DNA of 64,000 nt, from NCBI GenBank assembly GCA_042408215.1, contig JAYFMW010000011.1, forward strand, positions 26,032-90,031, written 5' to 3'. Numbering within the stretch: position 1 is the first letter of the stretch; each line of letters opens with the position of its first letter. The stretch comes from Microcoleus sp. (GTDB taxonomy: Bacteria > Cyanobacteriota > Cyanobacteriia > Cyanobacteriales > Microcoleaceae). The translations under genes were made by a program, and so were the position numbers. The notes beneath the pieces were generated by a model. It worked only from the letters and a program-made list of their open reading frames with translations. It ran no database searches and was not told the origin of the DNA. Of this stretch, positions 1-64,000 are shown piece after piece.

Positions 1-4
1 GGAT

Positions 5-187
5 ATGATTTTTCTGCGGGATGGAGTGGTGACAGCGATCGAAGCCGGAGCACCTCCTTGTACTGCTGATCCTTGTCCCACCTACGGCCCCAATACTATT
101 GTCGATCGAGTCATCGAACTCCGCAGCGGGCGAGCTGCTGAACTCGGCCTCAAAGTGGGCGATCGCATTGCGATCGAGTTTTTTTGA
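5..187 (+). CDS. DUF192 family protein, C-terminal part (truncated by window edge)
   Basis: APPCTADPCPTYGP...VIELRSGRAAELGLKVGD is the typical DUF192 C-terminus. Confidence 0.85.
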   Translation: MIFLRDGVVTAIEAGAPPCTADPCPTYGPNTIVDRVIELRSGRAAELGLKVGDRIAIEFF

Positions 188-213
188 CCCAACAGTCCTG
201 GACGAATACCAAA

Positions 214-279
214 GAAACCGGGTTTTTCACGAGTGTTAAAGCGTCAAACGCAGTATTTCCGTAAAAAAACCCGGTTTCT
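214..279. repeat. GAAACCGGGTTTTT...AAAAACCCGGTTTC palindromic REP-like element
   Basis: Inverted arms; related copies at ~955-1021, 5250-5312, 21377-21437, 22193-22254, 38146-38177 and 60028-60092. Confidence 0.8.
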
Positions 280-1136
280 GCGTCGAGGACTGTGAAAGTA
301 TGGGAAAAATTTAGAAACTTTACAAAACTTGATTAAATCTGTTAAATTATTAATAATTAAGTCAGTACAAATACCAAAAGATTTGCTACGATGTCAATCT
401 TAGTCAGTCTGGGCTTGAGCTTGTTTGCCGAAACTGTAGATTTTTAGTCCTAGGTGTGAGAGACGAGTCAGCGACTCGCTGCTCATTCTGAGAGACGATG
501 CTCAGCCTCAGAGGCTCGCAGCAGAAAAAGAAATTCTCTGGAACTTCTTTTAATCCAGCTAAATCTACTAAACTGCTCCGAAGCTCAATGCTACGAGCAA
601 AATTCACTAGCAAAGTTAACTTCAGGTAGCCGGTTCAGGTTCGATCGCCAGAGCTCACCTATTTTTTGGGAAGTAGATTTGCGGATTCTACATTTTGGCA
701 GATGAAGTTAAACTCTGAAACTGTTTTAGTAGTTTGAAGTAGCAGATTTTTTTTCAGATTCGTGCTGCAAAGATGCCGAGGTGCTCAGTTTAGGTTCGAT
801 CGCACATCCTGGGATCCCCTAGCGAAAAAAATCCAAAACCTTTCACTTTTTGGGAAAGGTTGGCTTGAGATGGGCGCTCAGCAAAAAACTTCGCATTTTC
901 AACGGCAAATACTGTTTTAACAGATATCAACGGTAACAAGACAGATTGGGTCCAAAAACCCGGTTTCTGCGTCAAGAGCTCTCGGATAAATCAACGATTT
1001 TTCGGAGAAACCGGGTTTTTTGCGTCCAGGACTAAGATATCAACGGCTACAAGACAGATTTAAAACTGGCTTATTACTCATCAAAAACATCAGGTTCGCA
1101 TCAGAAAATGGTGTCCTACACTTGGAGGCAAAATTC

Positions 1137-1352
1137 ATGGCACCCGCTACATACACAAGATTAATTCGATTTTTACAAGAAGATTTGGCGATTTCTCGTG
1201 CGTCAATTGATGTCGCTGAACGTGTTGGCGCTAACGAACAGCGGCAACGCGATCGCGACCCGAATTCCTTGCCAATGGTATTGTGGCAGTACGGTTTGGT
1301 GACGCTAGAACAATTGGATAAAATCTTTGATTGGTTAGCCCAAGCATATTAA
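1137..1352 (+). CDS. DUF2949 domain protein
   Basis: LIRFLQEDLAIS...LPMVLWQYGLVTLEQLDKIFDWL; ATG at 1137 preferred over the upstream TTG. Confidence 0.85.
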   Translation: MAPATYTRLIRFLQEDLAISRASIDVAERVGANEQRQRDRDPNSLPMVLWQYGLVTLEQLDKIFDWLAQAY

Positions 1353-1414
1353 AAGGATTTTAGATTTTATATTTTATCTAAAATCTAAAACCCAAAATCC
1401 TTTAACAACTTGGA

Positions 1415-2572
1415 TTAAGATTCAGCTAAAAGTTTCGCAGCAGCGGCAACGCCGGCACCGGGAGTAAAGCCTTCGTAACCCAATTCTAGCAGCACCACTT
1501 CTAAGGAAGAAATTGCTGCTAGAATATCCCGATCGCACACAAAGCCCAAATGACCAATGCGGAAGATTTTGCCCTTCAAATGGTCTTGTCCGTCGGCTAG
1601 CGCAATGTCAAATCTCTTTTTCATCAAAGTCCGCACCTTTTGTGCATCTACTTCGGCGGGCGGCATCACTGAAGTAATCGCAGGGCTGGCGCAATCATCG
1701 GCAGCAAATAAGGGCAAACCTAAAGCTGTGACAGCGGCGCGAGTAGTTGTCATCAACCGTTTGTGCCGCGCGAAGACATTTTCTAGCCCTTCTGCTTTCA
1801 TCATCTGCAAAGTAACTTGCAGTCCAAAAAACATATTGACCGGTGGAGTAAAAGGAGTTGTATTTTTGGCCGCGTCTTTGCGATATTTGCCCAAATCTAA
1901 GTAATAGCGGGGCAATTTCGCAGTCTTGTAAGCTTCCCAAGCTTTAGGACTGACGGCGACAAAACCCAAACCAGGGGGAATCATGTAAGCTTTCTGAGAA
2001 CCAGAAGCAATCACATCAATTCCCCAAGCATCCATCGGAACATTGGCAGCCCCTAAACTGGTGACAGCATCGACCATAATTAAAGCTTCACCGTGGGCTT
2101 TAACGTGGCGGTTGATGGTTTCGAGGTCATTGAGGACGCCGGTGGAGGTTTCGGAGTGGGTGATGATGACAGCTTTGATTTGCTTGTCTGTGTCTGCTTC
2201 GAGTTTTTCGCGGAAGTTTTCGGGGTCTAAAGGTTGGCCCCACTCGGCTTTGACGATTTCGACATTTAAACCGTAAGCTTCTGCGACTTCGGCCCAACGT
2301 TCACCAAATTTACCATTGGTGCCGACTAAAACGCGATCGCCCGCACTCAAGAAATTAATAATCCCAGCTTCCATCGCGCCGGTACCGGAAACGGTTAAAC
2401 TCAGGACGTCACTCTTTGTTTGGTGCAACCATTTCAGGTTTTCGGTACATTCTGCAAAAATGGCATCGAATTCCTTGCTGCGGTGGCCCATCGGGTGTTT
2501 GGCCATCGCCAGCAAAGCCGCTTCGGGCACCGGCGTGGGGCCGGGAATCATCAGCATTAATTTGTTTTCCAT
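1415..2572 (-). CDS. Alanine-glyoxylate/serine-pyruvate aminotransferase (class V PLP enzyme)
   Basis: MIPGPTPVP N-terminus, DAVTS, GSQKAY PLP-lysine motif, FRIGHLG. Confidence 0.93.
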   Translation of the reverse strand: MENKLMLMIPGPTPVPEAALLAMAKHPMGHRSKEFDAIFAECTENLKWLHQTKSDVLSLTVSGTGAMEAGIINFLSAGDRVLVGTNGKFGERWAEVAEAYGLNVEIVKAEWGQPLDPENFREKLEADTDKQIKAVIITHSETSTGVLNDLETINRHVKAHGEALIMVDAVTSLGAANVPMDAWGIDVIASGSQKAYMIPPGLGFVAVSPKAWEAYKTAKLPRYYLDLGKYRKDAAKNTTPFTPPVNMFFGLQVTLQMMKAEGLENVFARHKRLMTTTRAAVTALGLPLFAADDCASPAITSVMPPAEVDAQKVRTLMKKRFDIALADGQDHLKGKIFRIGHLGFVCDRDILAAISSLEVVLLELGYEGFTPGAGVAAAAKLLAES

Positions 2573-2664
2573 GATGTTGTCCTAACTATTTCGGTGGGAG
2601 TTATATACAATAAATCAAAAAGCTCAATTGCCGAATCCGCACCCTAAGTTTTTTAATTTTTAGC

Positions 2665-2898
2665 TCATATAGGGTTAGTTTCATTTAGAGACCAGCGGTG
2701 TTCTACTGCTAAGTTCGATCGCTCGCAACTTTGTTCTAACTGTTTCTGAAGGGCCAGGGCTTTCCGCAAAGTAACGATCAGTTGGTGAACTTGTGCTTGC
2801 TGCGGTGATTTTTGACTGACAGCAAACATCGTTTTGCGTTCCAACAATTGAAGTAGCAATTCGTAGTGAATGTACGACGGAAGGGGAATTGGATCCAT
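2665..2898 (-). CDS. DUF5340 family cyanobacterial protein
   Basis: PLPSYIHYELLLQLLERKT...LRKALALQKQLE...HRWSLN. Confidence 0.8.
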   Translation of the reverse strand: MDPIPLPSYIHYELLLQLLERKTMFAVSQKSPQQAQVHQLIVTLRKALALQKQLEQSCERSNLAVEHRWSLNETNPI

Positions 2899-3044
2899 GA
2901 AAGATGACATACCTCGGTGAACCGACACCCCATTGCAAGTCGCATCAGGGGCATCACAGGTGAACGATAAATGCCTGTTTTCTGCTTTTTCTCTATCAAC
3001 TCTTATCAGAATTCAGGGCTATTTGTCAAGCTGTCTGGCGTTTC

Positions 3045-3135
3045 ATATCGTTTACGGTTATTTCGGAATGATTTAACCGCAGAGACCGCAGAGACCGCAG
3101 AGGAAGAGCAGAGAGAGATGAGTAATTCTGATGCC
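3045..3135. repeat. ~100-bp dispersed element with ACCGCAGAG/CGCAGAG sub-repeats
   Basis: Reverse-complement relatives at ~30581-30682 and 57317-57406; partial copies at ~19660 and ~57175. Confidence 0.65.
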
Positions 3136-3161
3136 ACATCTCACTATCATTTTTGGTTCTG

Positions 3162-4080
3162 TTAAGTTGTCACTAATGGATGGGGAGTGGCGATGTTGGC
3201 GGCAAGGGAGGCTAAAGCTGCGCCCGGATCTGGCTGTTTGACTAGGGATTCGCCAATCAGGACGGCACCGGCCCCGGCATTGGCAACTTGAGCGAGGTCG
3301 TCGGGGGTGTGGATGCCTGACTCGCTGACGGTGAGGATGCCTTTTGCTTGGATTTCGGTTTGGCGGGAGGCTAATAGTTGGCTGGTGGTTTCTAGGCTGA
3401 CGGAAAAGTCTGCTAGGTTGCGGTTGTTGATGCCGATCAGGTTTACGCCTTCTAGGGTTAATACGCGATCGAGTTCTGCTTGAGTGTGAACTTCGATTAA
3501 GGCTGTCATGCCTAATGTCTTGACAATTTTCACAAAGTATTGTAAGTCTTTGTCAGACAGAATGGCTGCGATTAAAAGTACGGCATCCGCGCCGTGAATG
3601 CGGGCGAGATAGATTTGGTAGGGATAGATGATAAACTCTTTGCAAAGCAGGGGTAAATCCACGGCTGAACGGATGTTGCTGAGGTTTTCAAAGCTGCCTT
3701 GAAAGAATTTTTCGTCGGTGAGTACGGAGATGCAAGTTGCGCCGTTTTCTTGGTAGGATTTGGCGATCGCCACTGGATCGAAATCTTCACGAATTACGCC
3801 TTTACTTGGGGAAGCTTTTTTGACTTCGGCGATGATGGCGGGTTTGGTTTTGCCGTTTTTTAGGGCGCTGAGAAAGTCGCGGGTTGGTGGTGCGAAGGGG
3901 AGTTTTTTGTGAAGATCGTGCTAAGGGGGTGCGATCGCGCTTTTGGGCTACTTCTGTTTCTTTTTCCCAGACGATTTCTTCGAGGATGTGCTGGGGTTCG
4001 GCGTCGGGTACGGCGATTTTGTAGCTGAGGTAGAGTACGGAGACGGAGGTGCTGGGGGGACGGCGGCGGATTTGGAGCAT
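3162..4080 (-). CDS. trpC: Indole-3-glycerol phosphate synthase, split by a +1 frameshift near 3920
   Basis: [13 protein letters not shown] in one frame; [36 protein letters not shown] and LIGESLV in the other; removing one base near 3920 joins them. Confidence 0.92.
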
Positions 4081-4155
4081 GATAGGGGGGATTAAGGGGA
4101 TAAAGGGCGATCGCACAAGTTTCAATCTATTATATAATAGAAGTCTCTATTACGA

Positions 4156-4560
4156 TTAATTGAACAGAAACAAACTCGGATTGACATGAAAAAACTTTCC
4201 CAAAGCCTCAGCTTGTTTTGGGGTAATTTCTAGTTGGTTATTAATGATTTGAGTTACTATCTCAATTGTATCCATAATTCCCACTAAATCCGCTGGTTCT
4301 AGACTTCTAGCGTCCATCAAATGAAGAAGTCTTGAGTGGGGAGTTGAAGCATTTATTTGATAAGATTTTTCTTCAAAATCTTCAATTAATTTGACTAATA
4401 GTTCTAGGAGAGTATCTTCTTCGGGAGTTAGATGGTTCCGAGAGAGCAAATTTTCAACGATTTCCAAAAATATCTCGTTTTCATCTTCATTTTTGATGAT
4501 TCGAGGTTGATATTGAGATAGCAGGCTGCTGTACTTGTCGGAGTCAAAAGTAAGGATCAT
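4156..4560 (-). CDS. higA: HigA-type HTH antitoxin
   Basis: PRIIKNEDENE...LLELLVKLIEDFE...QAEALGKFFHV; overlaps the upstream HigB. Confidence 0.85.
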   Translation of the reverse strand: MILTFDSDKYSSLLSQYQPRIIKNEDENEIFLEIVENLLSRNHLTPEEDTLLELLVKLIEDFEEKSYQINASTPHSRLLHLMDARSLEPADLVGIMDTIEIVTQIINNQLEITPKQAEALGKFFHVNPSLFLFN

Positions 4561-4843
4561 TTTTCCAGTTGTCTTTGTCATATTCTGCATGAGTCAAAAT
4601 GTACTTGATATAAACAATCTGCTTTTGATAGTTAAGACTTACGATTAAGCGATATTTATTTCCTTTGATGTTGAAAATTGTAAAATTTCCAACTGCTTCA
4701 GCTTGAGGATAAATAGTTTGAACTTCAATAAGCTTAGTCCAATTGGCTTGACTAGCAATCTTGTACCAATCATCGAGGGCTTCGCAGGAATCAGCATGAT
4801 TTTGGCAGTAGTCTCTTAATTTTTTTCGACTGATAACGTGCAT
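4544..4843 (-). CDS. higB: HigB family type II toxin (RelE fold)
   Basis: MHVISRKKL...FNIKGNKYRLI...THAEYDK signature. Confidence 0.92.
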   Translation of the reverse strand: MHVISRKKLRDYCQNHADSCEALDDWYKIASQANWTKLIEVQTIYPQAEAVGNFTIFNIKGNKYRLIVSLNYQKQIVYIKYILTHAEYDKDNWKNDPYF

Positions 4844-4916
4844 TTAGCGATGAATTGACAAATTAGATTGAATTTGATTATGATACAATTGTTGGACTAC
4901 GCTTGGCCTAAGTGGA

Positions 4917-5171
4917 TTAACAAAGAGGTTTGGCCGTTCTGGCTTTTGCCTGTTTCAGAGCACTCAATAAGCGATCGGCATTTTTGGGCGATCGCAGCAG
5001 GTGCAATGTCTCCAATAAGCTTGCCAACTCGTCAGCGGCAATTAAGGCTACGTTTTCGCCGTCTTTGCGGGTGATGATGATGGCATCGCGATCGCTGATG
5101 ACTTGTTCGCACAGTTGATCGAGATTGGCCTGAGCTTCAGTATAGGTTACTTGGGTTTGTGTGAGTGACAT
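4917..5171 (-). CDS. yefM: Phd/YefM family antitoxin (no cognate YoeB adjacent)
   Basis: YTEAQANL...IIITRKDGENVALI...ETLHLLRSPKNADRL. Confidence 0.85.
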   Translation of the reverse strand: MSLTQTQVTYTEAQANLDQLCEQVISDRDAIIITRKDGENVALIAADELASLLETLHLLRSPKNADRLLSALKQAKARTAKPLC

Positions 5172-5676
5172 GGTTTTTGGCTTCCCAATACTAAGAATAT
5201 TATAAGGGCGATCGGGTGATTAGAAGTCTTTATTTATAGCATTGAGGCAGAAACCGGGTTTTTTCCCAAATTTTTGCGTGAGTACCTTTAACCTTGCTAA
5301 AAACCCGGTTTCTTGAGTGACTACTGCTGTATAACTTTTGAGAATTGGGATAAGAAGCGGTATTGGCAAGCTGCAACATATGTGTTAAACTCAGCAAAAG
5401 CTCTGGCGCGAGTGGAATACAGCGGTGTCCTGGTAAATGAATTACAAAAAAAACTGGTTGGTGTTGCAGCGGTATCCCGTGTCCGCCCTCTGATTTTTAG
5501 ATGTATACTCAATCAACCTAAAATCTACTTTAAGTTAGCTAATTTGTGGCTGTGGAGCGCACAAGCAGCAAAGCCGGAACGTCAAAGGACACAATAATTG
5601 GTGGCTAATTTGCTTGAATTTGGAATCTAGCCAGATTAGCGATTTAACGCCATCTCAAAATATCTACTAACGGGTA

Positions 5677-7206
5677 ATGGGTAACAGAAAAATGACTCCT
5701 GACGAAATTCGCCAAAAAATTCAACAAGTCAAGAAACAACGCCTCACTGAATTAGATTTGAGCGATTGTTCATTAACCGAAATTCCGACCGAGGTGTTTG
5801 AGTTGAAATGGCTGAAAACGTTGATTTTAAATATCAACCAACTGACAAGCGTACCAGAATCTATCACCCGTCTTACCAATTTATCCCAACTTAATTTACG
5901 TTACAACCAACTGACGAGCGTATCAGAATCTATCACCCGTCTCACCAATTTATCCGAACTTAATTTAAATCACAACCAACTGACGAGCGTACCAGAATCT
6001 ATCGGCCGTCTCACCAATTTATCCCAACTTAATTTAGGTGACAACCAACTGAAGAGCGTACCAGAATCTATCACCAGTCTCACCAATTTATCCCAACTTA
6101 ATTTAAGTTACAACCAACTGAAGAGCGTACCAGAATTTATCACCCGTCTCACCAATTTATCCTATCTTGATTTAAGTTCCAACCCACTAAGGAGCGTACC
6201 AGAATCTATCACCCGTCTCACCAATTTATCCTATCTTGATTTAAGTTCCAACCCACTAAGGAGCGTACCAGAATCTATCACCCGTCTCACCAATTTATCC
6301 TATCTTGGTTTAAGTTACAACCAACTGACGAGCGTACCAGAACCTATCACCCGTCTCACCAATTTATCCTATCTTGATTTAGGTAACAACCAACTGACGA
6401 GCGTACCAGAATCTATCGGCCGTCTCACCAATTTATCCACACTTGATTTAAGTGAAAACCAACTGACAAGCGTACCAGAATCTATCACCCGTCTCACCAA
6501 TTTATCCGCACTTGATTTAAGTTCCAATCAACTGACGAGCGTACCAGAATCTATCGCCCGTCTCACCAATTTATCCGAACTTGATTTAAGTTCCAACCAA
6601 CTGACGAGCGTACCAGAATCTATCACCAGTCTCACCAATTTATCCGTACTTAATTTACGTTACAACGAACTGACGAGCGTACCAGAATCTATCGGCCGTC
6701 TCACCAATTTATCCCAACTTAATTTAAGTGAGAACCAACTGACGAGCGTACCAGAATCTATCACCCGTCTCACCAATTTATCCGTACTTGATTTAGGCAT
6801 CAACGAACTGACGAGCGTACCAGAAACTATCGGCCGTCTCACCAATTTATCCGTACTTGATTTAATTGGGAACAACGAACTGACGAGCGTGCCAAAATCT
6901 ATCGGCCGTCTCACCAATTTATCCGCACTTGATTTAAGCAACAACAAACTGACGAGCGTGCCAGAATCTATCGGCCGTCTCACCAATCGCTTCAGCCAGA
7001 CTTGATTTAAGGGACAACCCCCTCAAAGAGCCCCCACTTGAAATTGCGGAAAAAGGTATTAACGCGATCCGCGAATATTTCCGTCAAAAGCAAGGAGGAG
7101 AAGACACCCTCTAGGAAGCCAAATTAATCATTTTTCTCCCTGTGTTGCAGTTTAAGGAAGCTATTAATATGGTCAAGGCTATAGTTGAAGCAGCTCAACT
7201 CCAATA
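5677..7206 (+). pseudogene. Leucine-rich-repeat protein (~18 x 23-aa LRRs), degenerate LRR-Roc-COR (Roco) gene
   Basis: 69-bp LTNLSxLDLSxNQLTSVPESIxR tandem; after a frameshift near 6990-7000 it reads LDLRDNPLKEPPLEIAEKGINAIREYF...DTL*EAKLII. Confidence 0.8.
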
Positions 7207-7366
7207 GTCTTTTAAATCCATGACCTGAAAATGCTCGGCACAGGCTATGTTGCTCTGGTATTTATGAGAATTGACTTGGCTGCTGAAAGTGCGATCGCGA
7301 ATGTCGATCGCACTTTCACTTAATATGTCTGATTTGACATATAATTTAAAAAAACCTAAAATATAG

Positions 7367-7708
7367 ATGGTAGATTCGGAAAGCAAACCCCTTGTCTGGC
7401 TTAGTGGGGAAGTAAAAACACCGCCATTTTCTACTGATGCGCGTATTCAAGCCGGATTTCTGCTGCGAAAGCTACAGGATGGCGAAAGCCTCTCCATGCC
7501 ATTCTCTCGCCCTATGCCAAGCATCGGAGCTCATTGTCACGAGATCCGTCTAGCAGATTCAGAGACAAACAAGGATTGGCGCATCATTTATCGAATTGAT
7601 GTAGATGCTATTATTATAGTGGATGTATTTAACAAAACCACAAACAAAACACCGGATTCTATAATTGAAAAATGTAAAAAGCGCTTGAAGCAATACGACC
7701 AAATTTAA
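7367..7708 (+). CDS. RelE/ParE (Gp49-like) type II toxin
   Basis: KPLVWLSGEVKTPPFS...SRPMPSIG..CHEIR...WRIIYR..F.K.T.KTP. Confidence 0.88.
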   Translation: MVDSESKPLVWLSGEVKTPPFSTDARIQAGFLLRKLQDGESLSMPFSRPMPSIGAHCHEIRLADSETNKDWRIIYRIDVDAIIIVDVFNKTTNKTPDSIIEKCKKRLKQYDQI

Positions 7709-7730
7709 ATTGATATCAGGAAGGTATTTT

Positions 7731-8051
7731 ATGGACACAGCTAAACGCCAACGCTTAGAAGCAGCAGGATGGACAATCGGGACAGTAGAGGAATTTCTCG
7801 GACTTTCACCAGAAGAAACAGCCTTCATAGAAATGAAACTTGCACTGAGTAAAGCCATCAAACAAAACCGGATTAACCAACAGATGACCCAACACGATCT
7901 TGCCCAGAAAATTAAGTCTAGCCAGTCAAGAGTTGCTAAAATGGAAGCTGGCGATCCTTCCGCTTCCATCGATCTGCTGATTCGCACCTTGCTTACTTTT
8001 GGTGCTACACGCCAAGACATTGCTGAGGTAATTCTTAACAGTGGTTCCTGA
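7731..8051 (+). CDS. XRE-family HTH antitoxin
   Basis: AAGWTIGTVEEFLGLS...TQHDLAQKIKSSQSRVAKMEAGDPSASIDLL, directly after the toxin. Confidence 0.88.
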   Translation: MDTAKRQRLEAAGWTIGTVEEFLGLSPEETAFIEMKLALSKAIKQNRINQQMTQHDLAQKIKSSQSRVAKMEAGDPSASIDLLIRTLLTFGATRQDIAEVILNSGS

Positions 8052-8114
8052 CAAATATCTCATTTTAATTGAATTAGTCAAAGTACGATCGCCCTTAAAT
8101 CACTTACAACAAAT

Positions 8115-8441
8115 ATGAGCATTAACGATAAACTTAAGAACATACTGATGCAACTCCGATCGCACTTCGAGCAACTTTACGACAGCCGCCTTGTCACAAT
8201 GGTACTCTACGGTTCCCAAGCGCGAGGCGACGCACGCCCCGACTCAGATATAGATATTTTAGTCGTCCTCAAAGGGCAAGTCAATCCAGGCGAAGAAATT
8301 AAAAAAACCAGTCACATTCGAGCCGATTTGTCACTCCAAAATGATGAAGTCATTAGCTGTCTGTTTATGGATGAACAGCGATTTACGCACTACAACGGGC
8401 CTTTATTGAGGAATATTCGTAAAGAGGGAATAGCTTTATGA
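8115..8441 (+). CDS. Minimal nucleotidyltransferase (MNT antitoxin)
   Basis: LYGSQARGDARPDSDIDILVV motif; overlaps the HEPN gene (ATGA). Confidence 0.92.
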   Translation: MSINDKLKNILMQLRSHFEQLYDSRLVTMVLYGSQARGDARPDSDIDILVVLKGQVNPGEEIKKTSHIRADLSLQNDEVISCLFMDEQRFTHYNGPLLRNIRKEGIAL

Positions 8442-8845
8442 AACCAGAACAATTAGACTTACTACTGAAAGCTCGTCAAAGTCTATCGGCGGCAAAGCTA
8501 TTACTAAATAATGGTTTCCCAGACTATGCCACATCTCGCGCTTATTATGCCATGTTTTACATTGCTGAGGCCTTTTTAGATGGCGAAGAAATGTCATTTT
8601 CCAGTCATGCCGCAGTGATTGGAGCTTTCGGTCGAGAATTTGCCCGTACAGGAAGAGTTCCTGTTGAGTTTCACAGATTTTTAATCGATGCTCAAGACTT
8701 GCGAAATAGTGGGGATTACGGGGGACTTGATACTGTCACTGTCGAGCAAGCTGCGGAGCAAATTAACTGCGGTGAGCAATTTCTCGAATTAGCTGAAAAT
8801 GCGATCGGCACTTTACCGCAAACACGTCAATCGGATAGCCTCTAG
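8438..8845 (+). CDS. HEPN domain toxin (HEPN/MNT pair)
   Basis: SRAYYAMFY, SHAAVIGAFG, RNSGDY motifs. Confidence 0.9.
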   Translation: MKPEQLDLLLKARQSLSAAKLLLNNGFPDYATSRAYYAMFYIAEAFLDGEEMSFSSHAAVIGAFGREFARTGRVPVEFHRFLIDAQDLRNSGDYGGLDTVTVEQAAEQINCGEQFLELAENAIGTLPQTRQSDSL

Positions 8846-9024
8846 ATCCCCCCTAACCCCCCTTAACAAGGGGATTAGGGGGTGGGACAAGAGCATTCAA
8901 AGCCCCTCTTAAAAAGGGGTGAAATGGATTTCAAAGTCCCCCTTCTTAAGGGGGATTTAGGGGGATCGAGACTCGACTACAAACGAGATTGATCAAGGGT
9001 TTAGACTTAATTTGACACCAATGG
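8843..9024. mobile_element. MITE family A, partial copy (right TIR only)
   Basis: GATCCCCC...GGGGGATC core followed by CTTAATTTGACACCAATG. Confidence 0.7.
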
Positions 9025-9042
9025 GAACACCGCCCCTACAAA

Positions 9043-10479
9043 TTAATGACTACCCGCCCCAGCCGCCCGCTTAAACGCCTCATCCAACACTTCCGAAAGC
9101 GTCGGGTGAGTGTGCACTCGGAATGCTAAAGTATGAACAGAATCCCGTTGCGCGATCGCATTTGCCGCCTCCTGAATCAAATCCGAAGCGTGCAAACCGA
9201 AAATGTGAACTCCCAACAACTCCCCCGTATCCTTCCGGTAAATCACCTTAGCCATACCATCAGTTTCCCCTTCAGCAATAGCCTTAGAATTTCCCTTAAA
9301 ATAACTCTTGACAGAAGCTACCTCAAACCCTTCAGCTTTTCCTAACTCCTTAGCCGCCGGTTCCGTCATCCCCACATAGCTAATTTCCGGGTGAGTAAAC
9401 GCCGCCGCCGGGATGCTCAAATAGTCAATTTCCCGATCGCGCCCGCAGATATTTTCCACCGCAGCAATACCCTGAGCAGACGCAGAATGAGCTAACATCA
9501 TCTTGCCATTAACATCGCCGATCGCCCACAAATGCTTGACCGGTTCTCCCCCAGCCAAAACCTGCATCTTATCGTTAACCGGGATATAACCACGCATCGT
9601 TTCCACACCCGCAGTTTCTAAGCCCAAATTCTTACTGACAGGAACTCGGCCAGTCGCTACCAAACAAGCATCTACTTCCAAAACTTCGACAATTTCCTTA
9701 GTTTTGAAATCAGCTAATTCAATAATTACCGGCGAACCAGGAGTAATCTTCTTCGCCAAAACACCCACTTTCGTTTCAATATCGCGAGGTGTAATTAACA
9801 CCCGTTCTGCTAACTTAGCAATATCTGGGTCAAAAGTTGGCATTAATTGATCTAATGCCTCAATCATCGTGATTTCACAGCCCAATGCAGTGTAAATATC
9901 GGAAAATTCCAAACCGATATAGCCGCTACCAATAATTGCGATCCACTTCGGTAGGGATTCCAATCTGACAGCATCGTCGCTAGTAAACACAGTTTTGCCG
10001 TCAATTTCTATCCCCGGAGGGACAAAAGGAATTGAACCGGGAGCGAGAATAATATCCTTGGCCGTAATCGTTTTCTCGCCTTTGTCGGTTTCGATGGTAA
10101 TTTTTTGAGAACCGGCGATTTTACCCCAGCCTTGGATGATATCGACATTCAAACGTTTGAGGCTGTTGGTCAAGTCGCCACGCAGTTTGCTGACAATGGT
10201 GTTAGCATGATTGGCGATCGCTCCTCGATCGAAATCCACACTCCCCAACTGAATCCCCAAAGTCTTAAGGTGGTGAGCATTCCGCAAATCCCGCACCCGC
10301 CCCGAAGCCGCCAGCAGCGCCTTAGAGGGAATACAGCCCCGGTTGACGCAAGTTCCCCCCATGTCGCCCGCTTCGATTATTGCCACTTTCAGCCCGCAGC
10401 TAACGGCGTGGATGGCCGCCCCGTGTCCGCCGACGCCGGCGCCGATAATTGCTAAATCGTAATCAAATCCCTGAGTCAC
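9043..10479 (-). CDS. lpdA: Dihydrolipoyl dehydrogenase (E3)
   Basis: [13 protein letters not shown] disulfide motif, [16 protein letters not shown]. Confidence 0.96.
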
Positions 10480-10886
10480 CTGATTCTCCTAGTGTTATTT
10501 CTCATCTGAGGACTTAAGCAAAAATACCGTATTTCCGTCATTTCAAGCTGGTACATGGCGATCGCAATCCTGGAATAGGTGCGATCCTGGCATAAGTCCC
10601 GATCCTTATTTTCGACTAGACTAGGATGAATTAGACAAATTTAACCAGTAACTGAGATTTTTTAGAGTCGATGGTTTGGGGTTTGCTATGTATAAATTCT
10701 CAAGTAGGCGGGCGTTAAGCTAAGTAGGGTTTAGGGGCGAGCATTGTCTGGTGGGACTTCTGCATTCGGTTATTCCCTTTTTTGGCTCCGCTTGTTGCTT
10801 TTAATCAGGTTTTTGGGTCTAATATCTGTAAGCTTTGGGAGCTCGCAGAGTTTGCTTGCAATTTTTACGGTCTTATGGAGTGGTTT

Positions 10887-11153
10887 ATGATGGAAGACGA
10901 CGACCAGAAAGATTCACGCCGGGCCTCGGCTCAATCATTTTTTGAGTCCCTTGATGAATTGTTCGATTATATAGAAGCCAGCAGCAGTCAACCAGCGCAG
11001 CCTAAATCTCCACCGCCTCAACCCTTGCCTTCTAGTCCGCCGCAGAAGGCTAAACCTGCGAAAATTAATTTGTCGGATTTTGAAGATGCGATCGCCGATT
11101 TGGAACAGTTTATCCAGAAAAAACACCAGAAACGCCCGGAATCTAAGGAATAG
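10887..11153 (+). CDS. Small hypothetical protein (Pro-rich linker)
   Basis: RRASAQSFFESLDEL...FEDAIADLEQFI; start codon uncertain. Confidence 0.6.
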   Translation: MMEDDDQKDSRRASAQSFFESLDELFDYIEASSSQPAQPKSPPPQPLPSSPPQKAKPAKINLSDFEDAIADLEQFIQKKHQKRPESKE

Positions 11154-11299
11154 TGTTGGTAGTTTCTCAGGACTTAGGCAGGCACACTACATACATATAG
11201 TGTGCCTTCACAAATACAAACGTTACTAATTAACGCCAATATTCACTCAAAAGTTGTTTCGGAATTATTATTAGCCGAAATTAGGAGACTGCACCTGCC

Positions 11300-11504
11300 C
11301 ATTGGTGTCAACTTAAGCCTGAAAGCCCTGAGAAATCTGGTTTTTACCTGAGTCTAGATCCCCCTAAATCCCCCTTAAGAAGGGAGTAGGGGGTGACTTT
11401 GATCGGACTCCTGTCCCCCCCGACCTAAGGGGGGTTAGGGGGGATCTGGCCTTAATCGTCAAACAGTAGTCTGTGACAGGGTTTGGCCTTAAGTTGACAC
11501 CAAT
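11300..11504. mobile_element. MITE family A (TIR CATTGGTGTCAACTTAAG)
   Basis: 17-18 bp TIRs; GCACCTGCC duplicated on both sides; internal CCCCCTTAAGAAGGG palindromes. Confidence 0.85.
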
Positions 11505-11604
11505 TGCACCTGCCGTGTCCCTACAATATTATTTTGGGTAGGGAAACGGCATTGCCGTCTCCTCAATTAGCCGGTCAGCAAAAATCAGGACACTCAAGCG
11601 TGCC

Positions 11605-11801
11605 CATTAGTGTCAACTTAAGCCTGAAACCCTTGGTATATCTCGCTTTTACCTAAGTCTAGATCCCCCTAAATCCCCCTTAAGAAGGGGGACTTTGAAA
11701 AGACTCCTGTCCCCCCCTTCTTAAGGGGGGCTAGGGGGGATCTAGATTTAATAGTCAAACAACAGTCTATGACTGGGTTTGACCTTAAGTTGACACCTAT
11801 G
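11605..11801. mobile_element. MITE family A
   Basis: CATTAGTGTCAACTTAAG...CTTAAGTTGACACCTATG inside GGACAC...GTGTCCCTACA. Confidence 0.85.
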
Positions 11802-11840
11802 GGCTCCTGGAGTGTCCCTACAATTTTCACAAAGAGTAAA

Positions 11841-14069
11841 TTAGGGAACAGATTTACTATTTATTGCTTTATTTTTGGGCTTTGACTGCTGAGGTAATCG
11901 ACGCGATCGCACTTCGAGAGACCCCTCGGCGATCGCACTTAAAGGCATCTCCAATTCATCAAGATCGTTGCGAAACTTCACCGCAATGTCAGCACCATTA
12001 ATAATCGCTCCCAACAGCCGCGGCCCCGATTTATGGGACTCGTCCTCATCGGATTCCAGCAACTGATCGGCCGCTTCGGACAACATACTAGATAGAGTGT
12101 AACCAGGCCGCGCCACCAAAATCATACCGTCAGTATAAGGTTCCAAAGTCAGCGCGTCATTGCATTCGCTCAACGCCGGAGAATCCACAACCACAAAATC
12201 AAACCGATTGCGAACATCCTCGAACAGCCTCCGCATTTCGCTCGATTCGAGCACAGCAGACGCCTGTCGCAAAAAGCCCGGACTCGCTACGACGTATAGG
12301 TTTTCTACGTCGGGAACCAAACGGACGCACTCGCTGATATTGCTGTAATAGTGCAAAGGTTCCACCGCCGCCAGAGGATCGGCGGCGATTCTCAAAGATT
12401 CAACCTGAGAAGCCGATCGCAAATCTGCTTCAATTAACAAAGTCCGTTTACCCGATCGAGCCGACGCAATTGCCAAATTGTAAGCACTAAATGTTTTCCC
12501 CTCGGAATCAGCCGCCGAAGTCAGCAACACCACCTTGACCGGTTTGTCCCCAATCCGACGTAAATTAGTGCGTAGCCGCTCGTAAAATTCCAAATAGGGA
12601 GAATTGGCATCCAGGGCGATCGGCATCTCTTCCCCGTAGTCAAACACCAACACTTCCGGTAACACACCCAATATCGGCACCTCCTTTTCCACCAAAGCCG
12701 CCCGCACTTCTTCCCAACTGTAAAACCTGCCGTTGAGCATCCCCAGCAAAAATATCAACCCGCCGCCCAACAGCACTCCCACAAATCCCCCCACCGCCAG
12801 CATCACCGGCAAACCTCTCTTGTTTGATTCCACGTCATCAGTTTTTGGAAGTTGGGCGATGGTCAAACTACCTGTCGTCTCCACTACCCCCATTTCAGCG
12901 TCTACCAAAGCCGACTGCATTCTATCGTAGAAAGATTTTTTGAGCGCTACTTGCTGCGCCAACCGCGCTTGTTCCAATTGCTTGTTGGGAATTGCTGCGT
13001 GTTCCCGGCGCAATGCTTGTTCGGTTTTCTCAACTCCTTTGAGTTGCTGTTGCACCATTTCCCGCTGGGTTTGCAAAGAAATCAAATTTTGGGCTAACTG
13101 CTGTCTGGCCGGATCTAAAGCAGAATCTACCCGAATGCGATCGGCGCTTCTGAGGGGAGCCGCCACCCCGTTACCGCCGAGCACCTCAGATTGCCGCTGC
13201 TGCAACTGTTGCTCAAAAGCCTGTTTTTGTTTGAGCAATTCGACAATTTTCGGGTGTTCTTCCTGCAAGTCACTGCGGAGAATTTTGAGCTGAGATTCGA
13301 TCGAAAATAGTTGCACTCGCAATTGTGCAATAATTGGATCGGCAGAGAGTGCTTGAGCGACGTAAGCTTGATCCACATTCAATCCCAAGCGATCCTGCAA
13401 GCTGTTAATTTGAGCTTCAATTCCTCCCAACTGCAATCGCAGTTGCCGTTGCTGCTGTTCGCTGCTGGCAATCGCTTGCGGCAAAGCACCGCTCTGAGCT
13501 GCTAAAATAGAGGTTCCTTCTCGTTTTTCGTAGGCTTCAAGTTTTTCTTCTGTCTCTCTGAGTTCCTGAGTTACTTTTGGCAAACGCTGGTTAATTTGGG
13601 CGATCGTCTCACGCAGTCTAGAAGTATTAATTGTTTGGCTGCGCTCCACCATTTCTCTCATCAGTGCCTCTACTACGGCTTCTGCTTTTTTGCGATCGGC
13701 ATTTTTGTATAATACTTGAATCAAAGCGCTGGGGTCATTATTCTTACTCGGCATCTTTACTTTCACATCATCAGCCAGCTTTTTGGCAGAGATTTTTAGT
13801 TTTGTCGCTGCTGCTTCAATTACCTTTTTATCGAGCAGCATATCTTTAGTTATTTCTTGTCCTTCCTGTTGAATTTTAGTAGTAGTAGATGAAAAAATTA
13901 CCGCTGGGCGGCGGTAGCTCAGCGTGCCTGCGGCGACGTAAACCGGCGGCTGAGTTGGCTGCATAGCCACTACTCCCGACACGCCGACAGTAACAGCAAG
14001 AGTAGCCAAGCCCACCAACTTATATTGGTCGAAAGCAATTAAATAACGTTTAACAACTGATAAAGTCAT
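11841..14069 (-). CDS. wzc: Wzc/GumC-like polysaccharide co-polymerase with a tyrosine-kinase-like ATPase domain
   Basis: Two TM segments around a coiled coil, EHP motif, SEGKT Walker A, EADLR, VVVDSP. Confidence 0.85.
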   Translation of the reverse strand: MTLSVVKRYLIAFDQYKLVGLATLAVTVGVSGVVAMQPTQPPVYVAAGTLSYRRPAVIFSSTTTKIQQEGQEITKDMLLDKKVIEAAATKLKISAKKLADDVKVKMPSKNNDPSALIQVLYKNADRKKAEAVVEALMREMVERSQTINTSRLRETIAQINQRLPKVTQELRETEEKLEAYEKREGTSILAAQSGALPQAIASSEQQQRQLRLQLGGIEAQINSLQDRLGLNVDQAYVAQALSADPIIAQLRVQLFSIESQLKILRSDLQEEHPKIVELLKQKQAFEQQLQQRQSEVLGGNGVAAPLRSADRIRVDSALDPARQQLAQNLISLQTQREMVQQQLKGVEKTEQALRREHAAIPNKQLEQARLAQQVALKKSFYDRMQSALVDAEMGVVETTGSLTIAQLPKTDDVESNKRGLPVMLAVGGFVGVLLGGGLIFLLGMLNGRFYSWEEVRAALVEKEVPILGVLPEVLVFDYGEEMPIALDANSPYLEFYERLRTNLRRIGDKPVKVVLLTSAADSEGKTFSAYNLAIASARSGKRTLLIEADLRSASQVESLRIAADPLAAVEPLHYYSNISECVRLVPDVENLYVVASPGFLRQASAVLESSEMRRLFEDVRNRFDFVVVDSPALSECNDALTLEPYTDGMILVARPGYTLSSMLSEAADQLLESDEDESHKSGPRLLGAIINGADIAVKFRNDLDELEMPLSAIAEGSLEVRSRRLPQQSKPKNKAINSKSVP

Positions 14070-14071
14070 AA

Positions 14072-14372
14072 AGATTTTAGATTTTAGATTTTAGATTTTA
14101 GATTATTGACTGTTGACTGTTGACTGTTGACTGTTGACTGTTGACTGTTGACTGTTGACTGTTGACTGTTAATCGTTGACTGTTGACTGTTGACTGTTGA
14201 CTGTTAATCGTTGACTGTTAATCGCTGACTTTAAGTACATCATAACCAATAACCAATAACCAATAACCAATAACCAATAACCAATAACCAATAACCAATA
14301 ACCAATCAACCAATAACCAATAACCAATAACCAATAACCAATAACCAAGAACCAATAACCAATCAACTAATA
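14072..14372. repeat. Heptamer STRR arrays (TTTTAGA)n, (TTGACTG)n, (TAACCAA)n
   Basis: Directly visible tandem 7-mers between wza and wzc. Confidence 0.95.
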
Positions 14373-14394
14373 ACCCAGAACAAATCACTAATAA

Positions 14395-15979
14395 CTACTT
14401 GCCAGAAGGAGTAGGTCCGAACAGATTTGTCACCCCATTTCTCAACTGCTCAAAGAACAAAATAAACCCCAAAATATCGCGGAACGGTCGAGTAAAACTA
14501 TTAACTGCATAACCAATCCGCTCGACGAGATTCCGACCAATAACAATCACATCATTATCTTGCAGCATTGGGTTCTGAGAAACATTTCCCTCCAGAGCGG
14601 CTTTGGCATCTAATTTCTGGTTGATAGCTCTACCTTGCTTTTGGTCGAACCGAATTAGGGCAATGTGCCGCAAATCAGCAACATTCACAGGTAAGTTGTT
14701 GAGAGCATCCAAAAATGTACTGCCATTTTCTATGTAGAAAGAGGTCAAACCACCACTAGCGTAACTCAAAACTCGAACGTAGATCCGAGGTTTAATCAGA
14801 GTAGAGCGCGAAACCAGAGTCTTGTCGTAGTCTAGGTTTTTGCTAGTAGTATCCAGTTCTGGAATAATAATCGCATCTCCAGAAGCTAGGGGGAAATCAA
14901 ACAAGTCCCTAGCAAAGGCTAGCGGGAGTGTAAAGGTCGATGGGTTCCTCCACAGACTGGCCGTTTACCAGCGTCCGCCGCACCCGTACCGCCCGCAAAT
15001 CAGCTTTTCCCGTTACTCCCCCCGCAGCCACCAAAGCCGCAGAAATTCGACCAGTACCAGCCGCAAGTGTGTAAAAACCCGGTTTGCTGACTTCTCCGGT
15101 GACAGTGACTTGGACGGCGGTAGTGGCCGCAGCTAGGCTATACCTGGATGCTAAATCTTGATCCGATTTGCGATCGGGCGTAGCCTGTTGATAAGGCACA
15201 ACGATCGCATCTCCGTCCTCTAAGCGCAAATCCGGGGGAGAAATCCCAGTTTGCAGCGGTGTCAAAATGTCAACAATTTGCTCAGCAACAGCGCCGGAGG
15301 GCAGTGTCCGCCGCACCCGCACCGCCCGCAGTTGGGCCGTAGGAGTAGTACCGCTGGCTGCTGCTAGGGCGGCAGGGAGTTGGGGAGTTTGTAGGGGATA
15401 AAAACCGGGTCTGGCCACTTCTCCCGTCACCGTCACGACTACGGGGCGCTGAACTAGCAGGGAGGCGAAGACTTGCGGATTTTTGATAAATTGGGCGAAG
15501 CGTTCGCGGAGGCGCTGCTGTGCTTCTTCGACGGTGAGGCCGCGCAAATTTACTGTTCCAATCAGCGGTAGTACAACTATACCTTCGGGGCTGATAGCAC
15601 CTGTAAAATTTAGCTCTGGGAAGCGCTGAACTTGAATCGCAATCTGGTCTCCAGGTCCAAGTCGATAAGGTCGATTGCGGAATTCTGGATTGATCGATCG
15701 GGCCGGCCATACCTGTGACCCTGGTGGAGGCGGTACGGGGAGTTTTGGGGGCGGTATCAGCAGTTCGGAACTGGGAATCACAGGTTGGGCTAAAGTCTTT
15801 TGAGGAAAAACTTTCTCGTTGAAACCCCAAAATATAGCAGTAAAAGATAGAGTCCAAACAGTTGAGTAAAGACCTACCAGGGAAAAAGCAACACAATTTT
15901 TACTGGTGGATTTTCTCCCATTTTTGAGGGGATAAAAAATCCTAATATTTTCAACAGTTCGCTGGTCTTTAACTTTCAT
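14395..15979 (-). CDS. wza: Polysaccharide export (Wza/OPX, SLBB repeats) protein with a +1 frameshift near 14925
   Basis: YRLGPGD, VTVTGEV.RPG x2, LQDNDVIVI; removing one base from the C run gives YTPLAFARDLFDFPLASGDAII. Confidence 0.85.
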
Positions 15980-16198
15980 TTCTGCAACTCTCAACTTAAA
16001 ATGTAGATCTTGAATTCTCAATTAAATCATTTTTTATTGGGGTAATTGTAGCATTTTATGACTTACGCACCGACTCTAATTGTAGGGTTCTTTGCACACC
16101 GCACCTTACGACTACAGATGCGCGTAAAAATTTAAAACTTGCGTCCAGGAATGATTTCTGGTTCATAATTTGTTGGCATTGTCACTATTTTATTCGAC

Positions 16199-16366
16199 TG
16201 ATTCCTGATTCCCTCTTCCTGATTCCTGATTCCCTCTTCCTGATTCCCTCTTCCTGATTCCTGATTCCCTCTTCCTGATTCCCTCTTCCTGACATCCGTT
16301 ACATCCGTTAAATCCGTTAAATCCGTTACAGAATCCGTTGCCGAACTTCCCTCTTCCTGATTCCCT
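16199..16366. repeat. Mixed tandem repeats (TTCCTGA/TTCCCTC)n and (ATCCGTTA+N)n
   Basis: Directly visible. Confidence 0.9.
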
Positions 16367-16371
16367 CAACA

Positions 16372-17094
16372 TCAGAAAGTTTCTGCCATTAATTTAGCCT
16401 GGACAATTTCGCCAAGAGATTCGAGGATTGGTTCAGCTATCTTAAGGTCAGCGTCTGGTTGAAGAGGAACAATGATATTGACAGCTACCCAGGAGGCGCG
16501 GCGGTTCGACAACCTTGCGATGCTGTCTTCCCAAAACCAGCGACTGGGGGCTGGAGAACCGCCGTTCGGCCAAGCGTACCACTGTACAACGGCAAAGGTT
16601 TGTTGGGGAGTCCAGCTTCGGAAAAACTGGGCTTCAACGGTGGGCGGTGGCTGGTTGGGTATTTTTGCTAATTCAGGCGCTAATTCAACTGTAAACCTCA
16701 AAGGGCGATCGGCATCTCTTTGCCACCGATGAAATCCATCGATATCGAGCCATTCTACCTGGGGCTGGTCTTTTGGGCCATTTTGAGGCAACATTAATAA
16801 AATCGCAATTGTTTCAGGATGTTGAATTTCTTTAATTTCTTGAACTAACCACCTGTGACCGCCAATTTGTACGTTATTCCGAACGCGGATTACCTCCCAG
16901 CCGGGAAGTGTCAACCCATTTTGAAGTAAAGTTTTCAGTTGCTTGAGGTTTGTAACAGGTGGCGGGTTTGTCCAAGGCCACCTTCCTGTCCCATAGCCCG
17001 GAATTGCTACGGCCCCAACAAGTACCAGTAAAAACACAATTACGATAATTTTAGAGAATTGGTATCGCCTCAGTAGCTTGCGTGCTGAAATCAT
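16372..17094 (-). CDS. Cyanoexosortase B system-associated protein
   Basis: N-terminal TM, LPQNGPKDQPQVEW, QTFAVVQWYAWP.GGSP; directly after crtB. Confidence 0.85.
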   Translation of the reverse strand: MISARKLLRRYQFSKIIVIVFLLVLVGAVAIPGYGTGRWPWTNPPPVTNLKQLKTLLQNGLTLPGWEVIRVRNNVQIGGHRWLVQEIKEIQHPETIAILLMLPQNGPKDQPQVEWLDIDGFHRWQRDADRPLRFTVELAPELAKIPNQPPPTVEAQFFRSWTPQQTFAVVQWYAWPNGGSPAPSRWFWEDSIARLSNRRASWVAVNIIVPLQPDADLKIAEPILESLGEIVQAKLMAETF

Positions 17095-17098
17095 TTTT

Positions 17099-17971
17099 TT
17101 AATTCCCAGACTGGCTTGGGAAATATTTTTCCATGCCGTCGATCAGAAGTACCAATAAACCTAGTATACCAGCAGAATACAAATCTCCGCCCCATCCTGC
17201 GTGTAGCCAAGTAAAAAGCCCCTCTTTTTGGGTGCCGTGAAAGTAAGTTAGTAAAGTATTGCGGAGGATATTTGAACTGATGCTAATGATAGATGTACTC
17301 CCTAGAAATAGAATGCTTCTTTTGTAGGAAGTCCAAACTCCAGTCCAGTCCAGCAGCATTAAGCTGACGTACAGACTGGTAAACAGCATTTTTAGGCCTG
17401 CACAGTGGGGCGCAACTTCTACAATGCGATCGTTTACGTAGAGATACATTTCTTCGACTCTCACGTTAAGACCTGCTTTGATTAATATTAAGCCTGATGT
17501 TTCAGCAATGAAGTGCTGCAACGGTAAGGCGTAGGGTTCTATTAAGTAAGGAATGTGGTTTGGTGAAGCCAGCAATACGAATAAAAGTGGCATCCCCTGC
17601 AATTTAAAACCAGGGATTCCTTTTAAACACAAGCAAATACTGGCTAGCATTACTGGTAGGGATAAATTCACCAAATCGCTCAATCTACTCAGATAAAAAA
17701 GCGTCGCTAGTACCAGTAAAAAGCCTCCTAAAGGATGGGGGGAGTTGGGCAACTTACGCCAGCTATTTAGGTGCGTCCAAGCTATATAAGCCGCGTAGGG
17801 CAAACCAATTATTCCGTGGCTGAAATATTCGTGTTCGATGCTGATGTTTTTGTTTAACCAGCCGTCATACCAGTGTACTAGCAGGGGGGCGTAAAGCAGC
17901 ACTAGGAGTACCGTAATACTTTCCCCCAGGAGGTATCGCTTGAGAATGCGAATTTTGCGCTGGATGTTCAT
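17099..17971 (-). CDS. crtB: Cyanoexosortase B
   Basis: Polytopic membrane protein; EHEYFSHG, VEVAPHCAGLK (catalytic Cys), NILR (Arg), WLH (His). Confidence 0.9.
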   Translation of the reverse strand: MNIQRKIRILKRYLLGESITVLLVLLYAPLLVHWYDGWLNKNISIEHEYFSHGIIGLPYAAYIAWTHLNSWRKLPNSPHPLGGFLLVLATLFYLSRLSDLVNLSLPVMLASICLCLKGIPGFKLQGMPLLFVLLASPNHIPYLIEPYALPLQHFIAETSGLILIKAGLNVRVEEMYLYVNDRIVEVAPHCAGLKMLFTSLYVSLMLLDWTGVWTSYKRSILFLGSTSIISISSNILRNTLLTYFHGTQKEGLFTWLHAGWGGDLYSAGILGLLVLLIDGMEKYFPSQSGN

Positions 17972-18079
17972 GGTTTTAAACGTTTTGAGTTTTGAGTTTT
18001 GAGTTAAACAGTTTTTACAGCAGATTGCAGGTTTATGAAGTACACCCCAGAACGATCCCCCTAGGGACACGGCATTGCC

Positions 18080-18290
18080 CATTGGTGTCAACTTAAGGTC
18101 AAACGTAGTATCAGTCTGCTGTTTGACTATTAAGGCCAGATCCCCCCTTAGCTTGCCCCCTACTCCCCCTTAAGAAGGGGGGAACAGGAAGCCTCTTTAA
18201 GTCCCCCTTCTTAAGGGGGATTTAGGGGGATCTAGACTTCGCCTAAAAGCGACATTTATTATGGGTTTTAGGCTTAAGTTGACACCTATG
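18080..18290. mobile_element. MITE family A
   Basis: Both TIRs present, inside TAGGGACAC...GTGTCCCTACA. Confidence 0.85.
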
Positions 18291-18409
18291 GGCACGCTTG
18301 AGTGTCCCTACAAGGGCTTACCTGAAAAGTGCTGTAATTTGCAACTCAAAAGCTTTGAGAACGGAATTTCTACTGATTGAGACATCCTCACTTTAACTTT
18401 TGCGAAGAA

Positions 18410-19549
18410 TTAGCTATTAATTGATAATTCGATCGCCTTTACCACCTGCTCAATCTGAGTATTACTCAATCCGGGATACATTGGCAATGATAAAATCTGT
18501 TGGCACAGAGTTTCTGTATGGGGAAAGTCCCCTGGATTGCCTAAGTTTTGGTAGGCTGGTTGCAAGTGACAAGGTACGGGATAGTGAATGCCTGTTTGAA
18601 TGCCATTTTCGCCGAGTTTTGCTTGCAGGGTATTGCGGTTAATGGAGCTTTTCTCAGTAACTTGAATCACATAGAGGTGATAAATGTGACCGCTGCTACT
18701 GTGGTTGGCGATCGGTACTATGCCTTTGTGTTTGAGGGGTTCTAGTAAAGTATTGTAGTGTTGGGCGGCTAAATTGCGTCCGCGATTCCATGTTTCTAAA
18801 TACGGCAATTTAACGTTGAGTACGGCGGCTTGCAAATTATCGAGGCGACTGTTGGTGCCGATTTCAGTGTGTAAATATTTGCTTGGTGCTCCGTAATTGC
18901 GTAACGTTCGCATTGTTTGTGCTACCTTTGCATCGTTGGTAATTAACATCCCGCCATCGCCAAATGAGCCGAGATTTTTGCTAGGATAAAAGCTGAATGC
19001 TGCTGCTTTGCCAAAGGAACCTGCACGGTATCCTTCTCTGGAAGCTAGATGGGCTTGGGCGGCATCTTCAAAGATGATTAAATTGTGGCGGTTGGCAAGG
19101 TCTAAAAGTTTGATAGGCGACACCATTTGACCGTATAAATGCACCGGAATAATTGCTTTAGTTTTTGAGGTAATAGCTGTTTCGGCTGCTGTGAGGTCAA
19201 TCAGGGCGGTGTCAGGGTCACAATCTACGAGAATAGGTGTAGCCTTCGCTTGCATCACGCCAATTATGGTGGCGATAAAGGTGTTGGCTGGGATGATAAT
19301 TTCGTCCCCTGGCTGAATCCCACAAGCTTGGAGTCCGAGGGCGATCGCATCTGTTCCACAGGCTACTCCTATACCATATTGTACACCACAAGCTGTGGCA
19401 AATGCTGTTTCAAATTCTGCCAATGCTTGACCTAAAATAAAGTCTCCTTGCTGGATGATTTCTCCAATTGCTTGTTCTATTTGAGTTTGGATTGGTTGGT
19501 GTTGCAGGGAGATGTCTACAAAGGGAATTTTGGGTAGATGGCTATTCAT
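18410..19549 (-). CDS. DegT/DnrJ/EryC1/StrS sugar aminotransferase
   Basis: PVHLYGQ, EDAAQAH, SFYPSKNLG, NSRLD, SLPMYP. Confidence 0.93.
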   Translation of the reverse strand: MNSHLPKIPFVDISLQHQPIQTQIEQAIGEIIQQGDFILGQALAEFETAFATACGVQYGIGVACGTDAIALGLQACGIQPGDEIIIPANTFIATIIGVMQAKATPILVDCDPDTALIDLTAAETAITSKTKAIIPVHLYGQMVSPIKLLDLANRHNLIIFEDAAQAHLASREGYRAGSFGKAAAFSFYPSKNLGSFGDGGMLITNDAKVAQTMRTLRNYGAPSKYLHTEIGTNSRLDNLQAAVLNVKLPYLETWNRGRNLAAQHYNTLLEPLKHKGIVPIANHSSSGHIYHLYVIQVTEKSSINRNTLQAKLGENGIQTGIHYPVPCHLQPAYQNLGNPGDFPHTETLCQQILSLPMYPGLSNTQIEQVVKAIELSINS

Positions 19550-19795
19550 AAATAATTGGGATAGCAATTATTTATCTTAACATTAAAATTTTCAATCTCA
19601 GGTTGAAAATACGAACCCGATCAATTATAATCAAACTCGCTGCTAATTTTGTTATTTTTTTTACCGCAGAGGGCGCAGAGAGCGCAGAGGAAAAGAGGAA
19701 GAGAGGAGAAACCCGATCGCATTTTTCGTGAATTGTCAACGAGATTAAAATCTTCCGCTAAAATAGAATCAGATGATTTTTATTCAATCAAGCTC

Positions 19796-20833
19796 ATGGA
19801 ATACAAAAAACTCGGCGATAGCGACTTGTCAGTATCTGAACTCTGTTTGGGTACGATGACTTACGGCCAGCAAAATACCGTGGAAGAAGCGGCTCAACAA
19901 CTCGATTTTGCCATAGATAGAGGTGTCAATTTTATTGATACAGCAGAAATGTATCCTGTCCCTGGAAATCCAAAAACTCAGGGGAAAACAGAGGAATATA
20001 TTGGCGAATGGTTGGTCAAGCAACAACGGGATAAAGTCATTATAGCGACTAAAGTGGCTGGGCGAAGTTCTCGATTAAAGTGGATTCGGGAAGGGAAAAA
20101 TCAGATCGATCGCCCAAATGTGGAAAAAGCACTGAATGACAGCCTCAAACGCCTGCAAACAGACTACATCGACCTGTATCAGATCCACTGGCCCGATCGC
20201 TATGTGCCGCTATTTGGTGCACCGGATTACGACATCGCTCAAGAACACGAAACCGTACCTATTCAGGAACAATTAGAGGTATTTTCTGACTTGATTAAAG
20301 CTGGCAAAATCCGCTATTTGGGTTTAAGCAATGAGACTCCTTGGGGAGTTTGCGAGTTTTGCGAATTGGCCCAAAAACATGGCTTGCCGAAAGTGGTTTC
20401 TATTCAGAATGCTTTCAGTTTGAGCAATCGGACGTTTCACATGAATTTAGCGGAAACTTGCCGCTTTAAGAATGTGGGATTGATGGCTTACAGTCCTTTG
20501 GGTTTTGGGATTTTAACGGGTAAATACTTGAATGGAATTCCTGAAAATTCGCGGCTGGCTTTGTTTGCGGGATTCGGTCAGCGTTATGATAAAACTAATC
20601 TGAATGATGCGGTGAAAGCTTATTTGGAGATTGCTGGGAAACATGGGATAAGTCCGGCGCAGATGGCTTTGGCTTATGTGCGATCGCGCTGGTTTGTTAC
20701 GAGCACGATTATTGGTGCAACCAGCCTCGAACAATTGGAGGAAAATCTCGGTAGTTTGGAGGTGAATTTGGATCGGGATATTATAGCGGAAATCGATGCG
20801 GTGCACGCTAAGTATCCGAATCCGACACCGTAA
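19796..20833 (+). CDS. NADP(H)-dependent aldo/keto reductase (Tas-like)
   Basis: LGTMTYG, FIDTAEMYP, DLYQIHWP, GLSNETPWG. Confidence 0.92.
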   Translation: MEYKKLGDSDLSVSELCLGTMTYGQQNTVEEAAQQLDFAIDRGVNFIDTAEMYPVPGNPKTQGKTEEYIGEWLVKQQRDKVIIATKVAGRSSRLKWIREGKNQIDRPNVEKALNDSLKRLQTDYIDLYQIHWPDRYVPLFGAPDYDIAQEHETVPIQEQLEVFSDLIKAGKIRYLGLSNETPWGVCEFCELAQKHGLPKVVSIQNAFSLSNRTFHMNLAETCRFKNVGLMAYSPLGFGILTGKYLNGIPENSRLALFAGFGQRYDKTNLNDAVKAYLEIAGKHGISPAQMALAYVRSRWFVTSTIIGATSLEQLEENLGSLEVNLDRDIIAEIDAVHAKYPNPTP

Positions 20834-21828
20834 GTTTATTAGTAGGTTGGGTTGAGGTAACGAACCCTACGTTTCACTTCGCCCAATTTACCACTTTAAC
20901 ATCCGAAAATTACATAGACAGAACTTACGCACTCCGCCAAAGCACGCTCGCGAAGTGTTGTACTGAGCGAAGCCGAAGTGTCGAAGTGTTTACTGAATCT
21001 GCGGGCTGTAACGAGGTACGATCGCGAAAAACCGGGTTTCTGAGTTCCCATGCTGTAGATAAGGGTTACATCCGTTGTTCGAGAAGGAGGAATTTATTAG
21101 TCCGGCTTTTGCTAGCTGTACCGATGCTGTGGTATTAGGTAAGTAGTTGGTTTTGGTGGTGTTTTGGGCGATCGCCCTTTTTGTGGTTAATGAATATTTT
21201 AACCGCAGATGCACGCGGATGAACGCGGATGAAAGAGGGATGTTTTGGGCGATCGTTCTTGACGCAGAGGGGTGATCGTGGCCATAGCATCCCGAACTCA
21301 ACAATTTTTCAAGTCAGGAATTCCCATAGCTGGGAATTTTCAACATTGAAAATAAAACTTACGCATCGAGCTCTAGAAACCGGGTTTTTGCCAAAATACT
21401 TTCTTCCATCCCGAAGACTTGGTAAAAACCCGGTTTCTTCGATCGGAGTGCATAAGTCCTGATTTACCTACAGGAATTCCCAATATTGGAAATTTTGAAT
21501 AGGACTTACCCACTAATTCTGTAGAAACTTGTTTAATTTATATAACGGCAAAATAAATATAATTGAAGTATATCTAATCTTGACAGATTCATCAGAATAC
21601 CTTTAAAATATGAAATATGTTCTATTGTTCTGATGCCTAATTATTGAGGCGTTAATGTTAATATTAGAACATCATCTTTATTTCGATTGCAATGCCGAAT
21701 CCTACCTGATACGAAAAAGGCCCGCCTGAACTACCAATTCAGACAATGCCCTCGTTTTAGCTAGGTAGCTCAGTTGATTTGACCTCTGAACGTCAGACCA
21801 ACACAAGTAAACCCAACTTTTCAAATAT

Positions 21829-22134
21829 ATGTTCCACAATTATAACCCACAAGACGGACAGTGGTATGCCAAGCATAGCCTGACTGCGATCGCCCTCTCT
21901 GCTTTGGCGGAGTTAAACCCCGCTTGGGCAGAGTGTATCCGCAGTCTGCTTCAGGAAAAGGATGAAACGATCGAAGAAATGCAACAGGAGCAAGATGATT
22001 TACAAGATGAAAATCTTGAACTACAACAAGAAGTAGATTCATTGAAGGATGAGAACCTTGAACTGCGACAACGAGTAGATCCCCTTTCGCCAGATTGTCT
22101 TTCGATTGAAGACTCTTTTGATGAGGAATATTAA
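21829..22134 (+). CDS. Hypothetical acidic coiled-coil protein
   Basis: 101-aa ORF with a duplicated DENLELxQxVD motif. Confidence 0.55.
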   Translation: MFHNYNPQDGQWYAKHSLTAIALSALAELNPAWAECIRSLLQEKDETIEEMQQEQDDLQDENLELQQEVDSLKDENLELRQRVDPLSPDCLSIEDSFDEEY

Positions 22135-22332
22135 ACAGGGATGTAGGTAAATTCATCAAAACGTCGATCGGGATTTACGCACTCCGACAAAGAAACCGGG
22201 TTTTTAGCGAATTTACTCGCCACAACGAAGTATTTTCGCAAAAACCCGGTTTCTGGAGCCCCCTGTTTTTCTTCATTCTTCAACCCGCGCAGGCGGGTTT
22301 TGTTCGTGTAGACGCGGTTTCAACCGCCGGGT

Positions 22333-24345
22333 TTAATGTCCCAATAACTTATCCCGCAAATGCTTGATGCGATCGCGCAATTTACCCGCCTCCTCAAACT
22401 CCAACTTCTTCGCCGCCTCCTTCATCTGCGCCTCCAACCGCCCAATCAACTCAGGAATCTCATCCAAAGATAACTCGTTTGCGTGTTCGTAAACCTCCTC
22501 CAACTGCTGAGAATTCAGCTTGCGCGACACATCCAAAAATGCCAAAATCGCATTACTCGATCGCTTTTTGGCGATCGGCTGCGGCGTAATCCCGTGCATC
22601 TTATTATACGCTAGCTGGATTCCCCGACGGCGATCGGTTTCATCGATCGCCCTAACCATACTATCCGTCATATTATCCGCGTACAAAATAGCCTGTCCCT
22701 GAACGTGCCGCGCCGCCCTTCCAATCGTTTGAATCAACGAACGTCCCGATCGCAAAAACCCCTCTTTATCCGCATCCAAAATTACAACTAGAGACACCTC
22801 CGGCAAATCCAAACCTTCCCGCAACAAATTCACCCCAATCAATACATCAAACTTTCCATCCTGCAAATCTTGGATAATTTCGATGCGTTGAATCGACTGG
22901 ATTTCCGAGTGCAAATACCGCACTCTAATTGCCCTCTCCTGCAAATATTCGGTTAAATCTTCCGCCATCCGCTTCGTTAAAGTCGTCACCAAAACTCGCT
23001 CGTTCAGACTAACTCTTTCTTTGATTTCACCCAACAAATCGTCAATTTGTCCTGCCGTCGGACGCACAAATATAGCCGGATCGACCACTCCTGTCGGGCG
23101 GATAACCTGTTCGGCAACTCTGCCGCCCGAATTTTCAATTTCCCAATCTCCAGGCGTTGCAGACACAAAAATGCACTGATTAGCTTTTTCCCAAAATTCC
23201 TCTGCTTTCAAAGGGCGATTATCCGCCGCACTCGGCAAGCGAAATCCATGTTCAATTAATACTTTTTTGCGCGCTTGGTCGCCATTATACATTCCCCGAA
23301 TTTGCGGGACTGTGACGTGGGATTCATCGATCACCAACATCCAATCTTTGGGGAAATAATCAATCAAACATTCCGGCGGTTCCCCGGCATTTCTGCCTGC
23401 TAAGTGGCGGGAATAATTCTCGACTCCGTTGCAGTATCCTACCTCGCGCAGCATTTCCAAATCGTAGCGGGTGCGCTGTTCTTGTCGTTGTGCTTCTAAT
23501 AGTTTTCCGCTTTTTTCTAATTCTTCCAGTCGCGCTTCTAGTTCTTGTTCTATGGCGGTGCAAGCTTCTTCTAATCTGTCTTCTGGTGTGACAAAGTGGC
23601 GGGCTGGATAAATATTTAAAGCTTCTACTTTTTGAATTGTTTTACCTGTCACCGGGTCAACGTAGCGGATGGCATCTATTTCATCGCCGAAGAATTCAAT
23701 GCGAATAATTCTATCTTCATAAGCGGGGCCAATTTCTAAAACATCGCCTTTGACTCGAAATTTGCCTCTCCCTAAATCTATGTCATTGCGGCTGTATTGG
23801 ATGTTAACTAAATCTCGCAAAACTTGCCGCTGATTGATTTCCATTCCTACTCGCAAAGGAATAGCGGCTTTCAGGTATTCTGCTGGCATTCCTAAACCGT
23901 AGATGCAGCTAATGGATGCTACGACAATTACGTCGCGGCGTTCAAAGAGCGATCGCGTGGCTGAGTGTCGCAGCATATCAATTTCTTCATTAATTGCTGC
24001 CGTTTTTTCAATGTAAGTATCGCTGACGGCAATGTATGCTTCAGGTTGATAATAGTCGTAATAACTGACAAAATATTCGACAGCATTGTTGGGGAAAAAA
24101 TTACGCAGTTCGTTGCACAGTTGAGCGGCGAGGGTTTTGTTGTGGGCGAGCACTAAGGTGGGCTTGCCGATCTTTTCAATCACCGCTGCAATGGAAAAGG
24201 TTTTGCCGGTACCTGTGGCCCCTAGTAAGGTTTGAAATCGATCGCCCGCTTGGATGCTTTTGACGAGTTGGGCGATCGCTACCGGTTGGTCGCCTGTAGG
24301 CTCGAAGGGCGCTTGCAATTGAAAAGATGCTGCCGCAGTTACCAT
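22333..24345 (-). CDS. uvrB: Excinuclease ABC subunit B
   Basis: [29 protein letters not shown]-terminal UVR domain. Confidence 0.98.
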
Positions 24346-24545
24346 AGGAAAATGTAGCTATTACCTAGGAATTTTAACAAAAATACAACTCCTATGCAAT
24401 TTAGTTGAGAAAGTTGTTAGACTTTATCATATTATTTTAATAATTGACCAAAATAGAAAGCAGAAAGCCCAGAAAAGCAGTTGTCCCAGTCCGACGCTTT
24501 CCGAACCCAGCAATCAAAAGCCCAATAATTCAACAGGAAAAAATT

Positions 24546-25019
24546 ATGACTCTCAGCCCCAAAGGTAAAGGTAATGCGATCGCCCAGCGCGGTAAAGCAG
24601 CTTCCAAGAGCGAAGCGGCAGTAGCCACCGACACCAAACAAGCAGGAATTCAACTCTATCTGCCGGCTGGCTTACCCAACCGCCCTGTTGGCCCAAACGA
24701 CTTTACCGTGAGCCAGATTGTCTCGATATCGGGGAATCGCCCGATCGGCACTAGCACCCTGCACATCAGCGAAACCTACGGTATTGTAGGTAACCGCCCC
24801 GTGGAAGCGAGCAACTTTGAAGTAGTGGCGACATTGGGGAGACGCCCGATCGGCACCAGCGCTATGCAAGTCAGCGAAATGTTCAGTATGTCGGGTGCGC
24901 GGCCAATCGCCGTCAGCACTCTTCACATTGACGAAGTTTACTCGACAATGGGTGGGAATCGCCCAATTGCTTCCAACGAAATTGATGACACTTGGACTTT
25001 AATGGGCTTCTTAGATTAA
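24546..25019 (+). CDS. Hypothetical protein with repeated (N/R)RP(I/V) units
   Basis: About six imperfect ~17-20 aa repeats, ending LMGFLD. Confidence 0.7.
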   Translation: MTLSPKGKGNAIAQRGKAASKSEAAVATDTKQAGIQLYLPAGLPNRPVGPNDFTVSQIVSISGNRPIGTSTLHISETYGIVGNRPVEASNFEVVATLGRRPIGTSAMQVSEMFSMSGARPIAVSTLHIDEVYSTMGGNRPIASNEIDDTWTLMGFLD

Positions 25020-25020
25020 G

Positions 25021-25398
25021 TAGTCATTAGTCATTAGTCATTAGTCAGCAGTCATTAGTTAGGATTCAGTATTCATCAGCTAATACACAATTGCTAACTG
25101 GCAATTTGACTAATGACTATAGTCATTAGTCATTAGTCAGCAGTCATTAGTTAGGATTCAGGATTCATCAGCTAATACACAATTGCTAACTGGCAATTTG
25201 ACTAATGACTATAGTCATTAGTCATTAGTCAGCAGTCATTAGTTAGGATTCAGGATTCATCAGCTAATACACAATTGCTAACTGGCAATTTGACTAATGA
25301 CTATAGTCATTAGTCATTAGTCAGCAGTCATTAGTTAGGATTCAGTATTCATCAGCTAATACACAATTGCTAACTGGCAATTTGACTAATGACTAATG
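25021..25398. repeat. 92-bp tandem repeat x4 built on TAGTCAT heptamers
   Basis: AGGATTCAG anchors at 25061, 25153, 25245 and 25337 (exact 92-bp period). Confidence 0.95.
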
Positions 25399-25461
25399 AT
25401 ATTAAGTCCGGTTAATTGCTGATAAAACCTGTACGGGCATTGGACATTGGGCATGGCTAAA

Positions 25462-25650
25462 ATGACTAATGACTAATGACTAATGACTAATGACTAATGA
25501 CTAATGACTAATGACTAATGACTAATGACCAATGACTAATGACCAATGACTAATGACCTAATGACTAATGACTAATGACTAATGACTAATGACTAATGAC
25601 TAATGACCAATGACTAATGACCAATGACTAATGACTAATGACTAATAACT
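25462..25650. repeat. STRR (TGACTAA)n array
   Basis: More than 20 tandem heptamers. Confidence 0.95.
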
Positions 25651-28576
25651 AATTTCTCGGTTTCTGATATTTACTCAACAAAGCCACAAATCGCTTGTAA
25701 TCCAAAGGCTTTCTCAAATACTCCGCCGCTCCCAATTCCCAACCCTGATTTTGGTCGTCCAAAAAAGTCGTCATAATCACCGGAATATCAGCCAAATCTG
25801 GATCGGCTTTCAAAGCAGACAGCACCGCCCAGCCATCCATACTCGGCATCATCACATCTAGAGTAATTGCATCGGGCCGCAACTCAGACGCCAACAGCAG
25901 CCCCGCTTCACCGCTAGCCGAAGAATGCACCCGAAATCCCTGTTTGGACAAGCAGCGGGCGATCAGCTCCCGTGCATCCGGGTCATCGTCAATCACCAAG
26001 ACGATCGCAGCATCAGGTAACAGCGACGCAGCCGATCGCATTTCGGCTTCACTGACTCGCTCCACCGCTACACCTGTCTCCGAATCAAGAGAAGACTCAT
26101 TCTGAAATTCTGTCATTTCTGTCGATCGCCCAGCTTCTTTCTTGCTTTTAACCTCAATCGGTAATCGGATCGTAAAAGTAGAACCCTTCTCAAACTCGCT
26201 GTCAACACTAATGTCTCCGCCCATCATCTGACAAAACTTGCGACTAATTGTCAGCCCCAAACCAGTACCGCCGTACCTGCGGGTGGTGGAATCATCCGCC
26301 TGTGCGAAGGCCCCGAACAGCCTCAACACCTGATCCTCAGTCATCCCAATCCCGCTGTCGGTGACTTGAAAGACGATCGAGGGCCTTTGACACCCAGAGC
26401 GATCGCGAGGCGAGGAGTCCGAATTGTCTATCTGCAAAACCGCCTCTTTCTCCAGCCAAACACTAATCGTAATTTTGCCGCGAGAAGTAAACTTAGCAGC
26501 ATTGCTCGCCAAATTCAGCAGCGCTTGTCGTACTTTCCCAGCATCAGCGTACATTGTGCCGAGATTGCTGTCACAGTGGATGCTAAGAATGTTGCCATTT
26601 TTCGCGATCAGGGGTTGAACAGTCGTTACCACCTCAGAGAGCAAGTTCGAGATGGGGAAAGTCTCCAAACAAAGAGTCATCTTTCCGGCTTCAATCTTAG
26701 AAATATCGAGAATATCGCTAATAATATTCAGCAACTGCTTACCTGCAATATTAATGCTGGTCAAATCCATCACAAACTCTTCTTGCTCTAGTTCCAGGGC
26801 CTCTTCTTGCAGTAGCTCACTGTAGCCGATAATCGCATTTAAAGGCGTCCGCAACTCATGAGTCATATTTGCCAAAAATGTACTTTTCGCCCGGTTCGCA
26901 GCCTCCGCAGCCTCCTTAGCGACTTCCAATTCAAGGCTACGTTCCTCTAGCTGCTGACGCCGCACTTCCAAACCCTTGAGCAAACTGCTAATTTGCAGTG
27001 CCATTGTATTGAGAGTATAGGAAAGCACGCCGATCGCATCATTAGACACAACAGGCGATCGAGCCGTCAAATCCCCGCTCGCCATTAATTCCGCAGCTTC
27101 CCTGAGCAAGCCGAGATTCCGAATAATTGACGACACCGACACCAAAGCAACTATTCCGGCGATCGAACTCAAAACCCAAGCAGCCATCAGCCAACGCTGA
27201 GTGCGACTCACCACCGCCAGAGTCTGCTGCACCAGCACTGCAATTGCTTCGTCAGGAACCCTCCCAGCCGGGGCCCCAGCAGATTGTATTCCCAACAAAT
27301 AGTTTTTCATCTCCACAGCACCGATCCACCCAGCCCCTACGGCCATCCAAGCGATCAGTACCAAAATCACAAACAGCCCAATCAAAGACGCCCGAGTTCC
27401 CACCGAGAGCCGCCTCGGAGCAAGTGCCGCCGCCCAAGGATAGTTTTTGAGAAAAGGATCTGGCTGTACCGGTTCGCCAGAATTCCAAATCTCCTCAATT
27501 TGACCGTCTGACCTCACCTTACCAATTCGCACTGTTTTCCAGGTATGCTGCGTTTCGGCATCTATTTTAACTTGACCTGAAGGCGCCGCAAACTCGATAT
27601 TTTTAGCAGCCGCCCTGACTTTGGCAACTTCTGTTGAACCCGCTTTTTCTACTGCTTGCTTCCACAGGTAAACGCCCAAATAAGCCGCTTCGATCGGGTC
27701 ATCCGTCACTCGATTTTTCCCATATTTAGCTTTATAAGCCTTGACAAATTTCTGATTTTCTGGTATATCCACCGTTTGGAAATAGTTCCAAACTACCAAA
27801 TGTCCGGCAATATTTTCCGGTCCGATCGCCCGCACCTCTTCCTCTGCTACGCTGACCGACATCACCGGCAACTTGTCAGCCGTCAAGCCAGCCGATCGCA
27901 GATGAAGGAAAAAAGCCACATTGCTATCGCCGTTGAGAGTATTCAGAATTGCATCCGGCTTAACTGCTAGGATCTGGGCGATCGCTTCATCAACATCCCT
28001 CGAACCCAAAGGCAGATACACTTCCCCCGCCAACTCTCCCCCTTTTGCCACCAGTTGAGCTTTCACAATCAGATTCGCCGTGCGGGGAAAAATATAATCC
28101 GAACCCAGCAAGAAAATTTTCCGCTTCGACAGTGCCAGCAAGTAATCCACACAAGGGATAATTTGTTGATTAGGAGCAGCCCCAGTGTAGAAAATATTGG
28201 GAGACTGCTCTAATCCCTCATACTGCACCGGATAAAACAGCAACCCATTCAGATTCTCGAACACTGGAAGCACAGCCTTGCGGCTAGCCGAAGTCCAGCA
28301 ACCAAATACTACCGCCACCTGAGCTTCTGTGAGCAATTGCTTAGCTTTTTGAGCAAAAGTCTGCAAATCGCTTGCCCCATCTTCCATCACTACCTCTAGG
28401 GGGCATCCGAGCACTCCTCCGGTAGCATTAATTTCCTCAACAGCCAACAGCGTCGCGTCTTTAACAGAAATTTCGCTGATAGACATCGTGCCAGTCAGCG
28501 AATGCAACACGCCTATTTTTATCGGCTCACTCGCCCTGAATTCTACTTCGAGGGGGGTACTGCTCCTTGCTCCCAT
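25649..28576 (-). CDS. Hybrid sensor histidine kinase: UrtA/AmiC-type ligand-binding domain-2TM-HAMP-HisKA-HATPase-REC
   Basis: [31 protein letters not shown] (UrtA-like); [26 protein letters not shown]. Confidence 0.92.
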
Positions 28577-28950
28577 AGGGTTTTAGATTCTTTTTACTAG
28601 CCTACAAATTTTAATTCAATCCGGCAGGGAGTAGCCTCCGATCCTAACTCTTTTTTAGCAGATTATTTAACCCGACTGCAATAAAACTTTGCAATTGGTC
28701 CCCTCTATTGATTTTAACTGGAAAACTCAAATTCCGCATTTTCCAGAGCTTGCCTTCAGCCTAGACTGCGAGCGAGGTTCTAGAACCGCAATGTCTTGAC
28801 ACCCTGAGTTTTCTAAAGCCAGAAACCCTTTCCCTAATCTCCCTTTCGGCAGATGGACTTCCCAAGGATTTTTTTTTATGATTAGTGTAGAGTTAACTTG
28901 CCGGTGGCAATCTTTCAACTAAATAATTTAAACCCAAGGATGAATGAAGA

Positions 28951-29157
28951 ATGAATATTCAAAAAACCCCCCCCATCACCGTCAGCGGCTGTGAAGTCAC
29001 GCTCCCAAAATCCAAAGAGGAATTACTCGCCGAGGAAACGGAAAAAGCCCTCGGTCAGCAGAAACAAAATGATGCTCAAACTATGCGTGCTGTCGAACAG
29101 TTAAAAGAAGAACTTCAGCACAAAATAGACGAAGAATGTCATCACAAGGTAGATTAA
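28951..29157 (+). CDS. Small hypothetical protein
   Basis: 68-aa ORF with an AAGGA upstream and a downstream hairpin terminator. Confidence 0.55.
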   Translation: MNIQKTPPITVSGCEVTLPKSKEELLAEETEKALGQQKQNDAQTMRAVEQLKEELQHKIDEECHHKVD

Positions 29158-29178
29158 ACTATCATGCAGATTTTCAGC

Positions 29179-29221
29179 AGGGGGTGTGGGCAAGATTTGG
29201 TATTGCTCACACCCCCTTTTC
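29179..29221 (+). terminator. Rho-independent terminator
   Basis: GGGGGTGTGGGCAA...TTGCTCACACCCCC followed by TTTT. Confidence 0.7.
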
Positions 29222-29427
29222 AATGCTGATTCTTCAATTCTTCAATTCTTCAATCTCAAATCTCAAATCTCACTTATAAATCCCGAAGCCTATTCCTAAC
29301 GACTAGGACTAACGACTAATAACTAATAACTACTTTATACCTACAGGCAGAGTGCAAATAAAGCATTTGAGCAATATGATTAGTTTAAGTAGAAAGTGTA
29401 AAACAAGATACAGAAAAGGAGCAACCC

Positions 29428-29616
29428 ATGAGTATTGAAAATCGGGTCAAGGCAACTGGCAAAAACATCGAAGGCGCTGCTCAAGAAGCTCTAGGCAATG
29501 TGACTGGCGACCCCAAGGATAAAGCTCAAGGTAAAGCCAAGCAAAAACAAGCTGAAGCTAGCCACGCAGTCGAAGACGTAAAAGATGCCATCAAAGACCA
29601 AATAGACCGAGCCTAA
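29428..29616 (+). CDS. CsbD family stress protein
   Basis: MSIENRVKATGKNIEG...GNVTGDPKDKAQGKAKQ; AAGGAG RBS. Confidence 0.9.
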   Translation: MSIENRVKATGKNIEGAAQEALGNVTGDPKDKAQGKAKQKQAEASHAVEDVKDAIKDQIDRA

Positions 29617-29793
29617 CACTTGGTAAAAGTATAGTCATGTAATACATGACTTGGGAGGTCTTGAATCCCTCCCCTCTTGAGCGGATTGTCAAGTTGAATC
29701 CCTCGACAATCTGCGGTTTAATATGTCGCTATTATTGGCTAAAAAAAATTGACTTTGAGACGCAAATGTGGTCTAGATTGGCAAATAATTACG

Positions 29794-30476
29794 ATGAGTA
29801 GCAGCGATCGTTACAAGCGTCACATCATGAGCGATTTGGCAAGTGGCGATCGAGAAATGATGCCAGAGACATCCGCCGAAGCATAGGAAAACTTTGATGA
29901 TTTTGCAAGGGCGAACTTCGCCGGCTCAGCGCAAACAATTATTTGGTCGTTCTCTGAATCATGACAGTCTGTCGCCGGCTCAATTGGAACCGGAATTGCA
30001 CTCATGCGATCGCCAAAATTAAACCGAACGAACGCGATGACGTGGCCCAGGAATTTCTCAAGCATTTGACCAAAAGAGAATTGAACGATCGCACCTTGTC
30101 ACAGCAGCTAGGACTTTCTACTCACCACGCTAGCCACATGAATGCTGACGATGTTACCAAATTAGCCTCGTTCACCTATCACAATCACCCGGATATTTTC
30201 CGAGAAGTATTAGCCGAACAGCCGGGTTTGATGAAGTTTTTGGGAAATCCAGTTGTGGCGGGTATTTTGGGAATAGTTGCTGCTAATACCAATTTTTTAT
30301 GAGGCCCCGTAGAATCTGATCCCCCCTAACCCCCCTTAATAAGGGGGGAACAAGATTCTGCTCTTTCGTCAACCCCTACTCACACCCTACTCCCTGATTA
30401 AGGGGGATGCGAGGGGGATCGAGATATATGCAACGACCCATTAAATTGGTATAAGTGGCTCAGCAACCGCAAATAG
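29794..30476 (+). pseudogene. Disrupted hypothetical gene (TAG at ~29884, two frameshifts, MITE near the 3' end)
   Basis: MSSSDRYKRHIMSDLA...*ENFDDFA/RTSPAQRKQLFGRSL/AIAKIKPNERDDVA...GIVAA[MITE]KWLSNRK*. Confidence 0.7.
30287..30451. mobile_element. MITE family B (TIR TACCAATTT/AAATTGGTA, TAA target duplication)
   Basis: TAA at 30284-30286 and 30452-30454; excision restores GCT AAG TGG. Confidence 0.85.
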
Positions 30477-30876
30477 TCTTGTTTTCAGACAATTCTCAAA
30501 GCTCATCCTGTAGACAGGAAATAAAGGGCGATCGCAAGTCGATCGCCCTTTAGTATTTTATACCAAATCACCAGCTTCTATCAAATCCGGTAGCATCGGA
30601 ATTATTCAGATCTCTATTCTCTCCCTCTGTGTCCTCTGTGTTCTAGAAAGGTTAAATCATTCCGGTACAACCAGAAACGATATTCTAGGCCTGAATTATT
30701 CTGATCGTCACTGTTCGTGTCAATAAAGCCAATTACCAATTCCCAATTACCAATTACCAATTGCCAATTATTGCTCAGACATAAAAATAGCTGCGGTGAC
30801 ATAACCTGGCAATTACACCTGACACTCCGCAGGATTAAATGTAGGATTAAGTGTTGCCTTGAATTAGGAAAAAAAG

Positions 30877-31659
30877 ATGAACATATCCTCTATTTGGCGA
30901 AAAGTTCGCAGCCAGCCAGCCTTCTGCTTGGCTGCACTGCTGTCAGTTTGTCTCGTATTCATCGGTTGTTCGCCCGCCCAGTCAGCCGGTGGTAATCCAG
31001 TCGATCCCAAGTTAAAAGAGCAAGTCTTGCAGATTATCCGCGAAAACCCGCAAGCAATTTTAGAGTCGGTACAAGCGTACCAGCAGCAACAGCAAGATGC
31101 TCTCAAAGCTGCGCGACAATCATTTTTCGATCAGATGAAAAGCAGTCCCAAATCGGCGATCGGCGATTCTCCCACAACAGGTGCCGCCTCGCAACAGATT
31201 GTACTGTTAGAATTTTCCGATTTTCAATGTCCGTTTTGTGCGCGGGCTCACGATACAGTCAAGCAGTTTATGGCCAAACACCAAGACCAAGTTACTTTAG
31301 CCTACAAACATTTTCCCTTAACTTCAATTCACCCTCAAGCCCTACCAGCAGCTAAAGCAGCCTGGGCTGCCGGACAGCAGGGCAAATTCTGGGAATATTA
31401 CAGCGCGTTGTTCGAGGGACAAAAACAGTTAGGTGAAGACTTGTACCCAGCGATCGCCCAAAAACTCAATCTCAAATTAGATAAATTCAACACCGATCGC
31501 AACAGCCAGAGCGCCGAAGCAGCCATTCAAAAAGACTTGCAACTCGCTCAATCATTGGGAATAGAAGGCACTCCATTCTTTATCATGAACGGCAAAACCT
31601 TCTCAGGGGCGATCGAGCTGGCCGAGATGGAAAATATTCTCGCCTCTGTCTCTAAATAG
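30877..31659 (+). CDS. DsbA family thiol-disulfide oxidoreductase (probable lipoprotein)
   Basis: EFSDFQCPFC, HFPL, GTPFF; FIGC lipobox-like motif. Confidence 0.9.
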   Translation: MNISSIWRKVRSQPAFCLAALLSVCLVFIGCSPAQSAGGNPVDPKLKEQVLQIIRENPQAILESVQAYQQQQQDALKAARQSFFDQMKSSPKSAIGDSPTTGAASQQIVLLEFSDFQCPFCARAHDTVKQFMAKHQDQVTLAYKHFPLTSIHPQALPAAKAAWAAGQQGKFWEYYSALFEGQKQLGEDLYPAIAQKLNLKLDKFNTDRNSQSAEAAIQKDLQLAQSLGIEGTPFFIMNGKTFSGAIELAEMENILASVSK

Positions 31660-31745
31660 TCTCACATCATGAAGAGGCAGAGCCTCCCTGAGCTGCCTTC
31701 CCAGCCTGGAGGGCTGGGAACGAGAACAACTCAAAAAATCTCTGA

Positions 31746-32447
31746 TTAAACTGCCGCCAACTCAGGAGTCGGGCGCTTGCTGTGGCGGATACCCTCGATC
31801 GCACCTGCGTAATCCTTCGCCTTAAACACAGCAGAACCAGCCACGATCGCATTTGCGCCGGCTTCCAGAACCTGCCAAGTATTATCCACCTTCAAACCGC
31901 CATCCACCTCAATCCAAGGATCAAGACCCTTCTCATCGCACATTTGGCGCAACTTGCGAATTTTCGGCAACACAGTCGGAATAAAACTTTGACCCCCAAA
32001 GCCCGGATTGACACTCATAATCAGCACCAAATCGCAAAGTTCCAGCACGTACTCAATCAACTCCAGCGGTGTCGAAGGATTGAGAACCACACCAGCCTGC
32101 TTGCCCAATTCCCGAATTTGACCGAGAGTGCGGTGCAAGTGAGGCGAAGCATTGTGCTCGGCGTGAACCGAAATAATGTCAGCACCAGCCTTCGCGAAGT
32201 CCTCAACATACTTCTCCGGTTCCACAATCATCAAGTGGACATCGATGATTTTGCTAGTAACAGGACGAATTGCCTCAACAATCAGCGGTCCGATCGTAAT
32301 ATTAGGAACAAAGCGACCATCCATCACATCTACGTGAATCCAGTCAGCCCCAGCTTGATCGACAGCTTGAATCTCTGCTCCGAGACGGCTAAAATCGGCT
32401 GATAATATGGATGGAGCAATAACGATCGGTTTTTGGGATTTGGTCAT
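31746..32447 (-). CDS. rpe: Ribulose-phosphate 3-epimerase
   Basis: [32 protein letters not shown]. Confidence 0.97.
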
Positions 32448-32550
32448 GGCTAAGTCTGTTCTCCTGTCTCCTGTGCTGTATCCAGTCTATCAAAATGCGG
32501 CGATCGGGCCCGAAAAGTTGTGAATAATCAGTTAGTAGGGGCCAGCCCGG

Positions 32551-32686
32551 CCCAGAAATTTTGCCCAGAACCGACAAATTTTGTGCAAAACCAGCCTGGT
32601 ACTGGCCCGGCCTGAAAATTTTGCCCAGAAATTTTGCCCAGAAATTTTGCCCAGAAATTTTGCCCAGAACCGACAAATTTTGTCCA
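32551..32686. repeat. 13-bp tandem repeat (CCAGAAATTTTGC)n with variants
   Basis: Directly visible in the rpe divergent intergenic region. Confidence 0.85.
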
Positions 32687-32730
32687 AAAACAGCCCTTTT
32701 ATCGGAATTTTGAGTTTTGAGCGATTAATT

Positions 32731-33105
32731 ATGAAAAATACAGATCCGCTAGAAAATCCTGACCTCGATCGTGCAAGTCTGTTTGTATTAATGATTCCAG
32801 TCATCGGTTTTTTTCCCTCCCTGTGGACACTTTACCGCCGTCAAGGCAGCCCCGAACGCAAAGCCATCAGCCGCTTGGCAATAGCCCTTGCTGTTAGTTG
32901 GCTTTTAGGACATATTCTTTTAGAAGCTGGAGCCATTTCTACGGAATCTTGGACACTTCCCCTGTTATTAATGAGTAGCCTGTTGACAACCAGCTATTTC
33001 ATTGTTGCTCTAGGACTGATGGTTCGCCTCGGTCAACGTCAACCGCTCTGGTTGCCCGGAATTAGTCGCGTAGCCGAACAATTGATCGGCAAACATTTAT
33101 CCTAA
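32731..33105 (+). CDS. Hypothetical membrane protein (3 TM)
   Basis: IPVIGFFPSLWTLYRRQGS...LWLPGIS; hydrophobic pattern. Confidence 0.7.
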   Translation: MKNTDPLENPDLDRASLFVLMIPVIGFFPSLWTLYRRQGSPERKAISRLAIALAVSWLLGHILLEAGAISTESWTLPLLLMSSLLTTSYFIVALGLMVRLGQRQPLWLPGISRVAEQLIGKHLS

Positions 33106-33203
33106 ATTAGGGTAATTTAGGTGTTAAACTAGATCGGATTATCCCTGGATTTTACCGTACATTACCGGACACAAGCCCCATAAACTTTTATACCCAAAAA
33201 AAG

Positions 33204-34430
33204 ATGGTTGTTGAAAGACATTACATAGACAGACAGCATCAGTTTGATCGACGGTTTGATGACTTATCCTTCCTGTCAAAAAATCTCTACAAGCATGGTA
33301 AATATTGGATGAGGCAACACTTTTTTAATTCGGGGGAGAGGGTGGGAGCGGGTTTAAATCTAAAACAGTTATATGCGAGCGTAAAATCCACAAATGACTA
33401 TAAATCCTTACCAGCCAAAGTTAGCAATCAAGCGATCAAACAAGTGATTCACGATTGGTCAGCTTGGCAAAAAACCCTCGGGGCTTATTACCGGGAGAGC
33501 CATCTATTTTCAGCCCGCCCCAAAATCCCCAAATACAAACATAAAACCTGCGGACGGAACTTGTTAATTTACGATAACCAATCCCTTGGACAAAGAGGTA
33601 AAAAGAAAAATAACGGGCGACTTCATTTATCTCAAACCGACATCATAATTGCCACCAAAGCACAAGATGTCATAGAGGTAAGGAGAGTTCCAAAAACCGC
33701 AAACTACATATTTGAGGTTGTTTACGAAAAGCCTGTTACCCTTGTGGATTTAAACCCCAAACTCATAGCAGGTATAGATTTAGGTATCGATCGCCTCGTG
33801 GGTTTTGCCACGAATAAGCCGACATTTACTCCAACTCTCTATGATGGAAAACATCTCAAATCTATCAATCAAGGTTTCAATAAGCGCCGAGCCTTTTTAC
33901 AGTCGCAACTTGAAAAAGGGAAATATACCACGCGCCAAATTCAGCAAATCACCTTGAAGCGAAACAAGCGAGTAGAAAACTACCTTCATCAAACCAGCAG
34001 TTTAATTGTCAAGCGCTTGGTGGACGAGGAAATAGGGCAGTTAGTAATTGGCAAAAATGTGGAGTGGAAAGAAAATTTAGAGTTAGGGAAAAAAACGAAT
34101 CAGACCTTTTGTTCAATTCCTCATGCCAAGCTGATAGAAATGATGACCTACAAAGCTGAGTTAGTGGGTATCAAGGTAACAGTTACAGAAGCATCTTATA
34201 CAAGTAAGTGCAGCTTTTTGGATTTAGAGCCTGTCGGTAAGCAAGAGTCTTACCAGGGTAAGAGAGTGTTTCGCGGGTTGTTTCGGTCAGTGCGTGGAAC
34301 GCTGATTAATGCTGATGTGAATGCAGCATTAAATATGATTAGAAAAGTAAGCGGAAACTCACCGTTTCAGGGGTGCAGCAACCGTTTAGAGGTGTTGGCA
34401 GTTTCACCTGTGCGGGTTTCACCTGTATGA
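33204..34430 (+). CDS. tnpB: IS200/IS605 TnpB (rearranged RuvC-II type), no tnpA
   Basis: GIDLG, LVIGKN, SYTSKCSFLD, RVFRGLF, NADVNAALN. Confidence 0.9.
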   Translation: MVVERHYIDRQHQFDRRFDDLSFLSKNLYKHGKYWMRQHFFNSGERVGAGLNLKQLYASVKSTNDYKSLPAKVSNQAIKQVIHDWSAWQKTLGAYYRESHLFSARPKIPKYKHKTCGRNLLIYDNQSLGQRGKKKNNGRLHLSQTDIIIATKAQDVIEVRRVPKTANYIFEVVYEKPVTLVDLNPKLIAGIDLGIDRLVGFATNKPTFTPTLYDGKHLKSINQGFNKRRAFLQSQLEKGKYTTRQIQQITLKRNKRVENYLHQTSSLIVKRLVDEEIGQLVIGKNVEWKENLELGKKTNQTFCSIPHAKLIEMMTYKAELVGIKVTVTEASYTSKCSFLDLEPVGKQESYQGKRVFRGLFRSVRGTLINADVNAALNMIRKVSGNSPFQGCSNRLEVLAVSPVRVSPV

Positions 34431-34584
34431 AAAACCACGCAAAAAGTCCGGTAATGTCAAGCATTGCCCGGTTTTTTGTGAACTGTATCTTAAGAACCCT
34501 TAGCGTATTGATTGATTGCGTCTTCAGGTAGATACTACAAATTGCCACGATCTTTTTTTATTCTTATTGTGTGTGAGGAAGCCA

Positions 34585-35991
34585 GTGCCAGCTCAAAAAA
34601 TTCCTAATCAAGACCCTACCAAACAACCAGCTACTCATCCCTCAACCAGAAAATCGGCCCAGCCTCATCGAGGCCGTTGGTTGGGATTTGGTTTTGGCTT
34701 AGCAGGAGTAGCCATGCTCTCAGCCACCGCCGGAGCGCTGCTAGCCGTGTCGCTTTCGACAACCCCGCTTCAGCAGCAGAAGTTGAGCCCTGAAGAAGCG
34801 GCGGTGTTTTCTCAAGGCGATATGGCGAAGCTCAGCATGAAAATGCCAGAGCTCACCCGCCCAGTTAATATTTTAGTTTTAGGACTTAAGGTTCTGAGTT
34901 CAGACATCGACGGCCATCCCGACAAGGCTCAGGGATACGATGTGTGGCAAAACTCCTTTAAGGGGTTAACCGATACCATGCTGCTGGTTAGGTTCGACCC
35001 TCAAAATAAAAAGTTAAGCGTGCTTTCTATTCCGCGAGATACCCGCACTTATGTTGAAGGCAGGGGCCTGGTCAAAATCAACGAAGCCAATTACTACGGC
35101 GGCCCGGCTTCGTCAGCCAAGTCAGTCAGTGGACTCCTTGGTGGTGTGGGAATTGACCGCTATGTCACAGTTAATATTCAAGGCATAAAAAGCTTGGTCG
35201 ATGCCCTTGGCGGCATCACGATGAATGTCCCTAAAGACATGAAGTATACCGATGAAAGCCAGCATTTATATATAGATTTAAAGGCTGGCAAGCAGCATCT
35301 GGACGGCGAACAAATCGTGCAATATTTGCTTTACCGCCATGACGATTTGGGTGACATCGGGCGGGTGCAGCGGCAACAATTGTTGATGCGGGCTTTTGTG
35401 GAACAGGAAGTTAATGTAGGCTTGCTGTCCCGACTGCCGAAGATTTTGTCGGTGATTCAGTCTCACCTTGACACAAATTTAAGCATTGAGGAATTGGTAG
35501 CTTTGGCTGGTTTTGCTACTCAAACCGATCGTTCTAGCGTGCAGATGTTGATGGTTCCGGGCAAGTTCAGCGATCCCAAGGATTACAAGGCTAGTTACTG
35601 GTTGCCCGATCAAAGTGCGATCGAAACTCTGGTGGCAGAACATTTTGACTTCGGCCAAAATACTTGGCAAATTGAGAATGCTGATGCGACTTTTCTGAAG
35701 GTGTCTATTCAAGATAGTACGGGCGACCAAGCTGCTGTTGAAGATTTTGTCAAGACTTTGACTCGGGCTGGCTATCGGAATGTTCAGGTTTATAAGGATT
35801 GGCCAGAACCGTTGGAGGTAACTACTCTAGTGGCTCAAGATGGCGATGTTAAAGGTGCTCAAGCGATTCGCCAGTCTTTGGGTTTTGGGGAAGTGCTGGT
35901 TGAGAGTACGGGTTCTTTGCAATCCGATGTGACAATCAGATTGGGCAAGGATTGGTTGAGTAAAAAGTCTCAGTCAGACCGAGGATTTTAA
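34585..35991 (+). CDS. LCP (LytR-CpsA-Psr) family protein with a LytR C-terminal domain
   Basis: TM, GLTDTMLLVRFDP, LSIPRDT, KINEAN, GDIGRVQRQQ, SDVTIRLGKDW; start approximate. Confidence 0.9.
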   Translation: MPAQKIPNQDPTKQPATHPSTRKSAQPHRGRWLGFGFGLAGVAMLSATAGALLAVSLSTTPLQQQKLSPEEAAVFSQGDMAKLSMKMPELTRPVNILVLGLKVLSSDIDGHPDKAQGYDVWQNSFKGLTDTMLLVRFDPQNKKLSVLSIPRDTRTYVEGRGLVKINEANYYGGPASSAKSVSGLLGGVGIDRYVTVNIQGIKSLVDALGGITMNVPKDMKYTDESQHLYIDLKAGKQHLDGEQIVQYLLYRHDDLGDIGRVQRQQLLMRAFVEQEVNVGLLSRLPKILSVIQSHLDTNLSIEELVALAGFATQTDRSSVQMLMVPGKFSDPKDYKASYWLPDQSAIETLVAEHFDFGQNTWQIENADATFLKVSIQDSTGDQAAVEDFVKTLTRAGYRNVQVYKDWPEPLEVTTLVAQDGDVKGAQAIRQSLGFGEVLVESTGSLQSDVTIRLGKDWLSKKSQSDRGF

Positions 35992-36055
35992 ACATAGTAT
36001 TTGTAGGGACACAGCACTGCTGTGTCCTTTTTACTGCTGAAACCCTTGCCCGGAA

Positions 36056-36375
36056 TTACCTCTGCCTTCTGCCTTCTGCCTTCTGCCTTCTTCCTTCTGC
36101 TATAAAGTTCAATCTAGTCAGCCACCGCACCCACACCCAACCCAAAAAACTACCTGCAAAATAGGATGGAAAATCCGACCAAGTAAATGAGTTTCCCAAT
36201 ACCAGTCGTCCCGGTAAAGTAGCTCTAGCTGCTTGTAAAAACGGAGGTTGCCACAGTTGAAGAAACTCTAATCCGCAGGTAGCGACACACACCCCAAAAG
36301 CCGTCCAAACCAGCGAAGCTTGTGGCCACAAGAAAACTGTTAGCAAAATCCCAAATATTTCATAAGCTATGCTCT
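36056..36375 (-). pseudogene. DUF2809 membrane protein lacking its N-terminus
   Basis: SIAYEIF...LEFLQLWQPPFLQAARATLPGRLVLGNSF.W.DF..Y; the 5' part is replaced by an IS remnant. Confidence 0.7.
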
Positions 36376-36394
36376 TATTGCTGCAATTGAGTCT

Positions 36395-36710
36395 TTGACA
36401 CTCCTCGGCATACAGGCCCGAGGATTGTTAAGACATTTCAGTCTTAATATCCCTATTTCTAGGGTTCCTTTCGCTGACTACGTTTGCACAAAAATGTGTG
36501 TAGTCATATCTCCTCAAAAGTGTTTTGGGCGTATACTTTCCCCCAGTCCAGGGGTAGGTTTTTAAATCTTGTCTGATGCCTTTACGTTTGCCACACACTG
36601 GTGGGTGCGTCGATATGTCTACCCAAATAATTAACAACTTTACCCACTCTATCGGCATAGGAGAAGACCAAATGAAATTGGGCAGATTAGCTCTAGCAGG
36701 ATTAATGACA
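36395..36710 (-). mobile_element. IS200/IS605 right-end remnant without tnpB ORF
   Basis: AATCCTCGGGCCTGTATGCCGAGGAGTGTCAA (minus strand) closely matches the right end at 41336-41367; left limit uncertain. Confidence 0.65.
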
Positions 36711-36785
36711 ATTGGTGTCAACTTAAAACAGAAACCCTCTGTCTCTTTCATTTGTATCGAAGTCTCGATCCCCCTCCCACCCCAG

Positions 36786-36932
36786 GGCTGTTTCATTCTC
36801 GCTCCGGGGTAATCCCTCGTGAAGAGCCCCGATGCCTGAAACGCCCATTCGATGGTCTGTGGGGGGTAGGCACGGGGAGTAGGGGTAGCACTACCCCTAC
36901 AAAATCGCGATTTTCCTGAGAATGAAACAGCC
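36786..36932. mobile_element. MITE family C (TIR GGCTGTTTCATTCTC, CAG duplication) nested in a family A-like element (~36711-37040)
   Basis: Perfect 15-bp TIRs; CAG at 36783-36785 and 36933-36935. Confidence 0.85.
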
Positions 36933-37138
36933 CAGCCTCCCATCCCCCTTAATCAGGGGAGTAGGGGGTGACGAAAGAGAATGCTCTTGTCCCCCCCTTT
37001 TTTTAGGAAGGGGGGCTAGGGGGGGATCGAGACTTCGATCGGGTTTTATTGACAACTGACTTAAATGCTTGGTTTTTTGTTAAAAATTGTAAACTGTTAA
37101 GAGTGCTTTACGCATCTGATATTTTTCTGAGGATTTCT

Positions 37139-38083
37139 ATGAAGCAACTTTTGATTGCTGAGCGCTTTTGCCTGATTGCTCACGTCTTGTCGATGGCTTT
37201 TGGATTGGCTGGGTTGCTGATAGTTTTACCCCGTCCCGAATTGGTGATGAGCTTGCCTCCGGCTGGGCAAACTCTGTTCCAGTGGGGGATGGCTGGCGGT
37301 GGAGTAGTTTATATCATTTTTGGTGCTGCTGCGGTTGCTCTCTATGCCTTTCGGACATTGGGCTTAGGTGCAACTCTGACATTTTTGCTGCCTTCTGTGT
37401 TTTTATCTTTGAGTAGCGAGTTGTTGGGAACGAGTACGGGTTTTCCCTTTGGCCACTATCACTATTTGAGCGGTTTGGGCTACAAAATTGCAGGGCTGGT
37501 GCCGTTTACAATCCCGCTGTCGTGGTTTTATCTGGGACTGGTTTCTTATGTGATTGCTCGCGCTGGATTGAGTGCAGGTAAGGGATCGCTCAACTGGGTG
37601 CGCCAACTAGGGGCGATCGCCCTTGGTGCTTTGTTACTGACAGCGTGGGATTTTGTACTAGATCCGGCGATGAGTCAGACTTCTGTGCCTTTTTGGGAGT
37701 TTGAGGAACTTGGAGCTTTCTTCGGGATGCCTTACCGCAATTTGGCGGGGTGGATGGGTACGGGGGCGCTGTTTATGTCCTCCGCAGCTTTTTTCTGGAG
37801 AAAAACTCCGATTCATTTGGAGCGATCGTCCATGAGTTTGCCCTTAATTGTTTATTTGGTAAACTTTGCTTTCGGAGCAATTATCACTGTAACTTCTTTG
37901 GATTCTCGGTTCTGGTTCCCGACACTGTTAGCTGTGCTTCTGGGTGTTGTTCCGGCGATCGTCTTAAGTGCGATCGCGAAACCGGCAGTCAGCAATGTCA
38001 CAGAAACAATTCCACCGTCTCTGGATAAATCTGCTCTCAAGACGGAAATTCCACCTCAGCCCGTTGGTGCTTCACCTAAGTAA
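37139..38083 (+). CDS. cruF: Carotenoid 1',2'-hydratase (gamma-carotene 1'-hydroxylase)
   Basis: SELLGTSTGFPFGHY, VPFTIPLSWF, AWDFVLDPAM, GMPYRN; adjacent to cruG. Confidence 0.9.
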   Translation: MKQLLIAERFCLIAHVLSMAFGLAGLLIVLPRPELVMSLPPAGQTLFQWGMAGGGVVYIIFGAAAVALYAFRTLGLGATLTFLLPSVFLSLSSELLGTSTGFPFGHYHYLSGLGYKIAGLVPFTIPLSWFYLGLVSYVIARAGLSAGKGSLNWVRQLGAIALGALLLTAWDFVLDPAMSQTSVPFWEFEELGAFFGMPYRNLAGWMGTGALFMSSAAFFWRKTPIHLERSSMSLPLIVYLVNFAFGAIITVTSLDSRFWFPTLLAVLLGVVPAIVLSAIAKPAVSNVTETIPPSLDKSALKTEIPPQPVGASPK

Positions 38084-38303
38084 GCCGATGGTGAGCAATC
38101 ATGGGGTTGTTACCGAAAATTTACAGGAATTTTTGATCTAGTTAAAAAACCCGGTTTCTACCAGAAACCGGGTTTTTCAATCAATCAGTTGCGTAAATCC
38201 TATATATTTGTGATGCAGGACTGACGCATCAATACCAAAGAAACTGGTTCCTATGCGTCATCCCTCCGCTTCGCTTCGCCCTATGCCCTATGCCCGATGC
38301 CCT

Positions 38304-39476
38304 ATGCCCTATCTCCTAACAGACATCTTCCTGCTGCTACAATTACCCGCCGCGGCAATTCTGATGTCGCGCTTGATTAAAGGCCCCTCGCGCATCCCGC
38401 CGCTGGAACCGGCATCGCCGACGCTGGATTTGTTGGGTGCGTGTACAGTCGTTGTCCCGACGTTGAATGAAGCCGATCGCATTTCGCCTTGTTTAGATGG
38501 ATTAACCCGCCAAAGTTACGAACTCCGCGAAGTTATTGTCGTTGATAGTTATTCCGTTGACGGAACCGCAGATTTAGTCAAAACCGCAGCAGAAAAAGAC
38601 CCCCGGTTTCGCGTAATTAACGATGATCCGCTGCCGGCCGGTTGGGTGGGGCGTCCCTGGGCTTTACACACAGGTTTTTTGGCAAGTTCCCAGAAGTGCG
38701 AGTGGATTTTGGGGATAGATGCCGATACTGTGCCCCATCCGGGTTTGATTGCAAGTTTGCTCAAAACCGCGACGGCTGGAAATTATGATTTAATCTCACT
38801 ATCGCCGCAGTTTATTCTCAAGTATCCAGGGGAATTTTGGCTGCAACCAGCGCTGTTGATGACATTGGTTTATCGGTTCGGACCGACCGGGACTGGTGGA
38901 GATGTGCCGGAATTGGTGATGGCGAACGGTCAATGTTTTTTGTGTCGGCGCGAGGTTTTGGTGGAATTGGACGGCTACGAGTCCGCTAGGGGTTCCTTTT
39001 GCGATGATGTGACTCTGGCTCGGTATGCTGCTGCTAAGGGTTTTAAGGTGGGCTTTTTGGACGGGGCGAAGGTGTTGCAGGTGCGGATGTATGAGGGGGC
39101 GATCGAGACTTGGAATGAGTGGGGGCGATCGCTCGATTTGAAAGATGCCGCTTCTCGCGCTCAAATCTGGGGCGACTTGTGGCTGTTGTTTGCAGTTCAA
39201 GGTTTGCCGGTGCTGATTTTATTGGGTTATTTGCTGTTTGGTTGGCGATCGCCTGTGGCGGTGTTTCCCTACGGTTTGCTGTTGGGGTTGAATGTATTTT
39301 TGGTTGCAGTGCGATCGGCTTTGTGTTTGGCGATCGCACCTTCTTACGATCGAACAAACGCATCGGGTAAATGGCTATTTTGGCTTTCTCCCTTAGCCGA
39401 TCCTTTAGCATTTTTGCGGATTCTCATTTCGGCTATTAATCAGCCTACTCAGTGGCGCGGCCGCAAGTATGAATAA
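38304..39476 (+). CDS. cruG: Carotenoid (myxol) 2'-O-glycosyltransferase, GT2
   Basis: VVVPTLNEA, GWVGRPWAL, IDAD, MANGQC, FCDDV, GRSLDLKDA, WRGRKY. Confidence 0.9.
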   Translation: MPYLLTDIFLLLQLPAAAILMSRLIKGPSRIPPLEPASPTLDLLGACTVVVPTLNEADRISPCLDGLTRQSYELREVIVVDSYSVDGTADLVKTAAEKDPRFRVINDDPLPAGWVGRPWALHTGFLASSQKCEWILGIDADTVPHPGLIASLLKTATAGNYDLISLSPQFILKYPGEFWLQPALLMTLVYRFGPTGTGGDVPELVMANGQCFLCRREVLVELDGYESARGSFCDDVTLARYAAAKGFKVGFLDGAKVLQVRMYEGAIETWNEWGRSLDLKDAASRAQIWGDLWLLFAVQGLPVLILLGYLLFGWRSPVAVFPYGLLLGLNVFLVAVRSALCLAIAPSYDRTNASGKWLFWLSPLADPLAFLRILISAINQPTQWRGRKYE

Positions 39477-39687
39477 TCATTATACGCAGATACCCGACTT
39501 CTTTGAGAAGTCGGGTATAAGAGAGCGCGGGCGAGATCGTTTTAGGTTTATTTTGTGGGATGGGCATCCTGCCCGTCCGGGTTCGGGGTATAATTTTACT
39601 CAAAAATCGCCCCATTCAAGCAAATTTTTCTTAAGTCTAATCTCCCTAAATTTGGCTCTCTGATGATCGGCTAAGATCAGAAAAAAA

Positions 39688-39775
39688 TGTGGTACGACCG
39701 CAGCTTAACCGATAAAGAGTGGGAACTCATCCAGCCATTATTACCCCTAAATAAGAAAACCAGACCCAAACAAAT
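39688..39775 (+). pseudogene. IS5-family transposase N-terminal fragment
   Basis: MWYDRSLTDKEWELIQPLLPLNKKTRP resembles the IS5 (DUF4096) N-terminus; no DDE domain follows. Confidence 0.65.
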
Positions 39776-40010
39776 TGAGCGAACGCTAACCAAGGCACCG
39801 AACAAATAAATAAAGGAAATGTCTAATGAACACTGTCAGAATTCAGTTTTGCTTTGAGACTCTGGACGTAGTTCTGAGCTGTTTTGAGGGATATATGCAT
39901 CCGATCGGCAATTGCCTGATCTGTAAGGGCTTGGTTACATAACAAGTCCAGTACCGTTCTATCCCGATCGGTCAATGGCATTTCGTTCATTAAATTACGA
40001 GGAATCTTAC

Positions 40011-41367
40011 CAAAAACATGGGTCTAAAGCCCCGTCCTTCTAGGACGGCTTTAATTTCTACAAAGTGTAAACAATTCTTAAATATATGCACTTTGTGAAT
40101 ACAATCCTCTGCAAAAACGATAGAATAATAGCATGATTGTACTAGAGTTGAAATTAAAAGGCAAATCGCAGCAATATCGGGTCATAGACGAAATGATCCG
40201 CACAGCTCAATTTGTCCGAAATAAAACTCTTAGACACTGGATCGACAATCAAGGAGTTAAGCTAGTCGATCTATACAAACAATGCGCCATCATGGCGAAA
40301 GAGTTTGAATGGGCAGGCAAACTTAACTCAACGGCACGTCAAGCTTCGGCGGAACGTGCTATTTTTGCTATAGGGCGTTTTTTTGCTAATTGCCAAGCCA
40401 AAAAACCAGGGAAAAAAGGATACCCACAGTTTAAGAAACACACCCGTTCAGTAGAGTACAAACAATCCGGTTGGGCGCTTTCTAACGACAAAAGATGTTT
40501 GACGTTTAAAGACGGCTTCGTTGCTGGAAAGTTCAAGTTAATCGGTAGTCGAGATTTGCACTTTTATGCGCCTGGTCAAATCAAACGAATCAGGATAGTT
40601 CGTCGTGCCGACGGCTATTACGCTCAGTTTTGTATCAACGTAGAACGGACAGAGGCATCTATTACTACTGGCAAAGCTATTGGAATAGATGTAGGTTTAA
40701 ACCATTTCTACACCGATAGTACCGGGGCAACGGTTCCAAATCCTCGACATCTCCGTAAAAGTGAAAAAGCTTTAAAACGAACACAGAAACGAGTGTCTCG
40801 GAAAAATAAAGGTTCTAGTAATCGTAAGAAGGCAATTAACAAGTTAGGAAAGAAACACCTAAAAGTCAGTCGGCAGCGTAAAGACTTCGCCATCAAGACG
40901 GCGTTGTGCGTAGCGAAATCTAACGATTTCGTAGCCTACGAATATCTTCAGGTGCGGAACATGGTAAAAAACCATAAGCTTGCTAAATCAATTAGCGATG
41001 CAGCTTGGTCACAGTTTGCTGAATGGTTGCAATACTTTGGTAAAGTGTACGGTACAACAGTAATTGCTGTTGCTCCTCAGTACACTTCTCAAGATTGTTC
41101 AAGTTGTGGGAATCGTGTTAAGAAAACGCTATCAACTAGAACCCATATTTGCGGATGTGGGGCGGTATTAGACCGTGACCACAATGCAGCTCTGAATATT
41201 CTGGCAAAAGGATTGAAAGCCCGTGCTGGAATTAATTTAAATACGGTGGGGCACACCGGAATTAACGCTTGGGGACAGAACGATCTCTACTCGTTGGTGG
41301 TAGCATCAACGGGCAAGCCGACTGACTGAACCAAGAATCCTCGTGCCTGATAGCCGAGGAGTGTCAA
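40011..41367 (+). mobile_element. IS200/IS605 (IS1341-type, TnpB-only) element
   Basis: TTAC just outside the left end; LE hairpin AAAGCCCCGTCCTTCTAGGACGGCTTT; RE hairpin CCTCG...CGAGG ending TCAA; no TSD. Confidence 0.9.
40133..41329 (+). CDS. tnpB: RNA-guided endonuclease TnpB
   Basis: GIDVG (RuvC-I), AYE (RuvC-II), YTSQDCSSCG..CGC zinc finger, DRDHNAA (RuvC-III). Confidence 0.95.
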   Translation: MIVLELKLKGKSQQYRVIDEMIRTAQFVRNKTLRHWIDNQGVKLVDLYKQCAIMAKEFEWAGKLNSTARQASAERAIFAIGRFFANCQAKKPGKKGYPQFKKHTRSVEYKQSGWALSNDKRCLTFKDGFVAGKFKLIGSRDLHFYAPGQIKRIRIVRRADGYYAQFCINVERTEASITTGKAIGIDVGLNHFYTDSTGATVPNPRHLRKSEKALKRTQKRVSRKNKGSSNRKKAINKLGKKHLKVSRQRKDFAIKTALCVAKSNDFVAYEYLQVRNMVKNHKLAKSISDAAWSQFAEWLQYFGKVYGTTVIAVAPQYTSQDCSSCGNRVKKTLSTRTHICGCGAVLDRDHNAALNILAKGLKARAGINLNTVGHTGINAWGQNDLYSLVVASTGKPTD

Positions 41368-41844
41368 ACTGTCCAGCTAAAGCACTACGACCTCCTTCTA
41401 GAAAAGCATTCCGTCTTTCCATTTTATTAACGACAGCAAATCCCCCTTGATGTTCAAATATTTGCTTCAGGACTTGCCTTAAATAGCTTGGTTCGCTGGT
41501 ATAGACGAGAACATTTAACAGAGGGTGATGCTCAAAAATGTGGTTTAGTAGCGCTAAACCTGGCTTGGCTGACTCCTCGCCTGTCAAAGTCCCAAATTGT
41601 AAGTCAACTACTACTAAATCTATGTTCTCTTGCTTGAGTTGCTCAATCCCCTCTTCAGGGGTTTCCTGAATAATGCAGGAACACTGAGGGTCGATCATCC
41701 TCAAAAAATCACAATTATTTTGACCGACTTCAGGGTGATCCTCAATTACAAGAAAGCGTTGTGTTTGAGCACTCATAGTTTGGTCGCCATAACTATTGTT
41801 TTGTTTGATTGCTCGATCGGCATAGCCCGATCGAGATCAACGTG

Positions 41845-41886
41845 AGGGAGGGGAAAGGCGAGTGCTACTCGCCTTTTTTTTCCCTC
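41845..41886. terminator. Hairpin terminator
   Basis: GAGGGAGGGGAAAGGCGAGT...ACTCGCCTTTTTTTTCCCTC. Confidence 0.6.
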
Positions 41887-41898
41887 ATTTCTGTAAGT

Positions 41899-42168
41899 CT
41901 ACAGAGTTACAATTCTAGCTTTATAACCTGAATGCTCTAGTTTTTGAACCTCTTTTTGGGCCGATGCACGATCGCGAAAAGTTCCAGCATTTACCCATTT
42001 TTGTAGATTACGGCGATGATACTGGACGCGGTATTCATGGCGCTGCGGGGATTGAGGCGCAACTTTTGTTGGTTCGTTCGTAGGCTGAGCGGCATTGGCT
42101 GGGAGGGAAACAGCAATCCCTAGCCCAAGGGTCCCTAGAGAGATGAGTGTAACCATTACCTTTTTCAT
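41899..42168 (-). CDS. Small secreted hypothetical protein
   Basis: Signal peptide ending PANA; short basic mature domain. Confidence 0.6.
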   Translation of the reverse strand: MKKVMVTLISLGTLGLGIAVSLPANAAQPTNEPTKVAPQSPQRHEYRVQYHRRNLQKWVNAGTFRDRASAQKEVQKLEHSGYKARIVTL

Positions 42169-42525
42169 AATTCAGACCTTTTTGTAAAGTTGATAGTTTT
42201 ATGCTGTCATTCAAGTCTTCTGGTTGATAGGGGAATAAGCGCAAATAATATTGCGTGTTTACGCAAGTTTGTTCATAAAAGGACTTAGAAGAAGAGAGAT
42301 TTTTTGAGTCTATTTTATTAGAATGATGAGCCAAAGACTAGGTAAGGAGAATGCAGAAGGAAGAAGGAAGAAGGCTCTTCGACTACGCTGGCTGAACCGG
42401 GAAGAAGGAAGAAGGCAGAAGGAAGAAGGAAGAAGATTGAAGGCTTACTTTGGGCAGAAAGCAGAAAGCATAATTTTATAAAAATACTGCCAACTGCTAA
42501 CTGACTAATGACTAATAACTAATAA

Positions 42526-43443
42526 CTAATCAACCGTACTAACGTGGTCTATTCTCTCTAATTGCCAGAGAATTTGATTTCCCTCGCGGCGCACCCGCGA
42601 AACAACCCAATTTCGCCAAACCCAGTTGTCGCCGCGACTGGTGACAGCACTGGCATTTACATCCATCAAATCAGCCAGTTCAGAACTTGTGATCAAATAG
42701 CCTTTGGTGGCAACTTCATCGGCTATGTGCAAGGTTTCGATCAGGTTTCGGAGTTCATGAACCCTCACCTCGCGGGGTAAGTTCTCCAGGTTATCGGCAT
42801 TTGAATCCATCATGGCAGCATCGGAGATGAGAAGGTCAGAAGTTATGACATAGGATTCTATCGTTTTGTTACCAGTTGTTTCCGTTTCTTCTAAAACATT
42901 TGTGTTTCCAGAGTGTAGGGGCAGTGCCCCCGTGCCTGCCCCTGTGCTCGCCCTGGCCCCGTCTGCTGTTGCTTTGTGCTGTTGCAGTTCGGGGGTGAGA
43001 CTGTGGGAAAAGCTGCGGGCGATTTCGTCGCATCTATCGTTGTAGAAGTCGCCGGAGTGGCCGCGGACGTGTTCCCACTTGACTTGTCGGGAATTCAGCT
43101 TGTCTAGCAGGTGCCAGAGGTCTTGGTTGACGACATCTTTGCCGGTCGAGGTTTTCCACCCTTTGTTTTTCCAGCCTTGAATCCATTTGGTGATACCGTT
43201 TTTGACGTACTCACTGTCGGTGTAAAGGGTGACTGGCTCGGTTTGACCAGAATTGGCAAAAAATTCCAGCGCAGCGACGGCAGCCTGCATTTCCATGCGG
43301 TTGTTGGTGCTTTGGGGGTCTGCACCTCCGAGTTCGTGACAGTTGCCGTCGGCGAAGCAAACTACTGCGCCCCAGCCGCCTGGGCCGGGGTTCCCGGAAC
43401 AAGCGCCGTCTGTATACAAGCTTTTGATTTGAGGAATTGTCAT
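42526..43443 (-). CDS. rnhA: Ribonuclease HI with cyanobacterial C-terminal extension
   Basis: YTDGACSGNPGPGGW, TNNRME, TDS, HVRGHSG..N.RCD. Confidence 0.95.
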   Translation of the reverse strand: MTIPQIKSLYTDGACSGNPGPGGWGAVVCFADGNCHELGGADPQSTNNRMEMQAAVAALEFFANSGQTEPVTLYTDSEYVKNGITKWIQGWKNKGWKTSTGKDVVNQDLWHLLDKLNSRQVKWEHVRGHSGDFYNDRCDEIARSFSHSLTPELQQHKATADGARASTGAGTGALPLHSGNTNVLEETETTGNKTIESYVITSDLLISDAAMMDSNADNLENLPREVRVHELRNLIETLHIADEVATKGYLITSSELADLMDVNASAVTSRGDNWVWRNWVVSRVRREGNQILWQLERIDHVSTVD

Positions 43444-43522
43444 GGGCGGGTTAATCTATTTTTTAGGGTATGTTGTTTGCGGATGCGATAATTTAAGGGA
43501 ATTGCGATCGAGCTTAGCTCCT

Positions 43523-46500
43523 ATGAAAAATACCAACTTAAAAATTAAAAAGGTCTGGCTATTTATTTGTCCGTTTTCTTTGTTAATTTTTAATACTTTC
43601 GCCGAAGCACAACCTGTCGTCCCTGCGGCGGACGGTACTGGGACTAATGTTACCCGCACTGACAACCGCTACGATATTGGTGGTGGCAGTTTGTCGGGGG
43701 ACGGGGCGAATCTTTTTCACAGTTTTCAGAGGTTCGGTCTCAATCAAGGTCAGGTTGCTAATTTTCTGACTAATCCGGCTATTCACAATATATTAGGCCG
43801 CATTTCTGGCGGGGATGCTTCGCTAATTAATGGTTTAATTACTGTCACTGGTGGCAATTCTAATCTTTTTTTAATTAATCCTGCGGGGATTGTGTTTGGT
43901 CCAAACGCGAGCTTGAATGTGCCGGGGGCTTTCACTGCGACTACTGCTACTGGTGTCGGTTTTGGTTCTAATTGGTTTAATGCTGCGGGTATAAATAATT
44001 TTAGCACGTTAGTTGGCACGCCTAATGCTTTTTATTTTGGTGCTGCTCAACCGGGAAGTATTGTTAATGCTGGTAATTTGGCTGTGGTACCGGGCCAAAG
44101 TTTGGCTTTGTTGGGCGGTACTGTGATTAGTACGGGGAATTTGTCGGCACCGGGAGGAAACATTACTGTTGCTAGTGTGGGAAGTGGAAATGCGATTCGC
44201 ATTAGTCAACCGGGGCATTTGTTGAGTTTGGAAATTGGAATTGGTGGCAGTTTGGGGAATGCTCAATTGGTTGCAAATCCTGTTTCTTTGCCGCAGTTGC
44301 TGACTGGTGCTGGTACTTCTCATGCGACTGGTGTTGCTGTGGCGGGTGATGGTACTGTGCTGCTTGTGGGCTCTGGTTTGCAGGTGAATTCTGGGGATGT
44401 GGCGATCGCTAGGAGCAATCTTACTCCAATTTCTGATTTACTGGCGGGAAATGCTCGAATATCGGCGGCGAATAATCTCACGTTAGATCGCGTTCAATTA
44501 TACACAACTGGGAACTTGACTTTGACAGCGGGAAATGCTGTGCGAGTGCGTGACAGTGCGGCGAATCCGTTTTTGGCGAGGGCTGGGGGTAATTTATACC
44601 TTCAGGGCGATCGCACTATAGATATTCTCACTCAAAACGCGATCGGTGCTTTGCCTCTGGCTCCCCAATTTCAGGCGGGCGGGGCTTTGAGTTTAGTTAG
44701 CAATGGCGTGATTTCTGGGGACGCTCACTTTGTTTCTGGAGGCAATTTTTCGGTTCGGAATCTGTCAGGAATGCCGGGAAATTTTGTGAGTTTATTTGAC
44801 CCGATTATTAGTTCGGAGGGGGATGTTATTTTTGGAGATTATACGGGTGTTTCGCTGAAAGTGGAGGCGAAGGGAAGTATTGTGGCCCAGGATATTACAA
44901 TTACTGGCCCGGATACTACTCTCGATATTGGAAATGTTAGTGCGGATTCAGATATTGCTATTTTAACCAGGACTCCGGCTCTGATTTTGCGGGCTGGAGT
45001 GCTCAATCTGACAAATACTCCTAATGTTCCTAATGCTCCTACGGATACTTTGGGTGACAATCAAACTACTCCTTTAGGTCAAGATGCAATATTTAATGCA
45101 GCACCTATTTTCTCGAATAATTTGATTGTTGTGGACAATATTTATGCTGGTGGGCCGGTGATTTTGTCGGCACCGGGAACTGTCGCAACTAGAGATATTA
45201 ATGGTGGACAAATTCAGATCGAAAGCAGGGAAGGGGGTGTTGTAGTTGGTGGCAGATTAACGTCTAGTTCGACAATTAATATTCAGGCTGGTGACAATAT
45301 TTTATTGACAAATGACATTTCCCGTGCTGATGTAAATGGTAATGTTAGTCTGAACAGCAGTGGGGGTAATATAGTCACGGGGGCGATCGATGCTGGGAAT
45401 TCTGGGGCGATCGAAATCAGAGCTTTTGGCAATGTGAATTTTGGGAATTTGCAGGGAACTAAAGTTGATATTGCTAGTAACTCCGGGGCTCTGGGAGTTT
45501 TGAGCGATCCTAATTTTATAGTCCCTAATACTTCACCAGTCGATATTACAGCAACTGAAAATATCAGTTTGACAGCTTCTAGGGACTTAACGGTAGGCAC
45601 TCTCAAGGCTACAACTGTTAATGCTAGCAGCAATACGGGGAGTGCGATCGCGGGGGCGATCGCTACTACCGGAGATGTCAGGATTTTAGCCAGACAGCTA
45701 ATTAACACAGGGGCTGTAACTGTTAATCCTGTTGGGGTAAATCCAACTCCGACAGTCAATATGGATGCCCAAACTAATATTTCTGTGACATCCATCAATG
45801 CTCCCGCCGCCAGCATTGCTTTGAAAGCATCCAGCGACTTAAACATCGGGAATTTGCAGGCGGCGGCAGTTGATGTCAAAAGCGATGGGGGAAATATTGC
45901 GATCGGCAATACTACATCAATTGGCAATATTAATTTAATAGCTTCTGGCAATATAAAGACTGGGAATTTGCAGGGAGTAGGAGTTGATCTAAATAGCATT
46001 TTTGGGATTATTCAAACTCCCAATACCGCCGCCACTGGCAAGATTAATTTCAGAGCTTATGGCAATGTAAATACTGGAAATTTGCAGGGAGTTGGAGTTA
46101 ATGTCAATAGCATATTTGGCACAATTCAAACTGCCAATACCGCCGCCACTGGCAATATCAACTTAATAGCTCCGACTGATATTATTGCCGGAAATTTGCA
46201 GGGGGTGGGAGTGAATGTCAGCACTAAGGGGACTCTGGAAATTGCCAACATTAATGCAACAGGCAATGTCAATTTAACCGCTTCTGGCAATGTGAATTCA
46301 GGGAATTTGCTAGGAGTTGCAGTTGATGTTAACAGCGGCAGGGGAACTGTCATCAGTGGCAATATAAGTGCTTCCGAAACAGTCGGAATTTTAGCGGGAA
46401 ACGCCATCAAAATTGGGCGAATAAATGTCAATCCAGTGGGAGTCGATCGCATTCCGACAGTCACTCTTAAGGCTCAAAATGAGATCGGCATTGCATCCAT

Positions 46501-48361
46501 AAATGCTCCGGGCGGTAACGTTAATATAGAAACTCCCGGTTTAGTTCGAGTAACTGATACTACTTTCAACCAAAACGGCACTCCCGTTAGCATCTCGACT
46601 GTTGGCGGAAATCAGCCCGGTTTGATTACTATTCGCCACGGCGGCGGCGATGTGAATCCGCCGATACCTTTTGCGGTGGGAGATGCGATGGTTAACGGCA
46701 CTACTGGGGCGATCGCCAGCGATGCTCAGGGTATTATTACTCAGGGGCAATCTTTCATAAATTCCTATACTCAAGGTAATAGTGCGATCGTGACTACTAA
46801 CCAACTAACGCCAAATAATCCAACTTTGCCAAATAATCCAAGTTTTTTAGATAATTCAAATTTGCCAAATATTCCCAATTTACCAACTGCGCCAACATCA
46901 TTAATTAATATACAACCATCAAATAGAGTGGGCTCGCTTTTCCCCTCACCCAACCAACCGTTGACACCAGAACAGCTTCAAAACCAAAACAGGATATCGA
47001 GAGATCTAGGAAAAACCCCAGAAAGGATTCCCAAAGAAAGAATTCAGTCTCCCAGAGTCATCAGAAATCTGATTGGTTCAAATGCCAGAGATTCAGTCTT
47101 TAATTCAACATTTCGCACCAACATCGGCAGAAACTTGGACGGTGGCAAAATATCCGAAGCTTTATCTCTGCTAGACAAATCCTTGAGCGGAGAATTCAGT
47201 GAATATTTCGGTAGAAACTTCAGCGAGGAATTGATATCTAAAGAGGAAATCCAAACAAAGTTAGCAGGCATTTCCGCAGAAACAGGCACCCAACCCAGCA
47301 TAATTTATCTGTTTTCGCGCCCCGAACAATTAGACTTAGTTTTGATCGCAGCTTCCGGTTCAGTCGTTTACCAAAAAGTGCCGGAAGCAAACCGAGAACA
47401 GCTCATGAAACTTGTCACTAAATTCAGGGAGGAACTTACCAAACCGGGAGCGCGGAAAACTACCAGTTACCTGCCCTATGCCAAGCAACTTTATCAGTGG
47501 ATAATTGGCCCTTTAGAACCAACTCTCAAAGAGCGAAAAATTGATACAATCTCCTTCATTGCGGATGCAGGTTTGCGGGGTTTTCCCTTTGCTGCTTTGC
47601 ACGACGGAAAGCAATTTTTGATTGAAAATTACAGTGTCAATCTCATGCCCAGTGTCACTTTAACCGATACTCGCTACATAGATGTCAGGAACGTTCAAGT
47701 TTTAGCAATGGGTGCGTCGCAATTTTCTGAATTGGCACCTTTGCCGGCGGTGCCTGCTGAAATCGCATCTATTTCGCGAGATTGGCCGGGAATTAGTTTT
47801 TTGAATGATGGTTTTACTTTGGAGAATTTGAGGCGGCAGCGTGAAAGTCGGCCTTTTGGGATTATTCACTTAGCTACTCACGGCGAATTTCGGCCGGGGG
47901 CGGCAAAGAATTCTTTTATTCAATTCTGGAACAGCCGGCTACAACTAAATCAATTGCGGGATTTGAGATTGAACAACCCCCAGGTTAATTTGTTAGTATT
48001 GAGCGCTTGCCGCACTGCGGTAGGAGATGAGAAAGCGGAGTTGGGTTTTGGGGGATTAGCGGTGCAATCGGGCGTACAAACGGCTGTGGCGAGTTTGTGG
48101 TACGTTTCTGATGAAGGTACTTTGGGGTTGATGAGCGAATTTTACCACCAATTGAGAACAGCGCCAATTAAGGCGGCGGCTTTGCGACAAGCGCAAATTG
48201 CAATGTTGCGGGGACAAGTGCGTTTGGAGGGCGGCAGATTGCGGGGTACGAGTCGGGGTGCAGGGGTAGAGTTACCGGAGTCGCTGCAAAAGTTTGCGGA
48301 TATAAAGTTTGTGCATCCTTATTATTGGTCGGCTTTTGTGATGATTGGTAGTCCTTGGTGA
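43523..48361 (+). CDS. Filamentous-haemagglutinin (TPS) domain beta-helical protein with a C-terminal CHAT (caspase-like) domain
   Basis: NLFHSF, FLINPAGIVFG; Gly/Asn-rich repeats; HLATHG, VLSAC, SLWYV, HPYYWSAF. Confidence 0.92.
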   Translation: MKNTNLKIKKVWLFICPFSLLIFNTFAEAQPVVPAADGTGTNVTRTDNRYDIGGGSLSGDGANLFHSFQRFGLNQGQVANFLTNPAIHNILGRISGGDASLINGLITVTGGNSNLFLINPAGIVFGPNASLNVPGAFTATTATGVGFGSNWFNAAGINNFSTLVGTPNAFYFGAAQPGSIVNAGNLAVVPGQSLALLGGTVISTGNLSAPGGNITVASVGSGNAIRISQPGHLLSLEIGIGGSLGNAQLVANPVSLPQLLTGAGTSHATGVAVAGDGTVLLVGSGLQVNSGDVAIARSNLTPISDLLAGNARISAANNLTLDRVQLYTTGNLTLTAGNAVRVRDSAANPFLARAGGNLYLQGDRTIDILTQNAIGALPLAPQFQAGGALSLVSNGVISGDAHFVSGGNFSVRNLSGMPGNFVSLFDPIISSEGDVIFGDYTGVSLKVEAKGSIVAQDITITGPDTTLDIGNVSADSDIAILTRTPALILRAGVLNLTNTPNVPNAPTDTLGDNQTTPLGQDAIFNAAPIFSNNLIVVDNIYAGGPVILSAPGTVATRDINGGQIQIESREGGVVVGGRLTSSSTINIQAGDNILLTNDISRADVNGNVSLNSSGGNIVTGAIDAGNSGAIEIRAFGNVNFGNLQGTKVDIASNSGALGVLSDPNFIVPNTSPVDITATENISLTASRDLTVGTLKATTVNASSNTGSAIAGAIATTGDVRILARQLINTGAVTVNPVGVNPTPTVNMDAQTNISVTSINAPAASIALKASSDLNIGNLQAAAVDVKSDGGNIAIGNTTSIGNINLIASGNIKTGNLQGVGVDLNSIFGIIQTPNTAATGKINFRAYGNVNTGNLQGVGVNVNSIFGTIQTANTAATGNINLIAPTDIIAGNLQGVGVNVSTKGTLEIANINATGNVNLTASGNVNSGNLLGVAVDVNSGRGTVISGNISASETVGILAGNAIKIGRINVNPVGVDRIPTVTLKAQNEIGIASINAPGGNVNIETPGLVRVTDTTFNQNGTPVSISTVGGNQPGLITIRHGGGDVNPPIPFAVGDAMVNGTTGAIASDAQGIITQGQSFINSYTQGNSAIVTTNQLTPNNPTLPNNPSFLDNSNLPNIPNLPTAPTSLINIQPSNRVGSLFPSPNQPLTPEQLQNQNRISRDLGKTPERIPKERIQSPRVIRNLIGSNARDSVFNSTFRTNIGRNLDGGKISEALSLLDKSLSGEFSEYFGRNFSEELISKEEIQTKLAGISAETGTQPSIIYLFSRPEQLDLVLIAASGSVVYQKVPEANREQLMKLVTKFREELTKPGARKTTSYLPYAKQLYQWIIGPLEPTLKERKIDTISFIADAGLRGFPFAALHDGKQFLIENYSVNLMPSVTLTDTRYIDVRNVQVLAMGASQFSELAPLPAVPAEIASISRDWPGISFLNDGFTLENLRRQRESRPFGIIHLATHGEFRPGAAKNSFIQFWNSRLQLNQLRDLRLNNPQVNLLVLSACRTAVGDEKAELGFGGLAVQSGVQTAVASLWYVSDEGTLGLMSEFYHQLRTAPIKAAALRQAQIAMLRGQVRLEGGRLRGTSRGAGVELPESLQKFADIKFVHPYYWSAFVMIGSPW

Positions 48362-48790
48362 AGAGATATAGCGGTTTTATGAATGAAGTGAGGTACAGGA
48401 AGCAATTGGCAATTCACTTCTCTGAAAAGGAAACATCTATGCCCTATGCCCTATGCCCTATGCCCATGAGCACCTCCAGAAACCTGAGAAAGGCTAGATC
48501 GACATTCCTCTTCTTCTATTAGTTCAGTGGCAATTTGCCGAGGGGTTTGATGATTGGCGGTCTGCTTTTTCCCATTTTCTCTTTTGCGAGCAGCGGGTGG
48601 CAGCACTTGAATTTGCGGTTCTTCCGGCAGCGAAGTGGTTGGTAAAGCCGGCAGAAACGAGGGATTGAAAGCCACGATCTGCCGAACAACTAAACATTAG
48701 TTAAAAAACCATATTTTTTACCTTCTAACGCGCTATTATTGACACAAAGCTGGTGCATTCTGAATTGTTAATTTTTACCAAAATATAAAT

Positions 48791-51700
48791 ATGCTCTCCA
48801 TTCCAGGCGTTGCCGTTCAGACTCTTCTTTACGAAAGTGTCAACTCTCTAATTTACCGGGCTGTTCGGGAAGCAGATAACCAGCCGATTATCCTCAAACT
48901 TCTCAAAGACAGTTACCCCACACCTCAAGAATTAGTGCGCTACCGCACCGAATACCGCATCACCAGAGCTCTGAAAGAGGCGGGTGTCGTGCAAGTTTAT
49001 GACTTGCAAAAATACCAAAACACCCTCGTGATGTTTCTGGAGGACTTTGGCGGCGAATCCTTGAAAATATTGATGCAGCAGCGCAAGTTTAGCCTCAAGG
49101 AGTTTCTGCAAATTGCGATCGCCACCACTGAAACTTTAGGGCAAATTCACGCCGCTAATATTATTCATAAAGATATTAACCCCTCAAATATTGTTTACAA
49201 CCCGGAAACGGAACAATTAAAAATTATTGACTTTGGCATTTCCACTCAGCTAAGCAGGGAAACACCGACTCTGAAAAACCCCGGCATTCTGGAAGGAACC
49301 CTTGCTTACATCTCACCAGAACAAACCGGGAGAATGAATCGTACTCTCGATTACCGGGCTGATTTTTACTCGCTTGGTGTCACATTTTACGAATTGCTGA
49401 CAGGAAAACTGCCTTTTGAAACAGAAGATGCTTTAGAGTTGGTTCACTGCCACATTGCCAGACAGCCAGTTACCCCGCAGGAAATCGAGCCAAAAATTCC
49501 CCTAATTCTCTCCCAAATAGTCAGTAAACTGATGGCGAAGAATGCCGAAAACCGCTATCAAACAGCATTAGGATTGAAGCACGATCTAGAAAATTGTCTC
49601 GTTCAATTACAAGCAACGGGTAACCTTGAAAAGTTTGCCTTGGGAAAGCGGGATATTACAGACCGTTTCTCGATCCCAGAAAAGCTCTACGGCAGGGAAA
49701 ATGAAGTTTCTAATCTCTTAGCAGCTTTTGAAAGAGTTGCATCAGGACGAGCCCCCCAACCCCCCTTATTAAAGGGGGCTTCATCCGATTCCCCCCTGAG
49801 TAGGGGCGGTGCCCCCGTGCCCGCCCTAGGGGGGGTATCGCATTTATCCGGCAGTGAACTGATGCTAGTCGCTGGCTGCTCTGGGATTGGGAAAACCGCA
49901 GTAGTGAACGAAGTCCATAAGCCGATCGCCAGACAACAGGGCTATTTTATTAAAGGCAAATACGACCAATTTCAGCGCAATATTCCCTTCAGTGCATTTG
50001 TACAAGCATTTCGAGATTTGATGGGGCAATTATTATCAGAATCCGATGCCAAATTACAAATATGGAAAACCAAGATTCTCAACGCAGTAGGCGAGAGTGG
50101 GCAAGTCTTAATTGAGGTGATTCCTGAATTAGAACGCATCCTTGGCGCTCAACATCCAGCAATAGAATTATCGGGTACTGCTGCCCAAAATCGCTTCAAT
50201 TTGCTGATGCAGAAATTTGTGCAAGTATTTACCACCGCCGAACATCCCTTAGTGATGTTTTTGGATGATTTGCAGTGGGCCGATTCGGCATCTTTGAAGT
50301 TGCTACAACTATTAATGGAGGATAGGGGGCATCTGTTAGTTTTGGGTGCTTATCGGGATAATGAAGTATCGCCTACTCATCCGTTTATGTTGACGGTAGA
50401 TGAGATTATTAAGTCTGGGGCGGTGGTGCATACTATTATGTTACAACCATTGAGTTTAGCAGATCTGAATCAGTTGGTGGCAGATACGCTGAATTGCGAT
50501 TTATCTTTGGCTCAACCGTTGACAGAATTAGTTGCTCAAAAAACTCAGGGTAATCCCTTTTTCTCGACTCAATTCCTGAAGGCATTGTATGATGATGGGC
50601 TGATTACTTTTGACCCCCCTCAGTCCCCCCTTAGTAAGGGGGGAAGTAAAAGGCATTCCCCCCTTAGTAAGGGGGGAAGTAAAGGGCATTGGCAGTGCGA
50701 TATTGCTCAAGCTAGACTGACTCACGCCTCGGATGTAGTGGAGTTTATGGCGGCGCAATTGCAGAAGTTGCCCCAAGAAACTCAGGATGTTCTTAAGTTG
50801 GCGGCTTGTATTGGAGCGCAGTTTGATTTAGATACATTGGCAGTTGTCAGTGAAGAATTACCAGAAAAAACGGCATCAGCACTGTGGAACTCTTTGCAGG
50901 AAGAACTGATTTTACCGATTCAGGAAAATTATAAATGTTTTATTCCAACAGAGGCTCAATTCAAGACTGATTCTATTAGCAATCCCACTTATCGGTTTCT
51001 ACACGATCGCGTCCAGCAAGCGGCTTATTCATTGATTCCCAACGACCAAAAACCAGCCACTCATCTCAAAATAGGACAATTGCTGCTACAAAGTTCCTCG
51101 GAGATGGAAAGAGAGGAAAAACTGTTTGATATTGTCGAGCATTTGAATCTAGGCCAGGAGTTGATCGCCCAAGCGAAAGAGAGGGAGGCCTTAGCACAAC
51201 TTAACTTAAAAGCTGGACAGAAAGCTAGAAATTCTACTGCCTACGCTGCGGCAAAAGTTTATTTGGAAATAGGGATAGAGTTACTGACAGATAACTGTTG
51301 GCAAAGTCAATATGAATTGACATTAAATCTTTATGTTGCTGCTGTCGAAGTTGCCTATTTGAATGCTGACTTTGATGGTATGGAGCAGATAGCAGCAGAG
51401 GTTTTGCAAGCAGCCCAAACAATTTTAGACAAAGTTAAAATTTACGAAATTTTAATGACAGCCCAGACAGCCCAGAGCAAGATGTTGGAGGCGATCGCAG
51501 TAGGCAGAGATGCACTGGCGCAATTGGGAGTTGAACTCCCTAGCGAAGCTGGATCAGGTCAAGATAGATCGAGCGCTACAGAGCCTTGCTAGACAACTCC
51601 AAGACAGAAGGATTGAGGAACTGCTTAACTTGCCTGTGATGACCGATCTTCAGATTCAAGCAGCCATGCCAACTATTAGGAATATTATGGTCACCGATTA

Positions 51701-54273
51701 TTCAAGCCACGCCGAGTTTAACGCCCCTACTTAGCTCCACGATGGTGAGTTTATCACTTCAATTTGGGAATGCACCCGCCTCGACGGTGGGGTATTTGAT
51801 TCACGGTGTGGTGCTGTGTTCTTTTTTGGGAGATGTCAAAACTGGCTATGGCTTTGGTAAATTGGCACTGAATTTACTCGATCGGTTTAATGCACCGGAA
51901 TTTAAGTCCCAAATTCTGGCTGTATTTAGTAGCTGGATTCAGCATCACCAAGAAGGTCTCAGGGCAACGATACCAATCAGTAAAGATGGCTATATGGCTG
52001 GCATGGAAACTGGGGATTTTCTATATGCTGGCTACAACCTAACCGTTTGCTTTGAGAGCAATTTGTTTGGTGGGGTAGAAATAGATACTTGGGAAGCCGA
52101 ACTGGCAGATTACAGTGCTGCGTTCGCTCAAGTGAAGCAATATTCTGCCCAGACCCTTTTGGATATGACGTGGCAGACGACGAAAAACTTGAGGGAAACT
52201 GTGAGTACACCGGATTCTCTAATCGGAACTGCCTACAATGAAACAGTGATGATTCCTAAACATCATCAGGACAATAACTTCACTATGATTGCTATTGTCT
52301 ACGCATATAAACTGATGCTTGCTTACTTCTTTGGCAATTATCCGGCGGCCCTAAGCCACATTGCCCAAGTCAAGCCGTATTTGATGTCAGTATCGGGATT
52401 GATTTTTTTCCCCATTTTCCATTTCTACGCCGCCCTGACGCACTTAGCACTCTTTCCCACTCACCCAGAAATTGAGCAAGCAGAAATTCTAATCCAGGTG
52501 GAAACCCATCAAAGCACTCTGCACCAATGGGCGCAAAATGCTCCCATGAATTATCTGCATAAATGGTATTTAGTGGAGGCAGAAAAGCAGCGGATTTTCG
52601 GCAATAAAGTTGAGGCGATAGACTTGTACGATCGCGCTATCTCCCTCGCTCAAGAAAATCAATTTCTCAACGAAGAAGCCCTAGCCAATGAACTAGCAGC
52701 TAATTTCTATCTAGAATGGAGCAAAGAAAAATTGGCCGAAATCTATATGATTGATGCCTATTATTGTTATGTCCAATGGGGAGCCACTGCTAAGGTAAAG
52801 GATTTAGAAACGCGATATCCCCAGTTATTGAAGGCAATTCAAGCCGGAACTAAAAACACTAAAACTACTGCATCATTGACGACCACTGGTTCGGGTAATC
52901 GCGTAGATATCACCGCAGTCATGAAAGCTTCTCAGGCGATTTCCGGCGAAATATTGCTGGATAAGCTACTGTCTAGCTTGATGAAAATTTTGATTGAAAA
53001 TGCAGGGGCGCAAAGGGGCTATCTGATTTTGTCAAGCCAGGAACAACTGTTAATTGAAGCTGAAGGGACAACTGATGGCGCGAGCGTCACCGTCTTACAG
53101 TCAATCTTAGTTGAGAATTGTCAAGAACTTTCCTCCGCAATTGTCAATTATGTGGCTCGCACTCAAGAAAGTGTGGTACTGGATGACGCTGTGAAAGAGG
53201 GACAATTTACTAACGATTCCTATATCCAAAAGCATCAGCCAAAATCAATCTTATGCGTACCGCTGATTAATCAATCTCAAATTGTCAGTATTGTTTACCT
53301 AGAAAACAATCTGACAGCCGGAGCTTTTACGCCAGAAAGAGTGGAACTATTAAAAGTATTATCTGGACAGGCGGCTATTTCGATTCAAAATTCTAAGCTT
53401 TATACAGAAGTACGCGAAAGTGAGAAGAGGCTGGCTCAACTCAATAAAGCTTACGAGCGTTTCGTCCCCAGTCAATTCCTCAAATTTTTAGATAAATCAA
53501 GCATCATTGATGTGGAATTGGGCGACCAAGTGCAGTTGGAAATGTCGGTGTTGTTTTCCGATATTCGCGACTTCACCACGCTTTCAGAAAGTATGACACC
53601 GGAGGATAATTTCAGATTTATCAATTCCTATCTCAGTCGCATGGAACCCGTCATTAATCAAAATAATGGGTTTATTGATAAATATATTGGCGATGCGATT
53701 ATGGCGCTGTTTAGCGGCGATGCGAATAATGCCGTAAACGCGGGAATTGCCATGCTCAATCGTCTTCTTGAATACAATCAAAATCGCGCTAATTCTGGTT
53801 ATGCACCGATTAAGATTGGAATTGGGATTAATACGGGTTCTTTGATGCTGGGAACAGTGGGCGGACCAAATCGCATGGATGGTACGGTAATTAGCGATGC
53901 AGTTAATTTAGCTTCTCGCGTGGAAAGTTTGACCAAAAATTATGGGGTGTCGCTGTTAATCACCCAGGAAACTTTCTTGCGGTTAGAAAATCCATCGAAG
54001 TACGCAATCCGCAGCCTCGACACGGTAAAAGTCAAGGGAAAATCCGAAGCGGTGACGGTTTATGAGGTGTTTGATTGCGATCGCCCAGAAATCAAAGAGG
54101 GTAAGTTAGCCACGCTGCAATTGTTTGCGGAAGCTTTGGCGATTTACTCGGAAGGAAAGTTCGCTGAGGCGGGGCGGCTGTTTGCAGAGTGTTGGCATCA
54201 GAATCAGGGCGATTGCGTTGCTAAAATTTATTGGGAACGCTGTCAGTCTACATTGGTGTCAAATGAAGACTGA
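48791..54273 (+). CDS. Ser/Thr kinase-AAA ATPase-GAF-adenylate/guanylate cyclase, split by two +1 frameshifts (~51551, ~51669)
   Basis: HKDINPSN, DFG, SPEQTG; GCSGIGKT, LDDLQWAD; GAF LYLENN-like (VYLENN); FSDIRDFT, DKYIGD, DAVNLASR. Confidence 0.9.
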
Positions 54274-54381
54274 AATCCTCGATCGCGATGTTGAGCTCCA
54301 AGTCTCGATCGCCCTTTTCTATCTATAGCATTTCTCAGTTGAGTGAAGTACAGATGTTCGGTAGGGACACTCAAGCGTGCC

Positions 54382-54599
54382 CATTGGTGACAACTTAAGA
54401 CTAAAATCCTTGAGAAATCGCGTTTTTACCCTAGTCTAGATCCCCCTCGCATCCCCCTTAAGAAGGGAGTAGGGTGTGAGTAGGGGGTGACGAAAGAGCA
54501 AGTTCTTGTTCCCCCCTTCTTAAGGGGGGCTAGGGGGGATCTAGATTTAATAGTTAAACAGCAGTCTGTGACTGGGTTAGAAGTTAAGTTGTCACCAAT
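54382..54599. mobile_element. MITE family A variant
   Basis: CATTGGTGACAACTTAA...TTAAGTTGTCACCAAT inside GTAGGGACAC...GTGTCCCTACA. Confidence 0.85.
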
Positions 54600-54712
54600 A
54601 GACAGTGCTGTGTCCCTACAGCCGTCTGTTGTATTTCATCCGATTGAAAACTGCTATATTACCAACCCTCAAAGCGATCGCTCGTTTTCAAGTAGCCTAA
54701 AAGAGCGATCGC

Positions 54713-55933
54713 TTAACCGGAACAGAACGCGATTTTCCAGCATTCCCGCGCAATTTCCCAATCTTCCTGGGTGTGAATCACCAAAACCCTCACCGCCGAA
54801 TCAACCGCCGCAATATCTCGATCGACCAGTGAATGTTGATTCTTCTCCCCATCCAATTGTAAACCCATAAATCCAAAAGCTTCGCAAGCAGCAGCCCGCA
54901 CAACAGGCGAATTTTCCCCAACTCCCGCCGTAAAAATCAAAGCATCCAACCCTCCCAAACTCGCCAGCATCGCACCAATTCCGGCGCGCAAACGGTGAAT
55001 GTAAATATCCAAAGCAAGTTGAGCTCTCTGATTACCTTGGGCGATCGCCTGAACAAGCAGCCGCATATCGCTAGACACCCCAGAAATCCCTTTCAAACCA
55101 GAATTTCGATTGAGAAGATCATCAAGTTTCTCAGCAGTAAAATCGGATTGTTTTAACAGATGAATGAGAATGCCTGGATCGATCGAACCCGATCGACTTC
55201 CCATCATCAAACCTTCCAAAGGCGTAAATCCCATCGTGGTGTCAACACTCACACCACCGCGAATAGCCGCCAGAGAACACCCGTTGCCCAAATGACAGCT
55301 AATCAACCGCAAATCTGACAAATCTCGACCCAGAATATCGGCAGCCTGACGCGCGCAATATTGATGGCTAATCCCGTGAAAACCGTAGCGGCGAATCCCA
55401 TTTTCGAGCCATTCGTAGGGGCCGGGATAAACAAAAGCGGCGGGCGCTAATTGTGCGTGAAAAGCTGTATCAAAAACTGCTATTTGCGGCACATTTGGGA
55501 GGATATTCTCGATCGCCTCGATGCCTTCGAGGTTGACGGGATTGTGTACGGGGGCAAAAACAGATAAACGGGCGATCGCCTCTTTAACATCCGGCGAAAT
55601 TAACGTACTTTGCCGATATTCTTGCCCGCCGTGTACGACGCGGTGGCCGACAATATCAATCTCGGTTAAATCATTAATGGTTTGAGTTTTTCCCTTCCAA
55701 AGAGTCTCCAGCATTCGAGAAATAGCATCTGTGCGAGACTCCGATGCAAATTCTTCCTCAAGCCGATCGCCTGTAGCTGTTTTGACTTGCAACTCTGCTA
55801 TACCCTGCTGGTGAGTCCAGTCTATTTGAGCTGACCAGAGGGGTTGCGGAGGGCGATCGGGCAGGACATCGTTTAACTCGTAAAGACAGCTCTTTAGAGT
55901 GCTAGAACCCGCATTTAACACCAATATTTTCAT
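54713..55933 (-). CDS. ackA: Acetate kinase
   Basis: LVLNAGSSTLK, GHRVVHGG, FDTAFH, YGFHG.SH, HLGNG, FTAGVGEN. Confidence 0.96.
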   Translation of the reverse strand: MKILVLNAGSSTLKSCLYELNDVLPDRPPQPLWSAQIDWTHQQGIAELQVKTATGDRLEEEFASESRTDAISRMLETLWKGKTQTINDLTEIDIVGHRVVHGGQEYRQSTLISPDVKEAIARLSVFAPVHNPVNLEGIEAIENILPNVPQIAVFDTAFHAQLAPAAFVYPGPYEWLENGIRRYGFHGISHQYCARQAADILGRDLSDLRLISCHLGNGCSLAAIRGGVSVDTTMGFTPLEGLMMGSRSGSIDPGILIHLLKQSDFTAEKLDDLLNRNSGLKGISGVSSDMRLLVQAIAQGNQRAQLALDIYIHRLRAGIGAMLASLGGLDALIFTAGVGENSPVVRAAACEAFGFMGLQLDGEKNQHSLVDRDIAAVDSAVRVLVIHTQEDWEIARECWKIAFCSG

Positions 55934-56195
55934 CGCCAACTCAACTCAGGTAAAGGTTTAAATTCTCCAAAAACTGTTTGTAGAGCGATCGGCGATTGAG
56001 CATTCGGCGATTGAAATCGCTACTATACAAACGAAGTCCACTCAAGCGCGGACCAAGAAAACTTGAGCTACAGCCAAATATATTAAGAAAAATGTCGAAA
56101 AGTTAACTATTAATGCAATGTGTAGCTAACAGTTGCATTTTTTTGCTATATCTTCTGTTCAGATTTTCATTTAGTAAATTTTCAGGAGCCGATCG

Positions 56196-56456
56196 ATGTT
56201 TACACCAATTTTACTTGCCGTTGTCCCCAGAACCGTAGAATGGAGCCCCACCATTGCTGTGATTATGATTGTGTGCAATATTTTAGCTATTGCTTTCGGC
56301 AAATTAACCATCCAAAATCCTAGCACAGGGCCAGCGATGCCCTCATCGAATCTGTTCGGCGGTTTTGGCGTGGGTGCAGTTTTGGGAACCACTGCCTTTG
56401 GTCATATTTTGGGAGCAGGTACGATTTTAGGATTGTCTTACATAGGCGCGATTTAG
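56196..56456 (+). CDS. psaK: Photosystem I subunit K
   Basis: WSPTIAVIMIVCNILAI...FGHILGAG.ILGL. Confidence 0.93.
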   Translation: MFTPILLAVVPRTVEWSPTIAVIMIVCNILAIAFGKLTIQNPSTGPAMPSSNLFGGFGVGAVLGTTAFGHILGAGTILGLSYIGAI

Positions 56457-56497
56457 TTTCAGACTGTAGGGTGTGCCCCCGCACCTTACCCGCAATT

Positions 56498-57136
56498 TCA
56501 GGTGCCGGGTAAATTGCGGAGGGTTTCATCCATGTACGATCGATCGCCCAAAACCTCCAGCAGCGGGCCGCGAACATCAAACTTGACAATACTGACAGAA
56601 GCTGCTAGGGCACTAATGCGATCGCGATAACGCCCCAAATCAATCCCCAACAGACTGCACAAAATAATCCGAATAGTAGCTTTGTGCGAGACAACCAGGA
56701 CATTTCCGCTCTTGTATTTTTCCCCAATTTCCGCAATAACTAAAGAAGCCCGACTCGCAATTTGCACAGAAGTTTCGCCGCCATTAGGTGCATTCCAAGC
56801 AGGTTCAGTCAGCCAGTTAATATAATCTTCAGGGTATTCTTGTTGGACTGATTCTAGTGTTTTACCTTCCCAGTTCCCGTACTTAATTTCCTTGAGTCCG
56901 TCGCGAAGCTGCATTTCAATTCCCAGAGAATCGCACAAAGGTTTTGCAGTAGCAATTGTGCGTTTCATCGGACTGAGATAAACAGCATTCCAGGGCAATT
57001 TTGCGTAAGTTGCGGCAAATTGTTCTGCCATGATAGCACCTTCTGGCGTTAATTCTGGGTCGAGGTCGCCGCAGAAACAGCCTGTTTTGCTGTAAACTGT
57101 TTCACCGTGTCGCAGGAAATAGATTTTTAAGCTCAT
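56498..57136 (-). CDS. Histidine phosphatase (phosphoglycerate mutase family)
   Basis: LRHGET, SPMKR..ATA, EI.YG.WEG, VSHK. Confidence 0.92.
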   Translation of the reverse strand: MSLKIYFLRHGETVYSKTGCFCGDLDPELTPEGAIMAEQFAATYAKLPWNAVYLSPMKRTIATAKPLCDSLGIEMQLRDGLKEIKYGNWEGKTLESVQQEYPEDYINWLTEPAWNAPNGGETSVQIASRASLVIAEIGEKYKSGNVLVVSHKATIRIILCSLLGIDLGRYRDRISALAASVSIVKFDVRGPLLEVLGDRSYMDETLRNLPGT

Positions 57137-57573
57137 ATAAATATCTTATTTGCTTAGCGAACAGGATTTTTTTTTAACCACAGAGGGCGCAGAGGGCGCA
57201 GAGTTAGAGAAGAGAGAGAGATGAGTAATTTCTATTTATTTAAGCATTCCCACCTCTTTTGAATGTACAAATCCTAAGTCACGGTTGATTTATGCTCAAA
57301 TTAATTCTATCTTATTAGCATCAGAATTATTCATCTCTCTCTGATCTTCCTCTGTGTTCTCTGCGTTCTCTGCGGTTAAATAATTCCGATCTAACCGGAA
57401 TTGATCTGATTCATTCTAACAGGACTTAGGGAAAAAATGGAAGGACTAAAGTCCCCATCAATCTAGCTGAAGAAAGACTAAAGTCCTGACTACGAACCTA
57501 TTACCCCGGAACACCCGATCGCACACTCTGTTCTCCTACCGCCGGAGCTTGCGTTTCCTGGGTCATTTCCAGA

Positions 57574-59973
57574 CTAAACTTCGCCCCCATGCGGCCACTT
57601 CCAGTCGCGGATTGCCGGCATATCATCGCCGTGTTTGTTGATATACTGCCGGTGCTCGATCAACTTGTCACGGATAGCTTGTTTCCCATAAGCCGCAGCA
57701 TAACCGAGTTTCGGCACGCGATCGATCGCATCTCCAACCAAGTGGAAGCGATCGAGATCGTTAATCACCACCATATCAAACGGCGTGGTAGTCGTTCCCT
57801 CTTCCTTGTAACCGCGAACGTGAATATTCGAGTGATTTGTCCGGCGATAAGTCAACCGGTGAATCAGCCAAGGATAGCCGTGAAAAGCAAAGATTACTGG
57901 CTTATCTGTCGTGAACAAAGCATCAAAATCCTTGTCAGACAAACCGTGGGGATGTTCGCTAGCAGGTTGCAGCGTCATCAAATCCACCACATTCACCACC
58001 CGCACTTTCAAATCGGGGAAATATTGGCGCAAAAGGTCAACAGCCGCCAAAGTTTCCAGAGTCGGAACATCTCCCGCACAAGCCATCACTAAATCGGGTT
58101 CGTAACCTTTGTCATTGCTAGCCCACTCCCAAATACCGATGCCCGCTGTGCAGTGTTTAATCGCAGCATCCATGTCCAGATATTGCAATGCCGGCTGCTT
58201 CCCAGCAATAATCACATTCACATAGTGGCGACTGCGGAGACAGTGGTCAGTTACTGACAGCAAAGTGTTCGCATCGGGCGGCAAATAAATCCGCACGACT
58301 TCCGCTTTCTTGTTAATTACGTGGTCGATAAAACCTGGATCTTGGTGAGAAAAACCGTTGTGGTCTTGCCGCCAAACGTGAGAAGTTAACAGGTAGTTGA
58401 GAGATGCGATCGGTCTCCGCCAAGGAATATGACGAGTAATTTTCAACCACTTGGCGTGTTGGTTAAACATCGAGTCGATGATGTGGATAAACGCCTCGTA
58501 GCAGGAGAAAAAGCCGTGGCGTCCCGTCAGCAAATAGCCTTCCAGCCATCCCTGACACATATGTTCGCTGAGGATTTCCATCACGCGGCCATCGGGAGAG
58601 ATGCGATCGTCCTCGGGGATAATCTCGCCCGTCCACACCCGGTCTGTCACCTCAAACACCGGATCGAGGCGGTTTGATGCGGTTTCGTCAGGCCCGACAA
58701 TGCGGAAATTGGCGTTTTCCTGATTGAGTTTCATCACATCCCGCAAAAAGCGACCAGTGACGCGGGTGGCTTCGGCCATCACAGTCCCTGGTTTTGGCAC
58801 GTCTACGGCGTAATCCTCAAAATTTGGCATTTTCAAGTCTTTTAGCAAGATGCCGCCGTTAGCGTGCGGATTTGCCCCCATGCGTCGATCGCCCTTGGGC
58901 GCGAGTTCTGCTAATTCGGGAATTAACTTACCGTTTTCGTCAAAGAGTTCTTCCGGCTTATAACTCTTCATCCAATCTTCGAGGAGTTTGACGTGCTCCG
59001 GCTTACCAACCATTTCCGAAAACGGGACTTGGTGCGATCGCCAAGAACCCTCAGTTTTCTTCCCATCAACCTCCTTGGGCCCCGTCCAACCCTTGGGACT
59101 CTTGAGCACAATCATCGGCCACTGAGGGCGCTGGGAATAGCCATTAGTCCGGGCTTCCTCCTGAATCGCCTTAATTTCGCCAATGACCGTATCCATCGTT
59201 GCAGCCATCAACTGGTGCATCGTTTCCGGGTCTGAACCTTCCACCCAATAAGGTTTGTAGCCGTAACCGACCATCAAACTTTCCAATTCCTCGCGCGGAA
59301 TGCGGGCCAACAGGGTAGGATTGGCAATTTTGTAGCCATTCAGGTGCAAAATCGGCAATACAGCCCCGTCGCGAACCGGGTTAAGAAACTTGTTAGAATG
59401 CCAGCTAGTAGCCAGCGGGCCAGTTTCTGCTTCCCCGTCACCGACGACTGCTGCAACGATTAAATCGGGGTTATCGAAAGCCGCCCCGAAAGCATGGACG
59501 AGAGCGTAGCCAAGTTCCCCGCCTTCATGAATCGATCCCGGAGTTTCCGGGGCGACGTGGCTGGGGATACCGCCGGGAAAGGAAAACTGTTTGAACAGCC
59601 GTTTCATTCCCTCGGAATCTTGGGAAATATTCGGGTAATATTCGGTGTAAGTTCCTTCCAAGTAAGTGTTGGCCACCAAGCCCGGCCCGCCGTGTCCGGG
59701 GCCTGCGATGTAGATAGCGTTTAAGTCTTGGGATTTGATGAGGCGGTTGAGGTGAACGTAGATGAAGTTGAGGCCTGGAGTGGTGCCCCAATGTCCCAGG
59801 AGTCTGGGTTTGACGTGTTCGATGCTGAGGGGTTCTTGGAGTAGCGGATTGTCGAAAAGATAGATTTGTCCGACGGAAAGGTAGTTAGTCGCCCGCCAGT
59901 AAGCGTTCATTTTGCCGAGTTCCGAGTCGGAAAGCGGTTTTAATTGCGGGATTTCGGTCGTTTCTAGCATCAT
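57574..59973 (-). CDS. xfp: Xylulose-5-phosphate/fructose-6-phosphate phosphoketolase
   Basis: [44 protein letters not shown]. Confidence 0.97.
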
Positions 59974-60612
59974 CAGCGATTCAATCCTGAGTTTTGGTTA
60001 TTTATTGACTGGACGCATGGGGGCCGAGAAACCGGGTTTTTTACGAAAACACTTTGTTGCAGCCCGCAGATTCGGCAAAAAACCCGGTTTCTGAGAGTCG
60101 GTGCGTCCAGGACTGGAAATGCGATCGTTATTGTAACTGACGCGGGATATTACTTTGTTACTTGTGATACTGTTTATTTTTACTCCATGTTTGGCAAGTA
60201 AACAATTGCATTTTATACCATTTTTATCTAAATCAAAGTTTAAATTCACATTAATTTTTTTCGGTAGTTCTTGAGCGTAAACTCATAAAATCTGAATGCT
60301 GTGATGGGGGTGAAAGCCAGCGGTAATCAAGCAAATTATAGATCTATACAGATTTCAAAATGAGATTTGTGTAAATTTAAATTAAGAAAATTAAATCTAG
60401 AAGGGAACTTCTCTGATTACCGATCAAAAATCTCAAAACTTTTCCTGGTTTCGGGCGATCGGGCGCTGATGAATGCTGGGGCGGAGCGCTTTTTGGGGAG
60501 GAGAGCGGGCGATCGCACTTTCATGGGGGTAGGAAAAATGCCGCACTCATCTGCTAGTAATTTCGCTATCCAAATTTTTGGTTGTGGATCTATAATGAAT
60601 CCCCAGCAATAA

Positions 60613-61041
60613 CTAGGTGTACTCGACAGATAAAGGGATAAACTTTTGTGGGATAGAAGCAAGCCGATCGCACAAGCGCTTCCATCCCGACTCATTGCGA
60701 AGCACGATACAGCCAGAAGAACCCGGTACATTAGCATCAAAATGCAAACCGAGCTCCCCGCGAACGCGATCGCCTGAGCCTACAGGGTCAGGTGTAATGT
60801 GATAAAACAGCCCCTCAACTCCCCTAGTCTCTAGCCAATAAGGCTCATTTGAGACTTGGTACTCACCGGCCGGAATCGGGCCCCGCCCCCGCGCCCACAC
60901 ATCCTCTGGCTGCTGCCAATTAGTACAGCCAGAGGTAGCCAAATAGTTGATCGCGGTGCCATCGGGATAACTTAGCAGAAGATTCCCATAAAGCAACTCA
61001 GTAGAGAAATTGAGATTCATCGTAAAAAATAGTTTGTGCAT
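60613..61041 (-). CDS. L,D-transpeptidase-fold (DUF2778/Tlde1-like) peptidoglycan enzyme, putative lysin
   Basis: ATSG...GPIPAGEY...GLHFDANVPGSSGCIV (H...SxGC catalytic pattern). Confidence 0.7.
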   Translation of the reverse strand: MHKLFFTMNLNFSTELLYGNLLLSYPDGTAINYLATSGCTNWQQPEDVWARGRGPIPAGEYQVSNEPYWLETRGVEGLFYHITPDPVGSGDRVRGELGLHFDANVPGSSGCIVLRNESGWKRLCDRLASIPQKFIPLSVEYT

Positions 61042-61042
61042 T

Positions 61043-61231
61043 TTAATTCCCTCCGCGTGGAGTTGGTACGAGTAGAAATCCTAATCCTGTTGTCATCCCT
61101 CCAATTATTGTCGCCAATTGACCAGGGACATCCTTGCCTTGGGCTAACAAAATAAGAACACTTATAGTAAGCAACATAATTGCTACACAAAGACTGACTA
61201 CCGCAAATCTGTAGCTATATTTATCCATCAC
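61043..61231 (-). CDS. Small 2-TM membrane protein, holin-like
   Basis: 62 aa, two hydrophobic helices; overlaps the upstream ORF by 4 nt and ends 1 nt from the lysin ORF. Confidence 0.6.
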   Translation of the reverse strand: MMDKYSYRFAVVSLCVAIMLLTISVLILLAQGKDVPGQLATIIGGMTTGLGFLLVPTPRGGN

Positions 61232-61542
61232 AAATTTGGATCAGAGGGAATATTTTCCTTGAAAAATTCTTCTGGGTCTTTGAAAGTTTTGTTACGTTTT
61301 AATACATTCTTTACGTTTCTCATTTCGCGTTTTAATATTCCTATCTGAATCAGATTATTGTCTATATTTCGTTGAATTTTTCTGGCAAATTCTATTTGAG
61401 TCTCTTTCATATCTAGTTGTATTTTCGCTATAGTCAGTTGCGAGCGAATGGTCGCAACTGCAAAAGCACCGGAGACTCCTAGCACTAATAAACTACCGAT
61501 TGTGAGAATGGCTTCAAATAAAGATTTAGATAGGTTAATCAT
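61228..61542 (-). CDS. Hypothetical protein, N-terminal TM plus coiled coil
   Basis: ILTIGSLLVLGVSGAFAVA followed by a charged helical segment. Confidence 0.6.
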   Translation of the reverse strand: MINLSKSLFEAILTIGSLLVLGVSGAFAVATIRSQLTIAKIQLDMKETQIEFARKIQRNIDNNLIQIGILKREMRNVKNVLKRNKTFKDPEEFFKENIPSDPNL

Positions 61543-61694
61543 TTAGATAGTTTTCCCTACATTCTACGTTTTGATTGCTACTTTAAAGTTTGACAGCAGT
61601 GGGTGTTGTTCTAGCAAAAAGAGGTTAATCCGCCTTGTTGGAATCGGCGGGCGATAATACTTGAGTTATCGCCAGAACCGATTCCTATGATTCA

Positions 61695-62246
61695 TCACTC
61701 GTTTTTCTTGTTTGCCAATTTGGCTTTGTTTTCAAACGAACTGTCAAGAATCACTCTTGTCCCTGCTGGAGTTTTGAAATAACTAGGCTTTTTGGTCGTT
61801 CCTGTAAATGCTGAATTAATCCAAAGAGCAATTGCAAGTAAGCTCATGCAAGAAGGTACTCGAATAGTAACTTCATTGATGACTTTATCTCCACCTTTAC
61901 CTTTGCGGGAATAACCGCCTCCTGTTGGTATCTTAATTGCTCTCCCAATAATCTTGGATGTACCACTGCTCATGCTACCCCCCCCACCACTGCTAATCGT
62001 GACAGGGCTTTTCGCCGTACTAGCGGTTTTGGTTTTCTTTTTCGCAACAAACAGTTGGTCACTATCTACGATACTCTTAGCGACTGGTGAAATCCCAAAA
62101 TGTGCGATCAAGTCTTCTCGTACTTTGAATTGTGTGTAAGAAGTAGGGTCAACTGTCGCGGATACTGTAATTGACTGAATTCCTTTCTTTCCCTTAGCCT
62201 CTTTAATTTCGTCTTCAGCTATTGGGAGTAGGTCTGCTGTTGGCAT
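61695..62246 (-). CDS. Hypothetical Lys-rich protein
   Basis: 183-aa ORF with a strong AAGGAGG RBS upstream. Confidence 0.7.
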   Translation of the reverse strand: MPTADLLPIAEDEIKEAKGKKGIQSITVSATVDPTSYTQFKVREDLIAHFGISPVAKSIVDSDQLFVAKKKTKTASTAKSPVTISSGGGGSMSSGTSKIIGRAIKIPTGGGYSRKGKGGDKVINEVTIRVPSCMSLLAIALWINSAFTGTTKKPSYFKTPAGTRVILDSSFENKAKLANKKNE

Positions 62247-62321
62247 ACTTATTTACCTCCTTAATGATTTAAATTTGTTTCTAAAAGGGCAGCAATCAAT
62301 GTAGCTACCCTTTTAAAAACA

Positions 62322-62567
62322 TTAATATACTTCCACAGCTTCCGTAGCAATACCCGTAGTATTTGTATTAACCAGAACTGGCAACGATAAGTTTACAATT
62401 TTTGTTCCGCTCATATCGTCGGTAGTATTGGAAGTAATAATTCTGCGGACAGTTACTCCCGGTGCGGCAGAGTTGATAGCGATGAGTTGCGCGTTAGTTA
62501 CGAATTCAATGAGCTGAAGTAGTTGTCCTTCTAACGTTGTCGCAGTTAATGTTGCTGGTGCAGCCAT
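62322..62567 (-). CDS. Small Thr/Ala-rich hypothetical protein (paralog of the ORF at 63849)
   Basis: ATLTATTLEGQLLQLI; hairpin downstream. Confidence 0.65.
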   Translation of the reverse strand: MAAPATLTATTLEGQLLQLIEFVTNAQLIAINSAAPGVTVRRIITSNTTDDMSGTKIVNLSLPVLVNTNTTGIATEAVEVY

Positions 62568-62739
62568 GATGATCTACCTATTTGCTTTGGTTGACATTTT
62601 TACTATATCCGACAAAAGATAAAATTCCCACACTTCAAAATGGCTTGTCTCTGTCCAAACCCATTAGGTTTGCACAAATTTACCTACCAATCTTAAACAA
62701 ATATCATCCTAACAGAACAGGTAGAAAAATTACTTGCAA

Positions 62740-63639
62740 TTATATACTTACTTTCAATACCACATTGTCCTTAACGATTGGTATTGATTTTTGCAGTGAG
62801 CCCAGATATAATTCAGCCCCTACAAATTTACAATCCCCTACAGGTCTTTTTTCGTTTTGACTAACCTGACTGAAATTGATTTTTTCACTAAAATTAAAGC
62901 CATCCCCATCAGGTACTTGATCGAAAATGCCTAGCATAGCTGTAAACAACGCAATTCCACCTTTTTGTGTTTTCACATAGGCGTATCCTTCAACACCTTG
63001 CAACCGCGCTACCATACCCGAATAGCTAAGGACCGATCGCCCTTTTTGCCATATGTACTCCGAATCTCCAAAAATAGTTTTTATTTTAGTAGCCCAACGA
63101 TTTATATCGGCCTCTTTAAGTAATTTAATATTTTCACTGGCCTTTGCTATTTTAGTATTGTCGGTGAAACCTACACACCGAATTTGTTTCACCCCTTTTG
63201 TGTTATCACCTTTAAAAAATAGCTTGATACAGGGGTAGCCGCGTAGTAATGGCTTGCTACCCTTATTAGAAACTGAATCAAGCACTGCTTTTTCTCTTGT
63301 GATAGCCATGATGCCGGATCTCAAATCACTACACGTACCCGACAATAGATAGCTGTTTTTAGGTTGGTCTTTTTCTGGCCAATACTCAATCGTCATAGCA
63401 CCACTTGTACTGGTAGTTGGTGTTATGTTTACGTATTTTGGTTGATTCCAGAGACCCGCTTTGAAATTCGTATCTTTATCTCGTTTTCCATTCGGAAAAC
63501 CCATTTTGAATTCATCCCACCATTGCTCAAAGTCTATCCCATTGGTGCGTATGAGTTCACGCTGGACAAAAAGCAGTGAGGGTTCTTCTGGGGTGAGCGC
63601 TAAATCCGTGGCTTTAATGGTAGTTTCTTTAGAGGACAT
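62740..63639 (-). CDS. Hypothetical protein, 299 aa
   Basis: Long uninterrupted ORF in AT-rich DNA; no motif recognised. Confidence 0.7.
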   Translation of the reverse strand: MSSKETTIKATDLALTPEEPSLLFVQRELIRTNGIDFEQWWDEFKMGFPNGKRDKDTNFKAGLWNQPKYVNITPTTSTSGAMTIEYWPEKDQPKNSYLLSGTCSDLRSGIMAITREKAVLDSVSNKGSKPLLRGYPCIKLFFKGDNTKGVKQIRCVGFTDNTKIAKASENIKLLKEADINRWATKIKTIFGDSEYIWQKGRSVLSYSGMVARLQGVEGYAYVKTQKGGIALFTAMLGIFDQVPDGDGFNFSEKINFSQVSQNEKRPVGDCKFVGAELYLGSLQKSIPIVKDNVVLKVSI

Positions 63640-63848
63640 AATAGTATTGTTCTCGATTAAGTATAGTGTAAAATATTCTGATATAGTTTTAGTATGCGTG
63701 CAAAAAGCCGTCTTACAAGCGGTTGTGCGAAAATCAAAACTGAAGTTAGATTCAGGTTAATCCAGTAAGCTCAGTATTGGCGACATTAATCTGACTGACG
63801 GACTAAAAGCAGCACCTTATATAACACAATGGTACCGACTGCGACATC

Positions 63849-64000
63849 ATGGCCATAATCACACCTGGTACTGCGGCAACCATAAATGCCACTACGATAG
63901 AAGGTCAATTATTCCAATTGGTACATTTAATCAACAGTGCCGAAGCAATCCCTGGGGGCGATTCTAATAAATTCTCATTAACAAAAGGGGAAGATGGGAC
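63849..64000 (+). CDS. Hypothetical protein, N-terminal part (runs off the window; not in the ORF track)
   Basis: MAIITPGTAATINATTIEGQLFQLVHLINSAEAIPGGDSNKFSLTKGEDG; shares a motif with 62322-62567. Confidence 0.7.
   Translation, partial: MAIITPGTAATINATTIEGQLFQLVHLINSAEAIPGGDSNKFSLTKGEDG

Follow-up and report, generated by a model that had tools for sequence, protein, structure and literature searches.

Gene content and boundary of the element

The window, a stretch of 64,000 nucleotides of Microcoleus sp. DNA, ends beyond xfp in a cluster of small genes, and its contig (JAYFMW010000011.1) stops at the same point, position 64000. Recomputing the coordinates recovered the six minus-strand ORFs of the initial annotation at the lengths claimed (299, 81, 183, 104, 62, and 142 aa), together with the start of a divergent ORF at 63849, the frame of which is still open at the window edge. 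The features of this arm are as follows.

60592..60596, plus strand: host left-target arm ATAAT at the insertion site upstream of xfp, matching 5/5 of the bases nearest the core in the left target guide of the C17 bridge RNA
60597..60606, plus strand: left end of the element, where the GA core precedes the conserved terminus ATCCCCAG (right-donor arm)
60613..61041, minus strand: 142-aa Tlde1/YkuD-like peptidoglycan enzyme, putative lysin (sub-cut-off Pfam matches, His...Cys motif)
61043..61231, minus strand: 62-aa putative holin-like membrane protein (one strong and one weak hydrophobic segment)
61228..61542, minus strand: 104-aa protein with an N-terminal membrane segment and a coiled-coil-like tail, possibly a lysis accessory or virion membrane protein
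61695..62246, minus strand: 183-aa basic protein, net charge +13, candidate structural protein by its slot
62322..62567, minus strand: 81-aa paralogue of the A protein, with one unit in place of two (hhalign)
62335..62369, no strand assigned: imperfect protospacer (30/35) with a GTT flank; spacer in the host array on contig C12
62740..63639, minus strand: 299-aa hallmark protein F0 (AlphaFold model, phylum survey)
63849..64000, plus strand: 5' part of the family A gene, truncated where the contig stops; the gene encodes ~165 aa in relatives and leads the divergent structural arm
63900..63932, no strand assigned: perfect protospacer (33/33 aligned) with a GTT flank; host spacer at C12:71491

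The view that the left end of an element lies here was borne out, as the boundary was located at the GA dinucleotide at 60597-60598; the element, of ~17 kb, begins at 60597, and the window carries one end of it. Regarding composition, the region 60613-64000 is AT-rich as stated (G+C 0.408 versus 0.44-0.46 per contig), but this is weaker evidence than had been implied, and the final HIP1 site does lie at 60766, although HIP1 is also absent from 15% of 7,279 genome windows of equal size. In line with the reported lack of repeats, the element has no 7-mer tandem repeats, compared with 13 elsewhere in the window.

In the proposed lysis-type cassette, a membrane ORF adjoins a wall-enzyme ORF, the family scores being under cut-off and the roles predicted from sequence. 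The 142-aa ORF matched the Pfam domains Tlde1_dom (E 4.5e-5) and YkuD (E 0.011), both under cut-off, and the motif H-x(7)-[ST/A]-x-G-C was kept in 15 of the 16 members of its family; its only PDB sequence matches, to designed beta-trefoils, were taken as spurious. In other elements, the lysin slot is filled instead by a C39 peptidase (PHROG endolysin) or an amidase. The 62-aa ORF, annotated as having two membrane segments, showed a clear one at residues 4-34, but the second was weak (KD 1.37); it matched CyanoTRADDas_TM in Pfam under cut-off (E 3e-4), and its family occurs in 13 compiled elements, usually directly ahead of the lysin. The 104-aa ORF has a single hydrophobic segment (residues 7-33), in agreement with its annotation as a membrane protein, and belongs to a family present in 10 elements; no significant match to it was found in Pfam, PHROG, or NCBIfam.

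Insertion site, recombinase, and bridge RNA

The search for an empty site next to xfp revealed that the site is unoccupied in relatives. The relative G007 is 96% identical to the window through 60596 and divergent beyond. The other arm of the element is most likely positions 1-8261 of contig C17; this link is indirect because ~5.5 kb between the two arms is unassembled in this copy, and the arms are contiguous in the relatives G048, G071, G076, and G078. Contig C18, with its low HIP1 content, and the start of contig C29 were considered as continuations and rejected, and nothing in the genome matched a loose end at 63762.

The C17 arm ends in an IS110 recombinase gene with a two-loop bridge RNA ahead of it, for which a two-loop consensus structure was computed, and the integrase of this copy is most likely this IS110-family DEDD recombinase with its bridge RNA. 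The C17 protein matched DEDD_Tnp_IS110 (PF01548) at E 4.6e-6 (26.9 bits versus a cut-off of 29, which was exceeded in seven relatives) and Transposase_20 (PF02371) just under cut-off (E 0.001). Alone, it returned nothing significant in the PDB sequence search, whereas the recombinase family profile matched the solved ISCro4 (9T56; E 1.6e-7) over positions 4-210 only. Residues D7, E64, D108, D111, and S319 were kept in all 12 aligned recombinases, with S319-G320 invariant; the first four are the acidic residues of the N-terminal, RuvC-like DEDD domain, and S319 is the putative catalytic serine of the C-terminal Tnp domain.

The donor loop of the RNA matches the join of the two ends of the element (AGAGT-GA-ATCCCC), and the target loop matches the xfp site (ATAAT-GA-AAAGCT). 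The left terminus (ATCCCCAG/GAATCCCCA) pairs with the right donor guide GGGTGATTC when one unpaired RNA base is allowed, and each of the nine relatives tested has a single exact copy of GAATCCCCA, located 8-21 kb upstream of its IS110 gene. The guides were compared with the host flanks in ten elements with ten different left guides (11.5-18.8 kb where measurable). With guide columns and the right-end motif defined only after the sequences had been viewed, the left guide matched the flank at 50/50 bases (permutation mean 22.4, maximum 46) and the right guide at 43/50 (mean 21.8, maximum 41), and none of 200,000 permutations was as good in either case; the right guide of G295b matched at 0/5 in the fixed register. 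This comparison covered elements other than G048, whose left end is off the contig, the C3 element of G000, in which the recombinase gene is disrupted, and G094 and G115, which have a different RNA and gave no left-end motif. Moreover, the donor guide follows the variant right ends in G410, G273, and G071, a partly circular observation since the end motif was written after viewing. Overall, the ends of the element are very probably set by the bridge RNA.

A hammerhead core comprises CUGANGA and GAAA, three stems, and an NUH cleavage triplet. A hammerhead-like core precedes the bridge RNA in 11 of 13 loci, with a three-stem centroid fold (z -2.05), and this region had no Rfam match at E <=1. 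The presence of this core is a difference from IS621/ISCro4. Otherwise, the system resembles IS621/ISCro4 (Durrant et al. 2024, PMC11208160) in the DEDD and Tnp-domain recombinase, the two-loop RNA carrying a left and a right guide for both target and donor, the two-base core within the pairing, the absence of long att repeats, and the targeting of repeated host sequences. IS621/ISCro4 are bare insertion sequences, whereas here 11.5-18.8 kb is moved with virus-like genes; the core dinucleotide is CT in IS621-type systems but GA here; and the IS621 bridge RNA is assembled across the circle junction region, whereas here it is internal to the element and distant from the left end.

In three public runs, examined as assembled contigs, the left end also adjoins two further host sites, with TATAAT-GA ahead of each. 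One of these sites is an IS605-type copy, the right half of which abuts the end of the C17 arm. Two of the public runs join the left end to this site, upstream of ispH on C17, and contig C9 opens with the empty-site sequence TAATGGAAAAG; both observations would fit an attachment to xfp that arose in assembly or is confined to a minority allele, with the main copy in the IS605-type site. None of the 31 contig pieces listed, of 331, bridged the xfp junction, and xfp is an imperfect target, the right guide matching 8/9 bases only with a one-base offset. A random mis-join is nevertheless unlikely because the xfp flank matches the left guide at 5/5 and the start of C9 agrees with the right guide at 8/9 with the offset. 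Placement of the main copy elsewhere is given roughly one chance in five. This question concerns position only and is compatible with the preferred explanation of the element. In three DNA runs, depth over the element exceeded that over xfp two- to threefold; this was not counted, as the depths are those of contigs and the runs had been selected because they contain the element.

Core proteins and distribution of the family

Relatives of F0 were detected in 48 of the 401 cyanobacterial genomes of the phylum survey, and a core of five to seven genes is common to elements across 29 genera. The family gene set consists of A, a long protein B, F0, one basic protein, E, a membrane protein, and a wall hydrolase, often with a fibre-like gene; wall hydrolases and fibre-like domains are interchangeable between elements. 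The module is always accompanied by a recombinase or a replicon: elements carry a recombinase of the tyrosine or the IS110 type, or are maintained as ParAB plasmids, and primase-like genes occur in some. Circular forms are represented by the plasmids pHT582-1 (CP019637.1) and pHT582-2 (CP019638.1) of Nostocales HT-58-2, whose F0 proteins are 36% and 41% identical to that of G273 and are accompanied by neighbouring core genes, although both were deposited as ParAB circular plasmids encoding hypothetical proteins, in records without a virus interpretation. The element L037 is flanked by a 16-bp direct repeat; direct repeats were not found in 4 of 8 elements tried, and three of those four windows were probably wrong or incomplete.

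Within the genus, the ORFs are patchy and do not behave as core genes, the 299-aa ORF being present in 26 of 78 relatives. Together with the empty xfp site and the integration modules, the absence of which had been named as a point against an element, this distribution upholds the reading that a mobile element from an undescribed family is integrated here, and the stretch is almost certainly part of such an element. No earlier description of the family was found in the literature searched.

The confident AlphaFold models of F0 (pLDDT 87.8, pTM 0.62) and of the main basic family C, the two core families covered by fold comparison, are alpha/beta, and no HK97-type or jelly-roll chain appeared in the match lists returned. 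Against the PDB, F0 gave a best VIA Z of 5.4 and no Foldseek match, and C a best Z of 2.6 with no family named, absences that do not prove a new fold. One BFVD match was obtained for F0, to the unnamed entry A0A510E869 (E 1.8e-4, TMq 0.32), and the ESM Atlas returned nothing usable (TM <=0.32).

Exactly one of five basic families occupies the basic protein slot in 60 of 64 elements, and two occur together in none; the 64-element counts omit G115, in which the F0 gene is split. The family of the 183-aa ORF (19 homologues including itself) is one of these mutually exclusive families. Its profile similarity to family C was not significant (hhalign E 0.04-0.07), the tie between the two being slot exclusivity only, and the 183-aa ORF is, by slot and not by homology, the strongest candidate for the main structural protein that binds nucleic acid. 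The 81-aa ORF aligned with family A at an hhalign probability of 94% over 68 columns and may be a minor structural or adaptor protein; the all-against-all hhalign comparison covered 361 of 946 family pairs. The divergent ORF at 63849 is 57-72% identical to family A of relatives over 48-50 residues, and in relatives the A gene is followed by F3, by a fibre-like gene, and by a long protein. The beta-rich family E, found in 48 of 64 elements, had only sub-threshold ESM Atlas matches (0.81-0.82), to unnamed viral clusters.

Nature of the element

The statement that tailed-phage head genes are not recognisable held in a sample of six elements, including L037, which is complete between its direct repeats, with ~5.5 kb of the present copy unseen: terminase, portal, and major-capsid profiles were unmatched by 105 (Pfam) and 103 (PHROG) proteins. 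Alignments A1, A5, A6, A7, and A8 gave nothing significant in the PDB sequence search, INPHARED phages had no match to F0 (three queries, one of 94 aa only), C, or A5, and a search of IMG/VR by short exact patterns, which is insensitive, found no relative. In the search for a packaging ATPase of the FtsK/HerA type, a Walker-A pattern occurred in nine ORFs in 64 loci and in no core family, although this pattern is insensitive and misses the ATPase-like gene of L037.

Four of the 320 host spacers match the two arms, as two adjacent pairs with a GTT flank in all, and none matches the 60.6-kb host part of the window. Since CRISPR spacers target plasmids too, this is no proof of a virus. Two matches of 36 bp in G071 and G010 resembled spacers and were discarded as they lie outside any array.

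Non-tailed dsDNA and ssDNA phages and proviruses of the PM2-, PRD1-, FLiP-, and Microviridae-like types combine a small genome, no terminase, membrane-type proteins, and spike-like genes, and the element family resembles them in these respects; it differs in that F0 and C had no jelly-roll match and no conserved packaging ATPase was detected by the insensitive Walker-A pattern. Taken together, the stretch probably comprises the lysis end, with some of the structural module, of a ~17-kb temperate virus-like element from an undescribed cyanobacterial lineage, and it is equally probable that the element makes its own infectious particles.

Alternatively, the element could be a phage satellite that integrates and excises itself, carries its own fibre and lysis genes, and is packaged in a helper capsid, with the core proteins redirecting helper assembly. 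Phage satellites (PICI, cf-PICI, and P4-like) are of similar size and possess an integrase, and primase-like genes are shared with some elements. The size of 11.5-18.8 kb, the integrase and primase-like genes, and the unrecognisable capsid and terminase would all be accommodated. The conserved core of five to seven genes common to 29 genera is, however, unrelated to those of satellites, and the family has its own lysis and fibre genes, which are unusual in described satellites, making this explanation improbable.

Less probable still is a non-viral integrative element whose "structural" genes build a bacteriocin-like or export particle released by the lysis genes. The lack of any known virion fold among the matches and the two members deposited as ParAB plasmids are in line with it, but no conjugation or relaxase profile was matched among 105 proteins, and the constant association of the module with a recombinase or replicon, along with its targeting by CRISPR, is expected of a self-transmitting invader.

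Temperate Caudoviricetes phages carry an integrase, early genes, fibre genes, and a holin and endolysin cassette; the element family resembles them in its integrase, early genes, fibre-like genes, and putative holin-like and endolysin cassette, whereas its genome is ~12-19 kb and no terminase, portal, HK97 capsid, or clear tail module was detected. A very divergent or reduced tailed prophage with head genes missed by profiles is the least probable explanation, despite tail-fibre, tail-needle, and S74 chaperone matches among accessory genes and weak matches of one F3 protein to a tape measure (E 5.5e-4) and one A protein to Phage_tube_2 (E 0.005), given the missing head-gene matches in six elements, including the repeat-bounded L037, and the dissimilarity of the F0 and C models to HK97-type chains in the lists returned.

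Proposed life cycle and implications

For the temperate virus-like element favoured here, one bridge RNA loop would recognise the joined element ends (AGAGT-GA-ATCCCC) and the other the chromosomal target (ATAAT-GA-AAAGCT), so that the whole element could excise as a circle and go back in at the GA core, and a change in the target loop would shift the lineage to a new site. Upon induction, the circle may replicate, the basic protein may condense and coat the DNA without terminase or portal, the fibre proteins may attach to the host, and the membrane protein and wall hydrolase may release the particles.

In a broader sense, the evidence leans slightly towards a widespread, undescribed lineage of tailless cyanobacterial viruses with virion folds absent from the PDB, one branch of which would use an IS110 bridge recombinase, reprogrammed in nature, as the integrase for a genome reaching ~19 kb, would free its bridge RNA by a hammerhead ribozyme, and could retarget into host defence genes, for example cas1. 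Should particles be confirmed, the family would constitute a new lineage of viruses whose capsid differs from those known; it occurs in ~1/8 of the sampled cyanobacterial genomes, and Microcoleus of mats and crusts is among its hosts. Independent of particles, the junctions suggest that bridge recombinases in nature can mobilise 11-19 kb at a GA core, and the ten natural guide-target pairs represent ready test cases for genome engineers. Furthermore, a virus-like element may switch its attachment site via a few RNA bases, and one of the insertions cuts the final 22 codons off cas1.

Gene content and distribution of the element family

All six ORFs on the minus strand, as well as the divergent ORF starting at 63849, which the initial annotation had taken as the left end of a virus-like element, were confirmed in the window (positions 26032-90031 of contig C11 in the source genome, G000), whose base 64000 is the contig end. 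The element part showed a G+C of 0.408 versus about 0.45 elsewhere, and HIP1 was absent from 15% of equal-sized G000 windows as well, so that composition alone is weak evidence. None of these ORFs had an above-cut-off match in Pfam, PHROG, or NCBIfam; the 142-aa ORF was Tlde1/YkuD-like, with its His...Cys motif kept in 15 of 16 members.

Of 78 genus relatives, 26 carried the 299-aa hallmark protein F0 (62740-63639, minus strand), often with multiple copies. Across the phylum, a profile search detected F0 in 48 of 401 genomes, representing 29 of 151 genera; two of these 48 matches were marginal and partial. A second F0 profile yielded 403 clusters, and among the 120 listed all named ones were 'hypothetical' or 'uncharacterized'. 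Among 65 compiled loci, F0 was intact in 64 and was commonly accompanied by family E (48 loci), an A-type small protein (56), and the long protein B (59), with the gene order around F0 shuffled among loci. In 60 of 64 loci, one and only one member of a set of five basic protein families was present, and no locus had two.

Loci carrying each basic protein family
C: 37
C14: 15
Family of the 183-aa window protein: 3
C57: 3
C115: 2

Lysis genes closed the module, their hydrolase being variously a Tlde1-like enzyme, a C39 peptidase, or an amidase. A complete member of approximately 15.8 kb (locus L037), carrying Dam methylase and tyrosine integrase genes, split a SOUL gene with a 16-bp direct repeat, and the element in G124 had a 43-bp repeat. 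In Nostocales HT-58-2, the module was located with ParAB on two circular plasmids (15,633 and 37,028 bp). Of the 65 loci, 12 had a detected IS110 gene and 36 a match to a tyrosine-recombinase profile; the 20-kb loci frequently stop short of the far end. A second G000 member, more distant and damaged (L119, C3:~444200-459800), harbored F3, a long protein, a 281-aa F0-like protein, E, a C39 lysin, and a short tyrosine recombinase; in this member, IS elements had broken both the fibre gene and the IS110 gene. Identical-score F0 matches at two places per genome (G357:C1:1070698 and 6171125; G422:C226 and C16) suggest that whole elements were recently duplicated or transposed. Between close relatives, gene blocks around F0 also varied in their orientation, possibly as a result of inversions.

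Probable right arm and CRISPR targeting

The presumed right arm was located on contig C17, which opens with a resolvase gene and early genes of the kind that follow the structural arm in four relatives (G048, G071, G076, and G078).

Features of the C17 arm
C17:1-549, serine resolvase/invertase within the element
C17:6762-6832 (locus L156), hammerhead-like core immediately preceding the bridge RNA
C17:7042-8259, IS110-family gene at the end of the arm, its stop codon overlapping TTAGAGT-GA

Based on synteny with G048, approximately 5.5 kb is missing between the arms, giving a whole element of approximately 17 kb. All 30 G000 contigs were at least 20.4 kb, and a short contig may therefore have been dropped; the contig breaks may stem from the collapse of two copies or from a mixed population.

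Four of the 320 G000 spacers matched the two arms (window, 33/33 and 30/35; C17, 34/34 and 34/37), and none of the 320 matched the host part of the window. The four lie in the C12 array as two neighboring pairs, and all their matches are flanked by GTT. Since the spacers occur in pairs, they support the two arms as one element. Six further G000 spacers matched related loci. The type I-D PAM is GTN, and a type I-D cas locus containing cas10d was present at G000:C26:80223-92036. The cas10d profile match crossed stops close to the 3' end, the gene terminating sooner than the profile; the neighboring cas6- and cas1-like genes were also split. These breaks may represent real decay or an assembly error; the broken locus, unless such an error, may explain the tolerance of self-targeting spacers.

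IS110 recombinase, bridge RNA, and insertion sites

The C17 recombinase matched ISCro4 by profile, and D7, E64, D108, D111, and S319 were kept in 12 of 12 homologues. Upstream of the IS110 gene lay a conserved two-loop RNA, with two-sided change in 19 of 39 predicted pairs. A hammerhead-like core, without an Rfam match, preceded the bridge RNA in 11 of 13 loci and could release its 5' end. Nine relatives carried an exact copy of the motif GAATCCCCA a single time, 8-21 kb upstream of the IS110 gene, and hence element lengths of 11.5-18.8 kb were obtained.

Together with G000, these nine provided ten elements, no two of which shared a left guide. To the left of the GA core, the five flanking bases agreed with the guide at 50/50 positions (permutation mean 22.4, max 46), and to its right the five bases agreed at 43/50 (mean 21.8, max 41; G295b scoring 0 at fixed register and G000 scored on the C17 flank), with 0 of 200,000 permutations as good in either case, for columns and a right-end motif chosen after the data were seen and for related, non-independent elements. 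The xfp site matched the right guide at 8/9 only if offset by one base, and the donor guide tracked variant right ends. These matches agree with the LTG/RTG/LDG/RDG scheme of the IS110 bridge RNA, as described in PMC11208160 (Durrant et al. 2024).

Identity of G007 to the window was 96% as far as 60596. In G003, the region upstream of xfp continued directly into the start sequence of G000 contig C9, which was also found at the xfp locus of five further relatives. G000:C9:1-5 coincides exactly with the empty-site sequence, hinting that the sequenced culture held excised or unoccupied chromosome copies. In public runs X1 and X11, contigs connected the element end to sequence present at C3:135903-135932, followed by TATAAT-GA-AAATC inside a tnpB-type IS, the right half of which follows the C17 IS110 gene. 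In run X17, the element end was connected to a repeated host sequence and then TATAAT-GA-AAGGCT. On sequence evidence, the element is almost certainly mobile and its ends are very likely defined by the guides.

TATAAT, resembling a -10 promoter box, preceded the core at all three lineage target sites (window 60592-60598, C3:135932, and C3:208722). Immediately beyond the region upstream of xfp, G007 (L121) carried other DNA in place of the element, and this position may be an insertion hotspot. In G170, a 15.4-kb member (L067:7044 to L068:~2430) lay near the cas1 3' end and cut off the final 22 codons, cas2 and an array being located beyond it; its bridge-RNA target loop fits the cas1 site.

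Search for virion machinery and proposed life cycle

Across six elements (105 proteins against Pfam, 103 against PHROG), the matches comprised integrases, resolvase, Dam, helicase, lysins, and fibre fragments. One accessory protein showed weak matches to head-decoration and 'structural protein' families, and none of the proteins matched terminase, portal, or major capsid. F0 had a confident predicted fold (pLDDT 87.8), with a best Z of 5.4 against the PDB and one unnamed BFVD match (TMq 0.32). Family C was also confidently predicted (pLDDT 90.1, pTM 0.79) as three N-terminal helices and an alpha/beta domain, with a best Z of 2.6 and no BFVD match. Its median net charge was +11, and we infer that C and its slot-mates form a DNA-binding coat. 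Only its charge and mutual exclusivity tied the 183-aa window protein to family C (hhalign E 0.04-0.07).

The window element is most likely a temperate virus, and it probably forms particles. The recombinase-RNA complex would excise it as a circle, which the early genes would replicate; the basic protein would coat the DNA without a portal motor, a membrane protein and the hydrolase would lyse the cell, and fibres would attach to the next host. A phage satellite appears unlikely, and a non-viral particle element somewhat more so. A divergent tailed prophage is the least probable.

Full-text literature searches, covering mainly openly available papers and judged on listings and abstract openings, returned no paper presented as describing the element family or an IS110 recombinase as provirus integrase. 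The accessible part of bioRxiv 10.64898/2026.10.21.760802 maps IS110 ends within 1 kb around the gene and mentions neither cyanobacteria nor prophages; its supplements or those of PMC11208160 may list these recombinases.

Other integrated elements in G000 (C29:1-6800, C24:1-3540, and C30:126857-135407) shared small membrane-protein genes with some family members, with a primase-like gene on C29 and C30, a tyrosine recombinase on C24, and no F0 found near them. Additionally, three consecutive genes at G000:C3:468601-472646 were doubled in tandem, possibly an assembly duplication.
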